Shown here: positions 1 through 22,969 of the stretch, piece by piece
How positions within the stretch are numbered: the stretch's first letter is position 1
How the letters are laid out: each line of letters opens with the position of its first letter
From: a virus
Taxonomy: Duplodnaviria; Heunggongvirae; Uroviricota; Caudoviricetes
IMG/VR virus record: IMGVR_UViG_2548876695_000005
Coordinates: 1 to 22,969 of that record
Strand: one strand, 5' to 3'
DNA length: 22,969 nucleotides
Program-made: the position numbers and the translations under genes
Notes under the pieces: model-generated
The model's database searches: none
What the model saw: the letters and a program-made list of their open reading frames with translations, nothing else
Told to the model about the DNA's origin: nothing

Positions 1-114
1 CCATCAGAAACGATGATCTGGCAGCCTGAGTTCACAGATAAAACACTCTCCAGGAAAACCGGGGCGGTTCAGTTCCACCTCGCACAAGAAAAACGATAAC
101 GCCGCAGTGATGGA

Positions 115-594
115 TTATTTGAACCATTTACTGGATGGGTGAATGTCACCAATGTGGTGCGTTTCCTCGAAAGATTTTGAGAAGTGCATACCGGGGATAG
201 CGACATCGGCTTGATCCAGAATAGGAGCGTCGATAATGGCATTAATAAAAAACTGGGCACTTTGCTTTGCTAATTCTAATGAGTCAAAGCCATTACCTGA
301 ACTTTCGGTAACTTTAGACAGTTGTCCATTTTTTGAGATAAATAACTCCCAGCCCCATAGCGATTCATGCTGTTTTAAAGAAATAACTACAGATGGACAG
401 TTTTCTGTATCGCCAGAATTAATATCGTCACCAGCCTTAATAAAAATTGGCGATTCCATAAGGCCTACAAAGTTCTCAAGGTCATCAATGGCTTTAGGTC
501 TTGTTTCAAATAGTGGACTTTCAAAGAGGGGGGAACCATCGGAAAGTACCCAGTGTGATCCGTGGTCTTTTTTAAAAAACACATTGAATTTCAT
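115..594 (-). CDS. hypothetical protein, AT-rich accessory gene (about 160 aa)
   Basis: Minus-strand ORF; preferred start is the ATG at 594 (MKFNVFFKK...), preceded by AAGGAG with 5-nt spacing. The track start at 642 is a longer alternative. Lower GC than flanking phage genes and opposite in orientation to the early operon. No motif recognised; no HTH seen. Confidence 0.5.
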   Translation of the reverse strand: MKFNVFFKKDHGSHWVLSDGSPLFESPLFETRPKAIDDLENFVGLMESPIFIKAGDDINSGDTENCPSVVISLKQHESLWGWELFISKNGQLSKVTESSGNGFDSLELAKQSAQFFINAIIDAPILDQADVAIPGMHFSKSFEETHHIGDIHPSSKWFK

Positions 595-732
595 TACAAC
601 TCCTTCTGTGTTGGTGATTGTTATGCCTGATTCACTGCTCAAAGTTACACAGGCATAGCGATGTTATCACAGGAAACACGTGCCGGGCGTGGGGTTATAT
701 CCCGGCATCTTTTCAATATGACGGAGATCAAC

Positions 733-954
733 ATGGACTTAACACAGTGCCCTTCACTCGCCAGCCTGCTCACCCACGGCCAGCAGATCACCCACCGTCA
801 GCATCAACGCGGCTGGATTGAAACCCCGGACGGGCGGTTCTTCCAGCCTAAAGCGGCAGATGTTCAATTTGTTAAAAACTGCCGTGTACCGTTTATGTCG
901 CGCCCGCGTAATAAGCGCCGCTGGTTTTCCCGCTTAATGGGCATCTTTGCGTAG
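733..954 (+). CDS. hypothetical early-operon protein (about 73 aa)
   Basis: ORF track 661..954; preferred start is the ATG at 733 with GGAG 6 nt upstream. First gene of the rightward operon leading to dam and gpA. Function not recognised. Confidence 0.4.
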   Translation: MDLTQCPSLASLLTHGQQITHRQHQRGWIETPDGRFFQPKAADVQFVKNCRVPFMSRPRNKRRWFSRLMGIFA

Positions 955-969
955 TTCGGGGAGGTGGTT

Positions 970-1359
970 ATGTTGATGGATAAGACAGGACAACAGCCAG
1001 GCCGTCGCCAGTTCTTAGAGCAACGGGCTCGACTGCAAGCAAGTTTGAACGTCTCACGCGTGAACGACACTGCAACCCGTTTTAACCGCCTGGATGATGC
1101 CTGTAAAAAGGTGATTTTCATCCTGGCAAACGATGCGTCCAGATACATAGCCGGAATGCCGAAGCTGACCGCCAAACAGCTGGGTTGTACTTACGAAAAT
1201 CTAACCGAAAAGGAGCAAACGTGCCTTTTGATGGGCATTAAGCGCCTTTCCGAATTTGCAGCATCAATGCCGTGGGAATTTGAGGACTACGCCGCACCAC
1301 GCGCCGAAATTCAGGCGATACGCGACAAACCACCCGCGCCAGATAACGCAGTAAATTAA
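970..1359 (+). CDS. hypothetical early-operon protein (about 129 aa)
   Basis: ORF track 964..1359 (GTG); ATG at 970 is preceded by GAGG with 5-nt spacing. Lies between the small early gene and dam. Function not recognised. Confidence 0.5.
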   Translation: MLMDKTGQQPGRRQFLEQRARLQASLNVSRVNDTATRFNRLDDACKKVIFILANDASRYIAGMPKLTAKQLGCTYENLTEKEQTCLLMGIKRLSEFAASMPWEFEDYAAPRAEIQAIRDKPPAPDNAVN

Positions 1360-1429
1360 CAACTAACTACCCACAAAAAAGAAACAGGCGCTAACGCGTC
1401 GGGCTTCTTGCACCCTGGAGAAAGTAAAA

Positions 1430-2320
1430 ATGATTCGATCTCTCGTTAAATGGCCCGGTGGTAAAGGCCGCGTTATGCCTGATTTGCTGCCGATTCTGCC
1501 GAAAGCCGATTGCCTGGTGGAACCGTTTGTCGGCGGTGCTTCTGTTTTCCTCAATACTGAATATCGCCGTTATATCCTGGGTGATATCAACCCAGATTTA
1601 ATTAACCTGTATCGCCAGATAACCCGCTGGCCTGATGCGGTGATCGACGCTGCTCGCCCACTGTTTAAAGTGTACGGCGATAAAGACGGCTATAAGTGGA
1701 TCCGCGATGATTTCAACGCCCGCGCCCGTGACCTACTGTCATTGCGCAGTGTGTTTGAAGATGGGCCGGACGCGGGCAAGATTCTTCGTGCAGCACAATT
1801 TCTTTACCTGAACCGTCACGGATATAACGGCGTAGTACGCTACAACCAACAGGGTGGATATAACGTTCCCTTTGGGCGTCACAAAACCCCGCCTTACTTC
1901 CCGGAAGAACAAATCCGTTTATTCTCTGAAAAAGCTAACGACACGAAAGCTATTTTCGTGTGCTGCGATTTCCAGAGCACGTTAAAAATCATGATTGGTA
2001 GTGACGCGGTTATCTATTGCGATCCGCCATACCTGCCAACAAGCGAAACCGCTAATTTCACCCAATACCACACCGCCCCGTTTGGGATTAAAGAGCATCG
2101 CCAGTTAGCTGCCGCTCTGCTGGATATTAACCGCCTTACTGGTTCGCCGGTGATCCTGTCCAATAGCGACACCCCAGCCACCTGCGAGATTTATCGCTCT
2201 TTCAACTTCCAGGAAATTAGCGTTAACCGTTCTGTCAGCGCGAACGCCATTACCCGAGGGGCCGCCAGTGAGGTGATCGGTATTCTCAAGGTTGCGACTT
2301 CTACGGGCATATGTGAATGA
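1430..2320 (+). CDS. dam: DNA N6-adenine methyltransferase (Dam family)
   Basis: 296 aa. SAM-binding motif EPFVGGASVF near the N-terminus and catalytic DPPY motif (CDPPYLPT). GGAG upstream of the ATG. Stop overlaps the gpA start (ATGA), suggesting translational coupling. Confidence 0.85.
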   Translation: MIRSLVKWPGGKGRVMPDLLPILPKADCLVEPFVGGASVFLNTEYRRYILGDINPDLINLYRQITRWPDAVIDAARPLFKVYGDKDGYKWIRDDFNARARDLLSLRSVFEDGPDAGKILRAAQFLYLNRHGYNGVVRYNQQGGYNVPFGRHKTPPYFPEEQIRLFSEKANDTKAIFVCCDFQSTLKIMIGSDAVIYCDPPYLPTSETANFTQYHTAPFGIKEHRQLAAALLDINRLTGSPVILSNSDTPATCEIYRSFNFQEISVNRSVSANAITRGAASEVIGILKVATSTGICE

Positions 2321-4929
2321 CTAACGCTTTCGCATGGCCTTGGAACGCACCGCGTCCAGCTGTTGGCCCGTACATCTATGAACCGAAAAAAATCGCCCCG
2401 CTTGCTGGGGCGGTGGCGCATCATCCTGCCGTAAAAAAACATATCGATCACATCTTCAAACGTGCCGGTTACAATCCCGCCGAAGTTCGTGACCGTGATG
2501 CGCTCATCCAGGCGCTGGACAGGTACGAACCATGCGGCCTGCCACTGGCCGCCCATCAAAATATAATCCGGCAAGAAATGGAAGCCGCTAAAGCCACGGC
2601 GGCAGCCTGGGCCAATACGCCAGAAGGTGTCGAAGCACGTTTATTATCAGAGCCGTTCTTCATTCGTGAAGTCTGGCGTAAAAAAATTGAGTGGTTACGG
2701 GTCAACCGTGAAACCAGACACACCAATGATTTTCTTATGGGGACAGTGAAAAAATCATTGCTGCGTCTTGATGTTGTGCGCACAAGGCAAGGTGTTTCGC
2801 CTGATATCACCGGCGAACTGGCCGCGTACTGGTTCGGGCGCTGGCAACGGCTGGCTGATTTCACAAAGCGGGAAGCACTAAGCGCCGCTAATGAGATCGC
2901 CAGCCGCATGGCTGAAATGCTGGGGACGGAATGCGAAGCCCTGGGACAGAATGTTTCCGACATGAACGTCGAAGAACTGGACTGGCTTTATTGTCATCTG
3001 GGCCGCGAAATGCTGGCGCTTCGCATTGTGCCGCCTGCATGGTATGCGCCGTGGGAACGTGATCGGATATGTACGGCCATTTTGCGTATGGCTTCGCCTG
3101 ACTGGTGGGGGCGCAAAATCTGGCGCCTGCGTTGTGACTGGCGCGAAAACCAGCTGCGAGCCGTTGGCGCGGTAAATAAAAAAGCGCACGCATACGTTAG
3201 CGCTTCCAGCCTGATCGAGTGGCAGGAACAGCGCCGTAAAAACCGGGATTTTTTCAAAAGTCATGAACTGGTAGACGAAGACGGCAACGTTTCCTCACTT
3301 GAGGACATGATTAATAAATCCACGTCAAACCCGGCTATTCGTCGCCATGAGCTTATGGCCCGAATGGCTGGGGTTGAGCTTGTTGCCCAAAGTCGCGGCG
3401 ATGTTGGCATCTTCCTGACAATCACTTGCCCGTCGAAATATCACAGTAATATTGCATCCGGCCACCATAACGCCAAATGGAATCATTCCACCGTCGCCCA
3501 GGCGCAGTGCTATTTATGCCGTGTGTGGAACCGGGCAACCGCCAAACTGAAACGCGAAGATTTGCGCCCTTATGGCTTCCGTGTCGCCGAGCCGCATCAC
3601 GATGGGACACCACACTGGCACGCGTTGCTGTTTATGCCACAAGAGCAAGTCAAAGCCACGGTTGCGATCCTTCGCACCTACTTCATTGCGGAAGACCGCG
3701 ACGAGCTGGGCCGCAATACCGGCGCTCGTTTCAAGTCAAAAAAAATGGACCCACGGAAAGGGTCAGCAACGGCATACATCGCTAAATACATTTCGAAGAA
3801 TATCGACGGCCACGCGCTGGCCGGTGAACTGGACGACGAAAGCGGCAAGCCGCTGAATGAAAGCGCCAAATATGCAATGGCCTGGGCATCGCTTCACCGT
3901 ATCCGCCAGTTTCAGCCCATCGGACAGCCGCCCATATCGGTTTACCGCGAGCTGCGCAAACTTAGTAATCAGATCACGACCCGACAGAAAATTGACAGTA
4001 CCTTCAAACGTGGTGCGCCATTGCTTGTGGATCCTGCAATGGATGCGGTTTGCGCCGCTGCCGATGTCGGATGCTTTGCTACTTACATCATCCGCCAGGG
4101 TGGTGTTTTGATCCCGCGAGAAAACTATGTCGTCCGTCTGGCCTATCAGCCCGCTGATGAAATGAATGCTTATTGTGAGATCCCCGAAAAGGTTTTCGGG
4201 GTCTGGTCGCCGCGTCTGGGGGATGCCTCCCGTATTTGCACCCGTCTGGTTAAGTGGAAAATTCGAGCCAAATCCAAAACCGTCACTGGGGCCAAAAGCG
4301 GCCCCGGTTTGGGGGTTGACCTTTTGCCGTCGCCAACCGGCGACGCTTGGAGTTCTGTCAATAACTCTACGGAAGACGAAAAAATCACCGATTTTTCGCC
4401 TGGTGTGGAGGGTATTACAGAAGAATCAGAAGAGGAAATCGTCGATTTTGAAAATATGGACCAGCCAACGCGGCGCAAATTGATACGGCGACTACGTGAA
4501 GCACCATTCAAAAGGCGGCACAGCGGATCACCTTATGAACCAGGGAGCGAATTAGATGTTGCCTGGCGTTCTGCCGTGGAAAAAACCGAGGCCAGATCGG
4601 TGGCTGATAAAGCCAGGCGGGCAGCGCTTGCCCCTGCGGTTGCCAGTCTGCTGGCTGATGCGGCGTTGTGTTTGGTTGAGATTTCAGAGATTCAGGCCGT
4701 TTCGCTGTTAATGGGGAGCCGTCTGGAGATTGGCGGGAAATTTTATCAAGCCAGTGCTGGCGGCCAGTTGATAACGCGTCAATTACCTAATGAGTCACGG
4801 ACGGTGAATAAATTATGGGAACATTTACGGGATAACCACGGCATTGATGCCACGCACCTGCGGTTTGATCCGGTCGGGGAATATCAAAAAATGCTGGCGG
4901 GTGCGGAAGGTCGCTACCCTAAAGAATGA
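2317..4929 (+). CDS. A: P2 gpA-type replication initiation endonuclease (rolling-circle initiator)
   Basis: 870 aa. HUH motif (PHWHALLF) and paired active-site tyrosines Y-x3-Y (TAYIAKYISKN), as in P2 gpA-family initiators. Position after dam and before the accessory island fits P2 synteny. Confidence 0.85.
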   Translation: MTNAFAWPWNAPRPAVGPYIYEPKKIAPLAGAVAHHPAVKKHIDHIFKRAGYNPAEVRDRDALIQALDRYEPCGLPLAAHQNIIRQEMEAAKATAAAWANTPEGVEARLLSEPFFIREVWRKKIEWLRVNRETRHTNDFLMGTVKKSLLRLDVVRTRQGVSPDITGELAAYWFGRWQRLADFTKREALSAANEIASRMAEMLGTECEALGQNVSDMNVEELDWLYCHLGREMLALRIVPPAWYAPWERDRICTAILRMASPDWWGRKIWRLRCDWRENQLRAVGAVNKKAHAYVSASSLIEWQEQRRKNRDFFKSHELVDEDGNVSSLEDMINKSTSNPAIRRHELMARMAGVELVAQSRGDVGIFLTITCPSKYHSNIASGHHNAKWNHSTVAQAQCYLCRVWNRATAKLKREDLRPYGFRVAEPHHDGTPHWHALLFMPQEQVKATVAILRTYFIAEDRDELGRNTGARFKSKKMDPRKGSATAYIAKYISKNIDGHALAGELDDESGKPLNESAKYAMAWASLHRIRQFQPIGQPPISVYRELRKLSNQITTRQKIDSTFKRGAPLLVDPAMDAVCAAADVGCFATYIIRQGGVLIPRENYVVRLAYQPADEMNAYCEIPEKVFGVWSPRLGDASRICTRLVKWKIRAKSKTVTGAKSGPGLGVDLLPSPTGDAWSSVNNSTEDEKITDFSPGVEGITEESEEEIVDFENMDQPTRRKLIRRLREAPFKRRHSGSPYEPGSELDVAWRSAVEKTEARSVADKARRAALAPAVASLLADAALCLVEISEIQAVSLLMGSRLEIGGKFYQASAGGQLITRQLPNESRTVNKLWEHLRDNHGIDATHLRFDPVGEYQKMLAGAEGRYPKE

Positions 4930-4933
4930 ATTA

Positions 4934-4977
4934 AATCACGCTATCCGTCGCAGCTGGTTGCGTCGGATAGCGTGATT
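4934..4977 (+). terminator. long hairpin immediately 3' of gpA (14-bp stem, no clean U-tract)
   Basis: AATCACGCTATCCG at 4934-4947 pairs perfectly with CGGATAGCGTGATT at 4964-4977, 5 nt after the gpA stop. No clear U-tract follows, so it may be a processing or regulatory hairpin rather than an intrinsic terminator. Confidence 0.4.
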
Positions 4978-4985
4978 CTGCGGGG

Positions 4986-5012
4986 GCGGGCGGCAAAGAG
5001 CCCGCATTTGAG
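4986..5012 (+). terminator. second GC-rich hairpin followed by ATTTGAGTT (putative intrinsic terminator)
   Basis: GCGGGC at 4986-4991 pairs with GCCCGC at 5000-5005 (8-nt loop), followed by a short T-rich run. Sits at the boundary between GC-rich phage DNA and the AT-rich island. Confidence 0.4.
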
Positions 5013-5293
5013 TTCTGTCAGCGCGATGCCCCTAATCCAATATCTAAATATGCAGTTACGGCATAATGTTAATAGCGGTCATATTCGGTATGCTCCAGTT
5101 AGAAACTACGCTGCGATGTTAAAGATGAGTGATACAAGTGAGTGGGCTAGGCTGTTTGACTCAGCAGAGTAAAGAGGTAATCTTGTTTAAGACAAGTTTC
5201 AAGATAGAATGATTAATGTTATTTGAAGATTTATGTAATACAATATCATTGCAGAGATTTTTAGATAATTGATAAATCATGTTGTCTTATTAA

Positions 5294-8086
5294 ATGTGGG
5301 GTCTGATTTTGGAAAGAAAAATTATTTTTAATAATGGTTTTTTAAGTATAAATAGGGAAGTTATAATTATCTTCTTGATCTACTTTATTCTGGTCGGGTT
5401 GGGTATTTCCGGTGTAATCTACTCTAGATATGTTGATGAAGGGGTAAAGTATTTACTTGTAACACCATCTTTTCTCAATAATTCCCCATTGAATTGGACT
5501 ACTAGTGTTTGGGCGGGAGTTTTAGGCATACATGGAACTATTGCTGCACTATCAATTACATTTATGGGAATGTTTGTTAGTCAGGTTTCTAATTATTCTG
5601 AACATGGCTTTGAAAATATTTGTAAGTCGATGTTGTTGCGGAAAACTAGTTTTTTAAAGTTTAGTTTAAATTCTATTTTTAGTCTTTTAAGTGGTATCGT
5701 ATTGCTTTCATGTGGTGGCGGCATGATTACTTATGCTATATCCATTTTTGTATCGTTATACTTTATTTTTAATTATGGTTCAATGTATCTGAAATTATAT
5801 AATGTTACTGAGAATCCAACTATAATAACTGATCGTTTATTTTTTGAGCTTGATAAGGCTAAAAATGATTATTTATTGATTGACGAACGTAGAAGAACTA
5901 TAGAAAATAAATTTTTAAACATGATTAATGATTTTGAATATATTCATTATGGGTGGGATTCCGATTTTATCAATAAAGGACAACGTAAGTTAAATATTTT
6001 CCAAAATAATCAAAATGTCATTATTAATGATTTTTGTCCAATTTGCTTTAAAGAAATTAACAATGAGCTAGAGCGTTTTTCGAAAGTGGTACGTACTGAT
6101 TTACGCGTGAATCTTAACTTTATATATCCACTATCAACCTCATCGGTTCATATTGAAGTGCAAGATGGAGCGTCGATCGATGAGCTATTAATTAGTAATG
6201 TTACAAAACTATTGAAAAAAGGATTGGTGTTCAGTTCAGCTCCTGAAAGCTTCTTGAATTACGGTAAGTATGAAGATGCAGTAGTTATTAGCTTAAGAAA
6301 TAGTCTTTTTAGTGGTAATGAGTTAGCGTTAGATTTTAGCATAAGAGCTATCTTCACATTAGTTAGTGAAACTGAATTAGTTAAAGTAATACATAACCTC
6401 AATCACTCTTTTGGTTATACTAACAAAAAAAATAATATAGAGTATTCAATTTTTGCTGCTTTTTATATGAAGGTTAGTTCTGAAGTGAGTGGGTATAAAA
6501 ACTATAATATAGTGTGTGATGCTCTTCGATCGATTATGGATTTGGGAAGGTATATTTATGATAATGAGCAATATGATGAATTTTATAAATTGATATCACC
6601 GTCATTGGAACATCGTGCTCAATATAGTTTAGGTGATCCAGAATATCGTTTTTTTGATTTATATATGTCAACGGTGAGAGACAACATCTTGTCAAAGAAT
6701 TATTTGGCATTTAGCCTGAATACTCGATTCTTGACTGAGAAATTTCGTTATCCAGAGTCATCTGATGATGGCGAAACCCTTAGTATCATTGAGAACAAGA
6801 TGGTATCGTGTGTAAGACAGGTTATAACTTTACTGATTATTAGGCTGTGCTATTTATCTGAAAAAAGTGATGGGCATCAGGAGGAATTGAGAATAATAAA
6901 ACAGAATTTAATGAAATGGTTAGCACCTTCATTCCTAGAAGATCTTTTTTATAAGAGTGGCGTGTATGATGTTATATTTACAGTCCCATCTGAACCTGAT
7001 TTTGATGCAAGTAGAACTTTAAGAGATATACCTGATTATGAGGTTGCAACCTTTTCAATAAATAACGATGCTTTCAAAGCAGTATCCCTTTTAATGACTC
7101 AAACATTATTTAATAAAAACAACTTCAATCCTATTTTTATACGTAATAAAAAAGAGTTTATTAAAAATACAAAAATAACAACTCATGAACTGCAATCACT
7201 TATATCATATTTGAAAGGTGATGAATTTTCAGCTTTATTAGAGTTGATTAATGAAGGATCTTCTCAAGAAACAAATCGGATGGAGGTTGCAGAGCATCTT
7301 GAAAGTATAATTTCTGTAAAAAATGAATTAATCGCAAATTCTATTGTTTCTTCTGACCTTGATAAGGTTCTGGTTAATAAATACATAGATAAAGTATCAA
7401 TATCATTAGGTGGGTATTTTAATAAATTCGTAGATATTGATTCTATTCCTGTGTCAAATTCAGTTGTCTGCAATCCATTCTATTCATTGATTAATAAGAG
7501 AGAAGTCTTGCAGTCAATTGATAAAGTGCATTATTCAATGAATAGTTCACATCATGCTGAAGTGTTTGTCTATGCTTGGCTTCATAAAATGCTTGATGGA
7601 ATTAAAGGCCAATATAAAGATGTAAATGAGATCGAAGATGTAAGTGAACTACCTTCCGATAAGCTTATAACAATTCATTACATGGTTAAAGGAGAGGCAA
7701 GTGTTTACCGTTACTCAAAAGGTATGAGAATAACAGATTCAAAAGGAGTTTTGGGTTTGGGGTCTCCTGGTCTTTACTACATGGATTTTTTGAGCGTATT
7801 TTCCTGTCTGCGGAATACTAATTTATTTGATTTGAAAATTGAAAGTATTTCTGATGAGAATATTTCCTTAGTTAAGGGGTTGTATAATTTCAAGGATGAA
7901 AATCCATTGATGTACGCGCTGATGTCTATTAGGATTAATTTGGAATTTATTAATAACGATGGCTTGTCGTTTTATTATATTTCTGTAGATAGTTGTAAAA
8001 AAATCACTGCATTACATGAACAAAAACTTCGTCTATCTTTTAATGATAAAAAACCAATGGATGATATTGGTGAACTTTCAGATTAA
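5294..8086 (+). CDS. large AT-rich hypothetical protein with N-terminal multi-pass membrane domain (candidate anti-phage/abortive-infection effector)
   Basis: 930-aa uninterrupted ORF in a region of very low GC. The ATG at 5294 is directly preceded by an in-frame TAA; no strong SD. Three to four hydrophobic segments within the first ~165 aa (VIIIFLIYFILVGLGISGVIY; VWAGVLGIHGTIAALSITFMGMFV; FSLNSIFSLLSGIVLLSCGGGMITYAISIFVSLYFIF), then a ~770-aa hydrophilic region. I saw no Walker A, HExxH, DPPY or other catalytic signature. Location between gpA and the portal matches the P2 accessory-cargo position. Confidence 0.7.
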   Translation: MWGLILERKIIFNNGFLSINREVIIIFLIYFILVGLGISGVIYSRYVDEGVKYLLVTPSFLNNSPLNWTTSVWAGVLGIHGTIAALSITFMGMFVSQVSNYSEHGFENICKSMLLRKTSFLKFSLNSIFSLLSGIVLLSCGGGMITYAISIFVSLYFIFNYGSMYLKLYNVTENPTIITDRLFFELDKAKNDYLLIDERRRTIENKFLNMINDFEYIHYGWDSDFINKGQRKLNIFQNNQNVIINDFCPICFKEINNELERFSKVVRTDLRVNLNFIYPLSTSSVHIEVQDGASIDELLISNVTKLLKKGLVFSSAPESFLNYGKYEDAVVISLRNSLFSGNELALDFSIRAIFTLVSETELVKVIHNLNHSFGYTNKKNNIEYSIFAAFYMKVSSEVSGYKNYNIVCDALRSIMDLGRYIYDNEQYDEFYKLISPSLEHRAQYSLGDPEYRFFDLYMSTVRDNILSKNYLAFSLNTRFLTEKFRYPESSDDGETLSIIENKMVSCVRQVITLLIIRLCYLSEKSDGHQEELRIIKQNLMKWLAPSFLEDLFYKSGVYDVIFTVPSEPDFDASRTLRDIPDYEVATFSINNDAFKAVSLLMTQTLFNKNNFNPIFIRNKKEFIKNTKITTHELQSLISYLKGDEFSALLELINEGSSQETNRMEVAEHLESIISVKNELIANSIVSSDLDKVLVNKYIDKVSISLGGYFNKFVDIDSIPVSNSVVCNPFYSLINKREVLQSIDKVHYSMNSSHHAEVFVYAWLHKMLDGIKGQYKDVNEIEDVSELPSDKLITIHYMVKGEASVYRYSKGMRITDSKGVLGLGSPGLYYMDFLSVFSCLRNTNLFDLKIESISDENISLVKGLYNFKDENPLMYALMSIRINLEFINNDGLSFYYISVDSCKKITALHEQKLRLSFNDKKPMDDIGELSD

Positions 8087-8240
8087 ATGTAATGTATCAT
8101 TGTAGAGATTTATTCTTACAGTGTTTGAACGCGTTTATTCACTAAGGATTGTTTCTATGTTGTTTATATAGGATATTGATAGTGCGTAAAAGTATGATTT
8201 TATAATGTGTAGGCAATGGGCTGGATAGGGCAATCCTTTA

Positions 8241-8277
8241 CTTATTTGAAAACCGCCGCAATTTGAATGTGCGGCGG
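8241..8277 (-). terminator. intrinsic terminator for the leftward P-Q-zinc finger operon
   Basis: Perfect 8-bp inverted repeat CCGCCGCA (8253-8260) and TGCGGCGG (8270-8277) with a 9-nt loop. On the minus strand the stem is followed by TTTTCAAATAAG. Lies ~70 nt downstream of the minus-strand ORF ending at 8349. Confidence 0.5.
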
Positions 8278-8348
8278 AGGGATGTAATGTACATTAGGTG
8301 TTCAAAGGATTGATGCTTGCGCCGTACATCTATGTGTAGCAGTGGGAT

Positions 8349-8675
8349 TTATGTAGTTTGCCCACTGAGCAGGTCCAGCGCGAATTGACGTTCTTCCGGC
8401 TTGAGCCGGTCAATCAGGAATTTAACCAGCTTGTTGCCGGTCAGCCCGCTGGGGCTGAGGGTATGTGAAAACTCAACGCTATAAACAAATGTATGACCAC
8501 ATTCCACTTCTGTGCAGCCACAGTATAAAGACGCCAGTTTTTTATCTTTCCAGTCAGATTTGCGAATGATGGCCGGTGAGCCGCATTCAGGACATTTAAT
8601 TTTAAAAACTCGCATGTTCACCATCCCGCACGCCATTGCTAATAATGGGGGGGATTTTAACTTAACTGCGCTCAT
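8349..8675 (-). CDS. Ogr/Delta-family zinc-finger protein (putative late-gene transcriptional activator)
   Basis: Contains C-x2-C-x22-C-x4-C (CPEC...22 aa...CTEVEC), the spacing of the P2 Ogr / P4 Delta zinc finger, followed by HTFVYSVEF resembling the Ogr region after the fourth Cys. The ATG at 8675 overlaps the portal stop; an internal ATG at 8615 (MRVFKIKCPEC) is an alternative start giving ~88 aa. Confidence 0.55.
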   Translation of the reverse strand: MSAVKLKSPPLLAMACGMVNMRVFKIKCPECGSPAIIRKSDWKDKKLASLYCGCTEVECGHTFVYSVEFSHTLSPSGLTGNKLVKFLIDRLKPEERQFALDLLSGQTT

Positions 8676-17034: not shown

Positions 17035-19125
17035 ATGTGGGTAACAGCAAAAGAATGTGTTGGTCTTCCTGATTTACCAATGATGGAACATAACATTCGC
17101 CATCGACTCACAAAAGCAGCTGCGGGAAATGCAGCCATGTTACGCAAACGTAAGGGGACAAAAGCAATCGAATTTAATATCGATTGTTTGCCTTCTGGCG
17201 CGCAACAAGTATTGCGTGAACGTTATGCCCTTCAACTGATGACGCAAAAAGCTGATGAATCACCGGCTCCGGTGGTGACAAAGGCCAGACGCTCGCCTGC
17301 CGTGGTTGATGCGGTGGAGGCATATCGCGGATCACCACAACTGATGGTCGAACGCCTTAATGCCCTGACTGAAAACCAGCGCCAGGTGGCTGATGCACGA
17401 ATCGCGATCGTCAGCGAAGTTCTGAAAGTCGCGCAACAACCTGGTTTCAGCTGTGCGAAGGCTATCCGGTTTATCGTTGACAACCTGGCACGTTCGCAGC
17501 TGGACGAGCGCATTGTGGCAATGGTTGAGACGGCGAACGCCAAAAAGGGAAACAGCCGCGCGTTAAGTGAAATCACGCTGAAACGCTGGATTGCGGCCTT
17601 TAACAAGGCGCAGAACGCCGCTGAACGCCTGCTTTTACTGGCACCGGGTAAGCGCCAGGAAATAAAAGCCGAAGATATTAACTGGCTGCCCGAATTTCTG
17701 GCGCAGTATCGCCAGTCAAACGGCCGACCAATGACCGAGGCTTACGAGGATTTTGTCGCTGAATGGCAGCACCGGCACGCTGATGAGCCTTATATGCTCG
17801 ATATCATGCCGTCTTATGACACCATTCGCCGCGCAATGAAGAAACTGCCGGAAGTGGTGAAACAAAAAGGCCGGGTGACCGGCAGTGAATACCGCCAGCT
17901 TGAGGGATTCACGCGCCGCGACTGGTCCAGAATGCCGGTGAATTATGTCTGGATTGGTGACGGTCACGGCATGAAGCTGAAATGCGCACACCCGGTTCAC
18001 GGTCGGCCATTTGCACCGGAAGTGACCTTTGTTATCGACGGTGGCACGCGCTTTGTGGTGGGCTGGAGCCTTGACCTGGCTGAAAATGTTTTCGCCGTAG
18101 CCGGTGCCATACAGCACGGCATTCGCCATCACGGCAAACCGTTTCTGTATTACTCGGATAACGGCTCCGGGGAAACCGCCGACATCCTGGATAAGGAGGT
18201 TGTGGGGATACTGCCGCGACTGGGGATTAATCACCCGACCGGGATTGCCGGTAATCCGCAGGGACGAGGCATTATCGAACGGCTTAACCGCACATTACCG
18301 ATGCGCATAGCCCGTAAATACCGCACCTATTTCGGGAAAGGTGCAGATCGCGAGACGTTACGCAAAACCAACCGCGATTTACGCTCGGCATTTACTGCCC
18401 TGCAACAGGGCAAACGGCTGAACGCCCGGCAGCAGTCAGCGATGCGTGATTTACCGTCCTGGTCTGAACTGATTGATGCCATTCGTGACGGTGTTGAGTG
18501 GTACAACAACCGGCCGCACGATGAATTACCGATGAAGCCGAACGGTAAACATTACAGCCCGGCGGAGTTCAGAAAAAAACGCCTGGCGGAAGAGGACACG
18601 GAAATTGAATGGCTGTCCGATGTTGAGCTGCGGGATATGTTCCGGCCGATGGTGGAACGCCCTGTAAGACGCTGTGAAATACGCTGGCTGAATAATATTT
18701 ACTACGCGCCCGAGCTGCGTGACGAGCATGGTCGTAAGGTGCTTATCAGCTATGACATTCATGATGCCGAACGAATTACCGTGCGTCGCCTGGATGGCAG
18801 CGTGATTTGCGAGGCGGTATGGGACGGCAATAAACGCGAAGCCTTCCCGGTCAGCGCGGAATACTACAAACAGCAGCAGCGCCTTAAAGGTATGCGTAAA
18901 CGCGCAGAGGAAAAAATCCGTGATGCCGAGGATGAGGTTGTCAACGTGCTGGAGCACAAGCCGCAGGAGCCCTGGCTGGAAAACATCTACCGCCCGGTGG
19001 GTAATACGGTGGCCGTTCAGCAACCTGCCGTTGATGATGAACCTGATGAAGAATACGAGCGTAATTTCCAGCGGGGATTGCAGTTGCTGGAAGCGAAATT
19101 AAAAGAAAATGACCCGCTGGCCTGA
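17035..19125 (+). CDS. A: DDE transposase (MuA-like)
   Basis: 696 aa. N-terminus resembles MuA (MELWVSPKECANLPGLP). Candidate DDE residues in WIGDGHG, YYSDNGSGE and GRGIIERLN. Position after ner. Confidence 0.9.
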   Translation: MWVTAKECVGLPDLPMMEHNIRHRLTKAAAGNAAMLRKRKGTKAIEFNIDCLPSGAQQVLRERYALQLMTQKADESPAPVVTKARRSPAVVDAVEAYRGSPQLMVERLNALTENQRQVADARIAIVSEVLKVAQQPGFSCAKAIRFIVDNLARSQLDERIVAMVETANAKKGNSRALSEITLKRWIAAFNKAQNAAERLLLLAPGKRQEIKAEDINWLPEFLAQYRQSNGRPMTEAYEDFVAEWQHRHADEPYMLDIMPSYDTIRRAMKKLPEVVKQKGRVTGSEYRQLEGFTRRDWSRMPVNYVWIGDGHGMKLKCAHPVHGRPFAPEVTFVIDGGTRFVVGWSLDLAENVFAVAGAIQHGIRHHGKPFLYYSDNGSGETADILDKEVVGILPRLGINHPTGIAGNPQGRGIIERLNRTLPMRIARKYRTYFGKGADRETLRKTNRDLRSAFTALQQGKRLNARQQSAMRDLPSWSELIDAIRDGVEWYNNRPHDELPMKPNGKHYSPAEFRKKRLAEEDTEIEWLSDVELRDMFRPMVERPVRRCEIRWLNNIYYAPELRDEHGRKVLISYDIHDAERITVRRLDGSVICEAVWDGNKREAFPVSAEYYKQQQRLKGMRKRAEEKIRDAEDEVVNVLEHKPQEPWLENIYRPVGNTVAVQQPAVDDEPDEEYERNFQRGLQLLEAKLKENDPLA

Positions 19126-19134
19126 AATAAAAAA

Positions 19135-19166
19135 ATAACCCGAGCGGCGACTCAGGTTATTTGATT
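19135..19166 (+). terminator. hairpin plus T-rich tract between transposase A and B (possible attenuator)
   Basis: ATAACCCGAG (19135-19144) pairs with CTCAGGTTAT (19151-19160) with one mismatch and a 6-nt loop, followed by TTGATT. Lies 10 nt after the A stop and ~30 nt before the B start. Confidence 0.3.
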
Positions 19167-19196
19167 AAACAAGGTATCAAATGAGAGGTTAATAAT

Positions 19197-20129
19197 ATGA
19201 CTGATATTAACGATGTAATCAAGACCATTGATGAACTTATTGATGGCGGCGTACTGACGCAGTATGCCATCGCCAGAGAGGCGGGAATTTCCGACGGCAC
19301 ATTATCGGCTTTCCGTAAGGGAAAATATAAAGGCGATAACGCTGCTGTGGCTGCTTCCCTGCGTTCCTGGTATGAGAACTGGAATAAACAAAGCGCACTG
19401 CCGGAACCGCCGCAGTTTGTGGAAACGCAGACAGTCCAGGAGCTGCGCGCACTGTTTCAGGCGGTTCGTCTGATGGGCTGTATTAACGTTATTGTGGGCG
19501 TACCGGGTGTGGGTAAAACGGCCACTGCCCGTAATTACTGCCAGGAGCAACCAAACACCTGGATGATCACCCTGTCACCCGCGCACTCCAGCGTCACGGA
19601 GTGTCTGCTGGAGCTGGCCGATGCGCTGGGGATTGATTACACCCGCGCGAACAAAGGGGCATTATCCCGCGCCATCCGCCGTCGCCTGATGGGAACGCGT
19701 GGACTGGTGATTGTGGATGAGGCGGATCATCTTGGTATTGACGGTCTGGAGCAACTCCGGGCAATTCAGGACGCCACGGGGATCGGGATGGTGCTTATTG
19801 GTAACCCGCGCGGATTGTTTAAAGGTGGACGCCGCACCTTTGATGATTTATCGCGCCTGTTCAGCCGTCTTGCCCGTACAAAACAACTTCGCAAGGCCAA
19901 AAAGGCGGATGTGCTGGCCATTGCCAGGGCGTGGGGGATCAGTGGTGAGGCCGAGCTGGCCGTCATGCAGGCTATCGCTGAAAAGCCGGGAGCGTTACGC
20001 GTTCTGACACATACGCTTAACCAGGCGTGGCTCACCGCCAGCGGTGAAGGCGCGGCGCTGACAGAAAAACATATTAATGCGGCCTTTAAAGAGGTTTATA
20101 CCAACCCTGAATTACTCTCACAGGTGTGA
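19197..20129 (+). CDS. B: transposition ATPase / target-DNA activator (MuB-like)
   Basis: 310 aa. Strong resemblance to Mu B: LPEPPQFVETQTV, Walker A GVPGVGKT, Walker B-like LVIVDEADHLG, KPGALRVL. GAGG 8 nt upstream of the ATG. Confidence 0.9.
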   Translation: MTDINDVIKTIDELIDGGVLTQYAIAREAGISDGTLSAFRKGKYKGDNAAVAASLRSWYENWNKQSALPEPPQFVETQTVQELRALFQAVRLMGCINVIVGVPGVGKTATARNYCQEQPNTWMITLSPAHSSVTECLLELADALGIDYTRANKGALSRAIRRRLMGTRGLVIVDEADHLGIDGLEQLRAIQDATGIGMVLIGNPRGLFKGGRRTFDDLSRLFSRLARTKQLRKAKKADVLAIARAWGISGEAELAVMQAIAEKPGALRVLTHTLNQAWLTASGEGAALTEKHINAAFKEVYTNPELLSQV

Positions 20130-20131
20130 TT

Positions 20132-20353
20132 ATGGCGGTATTTAATATTCCTGATATTTACGGACGCTTTTACCTGGTTAATTTCGATAACGTGAAGGTG
20201 ATTTCACTGGCCGAAAATAAAGAATGTGGCGATTTACTTTTTGAATTTAATGACCGCACACGAATGGTGATATCTGCCGGACTTGATCGAGAAGGTGCGA
20301 CAGACGTTTACAGCGGAATATGCCGTTCTGTTGGTGCGAAACAAGTCAGCTAA
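20132..20353 (+). CDS. hypothetical small early protein (73 aa)
   Basis: ATG at 20132 with AGGTG 5 nt upstream, 2 nt after the B stop (track lists a GTG at 20126). Function unknown. Confidence 0.5.
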   Translation: MAVFNIPDIYGRFYLVNFDNVKVISLAENKECGDLLFEFNDRTRMVISAGLDREGATDVYSGICRSVGAKQVS

Positions 20354-20365
20354 ATGAGGTGTTAT

Positions 20366-20620
20366 ATGAATATGCAATCCTGCGGTAACAAAATGAATTT
20401 ATTCGACTCCCTGAACAGCGCGCGCCGTCTGACCGAACTTGCCGGTGCGGTACTGGAACGCAGTAAGCGCTATCCGCAACGTTTTGCACTGAAAACCACG
20501 CCGCCGGTAGGCAACGTGCAGGGAACCGGTGAAATTGAAATCACCATACAGACCAACGGCCTGCGCCGCCGTGTGAAGGCCACCCGCATCAGCGGCTGCA
20601 CGGTTTACTGGGAGGTGTGA
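20366..20620 (+). CDS. hypothetical small early protein (84 aa)
   Basis: Preferred ATG at 20366 (GAGGTG 4 nt upstream); the ATG at 20354 is an alternative. Tightly packed with neighbours. Confidence 0.5.
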   Translation: MNMQSCGNKMNLFDSLNSARRLTELAGAVLERSKRYPQRFALKTTPPVGNVQGTGEIEITIQTNGLRRRVKATRISGCTVYWEV

Positions 20621-20621
20621 G

Positions 20622-20903
20622 GTGAAAAAAAATCTCATTGCATGGGCGTGGTCGAGTGGTCTTATTGAGTTTGGTTACGTCCTGCCGGAAGGTGCATTGC
20701 CGATAGTTGCCGGAAAGCCTGCCACGGTACGGCATGTGATTGAGGTTATGGCGCGTCATGGACGTGATGAACAGGAGCAGTTGCTGGTTCCGGGGATACC
20801 GGAAGCGGTGACGGAGGAAGAAGCCTTTAATGCCATGATTCGGTTCTGCCGTGAGGTCAGACGCCGGGTCAGTTATCCAAACAGAACGAGGACCAGAGGA
20901 TGA
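20622..20903 (+). CDS. hypothetical small early protein (93 aa, GTG start)
   Basis: GTG at 20622 preceded by GGAGGTG; begins 1 nt after the previous stop and overlaps the next start (ATGA). Confidence 0.5.
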   Translation: MKKNLIAWAWSSGLIEFGYVLPEGALPIVAGKPATVRHVIEVMARHGRDEQEQLLVPGIPEAVTEEEAFNAMIRFCREVRRRVSYPNRTRTRG

Positions 20904-21172
20904 GTAAAGTCGTACGCATTATTTTCGAATACAAGGAGCACGTTATCCATAAAAACGCTGATGGAACAGTGCGCATGGGGGTAAGTCTGGACATACGTTC
21001 AACCGGGATAAAGCAGAAAGGTGATGGACCCGCCATGATTTTTGGGGTGGTTATGCTCGCGGAAAGCAGAGACTTTGCTGAACTTGTGGCAATGAAAGCC
21101 AGTGCGCTCATGAAAGATATGAGCATGCGTTCCGGGGTTATTAAAGGTAATGAATTTAATCAGCAGGGGTAA
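20900..21172 (+). CDS. hypothetical small early protein (90 aa), paralogue of the next gene
   Basis: ATG at 20900 preceded by AGAGGA. N-terminus MSKVVRIIFEYKEHV is similar to the N-terminus of the downstream ORF. Confidence 0.55.
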   Translation: MSKVVRIIFEYKEHVIHKNADGTVRMGVSLDIRSTGIKQKGDGPAMIFGVVMLAESRDFAELVAMKASALMKDMSMRSGVIKGNEFNQQG

Positions 21173-21176
21173 TTCC

Positions 21177-21470
21177 ATGAGCAAAGTACGCGTTATTTTT
21201 GAATTTAAGCATGTTTCGCATGACGAAAAACCGGCAGGCAATGACTGTGTTGAAGTGCATGAAAAGATTGGTGTGGATGTAAAAACAGAACGTGATACGA
21301 ATAACAGGCCGACGTCACTCTGTGACGTTTATGCAAGTATTCTCCAGTATCACAGTCCTGAAATTATTCAGTTTCTCTCAGCGGAATTTCAGGCATCTGT
21401 ACAGGCTTTTGGGGCGGATGCCATCATTAAACGCCACCGCGTGCATAAAGCATCAGGCACACTGCAATAA
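21177..21470 (+). CDS. hypothetical small early protein (97 aa), paralogue of the preceding gene
   Basis: ATG at 21177 with AGGGG 7 nt upstream (track start 21150 is upstream in frame). N-terminus MSKVRVIFEFKHV is similar to the preceding gene at protein and DNA level. Confidence 0.55.
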   Translation: MSKVRVIFEFKHVSHDEKPAGNDCVEVHEKIGVDVKTERDTNNRPTSLCDVYASILQYHSPEIIQFLSAEFQASVQAFGADAIIKRHRVHKASGTLQ

Positions 21471-21481
21471 GGAAAAACAAA

Positions 21482-22012
21482 ATGGCAAAACGCGTTACAA
21501 AATTAAAGGCCGCAGCAGAGGCGGCACCGCAGACCCGTGAAGAGGTCAGCCGCGATATCCGCACCCTGGGCGATATTCAGCGAGAGGCGCTGCGCCTGGA
21601 AACAGCGATGAATGATGAAGTGGCAGAAATCACCGCCCGTTATACGCCGCAGATTGAAAACCTTAAAAAAGAAATCAAAGTGCTTTTTAAGGGGATTCAG
21701 GACTGGTGCAAAACCAACCGTGATGAGCTGACGAACGGCGGCAAAACCAAAACTGCCAATCTGACCACCGGAACGGTGTCATGGCGACTGGGGAATCCAT
21801 CATGCAGCGTCAGTCGTGATGTGGAAGGTGTGATTGAAATGCTGCGCCGTATGGGGCTTGAGCGATTCATCCGCACGAAAGAGGAAGTGAACAAGGAAGC
21901 GGTCCTGGCGGAGCCGGATGCGGTGAAAGGGATTGCCGGTATTAAGGTGAATAAAGGCGCTGAAAGTTTTTATGTCGAGCCTTTTGAACAGGACGCCGGA
22001 CTGAATAAATAA
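21482..22012 (+). CDS. gam: host-nuclease inhibitor Gam (Mu Gam-like DNA end-binding protein)
   Basis: 176 aa. Strong resemblance to Mu Gam along its length (MAK...RLETEMNDAIAEIT; ANRDELTNGGK.KTANL; RFIRTK.EINKEA; PFEQEAG). AAGGA 8 nt upstream. Confidence 0.85.
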   Translation: MAKRVTKLKAAAEAAPQTREEVSRDIRTLGDIQREALRLETAMNDEVAEITARYTPQIENLKKEIKVLFKGIQDWCKTNRDELTNGGKTKTANLTTGTVSWRLGNPSCSVSRDVEGVIEMLRRMGLERFIRTKEEVNKEAVLAEPDAVKGIAGIKVNKGAESFYVEPFEQDAGLNK

Positions 22013-22109
22013 CACCGCATTAATCAATTAAATATCACTTCGTTTTAATTATGGCGCTCGCGTCAGGGGACTGCCTGCGCCTGTAAACTGAAAATAAGGA
22101 ACAGGATAT

Positions 22110-22652
22110 ATGGCATATTTTTATTTCAAATTAGACCGTGTGCAGACAAATAAATATTTCACCAAATATCAACAGACTGTTTTACCGCTACGCAACAGTA
22201 TTCTTCGGGCATTACTGAAAAATACAGGCGCTGCCGGATTGCGCTTAAAGCCGTTTGCCATGGACGTAATCAGTGAGTTTTATTTTTCTGGTGCTCTGCC
22301 TGCGGGCTGGCGTAAGCGCGATGATGTGGCTTTTATCGGGGACGGACCGTGCTTTATTGCCAGACCTGATGAGTCATGCCCTGAAGGACCGGCGATTGCC
22401 GCAATGATTGAAGCCGCTGAACGCGAGTTAAGAAAGCGTCCTGATTTCCTTGTCTGGCTCTGTGAAAAGCTGGGGGTAATGAGAATCCCCTCCATGTTTA
22501 ACATGGACTCCTGGTGGACCCCGTCGCTCTCCCGTGATGCCCTGTGCGTGGTGTTTAAAGTAGGCGCTTATGGCAGGGAAATAAAAGGGGGTATTCCTGA
22601 AGAATGCCAGGAGATTAAACATTCTGAATATGTGGCGCTGACGGAGGAATAA
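22110..22652 (+). CDS. hypothetical early protein (180 aa)
   Basis: ATG at 22110 with AGGA upstream. Function not recognised. Confidence 0.5.
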   Translation: MAYFYFKLDRVQTNKYFTKYQQTVLPLRNSILRALLKNTGAAGLRLKPFAMDVISEFYFSGALPAGWRKRDDVAFIGDGPCFIARPDESCPEGPAIAAMIEAAERELRKRPDFLVWLCEKLGVMRIPSMFNMDSWWTPSLSRDALCVVFKVGAYGREIKGGIPEECQEIKHSEYVALTEE

Positions 22653-22655
22653 TTC

Positions 22656-22901
22656 ATGATTGATGCAAAAGTGCTTGAAGGGGTTAAAAACTGGCTGAGT
22701 ATTTACGGGCGTCTGACCTGCGGCATTCTGGCTGAAAAAATGAATATGCCGCCATCCTCGATGGTTTATTTTCTGCGTGATGCGGTCGATGCCGGGGTGC
22801 TGACGGAATGTAACGGTTTTTATGATATTCCGCGTCCCCGCCCGGTGCAGCCGGTTCGTCGCAAATGCAGCCAGGAAGGTGCGGCTGATGATGTTCAGTG
22901 A
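22656..22901 (+). CDS. hypothetical early protein (81 aa)
   Basis: ATG at 22656 with GGAGG 8 nt upstream, 3 nt after the previous stop. Function not recognised. Confidence 0.5.
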   Translation: MIDAKVLEGVKNWLSIYGRLTCGILAEKMNMPPSSMVYFLRDAVDAGVLTECNGFYDIPRPRPVQPVRRKCSQEGAADDVQ

Positions 22902-22952
22902 ACCGCCCCGGGAATCCTGGAGACTAAACTCCCTGAGAAAGAGGTAAACAGG

Positions 22953-22969
22953 ATGACTAAAAATACACG
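22953..22969 (+). CDS. partial CDS (5' end only), hypothetical
   Basis: ATG at 22953 with GAGG 8 nt upstream; the ORF runs off the window end. Confidence 0.3.

What the first reader, a model, noticed from the sequence alone, without database searches (positions are those of the whole stretch)
115..732. Second AT-rich accessory gene on the opposite strand at the head of the early operon
The ORF 115..594 has an excellent ribosome-binding site (AAGGAG, 5-nt spacing), lower GC than surrounding phage DNA, and is divergent from the early genes across a 138-bp intergenic region. It has no HTH, so it does not look like the immunity repressor, and no integrase follows it. It behaves like a moron (host-fitness or defence cargo) acquired separately from the phage backbone.
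Basis: partly seen in the sequence, partly recalled or inferred. Interest (0 to 1): 0.5.

Follow-up and report, generated by a model that had tools for sequence, protein, structure and literature searches.

The report
Antisense prophage cargo gene with partner
The 159-codon reverse-strand gene is real and has its own promoter and terminator, but it lies inside (not at the head of) the early operon of a P2-like E. coli prophage, always next to a converging early gene, in a slot where related prophages carry other small genes; its function is still unknown.

Summary
The ORF at 115..594 (-) is a real gene: AAGGAG site 5 nt before the ATG, 39.6% GC against 52.9% in the neighbouring early genes, dN/dS 0.12-0.35, and a confident predicted fold. 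The overlapping + ORF 236..658 is a shadow frame.

In IS-free genomes the order is int, C repressor, cox, a 115-aa early gene ("partner"), this ORF antisense, then fil, dam and gpA. The gene therefore lies inside the early operon.

It has its own conserved extended -10 (TGnTAnnnT), a covarying 5' stem-loop, and a terminator hidden in the partner's last codons; the IS split that terminator. A partner homologue converges on the ORF in every locus where the DNA extends far enough and the ORF shares at least about 25-30% identity with this one. Together the two coding regions form a divergence island in otherwise 94-100% identical prophages.

The same hairpin-plus-promoter module drives at least 24 unrelated small cargo genes elsewhere, so this is a hypervariable cargo slot.

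The protein is a soluble tandem repeat with a YegP-like fold and a conserved D-x-H-P-S tail. It matches no known defence family.

Best reading: a lysogen-expressed cargo ("moron") gene working with a lytic-phase partner, probably in phage exclusion. The function is inferred, not shown.

The parts
115..594 (-). ORF159 coding sequence: 159 aa, acidic (pI 5.0), soluble. Two beta-beta-beta-alpha-beta repeats (about residues 1-55 and 66-127) followed by a conserved C-terminal tail ending I-G-D-I-H-P-S-S-K-W.
600..605 (-). Shine-Dalgarno AAGGAG, 5 nt before the ATG.
   Evidence: conserved in homologous loci
623..656 (-). Stem-loop at the predicted 5' end of the mRNA: stems 650-656 and 623-629 (AUGCCUG/CAGGCAU) with a 20-nt loop.
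   Evidence: RNAalifold finds 8 pairs, 5 of them with compensatory changes. 90% of cells are paired against 27-41% when partners are slid; covariation 0.358 against 0.213 in shuffles, 0/500 reaching it. Thermodynamics alone is weak (z -1.1).
661..669 (-). Predicted extended -10 promoter TGATAACAT (TGnTAnnnT). Predicted transcription start is near 652-656.
   Evidence: There is exactly one TGnTAnnnT in the 100 nt upstream of the ATG in 10 of 10 loci, always at -71 to -77. Not tested experimentally.
682..706 (.). Conserved hairpin or inverted repeat GCCGGG-N13-CCCGGC at the right edge of the cassette. It overlaps a second repeat, CACG-N7-CGTG. Function unexplained.
72..110 (+). Detached 3' end (codons 104-115 and the stop) of the 115-aa partner gene. 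The rest lies left of the IS, outside the window, and now ends ...ETVRDV* at 104 aa.
79..85 (-). Surviving arm (CTCGCAC on the + strand) of the intrinsic terminator of ORF159. In IS-free genomes the hairpin is GTGCGAG-N9-CTCGCAC followed by GGUUUCUUCAUC on the minus strand. The IS is inserted in its loop.
   Evidence: (z -2.2)
1..71 (+). Right end of an IS3-family element (inverted repeat ...CCGGGGCGGTTCA). The 3-bp target duplication GTT lies at 72-74.

Best explanation
ORF159 is an independently transcribed cargo ('moron') gene lying antisense inside the early lytic operon of a P2-like prophage, which is integrated next to yegR/yegS in E. coli.

Anatomy (shown or strongly supported by comparison):
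- The transcription unit consists of a conserved hairpin, an extended -10 promoter, a 5' stem-loop, a strong ribosome-binding site, the ORF, and an intrinsic terminator embedded in the last codons of the converging early gene ('partner', 115 aa).
- The ORF points the same way as the repressor and integrase genes.
- The two genes travel together and diverge together.
- They occupy a slot in which related prophages carry other small antisense genes behind the same promoter module.

Function (inferred):
- The soluble tandem YegP-like protein is made in the lysogen. There it binds a protein or nucleic-acid target through its repeat pair and conserved D-x-H-P-S tail, to the detriment of incoming phages (exclusion or defence).
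- When the prophage itself enters lytic growth, the early promoter Pe makes the partner. The partner neutralises ORF159 or takes over its target, while convergent transcription and the roughly 55-nt 3' RNA overlap damp ORF159 expression.

In the window strain, the IS element has truncated the partner, split the terminator, and probably blocked the early operon.
For: Real gene.

Position inside the operon: searches give the order int, C, cox, partner, ORF159 (antisense), fil, dam, gpA.

Insertion relative to SI7.

Own promoter, 5' stem-loop and ribosome-binding site conserved across 10 loci.

Own terminator:
- An 8-12 bp hairpin with a U-rich tail is present in 11 of 12 loci.
- G-U pairs make it fold only on the ORF159 strand.

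Pairing with the partner:
- The partner HMM hits a convergent ORF, from a 4-nt gap to an 8-nt overlap, in all 30 ORF-bearing loci whose DNA reaches that far. These loci were gathered partly through the partner itself and include duplicates (about 14 distinct pairs). The one exception is cut by a contig end.
- The flanking genes differ on both sides.

Divergence island:
- The E. coli, Salmonella and Citrobacter prophages are 94-100% identical outside two islands.
- One island is the C/Pe/cox immunity region. The other is the partner plus ORF159 coding sequence, at 48-88% identity.

Hypervariable slot:
- A different convergent pair sits at the same place in L024.
- The same module drives 24 unrelated cargo families.
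- L085 and L120 have the window's untranslated leader but different ORFs.

Fold:
- The internal repeat is supported at 95% hhalign probability.

Literature:
- About 8% of the known defence systems of P2-like prophages lie between int and gpA (PMC13586616).
- Orientation antisense to lytic genes is described as typical of accessory loci (PMC7067206).

ORF159 is 100% intact in all 19 E. coli genomes, whereas the partner is hit by two independent IS insertions.
Against: - There are no expression data and no phenotype.
- PADLOC, Pfam and NCBIfam give no match. BFVD and PDB sequence searches give nothing either.
- The YegP relation is at fold level only. hhalign gives P 0.004 and 9% probability. 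YegP itself has no known function.
- Both proteins are acidic (pI about 5), which does not favour nucleic-acid binding.
- The partner family can sit next to a different antisense gene (L085). The two most distant ORF159 relatives have neighbours that the partner HMM does not detect.
- Identifiable cargo at the same slot is BssS-like or GhoS-antitoxin-like, not classical defence.
Confidence: 0.4

Rival explanations
1. Safety-catch or antitoxin-like reading. The partner is the active lytic-phase protein (host take-over or toxic early function). ORF159, made constitutively in the lysogen, is its antidote and protects the cell from leaky early transcription.
For: - ORF159 is never found without the partner family among closer relatives. 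The partner does occur with a different antisense gene behind the same leader (L085), as if the antidotes were interchangeable.
- One alternative cargo at this slot matches the GhoS antitoxin family (22.7 bits, cut-off 21).
- The 3'-overlapping convergent transcripts resemble type I toxin-antitoxin layouts (own knowledge).
- Co-divergence of the two coding regions is what interacting pairs show.
- The partner is IS-disrupted twice while ORF159 stays intact.
Against: - Pe is repressed in lysogens, so an antidote would rarely be needed.
- The partner has no membrane segment, nuclease or other toxin signature.
- Classical toxin-antitoxin pairs are co-transcribed.
Confidence: 0.25
2. Host-fitness cargo unrelated to phages. 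ORF159 is a stress or physiology modulator in the way YegP and BssS-type small proteins are thought to be, and the partner is simply a neighbouring early gene.
For: - YegP-like fold. YegP is described as stress-induced and uncharacterised (bioRxiv 10.1101/2024.11.21.623966; PMC13373217).
- A BssS-family protein is carried behind the same module elsewhere (60 bits).
Against: - This does not explain the strict adjacency to the partner across different backbones.
- It does not explain the joint divergence island beside the immunity region.
- It does not explain the terminator sharing codons with the partner.
Confidence: 0.15
3. Regulatory device. The main product is antisense transcription (transcriptional interference or RNA duplex with the early transcript) that throttles expression of fil, dam and gpA and stabilises lysogeny. 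The protein is secondary.
For: - A convergent promoter inside the early operon, with a roughly 55-nt 3' overlap with the partner mRNA.
- Precedents are 186 pR/pL interference (PMC5001618) and the BTP1 antisense RNA STnc6030, which excludes its own phage type (PMC7067206).
Against: - The protein is under clear purifying selection, and its fold is conserved down to 24% identity.
- A terminator stops the transcript soon after the ORF.
- Unrelated cargo proteins use the same module.
Confidence: 0.1
4. The + strand ORF 236..658 is the real gene, or ORF159 is a core P2-family early regulator.
For: The + frame is open for 120-158 codons in most homologues.
Against: - That frame shares the wobble position with ORF159. 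Its openness follows from the low Tyr, His and Gln content of ORF159 (shuffle P 0.06-1.0). It has 9 stops in L013. It has no family match.
- ORF159 is absent from SI7, SW3 and SW5, from all 50,697 phage records, and from 5407 of 5426 E. coli genomes.
Confidence: 0.02

Closest known systems
Morons / lysogenic-conversion genes of P2 (old, tin, Z/fun), and the moron concept from lambdoid phages
   Same: AT-rich relative to the backbone, own promoter and terminator, variable presence among close relatives, and an orientation suited to expression from the repressed prophage.
   Different: - It lies inside the early operon, between cox and fil, rather than in the gpA-portal or tail hotspots (PMC13586616; bioRxiv 10.1101/2024.10.15.618418).
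- It is always coupled to a converging early-strand gene whose last codons contain its terminator.
- It is served by a promoter module shared with many other cargo genes.
YegP / UPF0339 / DUF1508 (PF07411) proteins such as E. coli YegP, SO_3888 (2k49) and HVO_2922 (6q2z)
   Different: - No Pfam match. Profile-profile similarity is sub-threshold.
- Each repeat has an extra strand.
- It has a roughly 35-residue conserved tail with a D-x-H-P-S motif that YegP lacks.
- It is acidic.
- It is confined to P2-like prophages: only 24 representative clusters among 1.84 billion proteins.
Prophage exclusion systems with a built-in escape for the resident phage (P22 SieB/Esc, BstA with its aba element)
   Same: The proposed logic is the same: a lysogen-expressed blocker plus a device that spares the phage's own lytic cycle.
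   Different: There is no sequence or fold relation. Here the escape factor would be a separate early protein on the opposite strand. The comparison rests on my own knowledge and the interaction is untested.
Convergent 3'-overlapping toxin/antisense pairs (type I toxin-antitoxin systems such as bsrG/SR4), and BTP1 STnc6030
   Same: A lysogen-expressed transcript whose 3' end is complementary to the 3' end of a lytic or toxic gene's mRNA (PMC7067206 for STnc6030).
   Different: Here the antisense transcript encodes a conserved 159-aa protein. The overlap is only about 55 nt and consists mostly of the terminator.

Membership tests
Moron (autonomous prophage cargo unit) | Present in some genomes and absent from closely related ones | tested here: met
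   SI7 has cox abutting fil. 19 of 5426 E. coli genomes carry it. Other cargo occupies the same slot.
Moron (autonomous prophage cargo unit) | Own promoter | tested here: met
   By comparison only: a single TGnTAnnnT at -71 to -77 in 10 of 10 loci, followed by a covarying 5' stem-loop. No transcript data.
Moron (autonomous prophage cargo unit) | Own terminator | tested here: met
   A hairpin with a U-rich tail lies 15-30 nt after the stop in 11 of 12 loci, and G-U pairs make it strand-specific. In the window strain the IS has split it.
Moron (autonomous prophage cargo unit) | Base composition unlike the backbone | tested here: met
   39.6% against 52.9% GC.
Moron (autonomous prophage cargo unit) | Expressed from the repressed prophage | not testable with these tools
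   Needs RNA-seq or a reporter in a lysogen.
YegP / DUF1508 (PF07411) | Match to the Pfam model above the gathering score | tested here: not met
   No Pfam hit at E up to 1. E. coli YegP itself scores 153 bits.
YegP / DUF1508 (PF07411) | Profile-profile similarity to YegP domains | tested here: inconclusive
   hhalign of repeat 1 against the YegP domain profile gives P 0.004, probability 9%, 45 columns in register. Repeat 2 gives nothing. The YegP profile had low diversity.
YegP / DUF1508 (PF07411) | Tandem small beta-sheet-plus-helix domains (fold) | tested here: met
P2-type immunity repressor C | HTH DNA-binding domain, divergent from cox at Pe/Pc | tested here: not met
   No HTH. The 99-aa HTH repressor lies next to int, left of cox.
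Known anti-phage defence systems (PADLOC v2) | Match to any system component model | tested here: not met
   No hit at E up to 1 for ORF159. The partner was not scanned against PADLOC.
Type II toxin-antitoxin pair | Co-transcribed adjacent genes, with a recognisable toxin or antitoxin fold | tested here: not met
   The genes are convergent. Neither protein matches a toxin-antitoxin family.

The most novel reading that the evidence does not exclude
P2-like phages carry a hypervariable 'antisense cargo slot' inside the early operon that has not, as far as I could find, been described. A conserved hairpin-plus-extended -10 module drives interchangeable lysogen-phase genes. Many of these genes are paired with a converging lytic-phase gene. 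ORF159 plus the partner would be one such two-phase module, in which a lysogen protein and an early lytic protein act on each other to tell the resident phage from incoming relatives. This would be a second, diversifying self/non-self determinant beside the C/Cox immunity region.
Probability: 0.2. Interest if true: 0.7.

Novelty: new variant of a known kind. Interest (0 to 1): 0.5.

Why it matters
If the reading is right, the early operon of P2-like prophages holds a further source of small, uncharacterised lysogen-expressed genes. At least 24 families turned up in a capped scan. They can be found by a simple DNA signature, so cargo with possible roles in phage competition, toxin control or host physiology could be mined systematically.

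The ORF159/partner pair would be a compact test case for how a prophage protects its host without blocking itself. It would also give a first functional handle on the YegP-like fold, which recurs in defence-associated contexts but has no known activity.

For this particular STEC strain, the practical point is smaller. The IS insertion probably grounds the prophage while leaving ORF159 intact.

Tried and rejected
- **Family and structure searches with no match.** Pfam, NCBIfam and PADLOC gave no hit for ORF159. Pfam gave none for the partner. A PDB sequence search with the family profile gave no hit at E up to 10. BFVD Foldseek gave nothing below E 0.01. The afdb50 library was unavailable.
- **No isolated phage carries the pair.** tblastn of ORF159, a distant relative, and the partner against 50,697 phage records found no match.
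- **Genome scan.** The genome-contig scan with the family alignment found no confirmed locus.
- **Rfam.** No family matched in window 1..1500 at E up to 1.
- **LexA box.** I looked by eye for a LexA box in the promoter and found none, so an SOS-controlled Tum-like antirepressor is not supported. This was inspection only, not a tool result.
- **Leftward read-through idea.** I considered that the ORF159 promoter might feed the repressor and integrase genes, as pE does in phage 186. I rejected this because a conserved terminator follows the ORF.
- **Upstream hairpin as an early-operon terminator.** A U-tract follows it on the early strand only in some loci, and the folding z-scores are weak. This is left unexplained.
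- **Literature.** Searching for the two RefSeq accessions and the two PHROG numbers found nothing.

Full report
**1. What is in the window**

The minus strand carries an ORF from ATG 594..592 to stop 117..115, encoding 159 aa. AAGGAG lies at 605..600, separated from the ATG by the 5-nt spacer TTGTA. GC is 39.6% in the ORF, 46.4% in the 138-bp spacer 595..732, and 52.9% in the early genes at 733..4929. The neighbours on the + strand are:
- a Fil homologue at 733..954;
- a 129-aa gene;
- a Dam methylase at 1430..2320;
- the gpA replication endonuclease at 2317..4929.

The sequence-level observation is therefore correct.

**2.

Bases 1..71 match the end of IS629/IS1203-type IS3-family elements. 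The window is 100% identical to six STEC genomes, for example 2011C-4251. There the IS (inverted repeats TGAACCGCCCCGGG..., 3-bp duplication GTT) sits between this ORF and the rest of the prophage.

In 12 genomes with no IS in this stretch, the order next to yegS/yegR is as follows:
- integrase (-);
- a 99-aa HTH repressor (-);
- cox (+);
- a 115-aa gene (+), which I call the partner;
- ORF159 (-);
- fil, a hypothetical gene, dam and gpA (+);
- a 925-aa AT-rich gene;
- ogr.

So the ORF lies inside the early operon, not at its head, and an integrase and a repressor are present. Window 72..110 holds the last 12 codons and the stop of the partner. The IS truncates the partner to 104 aa.

**3. It is a real gene, and the overlapping + ORF is not**

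ORF159 matches phrog_9021 end to end (E 2e-112). It has 19 homologous clusters at 52-99% identity in Escherichia, Citrobacter, Kluyvera and Serratia. An exhaustive profile search of 1.84 billion representative proteins found only 24 clusters. Pairwise dN/dS is 0.12-0.35 with synonymous sites near saturation; for the partner it is 0.06-0.21.

ORF 236..658 (+) lies in the antisense frame that shares the wobble position with ORF159, so codon-position tests cannot separate the two. However:
- its stop count is no lower than in synonymous-codon shuffles of ORF159 (P 0.06-1.0);
- the frame has 9 stops in the L013 homologue;
- it matches nothing.

**4. The protein**

The AlphaFold2 model (pLDDT 85, pTM 0.80) shows two beta-beta-beta-alpha-beta repeats and a structured tail. 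The two repeats are homologous to each other (hhalign 95%, E 2e-8).

Across relatives down to 24% identity, the invariant positions are W15, D150 and P153. H152, W80 and W82 are kept in at least 90% of sequences. Together they define a tail motif P-I-x-D-x-x-G-V-x-I-P-x-x-x-F-S...I-x-D-x-H-P-S.

Both ORF159 and the partner are acidic (pI about 5) and have no membrane segment.

YegP itself is uncharacterised. Tandem DUF1508 domains have been compared with Whirly/PC4-type folds and proposed as infection-sensor domains in Menshen (PMC12065111). YegP genes occur downstream of the capK/capS immune regulators (PMC13373217).

**5. Its own transcription signals**

In ten loci, some sharing only about 30% protein identity, the 100 nt upstream of the ATG contain exactly one TGnTAnnnT, always at -71 to -77. 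A few bases further on begins a 7-9 bp stem with a loop of about 20 nt. The evidence for that stem is:
- RNAalifold finds 8 pairs, 5 of them with compensatory changes;
- 90% of cells are paired, against 27-41% when the partners are slid;
- covariation exceeds all 500 shuffles.

Folding energy alone is unremarkable (z about -1).

Fifteen to thirty nt after the stop codon, on the ORF159 strand, lies an 8-12 bp hairpin (GUGCGAG...CUCGCAC) followed by GGUUUCUUCAUC. It is present in 11 of 12 loci. Synonymous compensatory changes in the partner's Val-Arg and Pro-Arg-Thr codons maintain it. It has up to four G-U pairs, which would be C-A mismatches on the other strand (z -2.2).

So the terminator of ORF159 is written into the partner's last codons, and the two mRNAs should overlap by about 55 nt. 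In the window strain the IS sits in the loop of this hairpin.

**6. The partner**

HMMs of both families were run over the 35 loci held at that point. A partner homologue converges on ORF159, from a 4-nt gap to an 8-nt overlap, in all 30 ORF-bearing loci whose DNA reaches that far. The only exception is cut by a contig end. The set includes relatives at about 25-30% identity (L020, L022) and a Serratia phage where the partner is the C-terminal half of a 214-aa protein.

Two caveats apply to the 30 of 30. Some of these loci were fetched through the partner itself, and the set contains duplicates, so it represents about 14 distinct pairs.

The genes on either side differ from locus to locus: cox or small ORFs on one side; fil, DUF4761, an exonuclease, DUF2732 or a primase on the other.

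The link is not symmetrical:
- L085 keeps a 183-aa partner homologue next to an unrelated 91-aa antisense gene behind the same leader;
- the two most distant ORF159 relatives have convergent neighbours that the partner HMM does not detect.

The partner model (pLDDT 77) has no convincing fold match.

**7. A divergence island in a hypervariable slot**

The E. coli, Salmonella and Citrobacter versions of this prophage are 94-100% identical from int to dam except in two places:
- the C/Pe/cox-5' immunity region;
- the partner plus ORF159 coding sequences, at 48-88% identity.

The ORF159 leader and promoter, by contrast, are 94-99% identical.

Salmonella phage SI7 has cox abutting fil with nothing between them. 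E. coli 04-00955 has a different convergent pair (131 aa on +, 64 aa on -) at the slot that the ORF159-type pair occupies in a sister prophage. That pair sits behind the same hairpin, the same TGGTATTCT -10 and its own 5' stem-loop.

A capped scan of IMG/VR for the hairpin core found 47 places with the full architecture. A first ORF could be called at 41 of them, and these fall into 24 unrelated families of 39-188 aa, many followed by a convergent ORF. In some phages the module lies between the repressor gene and cox rather than after cox.

Of ten cargo representatives scanned against Pfam:
- one is BssS-family;
- one matches the GhoS antitoxin just above its cut-off;
- one is weakly Lar-like;
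- seven match nothing.

A recent survey places about 8% of the recognisable defence systems of P2-like prophages between int and gpA (PMC13586616). I found no description of this promoter module.

**8. How it most likely works**

Shown or strongly supported: ORF159 is an autonomous, antisense, low-GC transcription unit in a variable slot, coupled to a converging early gene.

Inferred:
- It is expressed in the lysogen, because its orientation matches that of C and int and its promoter is independent of Pe.
- Its protein acts through the repeat pair and the conserved tail.
- The partner, which is made only when Pe fires, is its functional counterpart.

I favour a phage-exclusion role with the partner as the resident phage's escape factor (confidence 0.4). 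The reasons are that the pair diversifies like the immunity region, that the slot behaves like other cargo hotspots, and that the YegP-like fold recurs in defence contexts.

The main rival is the reverse polarity, in which the partner is the harmful lytic protein and ORF159 its lysogen-phase antidote (0.25). The evidence in hand does not separate the two. A pure host-physiology role (0.15) and a mainly RNA-level role (0.1) are less likely.

**9. State in this strain**

ORF159 is identical in all 19 E. coli genomes that carry it. The early operon carries three independent IS insertions among them:
- the window's IS in the partner's 3' end, shared by six genomes;
- another IS3-family element in the partner's 5' part, in RM13322;
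- an IS1 in the gene after fil, in SW071610.

The window prophage is therefore probably blocked for early gene expression while keeping ORF159 and its promoter. The polarity of the IS is inferred, not tested.

**10. Verdict**

The positional reading is wrong. The 'moron' idea is supported and extended. Function remains unknown. The gene matches no described family, so I rate it a new variant of a known kind (prophage cargo unit), of moderate interest. The more interesting lead is the shared promoter module and the slot it marks.

Noticed in passing
window 661-706; loci L024, L038-L157: The hairpin (GCCGGG-N13-CCCGGC), the GCGTG that follows it and the extended -10 module upstream of ORF159 are shared by at least 24 unrelated small cargo genes in viral contigs. 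Some have the window's exact leader (L085, L120). In some phages the module lies between the repressor gene and cox. It overlaps a second inverted repeat (CCACG-N7-CGTGG). Its function is unknown.
   Followed up: partly
window 1-74: An IS3-family (IS629/IS1203-like) right end with a GTT target duplication. The IS is inserted in the loop of the ORF159 terminator and truncates the partner gene. Six genomes share it. RM13322 has an independent IS3-family insertion in the partner's 5' part, and SW071610 has an IS1 in the gene after fil.
   Followed up: yes
window 5294-8086 (+): A 930-aa AT-rich ORF (26-33% GC) lies between gpA and ogr, the classical P2 cargo hotspot. It has no PADLOC or NCBIfam match, and its only Pfam hit is a chance-level one.
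   Followed up: partly
L001 6064-6455 and 6670-7495: Among the E. coli, Salmonella and Citrobacter versions of this prophage, only two stretches diverge: the immunity region and the partner/ORF159 coding region. The ORF159 promoter and leader stay 94-99% identical, so recombination breakpoints lie close to the ORF start.
   Followed up: yes
L007 8501-9145; L085: Two partner variants were seen. One is fused to a roughly 100-aa N-terminal extension with a weak portal-like PHROG hit (S. marcescens). The other is a 183-aa form next to an unrelated 91-aa antisense gene.
   Followed up: partly
L160 3372-3851: One distant prophage carries a second, unrelated 159-aa antisense ORF in the same early region. 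By eye it looks hydrophobic and helical.
   Followed up: no
L012 6741-7073 (E. coli chromosome): The chromosomal yegP gene lies just beyond the far end of this prophage's integration locus (yegP-yegQ ... prophage ... yegR-yegS). This is probably a coincidence given the lack of sequence similarity to ORF159.
   Followed up: partly
L012 8919-9884: An AbiH-family abortive-infection gene is annotated just after yegQ, at or near the far end of the prophage in strain GN06156.
   Followed up: no

Follow-up and report, generated by a model that had tools for sequence, protein, structure and literature searches.

A four-helix membrane protein in the gpA-Q hotspot of a P2-like Escherichia coli prophage is a candidate for a new one-gene phage-defence system

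The genes old and tin (and orf91) of phage P2 lie between gpA and the packaging genes, where they are accessory cargo of the prophage. The tin product is soluble, and old encodes an ATPase-TOPRIM nuclease. In RexAB of phage lambda, RexB, a channel with four transmembrane (TM) helices, is paired with the cytoplasmic sensor RexA. The interval between gpA and the portal gene Q is, in the definition of Rousset et al. 2022 (Cell Host Microbe, PMC9122126), a hotspot rich in defence genes. The P2 and P4 hotspots have already been the source of several new defence systems, including PARIS. Not only defence genes are found in the P2 hotspot: partition systems are present in about one quarter of the loci, and the cytolethal distending toxin also occurs (PMC9122126). 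One of the P2-hotspot systems in Table S5B of that study is 'System #27', a flagged TM protein with no Pfam domain and 131 occurrences.

The window, i.e. the whole stretch of 22,969 nucleotides that was analysed (IMG/VR record IMGVR_UViG_2548876695_000005), is from a P2-like (Irrigatiovirus-like) prophage of E. coli that carries one AT-rich gene in the interval between gpA and ogr. Two query fragments from the N-terminal ~95 residues of its product matched row 27 of Table S5B, both in one entry, and this entry is identical to the window ORF over the ~400 residues that it shows, counted from the N-terminus (MWGLILERKIIF...). System #27 is a catalogue entry only, without structure, family survey or mechanism; it is listed with three TM helices, whereas we find four, and Table S2, which gives the systems that were cloned or tested, does not include it (PMC9122126). 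Here we show the cassette and its origin, the location of the gene in many elements, the architecture of four TM helices, solenoid and C-terminal domain, and the lack of homology to described families. The features of the locus are:

2317-4929, plus strand: gpA, replication gene, stop at 4929
4934-5009, plus strand: two left stem-loops (inverted repeats) directly after the gpA stop
~5010-8347, no strand: swapped cassette, over which homology to the closest phage SW5 is lost and then regained; wider than the GC trough
5047-5172, plus strand: relic of a donor gpA C-terminus, last ~37 codons and stop (NMQLRHNVNSGHIRYAPVRNYAAMLKMSDTSEWARLF)
5173-5293, plus strand: AT-rich non-coding leader, including the upstream copy of a 17-nt repeat (5244-5260)
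5294-8086, plus strand: cargo ORF, 930 aa, start ATG
8253-8277, minus strand: right hairpin, 8-bp GC stem followed by TTTTCAAAT on the minus strand
8349-8675 (RefSeq 8349-8624), minus strand: ogr/Delta-like zinc-finger late activator, the right-hand backbone boundary
8672-9733, minus strand: portal gene Q, the next gene after ogr

As the initial annotation had noted, the base composition drops sharply in this region: the GC content is 0.53-0.54 up to ~5000, 0.26-0.35 across 5001-8200 and at least 0.47 from 8201 on, with 0.308 for the cargo gene versus 0.518 for the remaining window. The cargo ORF is intact and, also as noted, the sole long ORF in the interval; RefSeq (WP_000439987.1) gives an alternative start, TTG at 5309. 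Its placement between gpA and the portal gene names the correct interval, but the immediate right neighbour is ogr and the portal gene lies one gene further.

The limits of the cassette were set by alignment with Salmonella phage SW5. The closest isolated phages are Irrigatiovirus SI7, SW5 and SW3, with a gpA that is 93% identical, and at the matching position they carry a 66-aa ORF and a DNA methylase. The flanking genes of SW5 are 93-99% identical and its cargo is different, and thus the segment is variable between otherwise near-identical phages. Attention was drawn to the stretch at 5047-5172 by a 93-aa ORF of Citrobacter. Aligned with the C-terminus of gpA from one of the homologue loci (L027), this stretch gives a Smith-Waterman score of 126; shuffles score 24.7 +/- 4.2, and 0 of 500 reach 126. 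The gpA relic is a recombination scar and shows that a canonical P2-like phage was the source of the cassette. Both the swap in SW5 and the relic are in line with the earlier view of a horizontally acquired insertion insofar as the cargo is swappable, but a 'textbook' recent acquisition is too simple. The GC content is 0.285-0.327 in every family member examined, down to 25% identity, in hosts with 0.47-0.56; since all members examined are low in GC, this is a lasting trait of the family and not a sign of recent arrival.

Hairpins were expected to insulate the gene on both sides. Both exist, but neither is specific for the ORF. The left ones follow gpA: the first stem-loop has 19-nt arms (4934-4977), the second has a GC stem (4986-5005) and a short T-containing tail, a terminator-like site was found here, and the fold of 4934-5009 has a dG of -46 kcal/mol (z -5.8). 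They are kept in SW5 up to ~5009 and are part of the resident phage backbone, outside the cargo. The right hairpin is inside the cassette and, with its T-run on the minus strand, has the orientation of a terminator for ogr on that strand; the hairpin of SW5 at this position is another one. The leader at 5173-5293 is presumably the site of the cargo gene's own promoter, and a scan of 5010-5293 for a consensus sigma-70 promoter found no site that passes. A 17-nt direct repeat flanks the cargo ORF. It was rejected as a cassette boundary because it is not kept in other loci and near-repeats also occur within the AT-rich coding region. The host prophage is broken up by a Mu-like insertion in the window, and the idea that an AT-rich dip at 15.6-16.8 kb marks another cargo island was dropped, as this dip is where the inserted Mu-like prophage has its immunity region. 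The P2 cos 19-mer was not found with up to 3 mismatches allowed.

That the gene is swappable cargo at the old/tin position, as had been proposed, is borne out by the exchange in SW5, by the listing of Rousset et al. and by homologues (25-58% identity) in the same gpA-portal slot, with the same gene order, of at least 17 other P2-like elements; these are divergent, sharing only 33-54% identity with the present phage in gpA. The gene is intact in decayed P2 remnants of Serratia, of Citrobacter and at locus L032, which argues for a benefit to the host over a role in the lytic cycle. A distant sister protein, the singleton P0086, is encoded beside an integrase and follows the hsdR gene of a type I R-M operon at a distance of 98 bp, and the copy in Pantoea is flanked by an integrase fragment and an IS3 element, with an AAA_15/AAA_21 ATPase gene ~3 kb away. 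The closest paralogues (L026-L028) have a 182-aa Zn-ribbon ORF upstream; it was considered as a partner gene and dropped, since it is absent here and in most loci. This ORF resembles a protein that Rousset et al. list as independent system #107. Hosts of the family range from E. coli, Klebsiella and Serratia to a clam symbiont and plant-associated Pantoea, Rahnella, and do not share a niche; several E. coli carriers are STEC serotypes (O45:H2, O103:H2, O111). The gene is rare and patchy (3 of 185,579 species genomes; 19 of 5,426 E. coli genomes), and among complete E. coli genomes it is tied to one phage lineage, with the same cargo in 19 of 19 and no within-lineage variation.

The family comprises 46 representatives among 1.84 billion proteins, nearly all from Enterobacterales; an exhaustive HMM search gave no further relatives, nor did a second profile search that was broadened. 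Full-length homologues extend down to 25% identity, with 43 invariant columns. For the cargo protein and all 49 family members, Pfam returned only noise below threshold (ABC_C, E 0.004) and NCBIfam no match. The two matches in PHROGs are both 'unknown function' families made of the same protein, a profile search of PDB sequences yielded nothing below E = 1, and tblastn searches of INPHARED (phages) and PLSDB (plasmids) were negative. The proposal of a defence gene drew nothing from PADLOC-DB v2.0.0 (including its PDC candidates), in which no defence family matched at E <= 1. Literature searches found no characterisation of the cargo protein.

The cargo protein is divided as follows:

5333-5812, plus strand: four-helix transmembrane domain (aa 14-173), from hydropathy and AlphaFold2 (AF2) helices
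5819-6238, plus strand: long helix next to the membrane (aa 176-211), then a small alpha/beta domain (aa 217-315)
6245-7423, plus strand: all-helical alpha-solenoid (aa 318-710)
7427-8041, plus strand: C-terminal alpha/beta domain (aa 712-916)

Three to four TM segments had been expected at the N-terminus; hydropathy and the AF2 model, which is confident (pLDDT 85), agree on four helices at ~aa 14-46, 68-99, 120-139 and 144-173. The charge distribution suggests an N-in/C-in topology with the ~757-aa remainder in the cytoplasm, and there is no signal peptide or secreted domain. No stretch of the protein is better conserved than TM2 (aa 68-99, WTTSVWAGVLGIHGTIAALSITFMGMF; conservation 0.87 versus 0.42-0.57 elsewhere), which has the invariant polar residues H80, T82, S87 and T89; the conserved core is TM2-TM4, with invariant H, T, S and G residues. 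The segment of aa 176-315 is the least conserved part of the cytoplasmic region. Fold matches of the solenoid are only generic HEAT/ARM-like and designed-repeat ones. The C-terminal domain has an invariant K735-R736-E737 and a conserved D743-x-V-H motif, and many HK97-fold proteins can be aligned with 130-145 residues of the region of aa 712-930, a weak resemblance to the HK97 capsid/encapsulin fold. None of the fold matches to the model points to a sensor or a pore. The picture of a membrane anchor with a large domain outside any recognisable family and without a catalytic motif stands: Walker A, HExxH, [DNS]PP[YFW], HKD, DEAD and GxSxG are all missing.

Old and Tin share the slot with this protein, but there is no relationship in sequence or domains, the cargo being a 4-TM membrane protein without an NTPase motif. 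The proposed logic would be like that of RexAB, with both functions in one chain instead of two, and the protein may likewise be compared to other 4-TM defence partners such as KwaA of Kiwa and 'RexA + 4TM' and 'HP + 4TMs' of the P4 hotspots. It differs from RexAB-type systems in being a single gene with a soluble part three times larger, and in hhalign the profile of its TM domain reached probabilities of only 0.1-0.8% with the RexB-like, KwaA and 4TM proteins of Table S2 of Rousset et al. HEAT/ARM-like alpha-solenoid scaffolds serve target recognition in many immune sensors; here the likeness is generic to the fold. In STAND/NLR-like sensors a P-loop NTPase is N-terminal to the repeats, whereas the cargo protein is without Walker A, NTPase Pfam domain or STAND module, apart from a stray iSTAND match in 1 of 49 family members.

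The interval is thus a cassette that was recombined from a canonical P2-like phage into the gpA-Q hotspot and encodes one orphan inner-membrane protein. The reading that we tentatively favour, at a likelihood slightly below even, is that this protein acts at the membrane as a single-gene anti-phage determinant. The cytoplasmic part, with its variable alpha/beta domain, ~400-aa alpha-solenoid and C-terminal alpha/beta domain, would detect an infection cue, and the strongly conserved 4-TM bundle would act on the membrane, probably as an oligomeric ion-conducting or permeabilising assembly, upon which the infected cell would stop producing phage (exclusion or abortive infection). An anti-phage role as such is somewhat probable, whereas the division into cytoplasmic sensing and a membrane effector step is rather doubtful; the opposite assignment could also hold, in which the TM domain senses or anchors and the effector is the cytosolic part. 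Location in the hotspot, the swap, the same slot elsewhere, retention, independent contexts, patchy distribution and architecture would all fit this explanation. Against it stand the lack of a PADLOC model, the non-defence cargo of the hotspot, the uninformative folds, the empty promoter scan and the restriction to one lineage in E. coli. Taken as a candidate, the protein is a good but unproven one for a new one-gene phage-defence system.

An entry-site sentinel that excludes superinfecting phages is unlikely: the 4-TM domain would be at, or sense, the injection site in the inner membrane, the large cytoplasmic part would block, bind or sequester incoming DNA or ejected proteins, and the cell would survive. 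The protein is prophage-encoded and anchored in the inner membrane with the TM bundle as conserved core, and cargo genes of P2 classically exclude other phages; however, classical Sie proteins are small, and no nuclease or DNA-binding domain was detected. Defences at the injection stage that are anchored in the membrane are known, an example being the membrane-bound nuclease of PMC13190303. The present data do not separate exclusion from abortive infection. A low probability is also given to a factor for host fitness, envelope stress, competition or lysogenic conversion that rides in the hotspot. Partition systems and toxins reside there as well, several carriers are STEC serotypes and no defence model matches, but the hosts are diverse without a common niche, the sister gene adjoins a type I R-M operon, and the protein lacks a signal peptide or secreted domain, with its bulk predicted to be cytoplasmic.

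The HK97-like C-terminal domain raises a capsid-related function, which we consider very unlikely, either as a decoy for the major capsid proteins of invading phages or P4-type satellites, which it would sense or join in assembly, or as an accessory morphogenetic protein of the phage itself. No capsid Pfam family matched any of 49 members, hhalign against a P2 gpN alignment gave a probability of 0.2%, and each domain was negative against P2 major capsid proteins. A virion or lysis role is not supported, because the matches are weak and HK97-like only, the gene is absent from SW5, SI7, SW3 and INPHARED (tblastn), and it is also kept in decayed prophages. It is a long shot that the domain is a reused HK97-fold capsid protein, fused via the solenoid arm to the conserved 4-TM pore module; such a membrane-tethered mimic would, on contact with the capsid or scaffold that an invading phage or P4-type satellite is assembling, cause permeabilisation of the membrane. 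If true, this would be 'sensing by structural mimicry of the virion shell', a defence principle without described precedent, in an orphan family. A decaying, non-functional ORF, open by chance in AT-rich junk, would agree with the empty promoter scan and the Mu-like interruption of the prophage, but a 2.8-kb open frame in DNA of 31% GC is very unlikely by chance, and the full-length homologues, the invariant columns and the confident AF2 model speak against it; this most improbable reading is effectively refuted by the conservation.

The gene is the 27th by abundance among the catalogued P2-hotspot systems and was missed by every defence-finder model used here. The relic of the donor gpA illustrates in concrete terms how cassettes pass from one P2-like phage to a distant one, namely by recombination at the gpA 3' end. 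If the protein is not protective, the locus would be another reminder that location in a hotspot is no proof of defence. If it is protective, it would be a new single-gene system made of parts without known relatives (a highly conserved module of four TM helices, a solenoid and a C-terminal domain of unusual kind) and a simple model of a cytoplasmic sensor that controls a membrane effector within one polypeptide.

The 930-aa cargo protein encoded in the AT-rich island between gpA and ogr is already catalogued as cargo of the P2 hotspot. Two fragments from its N-terminal ~95 residues both match one protein entry in Table S5B of Rousset et al. 2022, the row 'System #27' (PMC9122126), and the cargo protein is this hotspot system. 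The entry lists 131 occurrences in E. coli P2 hotspots, gives no Pfam domain and carries the remark '3 TM' (PMC9122126). The hotspot is defined as the gpA-Q interval, with 169 curated systems (PMC9122126). In the accessible part of Table S2, the P2 candidates that had been cloned and tested include old-tin-orf91, phosphatase + kinases, a putative HEPN, peptidase + TM, hydrolase + SMC, an RM-like system and exonuclease + HipA; according to the main text DUF4238, a three-gene system of hypothetical proteins and DprA-PRTase were validated (PMC9122126). As far as this table is accessible, System #27 is not among the cloned or validated P2 systems, and the Table S2 file does not contain its N-terminal sequence (PMC9122126). 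A literature search for WP_000439987 returned no mention, and in later hotspot papers we found no characterisation of the protein.

The window is a P2-like prophage whose nearest isolated relatives are the Salmonella phages SI7, SW5 and SW3 (Peduoviridae, genus Irrigatiovirus), with 93% identity in gpA and 99% in portal, terminase and scaffold. It is a mosaic of nested prophages, in which a Mu-like transposable prophage (15610-22969) interrupts the P2-like one 26 nt after gpR (stop at 15583).

Features of the window
Left end of the gene order, before dam: fil
1430-2320: dam
2317-4929: gpA, followed by the island
4934-4977 and 4986-5005: left hairpins (dG -46 kcal/mol, z -5.8), backbone
5047-5172: gpA relic, inside a 66-aa ORF (4972-5172)
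8253-8277: right hairpin, part of the cassette, T-run on the minus strand (..GCGGCGGUUUUCAAAU)
8349-8675, minus strand: ogr, after the island
8672-9733, minus strand: portal Q
9730-11541, minus strand: terminase P
After terminase P, up to 15583: scaffold O, capsid N, small terminase M, gpL, gpR
15965-16663, minus strand: c repressor of the Mu-like prophage
16758-17024: Ner
17035-19125: MuA
19197-20129: MuB
21482-22012: Gam

The window is homologous to the intact prophage of NZ_CP031916 up to ~15609, and of the E. coli genomes that match best (best 8 of 262) none extends leftward across the Mu junction. The P2-like prophage of the window is probably defective. The AT-rich dip at 15.6-16.8 kb, considered as a second cargo island, was rejected; it is the Mu immunity region.

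According to the composition profile, GC is 0.53-0.54 up to ~5000, 0.26-0.35 at 5001-8200 and at least 0.47 from 8201, in agreement with the sharp drop at ~5030 and the recovery at ~8230 described in the initial annotation. The cargo gene has a GC of 0.308, compared to 0.518 in the remaining window. As described, a single long ORF is present in the island (5294-8086, plus strand, 930 aa); RefSeq starts it at TTG 5309 and names it 'hypothetical protein' (WP_000439987.1). A further GC dip (0.39-0.43) is found in the early region at 1-600. A 175-aa ORF on the minus strand (115-642) without Pfam match lies within this dip, and in strain FWSEC0003 an IS3 element adjoins the counterpart of this gene.

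The limits of the island were drawn by pairwise alignment with SW5, which carries a 66-aa ORF and a DNA methylase at the matching position. Homology spans the gpA stop codon and both left hairpins, stops at ~5009 and returns at ~8347, at the ogr stop codon. The swapped cassette thus extends over ~5010-8347 and is somewhat wider than the GC trough. The hairpins said to insulate the ORF do exist, but they do not insulate it: the left pair is backbone and the right one, having its T-run on the minus strand, is oriented as terminator of ogr and not of the cargo ORF.

Downstream of the resident gpA and its hairpins, the cassette contains a relic of a second gpA. It encodes NMQLRHNVNSGHIRYAPVRNYAAMLKMSDTSEWARLF followed by a stop codon and is homologous to the last ~37 gpA residues of the canonical P2-like E. 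coli prophages (L026, L027) in which the closest paralogues of the cargo gene are found. The Smith-Waterman score against donor-type gpA was 126, a value reached by 0/500 shuffles (24.7 +/- 4.2), whereas the C-terminus of the resident gpA is much less similar and scored only 50. The cassette thus came in with the 3' end of gpA from a donor phage, and recombination at the end of gpA, or close to it, is the probable mechanism of swapping. An imperfect direct repeat, TATCATTG(C/T)AGAGATTT, brackets the cargo ORF at 5244-5260 and 8095-8111 (extended about 5234-5264 and 8087-8114), one copy 34 nt upstream of the ATG, the second 9 nt past the stop codon, both preceded by ATGTAAT. Two matches were obtained in 0 shuffles of the window; near-repeats of a similar kind also occur within the AT-rich coding region, and the 17-nt motif was not found in the homologous loci.

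A survey of the gpA-portal interval in related P2-like elements found homologues in the same slot. In the elements examined from Klebsiella, Enterobacter, Serratia, Rahnella and E. coli the homologue immediately follows gpA and precedes the portal gene, and the slot also holds it in eleven IMG/VR viral contigs and two further species genomes. Since the gpA of these elements is only 33-54% identical to that of the window, the gene has moved among very divergent P2-like phages and kept its slot. It is usually the sole cargo. In Rahnella, TumE-family and MarR-family genes lie upstream of the homologue in the same hotspot (L030, 4381-5150), so several cargo modules stack in one slot. In the loci of the closest paralogues (L026, 7365-7916; L027 and L028, 7443-7991) an ORF for a 182-183-aa Zn-ribbon protein (..CRKCGNELHYKEK..C..CKG..) separates gpA from the homologue, which follows it at a distance of 10-85 nt; this ORF is similar to system #107, listed by Rousset as stand-alone, and is missing from the window and most other loci. 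In canonical P2-like loci a short conserved coding-like stretch is seen between the homologue and the portal gene, 100-350 nt past the homologue (L006, 11139-11294; L008, 9912-10067; L018, L019, L020, L021, L024 and L026; L027, 10798-11001, a 67-aa ORF). The window lacks this stretch and has ogr at the corresponding position; the stretch is probably backbone next to Q or cos and not a partner gene.

Decayed remnants that lost the structural genes but kept the gene intact are found in Serratia (L003-5, L031), in the locus L032 and in Citrobacter (L002). The 'chromosomal' copy of Citrobacter belongs here, since a 93-aa ORF upstream of it is a C-terminal fragment of gpA, which makes the locus a decayed P2-like prophage. 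Outside P2, the homologue adjoins icd along with an integrase remnant in Morganella, and in Pantoea allii it is flanked by an integrase fragment and an IS3 element, with an AAA_15/AAA_21 ATPase gene ~3 kb away. Only one very distant sister of known context is detectable, the 941-aa protein P0086 of a Ca. Thiodiazotropha MAG (L029, 785-13407). It is similar in length and in its N-terminal hydrophobic segments and aligns with an hhalign probability of 93.7% over the region bearing the KR...DGVH motif; its gene is located 98 bp downstream of hsdR in a type I R-M operon (hsdM, hsdM, hsdS, hsdR) and adjoins a phage-type integrase. Together, these contexts support an accessory, mobile and host-beneficial role; they fit a role in defence but do not prove it.

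The family is small. A first search gave 53 clusters, all of about 900-940 aa and none with a Pfam domain; the source-named ones are all from Enterobacterales (E. coli, Citrobacter, Morganella, Cedecea, Enterobacter, Klebsiella, Rahnella, Cronobacter, Serratia). An exhaustive HMM search of 1.84 billion representatives yielded only 46 matches at E <= 1e-3. A member is encoded in only 3 of 185,579 species-representative genomes and in 19 of 5,426 complete E. coli genomes, there always in the same phage lineage. Pfam, NCBIfam and PADLOC gave no useful match, nor did the 49 aligned members scanned one by one; PHROGs gave nothing beyond 'unknown function' families that consist of the same protein. 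Neither a profile search of PDB sequences nor tblastn against phage and plasmid collections found a match. Every member examined (L002-L027) has a GC of 0.285-0.327, with 0.47-0.56 in flanks and hosts and divergence down to 25% identity. Low GC is therefore a stable trait of the family and not a sign of recent arrival from a low-GC donor. That it is kept whatever the host GC and the depth of divergence suggests that AT-richness is maintained, e.g. via silencing by H-NS or via the codon usage of mobile cargo.

An AlphaFold2 model built from a 49-sequence alignment is confident (mean pLDDT 85.2, pTM 0.66).

Predicted architecture of the cargo protein
About aa 14-46, 68-99, 120-139 and 144-173: TM helices (Kyte-Doolittle hydropathy and AlphaFold2 agree)
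aa 176-211: long juxtamembrane helix (AlphaFold2)
aa 217-315: small alpha/beta domain (AlphaFold2)
aa 318-710: all-helical region (AlphaFold2)
aa 729-916: C-terminal alpha/beta domain (AlphaFold2)

The three to four N-terminal TM segments noted before are thus four. The lysine/arginine distribution is compatible with an N-in/C-in topology, by which the remaining ~757 residues should be cytoplasmic. Conservation peaks in TM2 (mean top-residue frequency 0.87), with H80, G81, T82, S87 and T89 invariant; TM1, the juxtamembrane helix and the alpha/beta domain are the least conserved. In the cytoplasmic part, E327, R517, E531 and K735-R736-E737 are among the invariant residues, and D743 and D815 are nearly invariant. 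The protein has no enzymatic domain, and a motif scan for Walker A, HExxH, DPPY and the like, extended to HKD, DEAD and GxSxG, found none, as stated for the soluble region. With GC profile, ORF, four TM helices, lack of motifs and both hairpins all found, the observation behind the initial annotation is confirmed.

We somewhat favour the view that the cargo protein is a single-gene anti-phage determinant. The cytoplasmic alpha/beta domain, solenoid and C-terminal domain would sense a cue of infection, and the conserved, polar-lined 4-TM bundle would act on the membrane, probably after oligomerisation. The logic from sensing to membrane would be that of RexAB, but in one fused chain. Sensing in the cytoplasm combined with membrane permeabilisation is a tentative and rather unlikely proposal. 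The protein belongs to none of the PADLOC v2 defence families; lacking a P-loop, it is no STAND sensor, and hhalign gave no relation to 4-TM proteins of the RexB/KwaA type.

An entry-site exclusion protein is a rival to the anti-phage determinant proposed here, as is non-defence cargo, for which the gpA-Q hotspot offers precedents in partition systems and a cytolethal distending toxin (PMC9122126). A capsid-related function would follow from an HK97-like fold of the C-terminal domain; this resemblance is a lead only, and no sequence signal supporting it was found. A non-functional ORF is effectively excluded by the conservation of the family.

The existence of the gene had been recorded, and similar hotspot genes number in the hundreds. 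The kind is known, prophage hotspot cargo with a TM module; the parts are new. System #27 is an orphan candidate, well defined and testable, whose architecture is unusual and predicted with confidence.

Follow-up and report, generated by a model that had tools for sequence, protein, structure and literature searches.

The open reading frame at positions 8349 to 8675 (minus strand) of the DNA analysed here, a stretch of 22,969 nucleotides that we call the window, encodes a protein which, judged by its sequence, is a member of the Ogr/Delta family, although not an Ogr orthologue in the narrow sense. The element that carries it is a K139/HP1-type P2-like prophage of E. coli (Peduoviridae, Irrigatiovirus-like). 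We put at roughly 85% the probability that this gene is the single Ogr/Delta-family late-gene activator of the prophage, a role assigned from family-level homology and from synteny. The ogr-like gene is already known and annotated, and the finding is real but ordinary: RefSeq names its product 'ogr/Delta-like zinc finger family protein' (WP_000247826.1; present in 19 of 5426 complete E. coli genomes), and the same gene is annotated as 'transcriptional regulator' in the Salmonella phage SW3. The gene and its P2-like neighbours in the window are as follows.

8349-8675, minus strand: Ogr/Delta-like gene, long form, 108 aa (PF04606, phrog_603), with an overlapping start in most portal-linked relatives
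8349-8615, minus strand: core ORF from M21 (MRVFKIKCPEC..., 88 aa), comprising the zinc ribbon and the C-terminal helical extension; delimited by M21/R22 conservation and pN/pS
8499-8594, minus strand: stretch coding for the C-x2-C-x22-C-x4-C motif (C28, C31, C54, C59), from a motif scan
8672-9733, minus strand: portal gene, gpQ homologue, 353 aa (PF04860)
9730-11541, minus strand: large terminase gene, gpP homologue, first in the leftward late operon (Terminase_6N, Terminase_6C, Terminase_5)
2317-4929, plus strand: replication protein GPA gene, by domain match

Family membership and conservation of the protein

A preliminary description of this DNA, made from the sequence alone, had reported an exact C-x2-C-x22-C-x4-C spacing and assigned the protein to the Ogr/Delta family, and both observations held up. 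The 108-aa translation (MSAVKLKSPPLLAMACGMVNMRVFKIKCPECGSPAIIRKSDWKDKKLASLYCGCTEVECGHTFVYSVEFSHTLSPSGLTGNKLVKFLIDRLKPEERQFALDLLSGQTT) contains C28-P-E-C31, 22 residues, C54, four residues and C59. A relaxed six-frame regular-expression scan of the window gave two matches, only one of which, in the ORF considered here, has the x22/x4 spacing; the other, at 1662-1754, is spaced differently from an Ogr-type finger. The profile search matched Ogr_Delta (PF04606) along its entire length (positions 1-47 of 47; E 3.5e-16) with 59.3 bits against a gathering score of 26.3, and in PHROGs residues 1-107 matched phrog_603, 'transcriptional regulator' of the category transcription regulation (E 1.3e-41).

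The conservation of the cysteines, whose absence the preliminary description would have taken as a refutation, proved complete: C28, C31, C54 and C59 are invariant in 31 of 31 aligned homologues, as they are in a smaller alignment of 27 sequences. Zinc binding through these four residues is predicted from that pattern. Homologues fall into 82 protein clusters at E < 1e-5, all but two of them with PF04606, and within the window's clade the pN/pS ratio is 0.16 for core codons 21-104, compared with 0.48 for codons 2-20. The notion that this is a chance zinc-ribbon-like frame and no real gene has the small size of the ORF on its side and nothing else; the 82 clusters, the strong purifying selection and an HMM score far above the cut-off refute it.

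About 35 aa follow the finger as a conserved C-terminal extension (SHTLSPSGLTGNKLVKFLIDRLKPEERQFALDLL; pattern SHTLSPS...RQ..L..L). An AlphaFold2 model built from 31 sequences places helices at residues 80-89 and 93-103 with pLDDT of 75-82; these are its sole confident part, the model as a whole having a mean pLDDT of 57 and its remainder being unreliable. A sequence search of the PDB returned nothing but marginal zinc-ribbon matches (E > 0.05).

Position, copy number and the state of the prophage

Positions 72-15608 of the window are 96-97% identical to the Salmonella phages SW3, SW5 and SI7 (Peduoviridae, genus Irrigatiovirus) and 99.9-100% identical to an E. coli prophage sited between yegR and yegQ; at the DNA level the portal gene is 96% identical to that of SW3/SW5. 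Homologues of gpP, gpQ, gpO and gpA all flank the ogr-like gene, which places it in a P2-like phage context. The leftward P-Q operon recognized in the preliminary description is borne out by the portal (PF04860) and gpP-like terminase (Terminase_6N/6C) matches upstream of the gene, with a GPO scaffold gene, detected by Pfam, divergent from the portal/terminase pair.

We searched 50,697 phage records by tblastn and found a relative in 155 of them. In all relatives inspected the gene stands just 3' of the portal gene, convergent with the end of the early/replication operon. This order, portal then Ogr homologue and convergent with the replication gene, occurs in SW3/SW5/SI7, ESSI-2, vB_YenM_324, ESSI2_ev015, phiO18P and K139 (where the gene is orf13), and the portal-linked position has been stated in print for K139 and Smhb1 (PMC8537503). 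Position also varies within the family: the Burkholderia phages KS5 and KL3 carry the gene amid small regulatory genes (PMC3091744). The location had been described as non-canonical. No D-type tail gene lies beside it, in contrast to P2, yet in the K139/HP1-type branch of Peduoviridae the post-portal position is the rule, so that we see here neither an unusual place nor an unusual relocation of the activator.

The same description had raised the possibility of a second activator and advised looking for a canonical ogr at the other end of the element. In the intact prophage of E. coli GF31 (yegR..yegQ), which starts with the integrase, the last tail gene encodes 574 aa, and an AbiH gene separates it from yegQ. 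The right end of this prophage, with the 574-aa tail gene and the AbiH gene, is without ogr, and six-frame motif scans run on the GF31 prophage, on its right end and on the full genome of SW3 revealed no further Ogr-type finger. Because the intact prophage copy has just one such finger, the gene is the sole Ogr-type activator of the phage and not a second one.

Two arrangements in Serratia differ in what lies upstream. At loci L014/L015 a 979-aa tail-fibre-like gene and a 238-aa gene, in place of the portal, precede a close homologue, which converges on a methylase gene and GPA. At L016/L017 an intact homologue persists in a prophage remnant in which the last codons of the portal gene alone survive and the coupled ATG has become ATA.

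The P2-like prophage of the window is interrupted. Directly after a tail gene ending at 15583 comes the left end of a Mu-like transposable prophage (window 15609-22898), and at the junction the P2-like sequence ...cagcaaca is followed by TGTAACCAGG. This splits the rightward late operon of the interrupted prophage. Domain matches identify the following Mu-like genes.

15965-16663, minus strand: HTH repressor-like gene
16758-17024: Ner-like HTH_35 gene
17035-19125: MuA gene
19197-20129: MuB gene

The window starts with the right end (1-71) and finishes with the left end (22899-22969) of one IS3-family element, ends that lie 1.3 kb apart in Stx phage records. The P2-like prophage has one copy of the element in its early region and the Mu-like prophage has another, and the window resembles an assembly contig bounded by IS copies. 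The P2-like prophage copy in the window is probably defective though its activator gene is intact, and given the Mu-like insertion and the IS the gene may be idle in this copy. One could go further and regard it as the silent passenger of a defective prophage, with an intact sequence that is no longer used; the severed late operon, with MuA and MuB domains encoded beyond 15609, the IS3-family ends at both window ends and the IS in the early region would all fit. Against this, uninterrupted prophages such as that of GF31 show 100% identity in the gene region (query: window 7900-9000), and the Mu-like and IS insertions look recent, given the 99.9-100% identity elsewhere. We consider a silent passenger very improbable, and because of the identity to uninterrupted prophages such a reading bears on the present activity of this copy, not on the identity of the gene.

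Between the replication gene and the ogr-like gene lies a 930-aa ORF (window 5294-8086, plus strand) with a GC content of 28-34%, compared with about 52% around it. The ORF had no significant Pfam match (ABC_C was found below threshold only, at E 0.004) and matched only phrog_10073 and phrog_18005, both of unknown function; PADLOC gave no match for it or for the ogr-like protein. It fills a variable cargo spot, occupied by tin/old in P2 and by a methylase in SW3, and is therefore a candidate lysogenic-conversion or defence gene of unspecified kind.

Comparison with P2 Ogr and a candidate operator

The genes of K139 (orf13), SW3/SW5/SI7, ESSI-2, vB_YenM_324 and phiO18P, all in phrog_603, share with the window gene the family, the C-terminal extension and the post-portal position. 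The window protein is 92% identical to that of SW3 and 43-55% identical to the homologues of K139, ESSI-2, YenM_324 and phiO18P. These phages differ at the junction with the portal gene: K139 has a small orf14 and an annotated promoter between the portal gene and orf13 (itself annotated 'zinc-finger protein'), phiO18P has a 65-nt gap, and the genes of the window, YenM_324 and ESSI-2 overlap the portal stop through an N-terminal extension of 17-20 codons.

P2 Ogr, like 186 B and PSP3 Pag, has the C-x2-C-x22-C-x4-C finger and PF04606 in common with the window protein. The fingers of P2 Ogr and the window protein align without a gap; 12 of 39 positions (31%) are identical, and all four cysteines are matched. 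P2 Ogr, however, is a protein of 72 aa without the C-terminal extension, whereas the window protein, of 88 or 108 aa, has it, and ogr of P2 follows tail gene D next to attP, whereas the window gene follows portal gene Q. Against the NCBIfam equivalog for P2 Ogr (NF007241) the window protein scores 18.1 bits, the cut-off being 116. This score and the absence of the extension from P2 Ogr are the reasons for not calling the protein a narrow-sense Ogr orthologue; the score also implies that its DNA specificity probably differs from that of P2 Ogr and that its role rests on family-level homology. The layout of transcription signals is nonetheless similar. The P2 record gives ogr its own promoter and describes 'the rho-independent terminator for ogr transcript and F operon', so that ogr stands at the 3' end of the late F operon with a promoter of its own and a shared terminator, an arrangement mirrored in the window by a candidate promoter and a terminator-like hairpin.

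Delta of the satellite P4 is in the same Pfam family as the window protein; it has the Ogr fold duplicated in tandem, and its gene belongs to the psu-delta-sid operon. Delta activates P2-type late promoters (PMC8628076). The preliminary description had mentioned satellite cross-talk as a possible purpose of the gene, and nothing found in our analysis points to such a role.

A broader alternative is that the protein is a second or auxiliary Ogr-type regulator, serving P4-like satellite cross-talk or the control of cargo genes, with another factor activating the late genes. The conserved extension, the finger identity of just 31% to P2 Ogr and the lack of a P2-type operator (see below) can be read in this way, as can the proximity of the gene to the variable cargo spot with its 930-aa ORF and the survival of intact homologues in portal-less prophage remnants (L016/L017). 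Yet neither the complete prophage nor SW3 contains another Ogr-type finger, the gene keeps its synteny with P-Q in many genera whatever the adjacent cargo, and the window, unlike P4, is without satellite genes. We therefore judge an auxiliary regulator to be unlikely, if slightly less so than a silent passenger, and retain the reading of the gene as the single late-gene activator.

The operator of P2 is TGT-N12-ACA (PMC3931495), located near -55. Five occurrences were found in the window, against 4.7 expected by chance, and none of them lies in the P/O region (11542-11717), where a different dyad is conserved.

11597-11619, no strand assigned: partly degenerate dyad GTGGCTAT-GTATT-TATAACCGAA, a candidate activator site, conserved in the divergent P/O promoter region of relatives

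In the relatives the dyad reads TTCGG-N13/14-CCGAA, with the extended consensus TTCGGTTAT-N5/6-ATAACCGAA, and it is carried by K139, YenM_324 and ev015. We retrieved 60 distinct P/O regions by means of the terminase N-terminus. The outer 5+5 bases are perfect in 20 of these and have one mismatch in 5 more, at 48-92 nt from the start of P; the estimated chance rate of a perfect outer match is below 0.001 per region. The dyad occurs a single time in the whole K139 genome. In the window's clade the right arm and the inner pairing GGCTAT-N6-ATAACC (11599-11616) have been kept and the outer left arm lost, and the inner pairing is unique within the window. On these comparisons the dyad at 11597-11619 is the best candidate operator. 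The rightward late region has no other promoter-bearing gaps, and one dyad may therefore serve both the P and the O promoters.

A perfect 8-bp inverted repeat in the same region, TATGTATT-N8-AATACATA (11603-11626), was rejected as the operator because it is absent from SW3, 96% identical to the window, and the dyad conserved across lineages was preferred. The repeat overlaps the conserved ATAACCGAA arm and is probably fortuitous.

A CATAAT hexamer (TATGAT in K139) lies 6-7 nt 5' of the P start, with no Shine-Dalgarno sequence (window 11542-11556, minus strand). A hexamer of this type precedes P in the window, SW3, YenM_324, ev015 and K139, which suggests that the mRNA of terminase gene P is leaderless.

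Start codons, expression signals and proposed mechanism

Public annotations of the start conflict, giving 108 aa (SW3 in GenBank), 91 aa (RefSeq, from M18 at 8624) or 88-89 aa (other relatives). We compared the start region at 80 loci from different Enterobacterales species and, in addition, in phage records. Two starts are credible, the coupled ATG of M1 and the conserved core start M21 (ATG at 8615). The long-form ATG (8675-8673) overlaps the portal TGA (8674-8672) as ATGA (8675-8672). Where a portal gene is upstream, the long frame is almost always open as far as a start overlapping the portal stop (ATGA, TGATG or TAATG), and the N-terminal extension varies in length by whole codons (17, 18 or 20) while its amino acids are poorly conserved. 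M21 and R22, by comparison, are invariant or nearly so in the homologues, most of which have V at the position of M18. Three elements flank the core frame.

8624-8627, minus strand: GGGA, Shine-Dalgarno-like, 8 nt 5' of the M21 ATG (GGAG in most relatives)
8654-8659, minus strand: TAAAAT hexamer, candidate -10 element 44 nt 5' of the M21 ATG, from its conservation at a fixed position
8249-8277, minus strand: terminator-like hairpin with an 8-bp GC-rich stem (CCGCCGCA/UGCGGCGG) and a 9-nt loop, followed by UUUUC; from folding compared with shuffles

Of 68 distinct upstream sequences, 53 have TAAAAT at -38 (or at -44 in the window's clade) from the M21 ATG; taken alone, the hexamer is frequent in the window. 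It persists at L034/L036 and L055, loci whose long frame is closed or no longer has its start, and it is also present at L014, where the upstream gene is not a portal, about 30 nt upstream. The codon preceding it is always xTA and never the common CTG. When 7900-12000 was scanned with the sigma-70 consensus, P, Q and the ogr-like gene were all without a minus-strand promoter, and TAAAAT was missed because the -35 region is poor; our statements on the promoter are based on comparative conservation. This conservation suggests that the gene has a weak promoter of its own with TAAAAT as the -10 element, and in K139 the authors annotated a promoter at the equivalent place. In that case translational coupling on the late P-Q transcript could add a further product, the long form of 108 aa.

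At Ogr-type genes without portal linkage (L072, L077, L080-L083, L086, L087, L089, L090 and L092) TAAAAT is absent. These loci have another element 25-30 nt before the start, a short hairpin (CCTGTCAG...CTGACAGG / TTCTGGCAGGC).

The hairpin lies 72 nt past the stop codon and folds with -15.8 kcal/mol (z = -3.07; 1 of 200 shuffles as good). There is no T-run after it on the plus strand. It would end the P-Q-ogr transcript.

We infer late-promoter activation by the window protein from its relatives. By homology to P2 Ogr, 186 B and P4 Delta, the activator would bind the DNA upstream of the late promoters of P and O, which diverge, and bring in RNA polymerase of the host, thereby switching on the genes for packaging, head, tail and lysis. 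Its first expression, from the weak promoter at 8654-8659, would yield the 88-aa form that starts at M21. Late transcripts begun at the P promoter would subsequently run on into the activator gene, creating a positive feedback, and stop at the hairpin, while ribosomes ending the portal gene could restart at the overlapping ATG to produce the 108-aa form.

As a tentative extension, which we think more doubtful than probable, the portal-linked subgroup may depart from P2 in two respects: a different operator, the TTCGGTTAT-N5/6-ATAACCGAA dyad between P and O that would serve both, and an early 88-aa product joined by a late, coupled product of 105-110 aa. If this is true, the basic N-terminal extension could alter the activity of the protein once late transcription runs.

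For annotation, the P2 consensus TGT-N12-ACA is unsuitable for finding late promoters of the portal-linked lineage, and of the three starts in use for the gene (108, 91 and 88 aa) the RefSeq choice of M18 is the least conserved. Beyond correct annotation the importance of the gene is small: it is the late-gene switch to be expected in a well-populated group of P2-like prophages.

Follow-up and report, generated by a model that had tools for sequence, protein, structure and literature searches.

The only characterised relative of two of the genes considered here (w4 and w5, see below) is gnarl2 of phage Mu (NP_050611.1; NC_000929 4784..5047; Mu_7), a gene 'previously called E6', the product of which (Mup07) is the Gnarl2 protein of Silas et al. 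(Nat Commun 2025; PMC12373910). The gene came out of a screen for accessory genes that sensitise the host ('counter-defense' genes), and its expression in wild E. coli resulted in downshifted O-antigen bands (on an LPS gel with n = 1 per the figure legend) and in a 1e5- to 1e6-fold increase of T5 infection in both ECOR1 and ECOR22 (PMC12373910). The published phenotype is an altered O-antigen barrier that no longer holds off T5. These effects were broad-spectrum and uncorrelated with any intracellular defence system, could be reproduced by disruption of O-antigen genes, and were exerted by Gnarl2 alone in cells without Mu (PMC12373910).

The window analysed here, a stretch of DNA of 22,969 nucleotides, stems from a Mu-like E. 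coli prophage of which the closest relative is a prophage in O157:H7 genomes. Its B-gam interval is bounded on the left by the gene for the transposition ATPase B (19197..20129, + strand), which shares 49% of its residues with Mu B along 300 aa (E 4e-93) and is named an AAA family ATPase in the O157:H7 annotation, and on the right by gam (21482..22012, + strand; PF07352, E 1.5e-41), the product of which is 57% identical to Mu Gam. The five small ORFs of 73–97 aa that the first-pass annotation had described as tightly packed between B and gam were indeed found on the + strand, with gaps of 0–12 nt and one ATGA overlap, and are referred to as w1 (20132..20353, 73 aa), w2 (20354..20620, 88 aa, or starting from 20366 or 20393), w3 (20622..20903, 93 aa, with a GTG start), w4 (20900..21172, 90 aa) and w5 (21177..21470, 97 aa). 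Specifically, 2 nt separate the B stop from the w1 start, w1 and w2 directly abut (0 nt, or 12 nt with the NCBI start of w2), and 1 nt lies between w2 and w3, followed by the ATGA overlap of w3 with w4, 4 nt between w4 and w5, and 11 nt between w5 and gam. The start of w2 is uncertain, because the NCBI start at 20366 (84 aa; preceded by a GAGGTG Shine-Dalgarno sequence) and the MNLFDSL start of its homologues in other prophages (76 aa) both differ from 20354, but the 73–97 aa size range is unaffected by this.

Several observations support the five ORFs as real, translationally packed early accessory genes. The same five genes were called by NCBI in a 99.9% identical E. coli O157:H7 locus, differing only at the w2 start, and 232 of 5426 complete E. 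coli genomes contain the region, again annotated with these five CDS. In these 232 genomes, which include O157:H7 and other Shiga-toxin-producing strains, all five are annotated as 'hypothetical protein', so that the present analysis provides names and functional hypotheses for genes that had neither. Shine-Dalgarno sequences precede the packed ORFs, and the dN/dS values of the cluster genes (0.10–0.35) are below 1. Minus-strand ORFs running across the cluster were rejected as genes, since the O157:H7 annotation does not include them and since purifying selection acts on the + frame. No promoter-like or terminator-like sites were found on the + strand between 19900 and 22200, nor any Rfam match in the region. 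The five genes would be read off the long early transcript, with translation coupled from B through to gam.

Remote-homology searches with the small proteins, a follow-up that the first-pass annotation had proposed, revealed w2 to be Kil-like, w3 to correspond to a C-terminal domain of Gam, and w4 and w5 to match the Mu gp7 family. The functions put forward for these genes below are read from sequence comparison.

The w4 and w5 genes, respectively the upstream and downstream copy of a tandem pair, had been proposed to share their N-termini at both protein and DNA level, and this similarity proved to be significant (ca. 6e-4 for protein and 5e-4 for DNA). BLASTP aligned the two N-termini with 12/17 identities (E 9e-4), and the Smith-Waterman score of the proteins (45, versus a shuffle mean of 24 ± 4.2) was reached by only 3 of 5000 shuffles. 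At the DNA level, 25 of 28 aligned bases matched within the first 31 nt, a score reached by 1 of 2000 codon shuffles. The earlier view that both genes merely diverge after this N-terminus did not hold, however, because they remain collinear beyond it at ca. 17–19% identity, and because BLASTP aligned 86 residues of w4 (E 3e-4) with w5B, a second natural w5 allele that is 59–61% identical to w5. In addition, profile-profile comparison (hhalign) of the w4 and w5 families yielded a match of ca. 33 columns (E 1e-5, 82% probability).

The shared segment itself (MSKVVRIIFEYKEHVIH in w4, 20900..20950, + strand; MSKVRVIFEFKHVSH in w5, 21177..21221, + strand) is no private remnant of w4 and w5, but occurs in all groups of the family as M-[AS]-K-V-x-I-[IF]-E-[FIY]. 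Recent gene conversion as its source was rejected in view of synonymous differences within the motif (AGT/AGC, TTC/TTT, CAC/CAT), which is kept at the protein level family-wide. It could be argued that both genes are unrelated and owe their resemblance to convergence or chance in an N-terminal motif, imposed for example by an initiation or coupling constraint, as their best pairwise signal is limited to 15–17 residues at the start codon and the w4-family profile gives w5 only 8.2 bits. However, the reach of the profile-profile match and of the w4–w5B alignment goes well past this segment, independent profiles put w4 and w5 in one family over residues 5–80, and the order of their secondary structure elements is the same in low-confidence predictions, which together make such an origin highly improbable.

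For w4 and w5 to be placed in a wider family, small ORFs from the B-gam interval were pooled over 79 Mu-like loci having both B and gam, and 100 loci anchored on Gam served as the source of intermediate alleles. Among the pooled ORFs, w4, w5 and Mu gp7 (E6/Mup07) fell into one BLASTP cluster, and their multiple alignment was collinear over the full length. Leave-one-group-out profiles recovered w5 at 42.6 bits, Mu gp7 at 27 bits and w4 at 19 bits over nearly the full length. A hub profile from which all three had been left out still found w5 with a score of 36.7 bits (E 1.8e-10 at Z=1000, residues 5–82), Mu gp7 with 25.3 bits and w4 with 12.3 bits. When a profile of gp7-slot alleles devoid of w4 and w5 was run against the 114 ORFs of the window, w5 (E 7e-11) and w4 (16.8 bits, E 3e-5, residues 6–78; best of 5000 shuffles at 12.5 bits) came out as the top two, with the next best ORF at E 1.5. 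After removal of its N-terminal 13 aa, w5 was still retrieved with 25.6 bits, and w4 stripped of its N-terminal motif with only 10.6 bits; a w4 profile matched the P0101 allele with 16.7 bits.

A profile of Mu gp7 only, on the other hand, scored both w4 and w5 at 2.6 bits, and when the Mu gp7 family was run against the w5 and w4 families in hhalign, neither match reached significance (E 0.034 and 0.15, respectively). As no significant direct match between Mu gp7 and w4 or w5 was obtained, the link to the sole characterised member is transitive: it runs at the profile level via alleles S11, S12, S17, S22, P0101 and P0102, and became visible only after intermediate alleles from the Gam-anchored loci had been added. 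The slot between B/kil and gam, where w4 and w5 lie, held family members in essentially all of the 79 loci with B and gam, with one or two of them per E. coli-type Mu-like locus. On profile matches that span most of the protein, w5 is a homologue of the Mu gp7/E6/Mup07 family, and the same assignment applies to w4 on weaker but concordant signals.

Like Mu gp7, w4 and w5 are ca. 90 aa long, lie in the early operon between B/kil and gam, and belong to a set of hypervariable alleles in one conserved slot. All three also show M-[AS]-K-V-x-I-[IF]-E at the N-terminus and can be aligned collinearly, the G-P...A-x-[IV] helix start included. In contrast to Mu gp7, w4 and w5 occur as two tandem copies instead of one, and they are only 16–20% identical to it, with neither a pairwise nor a profile signal connecting them directly. 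The proteins w4, w5, P0097 and P0100 begin with MS(x)KV, a start that is longer by one to three residues. PHROGs keeps the three proteins apart as phrog_4107 (w4), phrog_2230 (w5, E 1e-40) and phrog_10252 (Mu gp7), with Mu gp7 also matching phrog_2230 weakly (E 0.009). AF2 predicted a beta-hairpin followed by two helices for w5 (pLDDT 58) and the same topology for w4 (pLDDT 54), giving a strand-strand-helix-helix order in both of these low-confidence models, for which three Foldseek searches against PDB and BFVD returned no match at E <= 0.001.

The tandem pair consists of true paralogues, as the first-pass annotation had held, but the duplication behind it is old and not recent, since w5 is closer to the single-copy alleles of other prophages (23–31% identity) than to w4 (17%). 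We therefore regard w4 and w5 as tandem members of the Mu gp7/E6/Mup07 family that separated long ago, an assignment read from the profile comparisons. Their link to Mu gp7 enlarges the Gnarl2 family, known so far from one tested protein, and reveals this family to be small and hypervariable within a fixed slot. Within the searches made, the family was confined to enterobacterial Mu-like prophages, with 16 matches in 1.84 billion representative proteins. More generally, w1 and w3–w5 matched nothing in Pfam, NCBIfam, PADLOC or PDB sequences, and word-indexed homologue searches with these four returned only relatives with identities of 68% or more, almost all of them E. coli proteins. In tblastn searches against phage genomes, w1, w4 and w5 were found only in two Stx phages with an inserted Mu-like phage.

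The counterpart of w2 is Mu Kil (gp5; phrog_2743; PF26843), which is of similar size and likewise located in the first part of the B-gam interval. The w2 product matched phrog_2679 'Kil' (E 8e-46) and also phrog_2743, the family of Mu Kil itself (E 1e-3), while Mu Kil reciprocally matched phrog_2679 (E 9e-5). BLASTP aligned w2 and Mu Kil with 33% identity over the C-terminal 39 aa (E 2.5e-4), including a common C-terminal motif R-(I/L)-(S/N)-G-C-x-(V/I)-(Y/I)-W. Moreover, precomputed records assign PF26843 Kil_protein to homologues that are 67% and 91% identical to w2, whereas the local Pfam copy matched neither w2 nor Mu Kil. These comparisons identify w2 as a distant Kil homologue, although it differs from Mu Kil in that the similarity is limited to the C-terminal 39 aa and that it is not the first gene after B, with w1 intervening. 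By this homology, w2 would be a small product with a killing or arresting effect on the host; the 'septation inhibition' label that PHROGs attaches to the w2 family is an annotation, and not a result for w2. With w2 the only one of the five to have a classical Mu role, the prospect raised by the first-pass annotation that all five might turn out to be characterised non-defence Mu orthologues was not borne out.

The w3 product has its closest described relative in the C-terminus of the long Gam proteins of D3112/DMS3/JBD-type Pseudomonas phages ('host nuclease inhibitor', AAQ94451.1; phrog_18351). It was 43% identical to residues 176–248 of the 266-aa D3112 Gam (E 8e-19), with the motifs W-(A/S)-SGLI-(E/Q)-FG, PEGA and LVPG-(I/V)-PEA being kept in both. 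The Gam domain of D3112 Gam spans residues 1–161 and is therefore outside the part aligned with w3, and Pfam did not detect PF07352 in w3. Consequently, while w3 matched phrog_1518 (E 4e-43), the Gam label of that family was rejected for w3. Matches to w3 were present in 75 phage records, 65 of which from Pseudomonas, and other stand-alone copies of the domain are found in phrog_1518 (e.g. BcepMigl gp54); where such copies bear the name 'host nuclease inhibitor', they seem to have inherited it from the fusion proteins. By these alignments, w3 is homologous to the C-terminal domain that D3112/DMS3-type phages have in their long Gam proteins, but it stands on its own, differing from D3112 Gam in being a separate gene, two genes upstream of gam. 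The fusion to Gam provides a handle on w3, which probably acts in the same process as Gam, i.e. DNA-end handling or host nucleases. Possibly, w3 is a modular Gam partner that transposable phages either fuse to or split from Gam. A strict partnership is nevertheless weakened by one Mu-like prophage in which the w3-like gene is kept while Gam is replaced by a DUF3164 protein.

The remaining gene, w1, belongs to phrog_3375 (E 8e-47), which is without assigned function, and in further Mu-like prophages its homologues (34–51% identity) directly or otherwise follow kil or B. Together with w4 and w5, w1 evolves faster than the flanking core genes: dN/dS amounted to 0.21 for w1, 0.29 for w4 and 0.35 for w5, versus 0.07–0.13 for the core genes and 0.10 for w2. 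The same three genes are AT-richer than the core genes (w1 having a GC content of ca. 0.41). The comparison of presence and absence across Mu-like loci that the first-pass annotation had called for revealed deletions, allele swaps and fusions, with w1, w4 and w5 being swapped, deleted or fused among related prophages and w3 being reduced to a 22-codon remnant or missing in several sister prophages. In the gp7 slot, alleles that are mutually only 15–40% identical reside in prophages with B and gam 99–100% identical to those of Mu. The cluster is mosaic in build, composed of accessory cassettes that can be exchanged. Given a Kil-type host-killing protein (w2) and a Gam-linked domain (w3), it would be functionally mixed as well. 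Telling Kil-like, Gam-linked and Gnarl-like cassettes apart yields a usable map of the semi-essential region, a poorly characterised part of Mu-like phages.

As a whole, the data are best explained by a semi-essential early operon in which a Kil-like w2 and a Gam-linked w3 are combined with w4 and w5 as Gnarl2-type O-antigen remodellers, a reading to which we assign a probability of roughly 60%. Most likely, w4 and w5 would have the same kind of action as Gnarl2, and be small non-enzymatic proteins with envelope or LPS-biosynthesis proteins of the host as binding partners. Following induction or infection, they would remodel the O-antigen, with superinfection exclusion or receptor masking as the outcome. 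This phenotype is projected onto w4 and w5 across a homology that is detectable only via intermediate alleles, and a divergence such as their 16–20% identity to Mu gp7 often goes with a changed target. On this reading, w4, w5 and the many alleles of other prophages would differ in target specificity. We would more tentatively suggest that the gp7 slot is an arms-race locus against the O-antigen/LPS machinery of the host, in which the alleles (Mu gp7, S11, S12, w4, w5 and others) hit different variants, and the O157-type prophage would have two specificities or a w4–w5 hetero-oligomer at its disposal. In that case, induction or low-level early transcription could remodel the O-antigen of pathogenic E. 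coli and thereby alter phage susceptibility, and possibly serotype-linked traits.

Variable small-gene loci also occur in Mu-like Pseudomonas phages, examples being anti-CRISPR loci and early proteins such as Aqs1 and Tip. The likeness to the present cluster is one of concept only (small, fast-evolving, exchangeable genes acting by binding host proteins). Anti-CRISPR loci sit in the late region while the cluster is part of the early operon, and no sequence relationship was detected. It might still be proposed that w4 and w5, and perhaps w1 and w3, inhibit intracellular anti-phage defences and diversified in an arms race in the way of anti-CRISPR or anti-restriction proteins. In favour of this are their small size and lack of enzymatic motifs, their place in an early non-essential operon adjoining the anti-RecBCD gene gam, the raised dN/dS (0.21–0.35 versus ca. 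0.1), a GC content below that of core genes, allele replacement and gene gain or loss among close relatives, and the fusion of w3 relatives to Gam. However, none of the five proteins (0/5) is in the anti-defence category of PHROGs, and no family of the PADLOC defence-system models was matched by w1–w5 at E <= 0.1. The sole anti-defence link of the cluster is Gnarl2, via the literature, and this only characterised relative is uncorrelated with any defence system and mimicked by O-antigen gene disruption (PMC12373910), making inhibition of intracellular defences unlikely. The counter-defence role suggested for the cluster in the first-pass annotation is partly supported, through homology only.

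A role closer to the phage itself could be envisaged, with the small proteins as accessory factors for Mu-type replicative transposition or early expression ('arm'-type) that act on phage DNA or the transposition machinery. The genes share a transcript with A, B and gam, almost all E. coli-type Mu-like loci examined contain a member of the gp7 family, and in the older Mu literature replication of Mu is stimulated by non-essential early functions. A partner of the conserved A and B proteins would be expected to be conserved itself, however, while the strongly divergent gp7-slot alleles occur beside nearly invariant B and gam. Since Pfam and NCBIfam searches moreover found no DNA-binding domain, and Gnarl2 works alone in Mu-free cells (PMC12373910), we consider a transposition-accessory function for these proteins rather improbable, and retain O-antigen remodelling as the preferred reading for w4 and w5.

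Finally, some apparent relationships within the interval were set aside. Single-linkage clustering joined w1 to w3 and w2 to Mu gp8, but both joins were artefacts of natural fusion/read-through ORFs (L062, L047) and did not reflect homology. A direct repeat shared by w3 and gam (at 20801 and 21895, 78% over 18 nt) was treated as chance.

The final 7.4 kb of the window correspond to the left arm of a Mu-like prophage, with the gene order c-type repressor (minus strand, HTH_3), ner, transposase A (17035-19125), B (19197-20129; 49% identity to Mu B), five small ORFs and gam (21482-22012; PF07352, E 1.5e-41; 57% identity to Mu Gam). The five ORFs, all on the + strand and referred to as w1 (20132-20353), w2 (from 20354 or 20366 to 20620), w3 (20622-20903), w4 (20900-21172) and w5 (21177-21470), are each labelled 'hypothetical protein' in existing E. 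coli annotation. A 'Mu-like phage' sitting inside an Stx2c phage shares 96.9% identity with the stretch 19197-22012, and the 1.4-kb small-gene region was found in 232 of 5,426 complete E. coli genomes, with O157:H7 frequent among the carriers.

ORF calls bore out the five genes at these positions, and NCBI calls the same five at a 99.9% identical locus, although with w2 starting at 20366 instead of the originally proposed 20354. The successive junctions from B through w1-w5 to gam measure 2, 0 (or 12), 1, –4 (an ATGA overlap), 4 and 11 nt, and no + strand promoter-like or terminator-like site was found between 19900 and 22200, nor any Rfam match. These short junctions and the absence of promoter- or terminator-like sites are consistent with a single polycistronic early transcript with coupled translation. 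Among about 35 sister prophages, dN/dS was 0.21 for w1, 0.10 for w2, 0.13 for w3, 0.29 for w4 and 0.35 for w5, indicating that all five are true coding sequences under purifying selection. Relative to the core genes at 0.07 (A), 0.10 (B) and 0.09 (gam), evolution runs at roughly three times the rate in w1, w4 and w5; these three are also AT-richer (GC 0.41-0.48 versus 0.55-0.59).

Gam-anchored loci were gathered from genomes and viral contigs (23 + 80), and every small + strand ORF between B and gam was pooled from the 79 loci with both anchors. In this pool w4, w5 and Mu gp7 (E6) grouped in one BLASTP cluster, together with alleles from the gp7 slot of prophages that match Mu at 99-100% identity in B and gam (S11 and S12), of Kluyvera (S22) and of another enterobacterial genome (S17). 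All of these share the start M-[AS]-K-V-x-I-[IF]-E-[FIY], and family members align collinearly to about residue 80. Leave-one-group-out profiles recovered w5 (42.6 bits), Mu gp7 (27 bits) and w4 (19 bits) over nearly their full length. When all 114 window ORFs of at least 50 aa were ranked with a profile lacking both w4 and w5, w5 came first (E 7e-11) and w4 second (E 3e-5), the third-best E being 1.5, and both scored above all 5000 shuffles. A hub profile built without Mu gp7, w4 and w5 gave 36.7 bits for w5, 25.3 for Mu gp7 and 12.3 for w4; the tie of w4/w5 to Mu gp7 itself is transitive only. When 1.84 billion representative proteins were searched exhaustively with the merged profile (hmmsearch), just 16 hits reached E ≤ 0.001, which makes this a small family; P0097, P0100, P0101 and P0102 are new members compatible with the alignment.

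The N-terminal similarity between w4 and w5 (12 of 17 residues identical, BLASTP E 9e-4) withstood statistical scrutiny: shuffling attained the observed scores in just 3 of 5000 cases for protein and 1 of 2000 for codons, and with shallow family profiles the similarity stretched over 33 columns (hhalign E 1e-5, 82% probability). Low-confidence AlphaFold2 models (pLDDT 54 and 58) place a long beta-hairpin followed by two helices in both proteins, with nothing similar in PDB or BFVD. In a word-indexed search both families proved very narrow, with members almost exclusively from E. coli and no lower than 68% in identity. The first-pass annotation had proposed that w4 and w5 duplicated and then diversified; their paralogy holds, but the duplication is ancient. 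We rejected the shared N-terminus as a recent remnant, as the motif reflects a constraint across the whole family. Single-copy alleles from other prophages resemble w5 more (23-31% identity) than w4 does (17%), L109, a Mu-like prophage at a greater distance, carries only a w5-like copy without a w4-like one, another locus (L111) pairs a w4 allele 55% identical to that of the window with a w5 allele 93% identical, and allele combinations are reshuffled between sister prophages. Together these point to an old pair, either an old duplication or two alleles juxtaposed, inside an 'MSKV' sub-clade.

Silas et al. (bioRxiv 10.1101/2023.04.06.535777; Nat Commun 2025, PMC12373910) gave Mu E6/Mup07 the name gnarl2, and their supplement lists it as NP_050611.1, NC_000929 4784..5047 (PMC12373910); these coordinates are those of Mu_7, 'previously called E6'. 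Expressed alone in the wild E. coli strains ECOR1 and ECOR22, gnarl2 downshifted O-antigen bands and raised T5 infection 1e5- to 1e6-fold, an effect that was reproduced by O-antigen gene disruption and did not correlate with any specific defence system (PMC12373910). The leading hypothesis, drawn from homology, is that w4 and w5 would be small proteins binding the host O-antigen/LPS pathway, their allele variety mirroring differing specificities; because the homology is remote, we give this transfer of function a probability of only roughly 0.3. The view of w1-w5 as host-takeover or counter-defence genes thus survives in part: they are fast-evolving accessory genes, and the family of the paralogues has a published host-sensitising phenotype. 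However, the cluster is of mixed function, and what the published phenotype affects is the O-antigen barrier, not an intracellular defence system. Prophage genes that are widespread in pathogenic E. coli and labelled 'hypothetical' now gain functions that can be tested directly.

Of the other three genes, w2 is a distant homologue of Kil: it matches phrog_2679 (E 8e-46), shows reciprocal cross-hits with Mu Kil's own family phrog_2743, aligns with the C-terminal half of Mu Kil by BLASTP (E 2.5e-4), and has close homologues carrying PF26843 (Kil_protein). Although w3 belongs to phrog_1518, labelled 'host nuclease inhibitor', no Gam domain was found in it. It aligns at 43% identity (E 8e-19) with residues 176-248 of the D3112 'Gam' (266 aa), outside the true Gam domain (residues 1-161), so the label was apparently taken over from fusion proteins. 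In D3112/DMS3/JBD-type Pseudomonas phages, 'gam' (3976-4776 in the D3112 locus, L003) is such a fusion of a Gam domain and a w3-like domain, and unrelated Burkholderia podophages carry a stand-alone w3-like domain whose name 'host nuclease inhibitor' seems to stem from annotation transfer. The D3112 fusion suggests a functional link between w3 and Gam; this link is not strict, since L109 keeps a w3-like gene beside a DUF3164 protein in place of Gam. That 212-aa protein (L109 4303-4941) lies at the gam position, with w1-like, Kil-like, w3-like and w5-like genes kept, and DUF3164 may stand in functionally for Gam. For w1, neither phrog_3375 nor its relatives in other Mu-like prophages (34-51% identity) gave a functional clue.

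Interchangeable cassettes make up the B-gam interval in the 79 loci: Kil or Kil-like, w1 or Mu gp6, gp8-like, w3, one or two gp7-family genes, and gp9. Changes among sister prophages include loss of w3 or its reduction to a 22-codon remnant, loss of w4 (L046) and insertion of an additional gp8-like gene. Natural in-frame deletion fusions are present in other E. coli prophages, one joining w4 residues 1-49 to w5 79-97 (P0036) and one joining w1 1-48 to w3 59-93 and eliminating the Kil-like gene (L062 3671-3922). Directly 3′ of gam, a 180-aa phrog_2260 gene (22110-22652, + strand), with the highest dN/dS measured (0.36), is a further variable accessory cassette; in many sister prophages it is missing and the gp11 homologue directly follows gam.

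Positions 1-15608 of the window hold a P2-like prophage (Dam methylase, gpA, portal, terminase, scaffold, capsid, small terminase, gpL). The Mu-like left end (TGTAACCAGG...) begins at 15609, directly after it, in an alignment with the Mu insert annotated in LC727881; the Mu-like phage has therefore inserted into this prophage by transposition. In P2-like phages, the site between replication gene A and the portal gene is a variable hotspot, often with anti-phage defence genes; here it holds a 930-aa ORF (5294-8083, + strand) with no match in Pfam, PADLOC or NCBIfam, a candidate undescribed defence protein. At the other end (22899-22969), the window departs at exactly 22900 from an O157:H7 prophage to which it is elsewhere 99.7% identical; the sequence from there on is foreign (TGAACCGCCCCGGGAATCCTGG...), shortening the Mu gp11 homologue to 81 aa versus 177, and is presumably the end of an element of the IS3 family (for example IS629).
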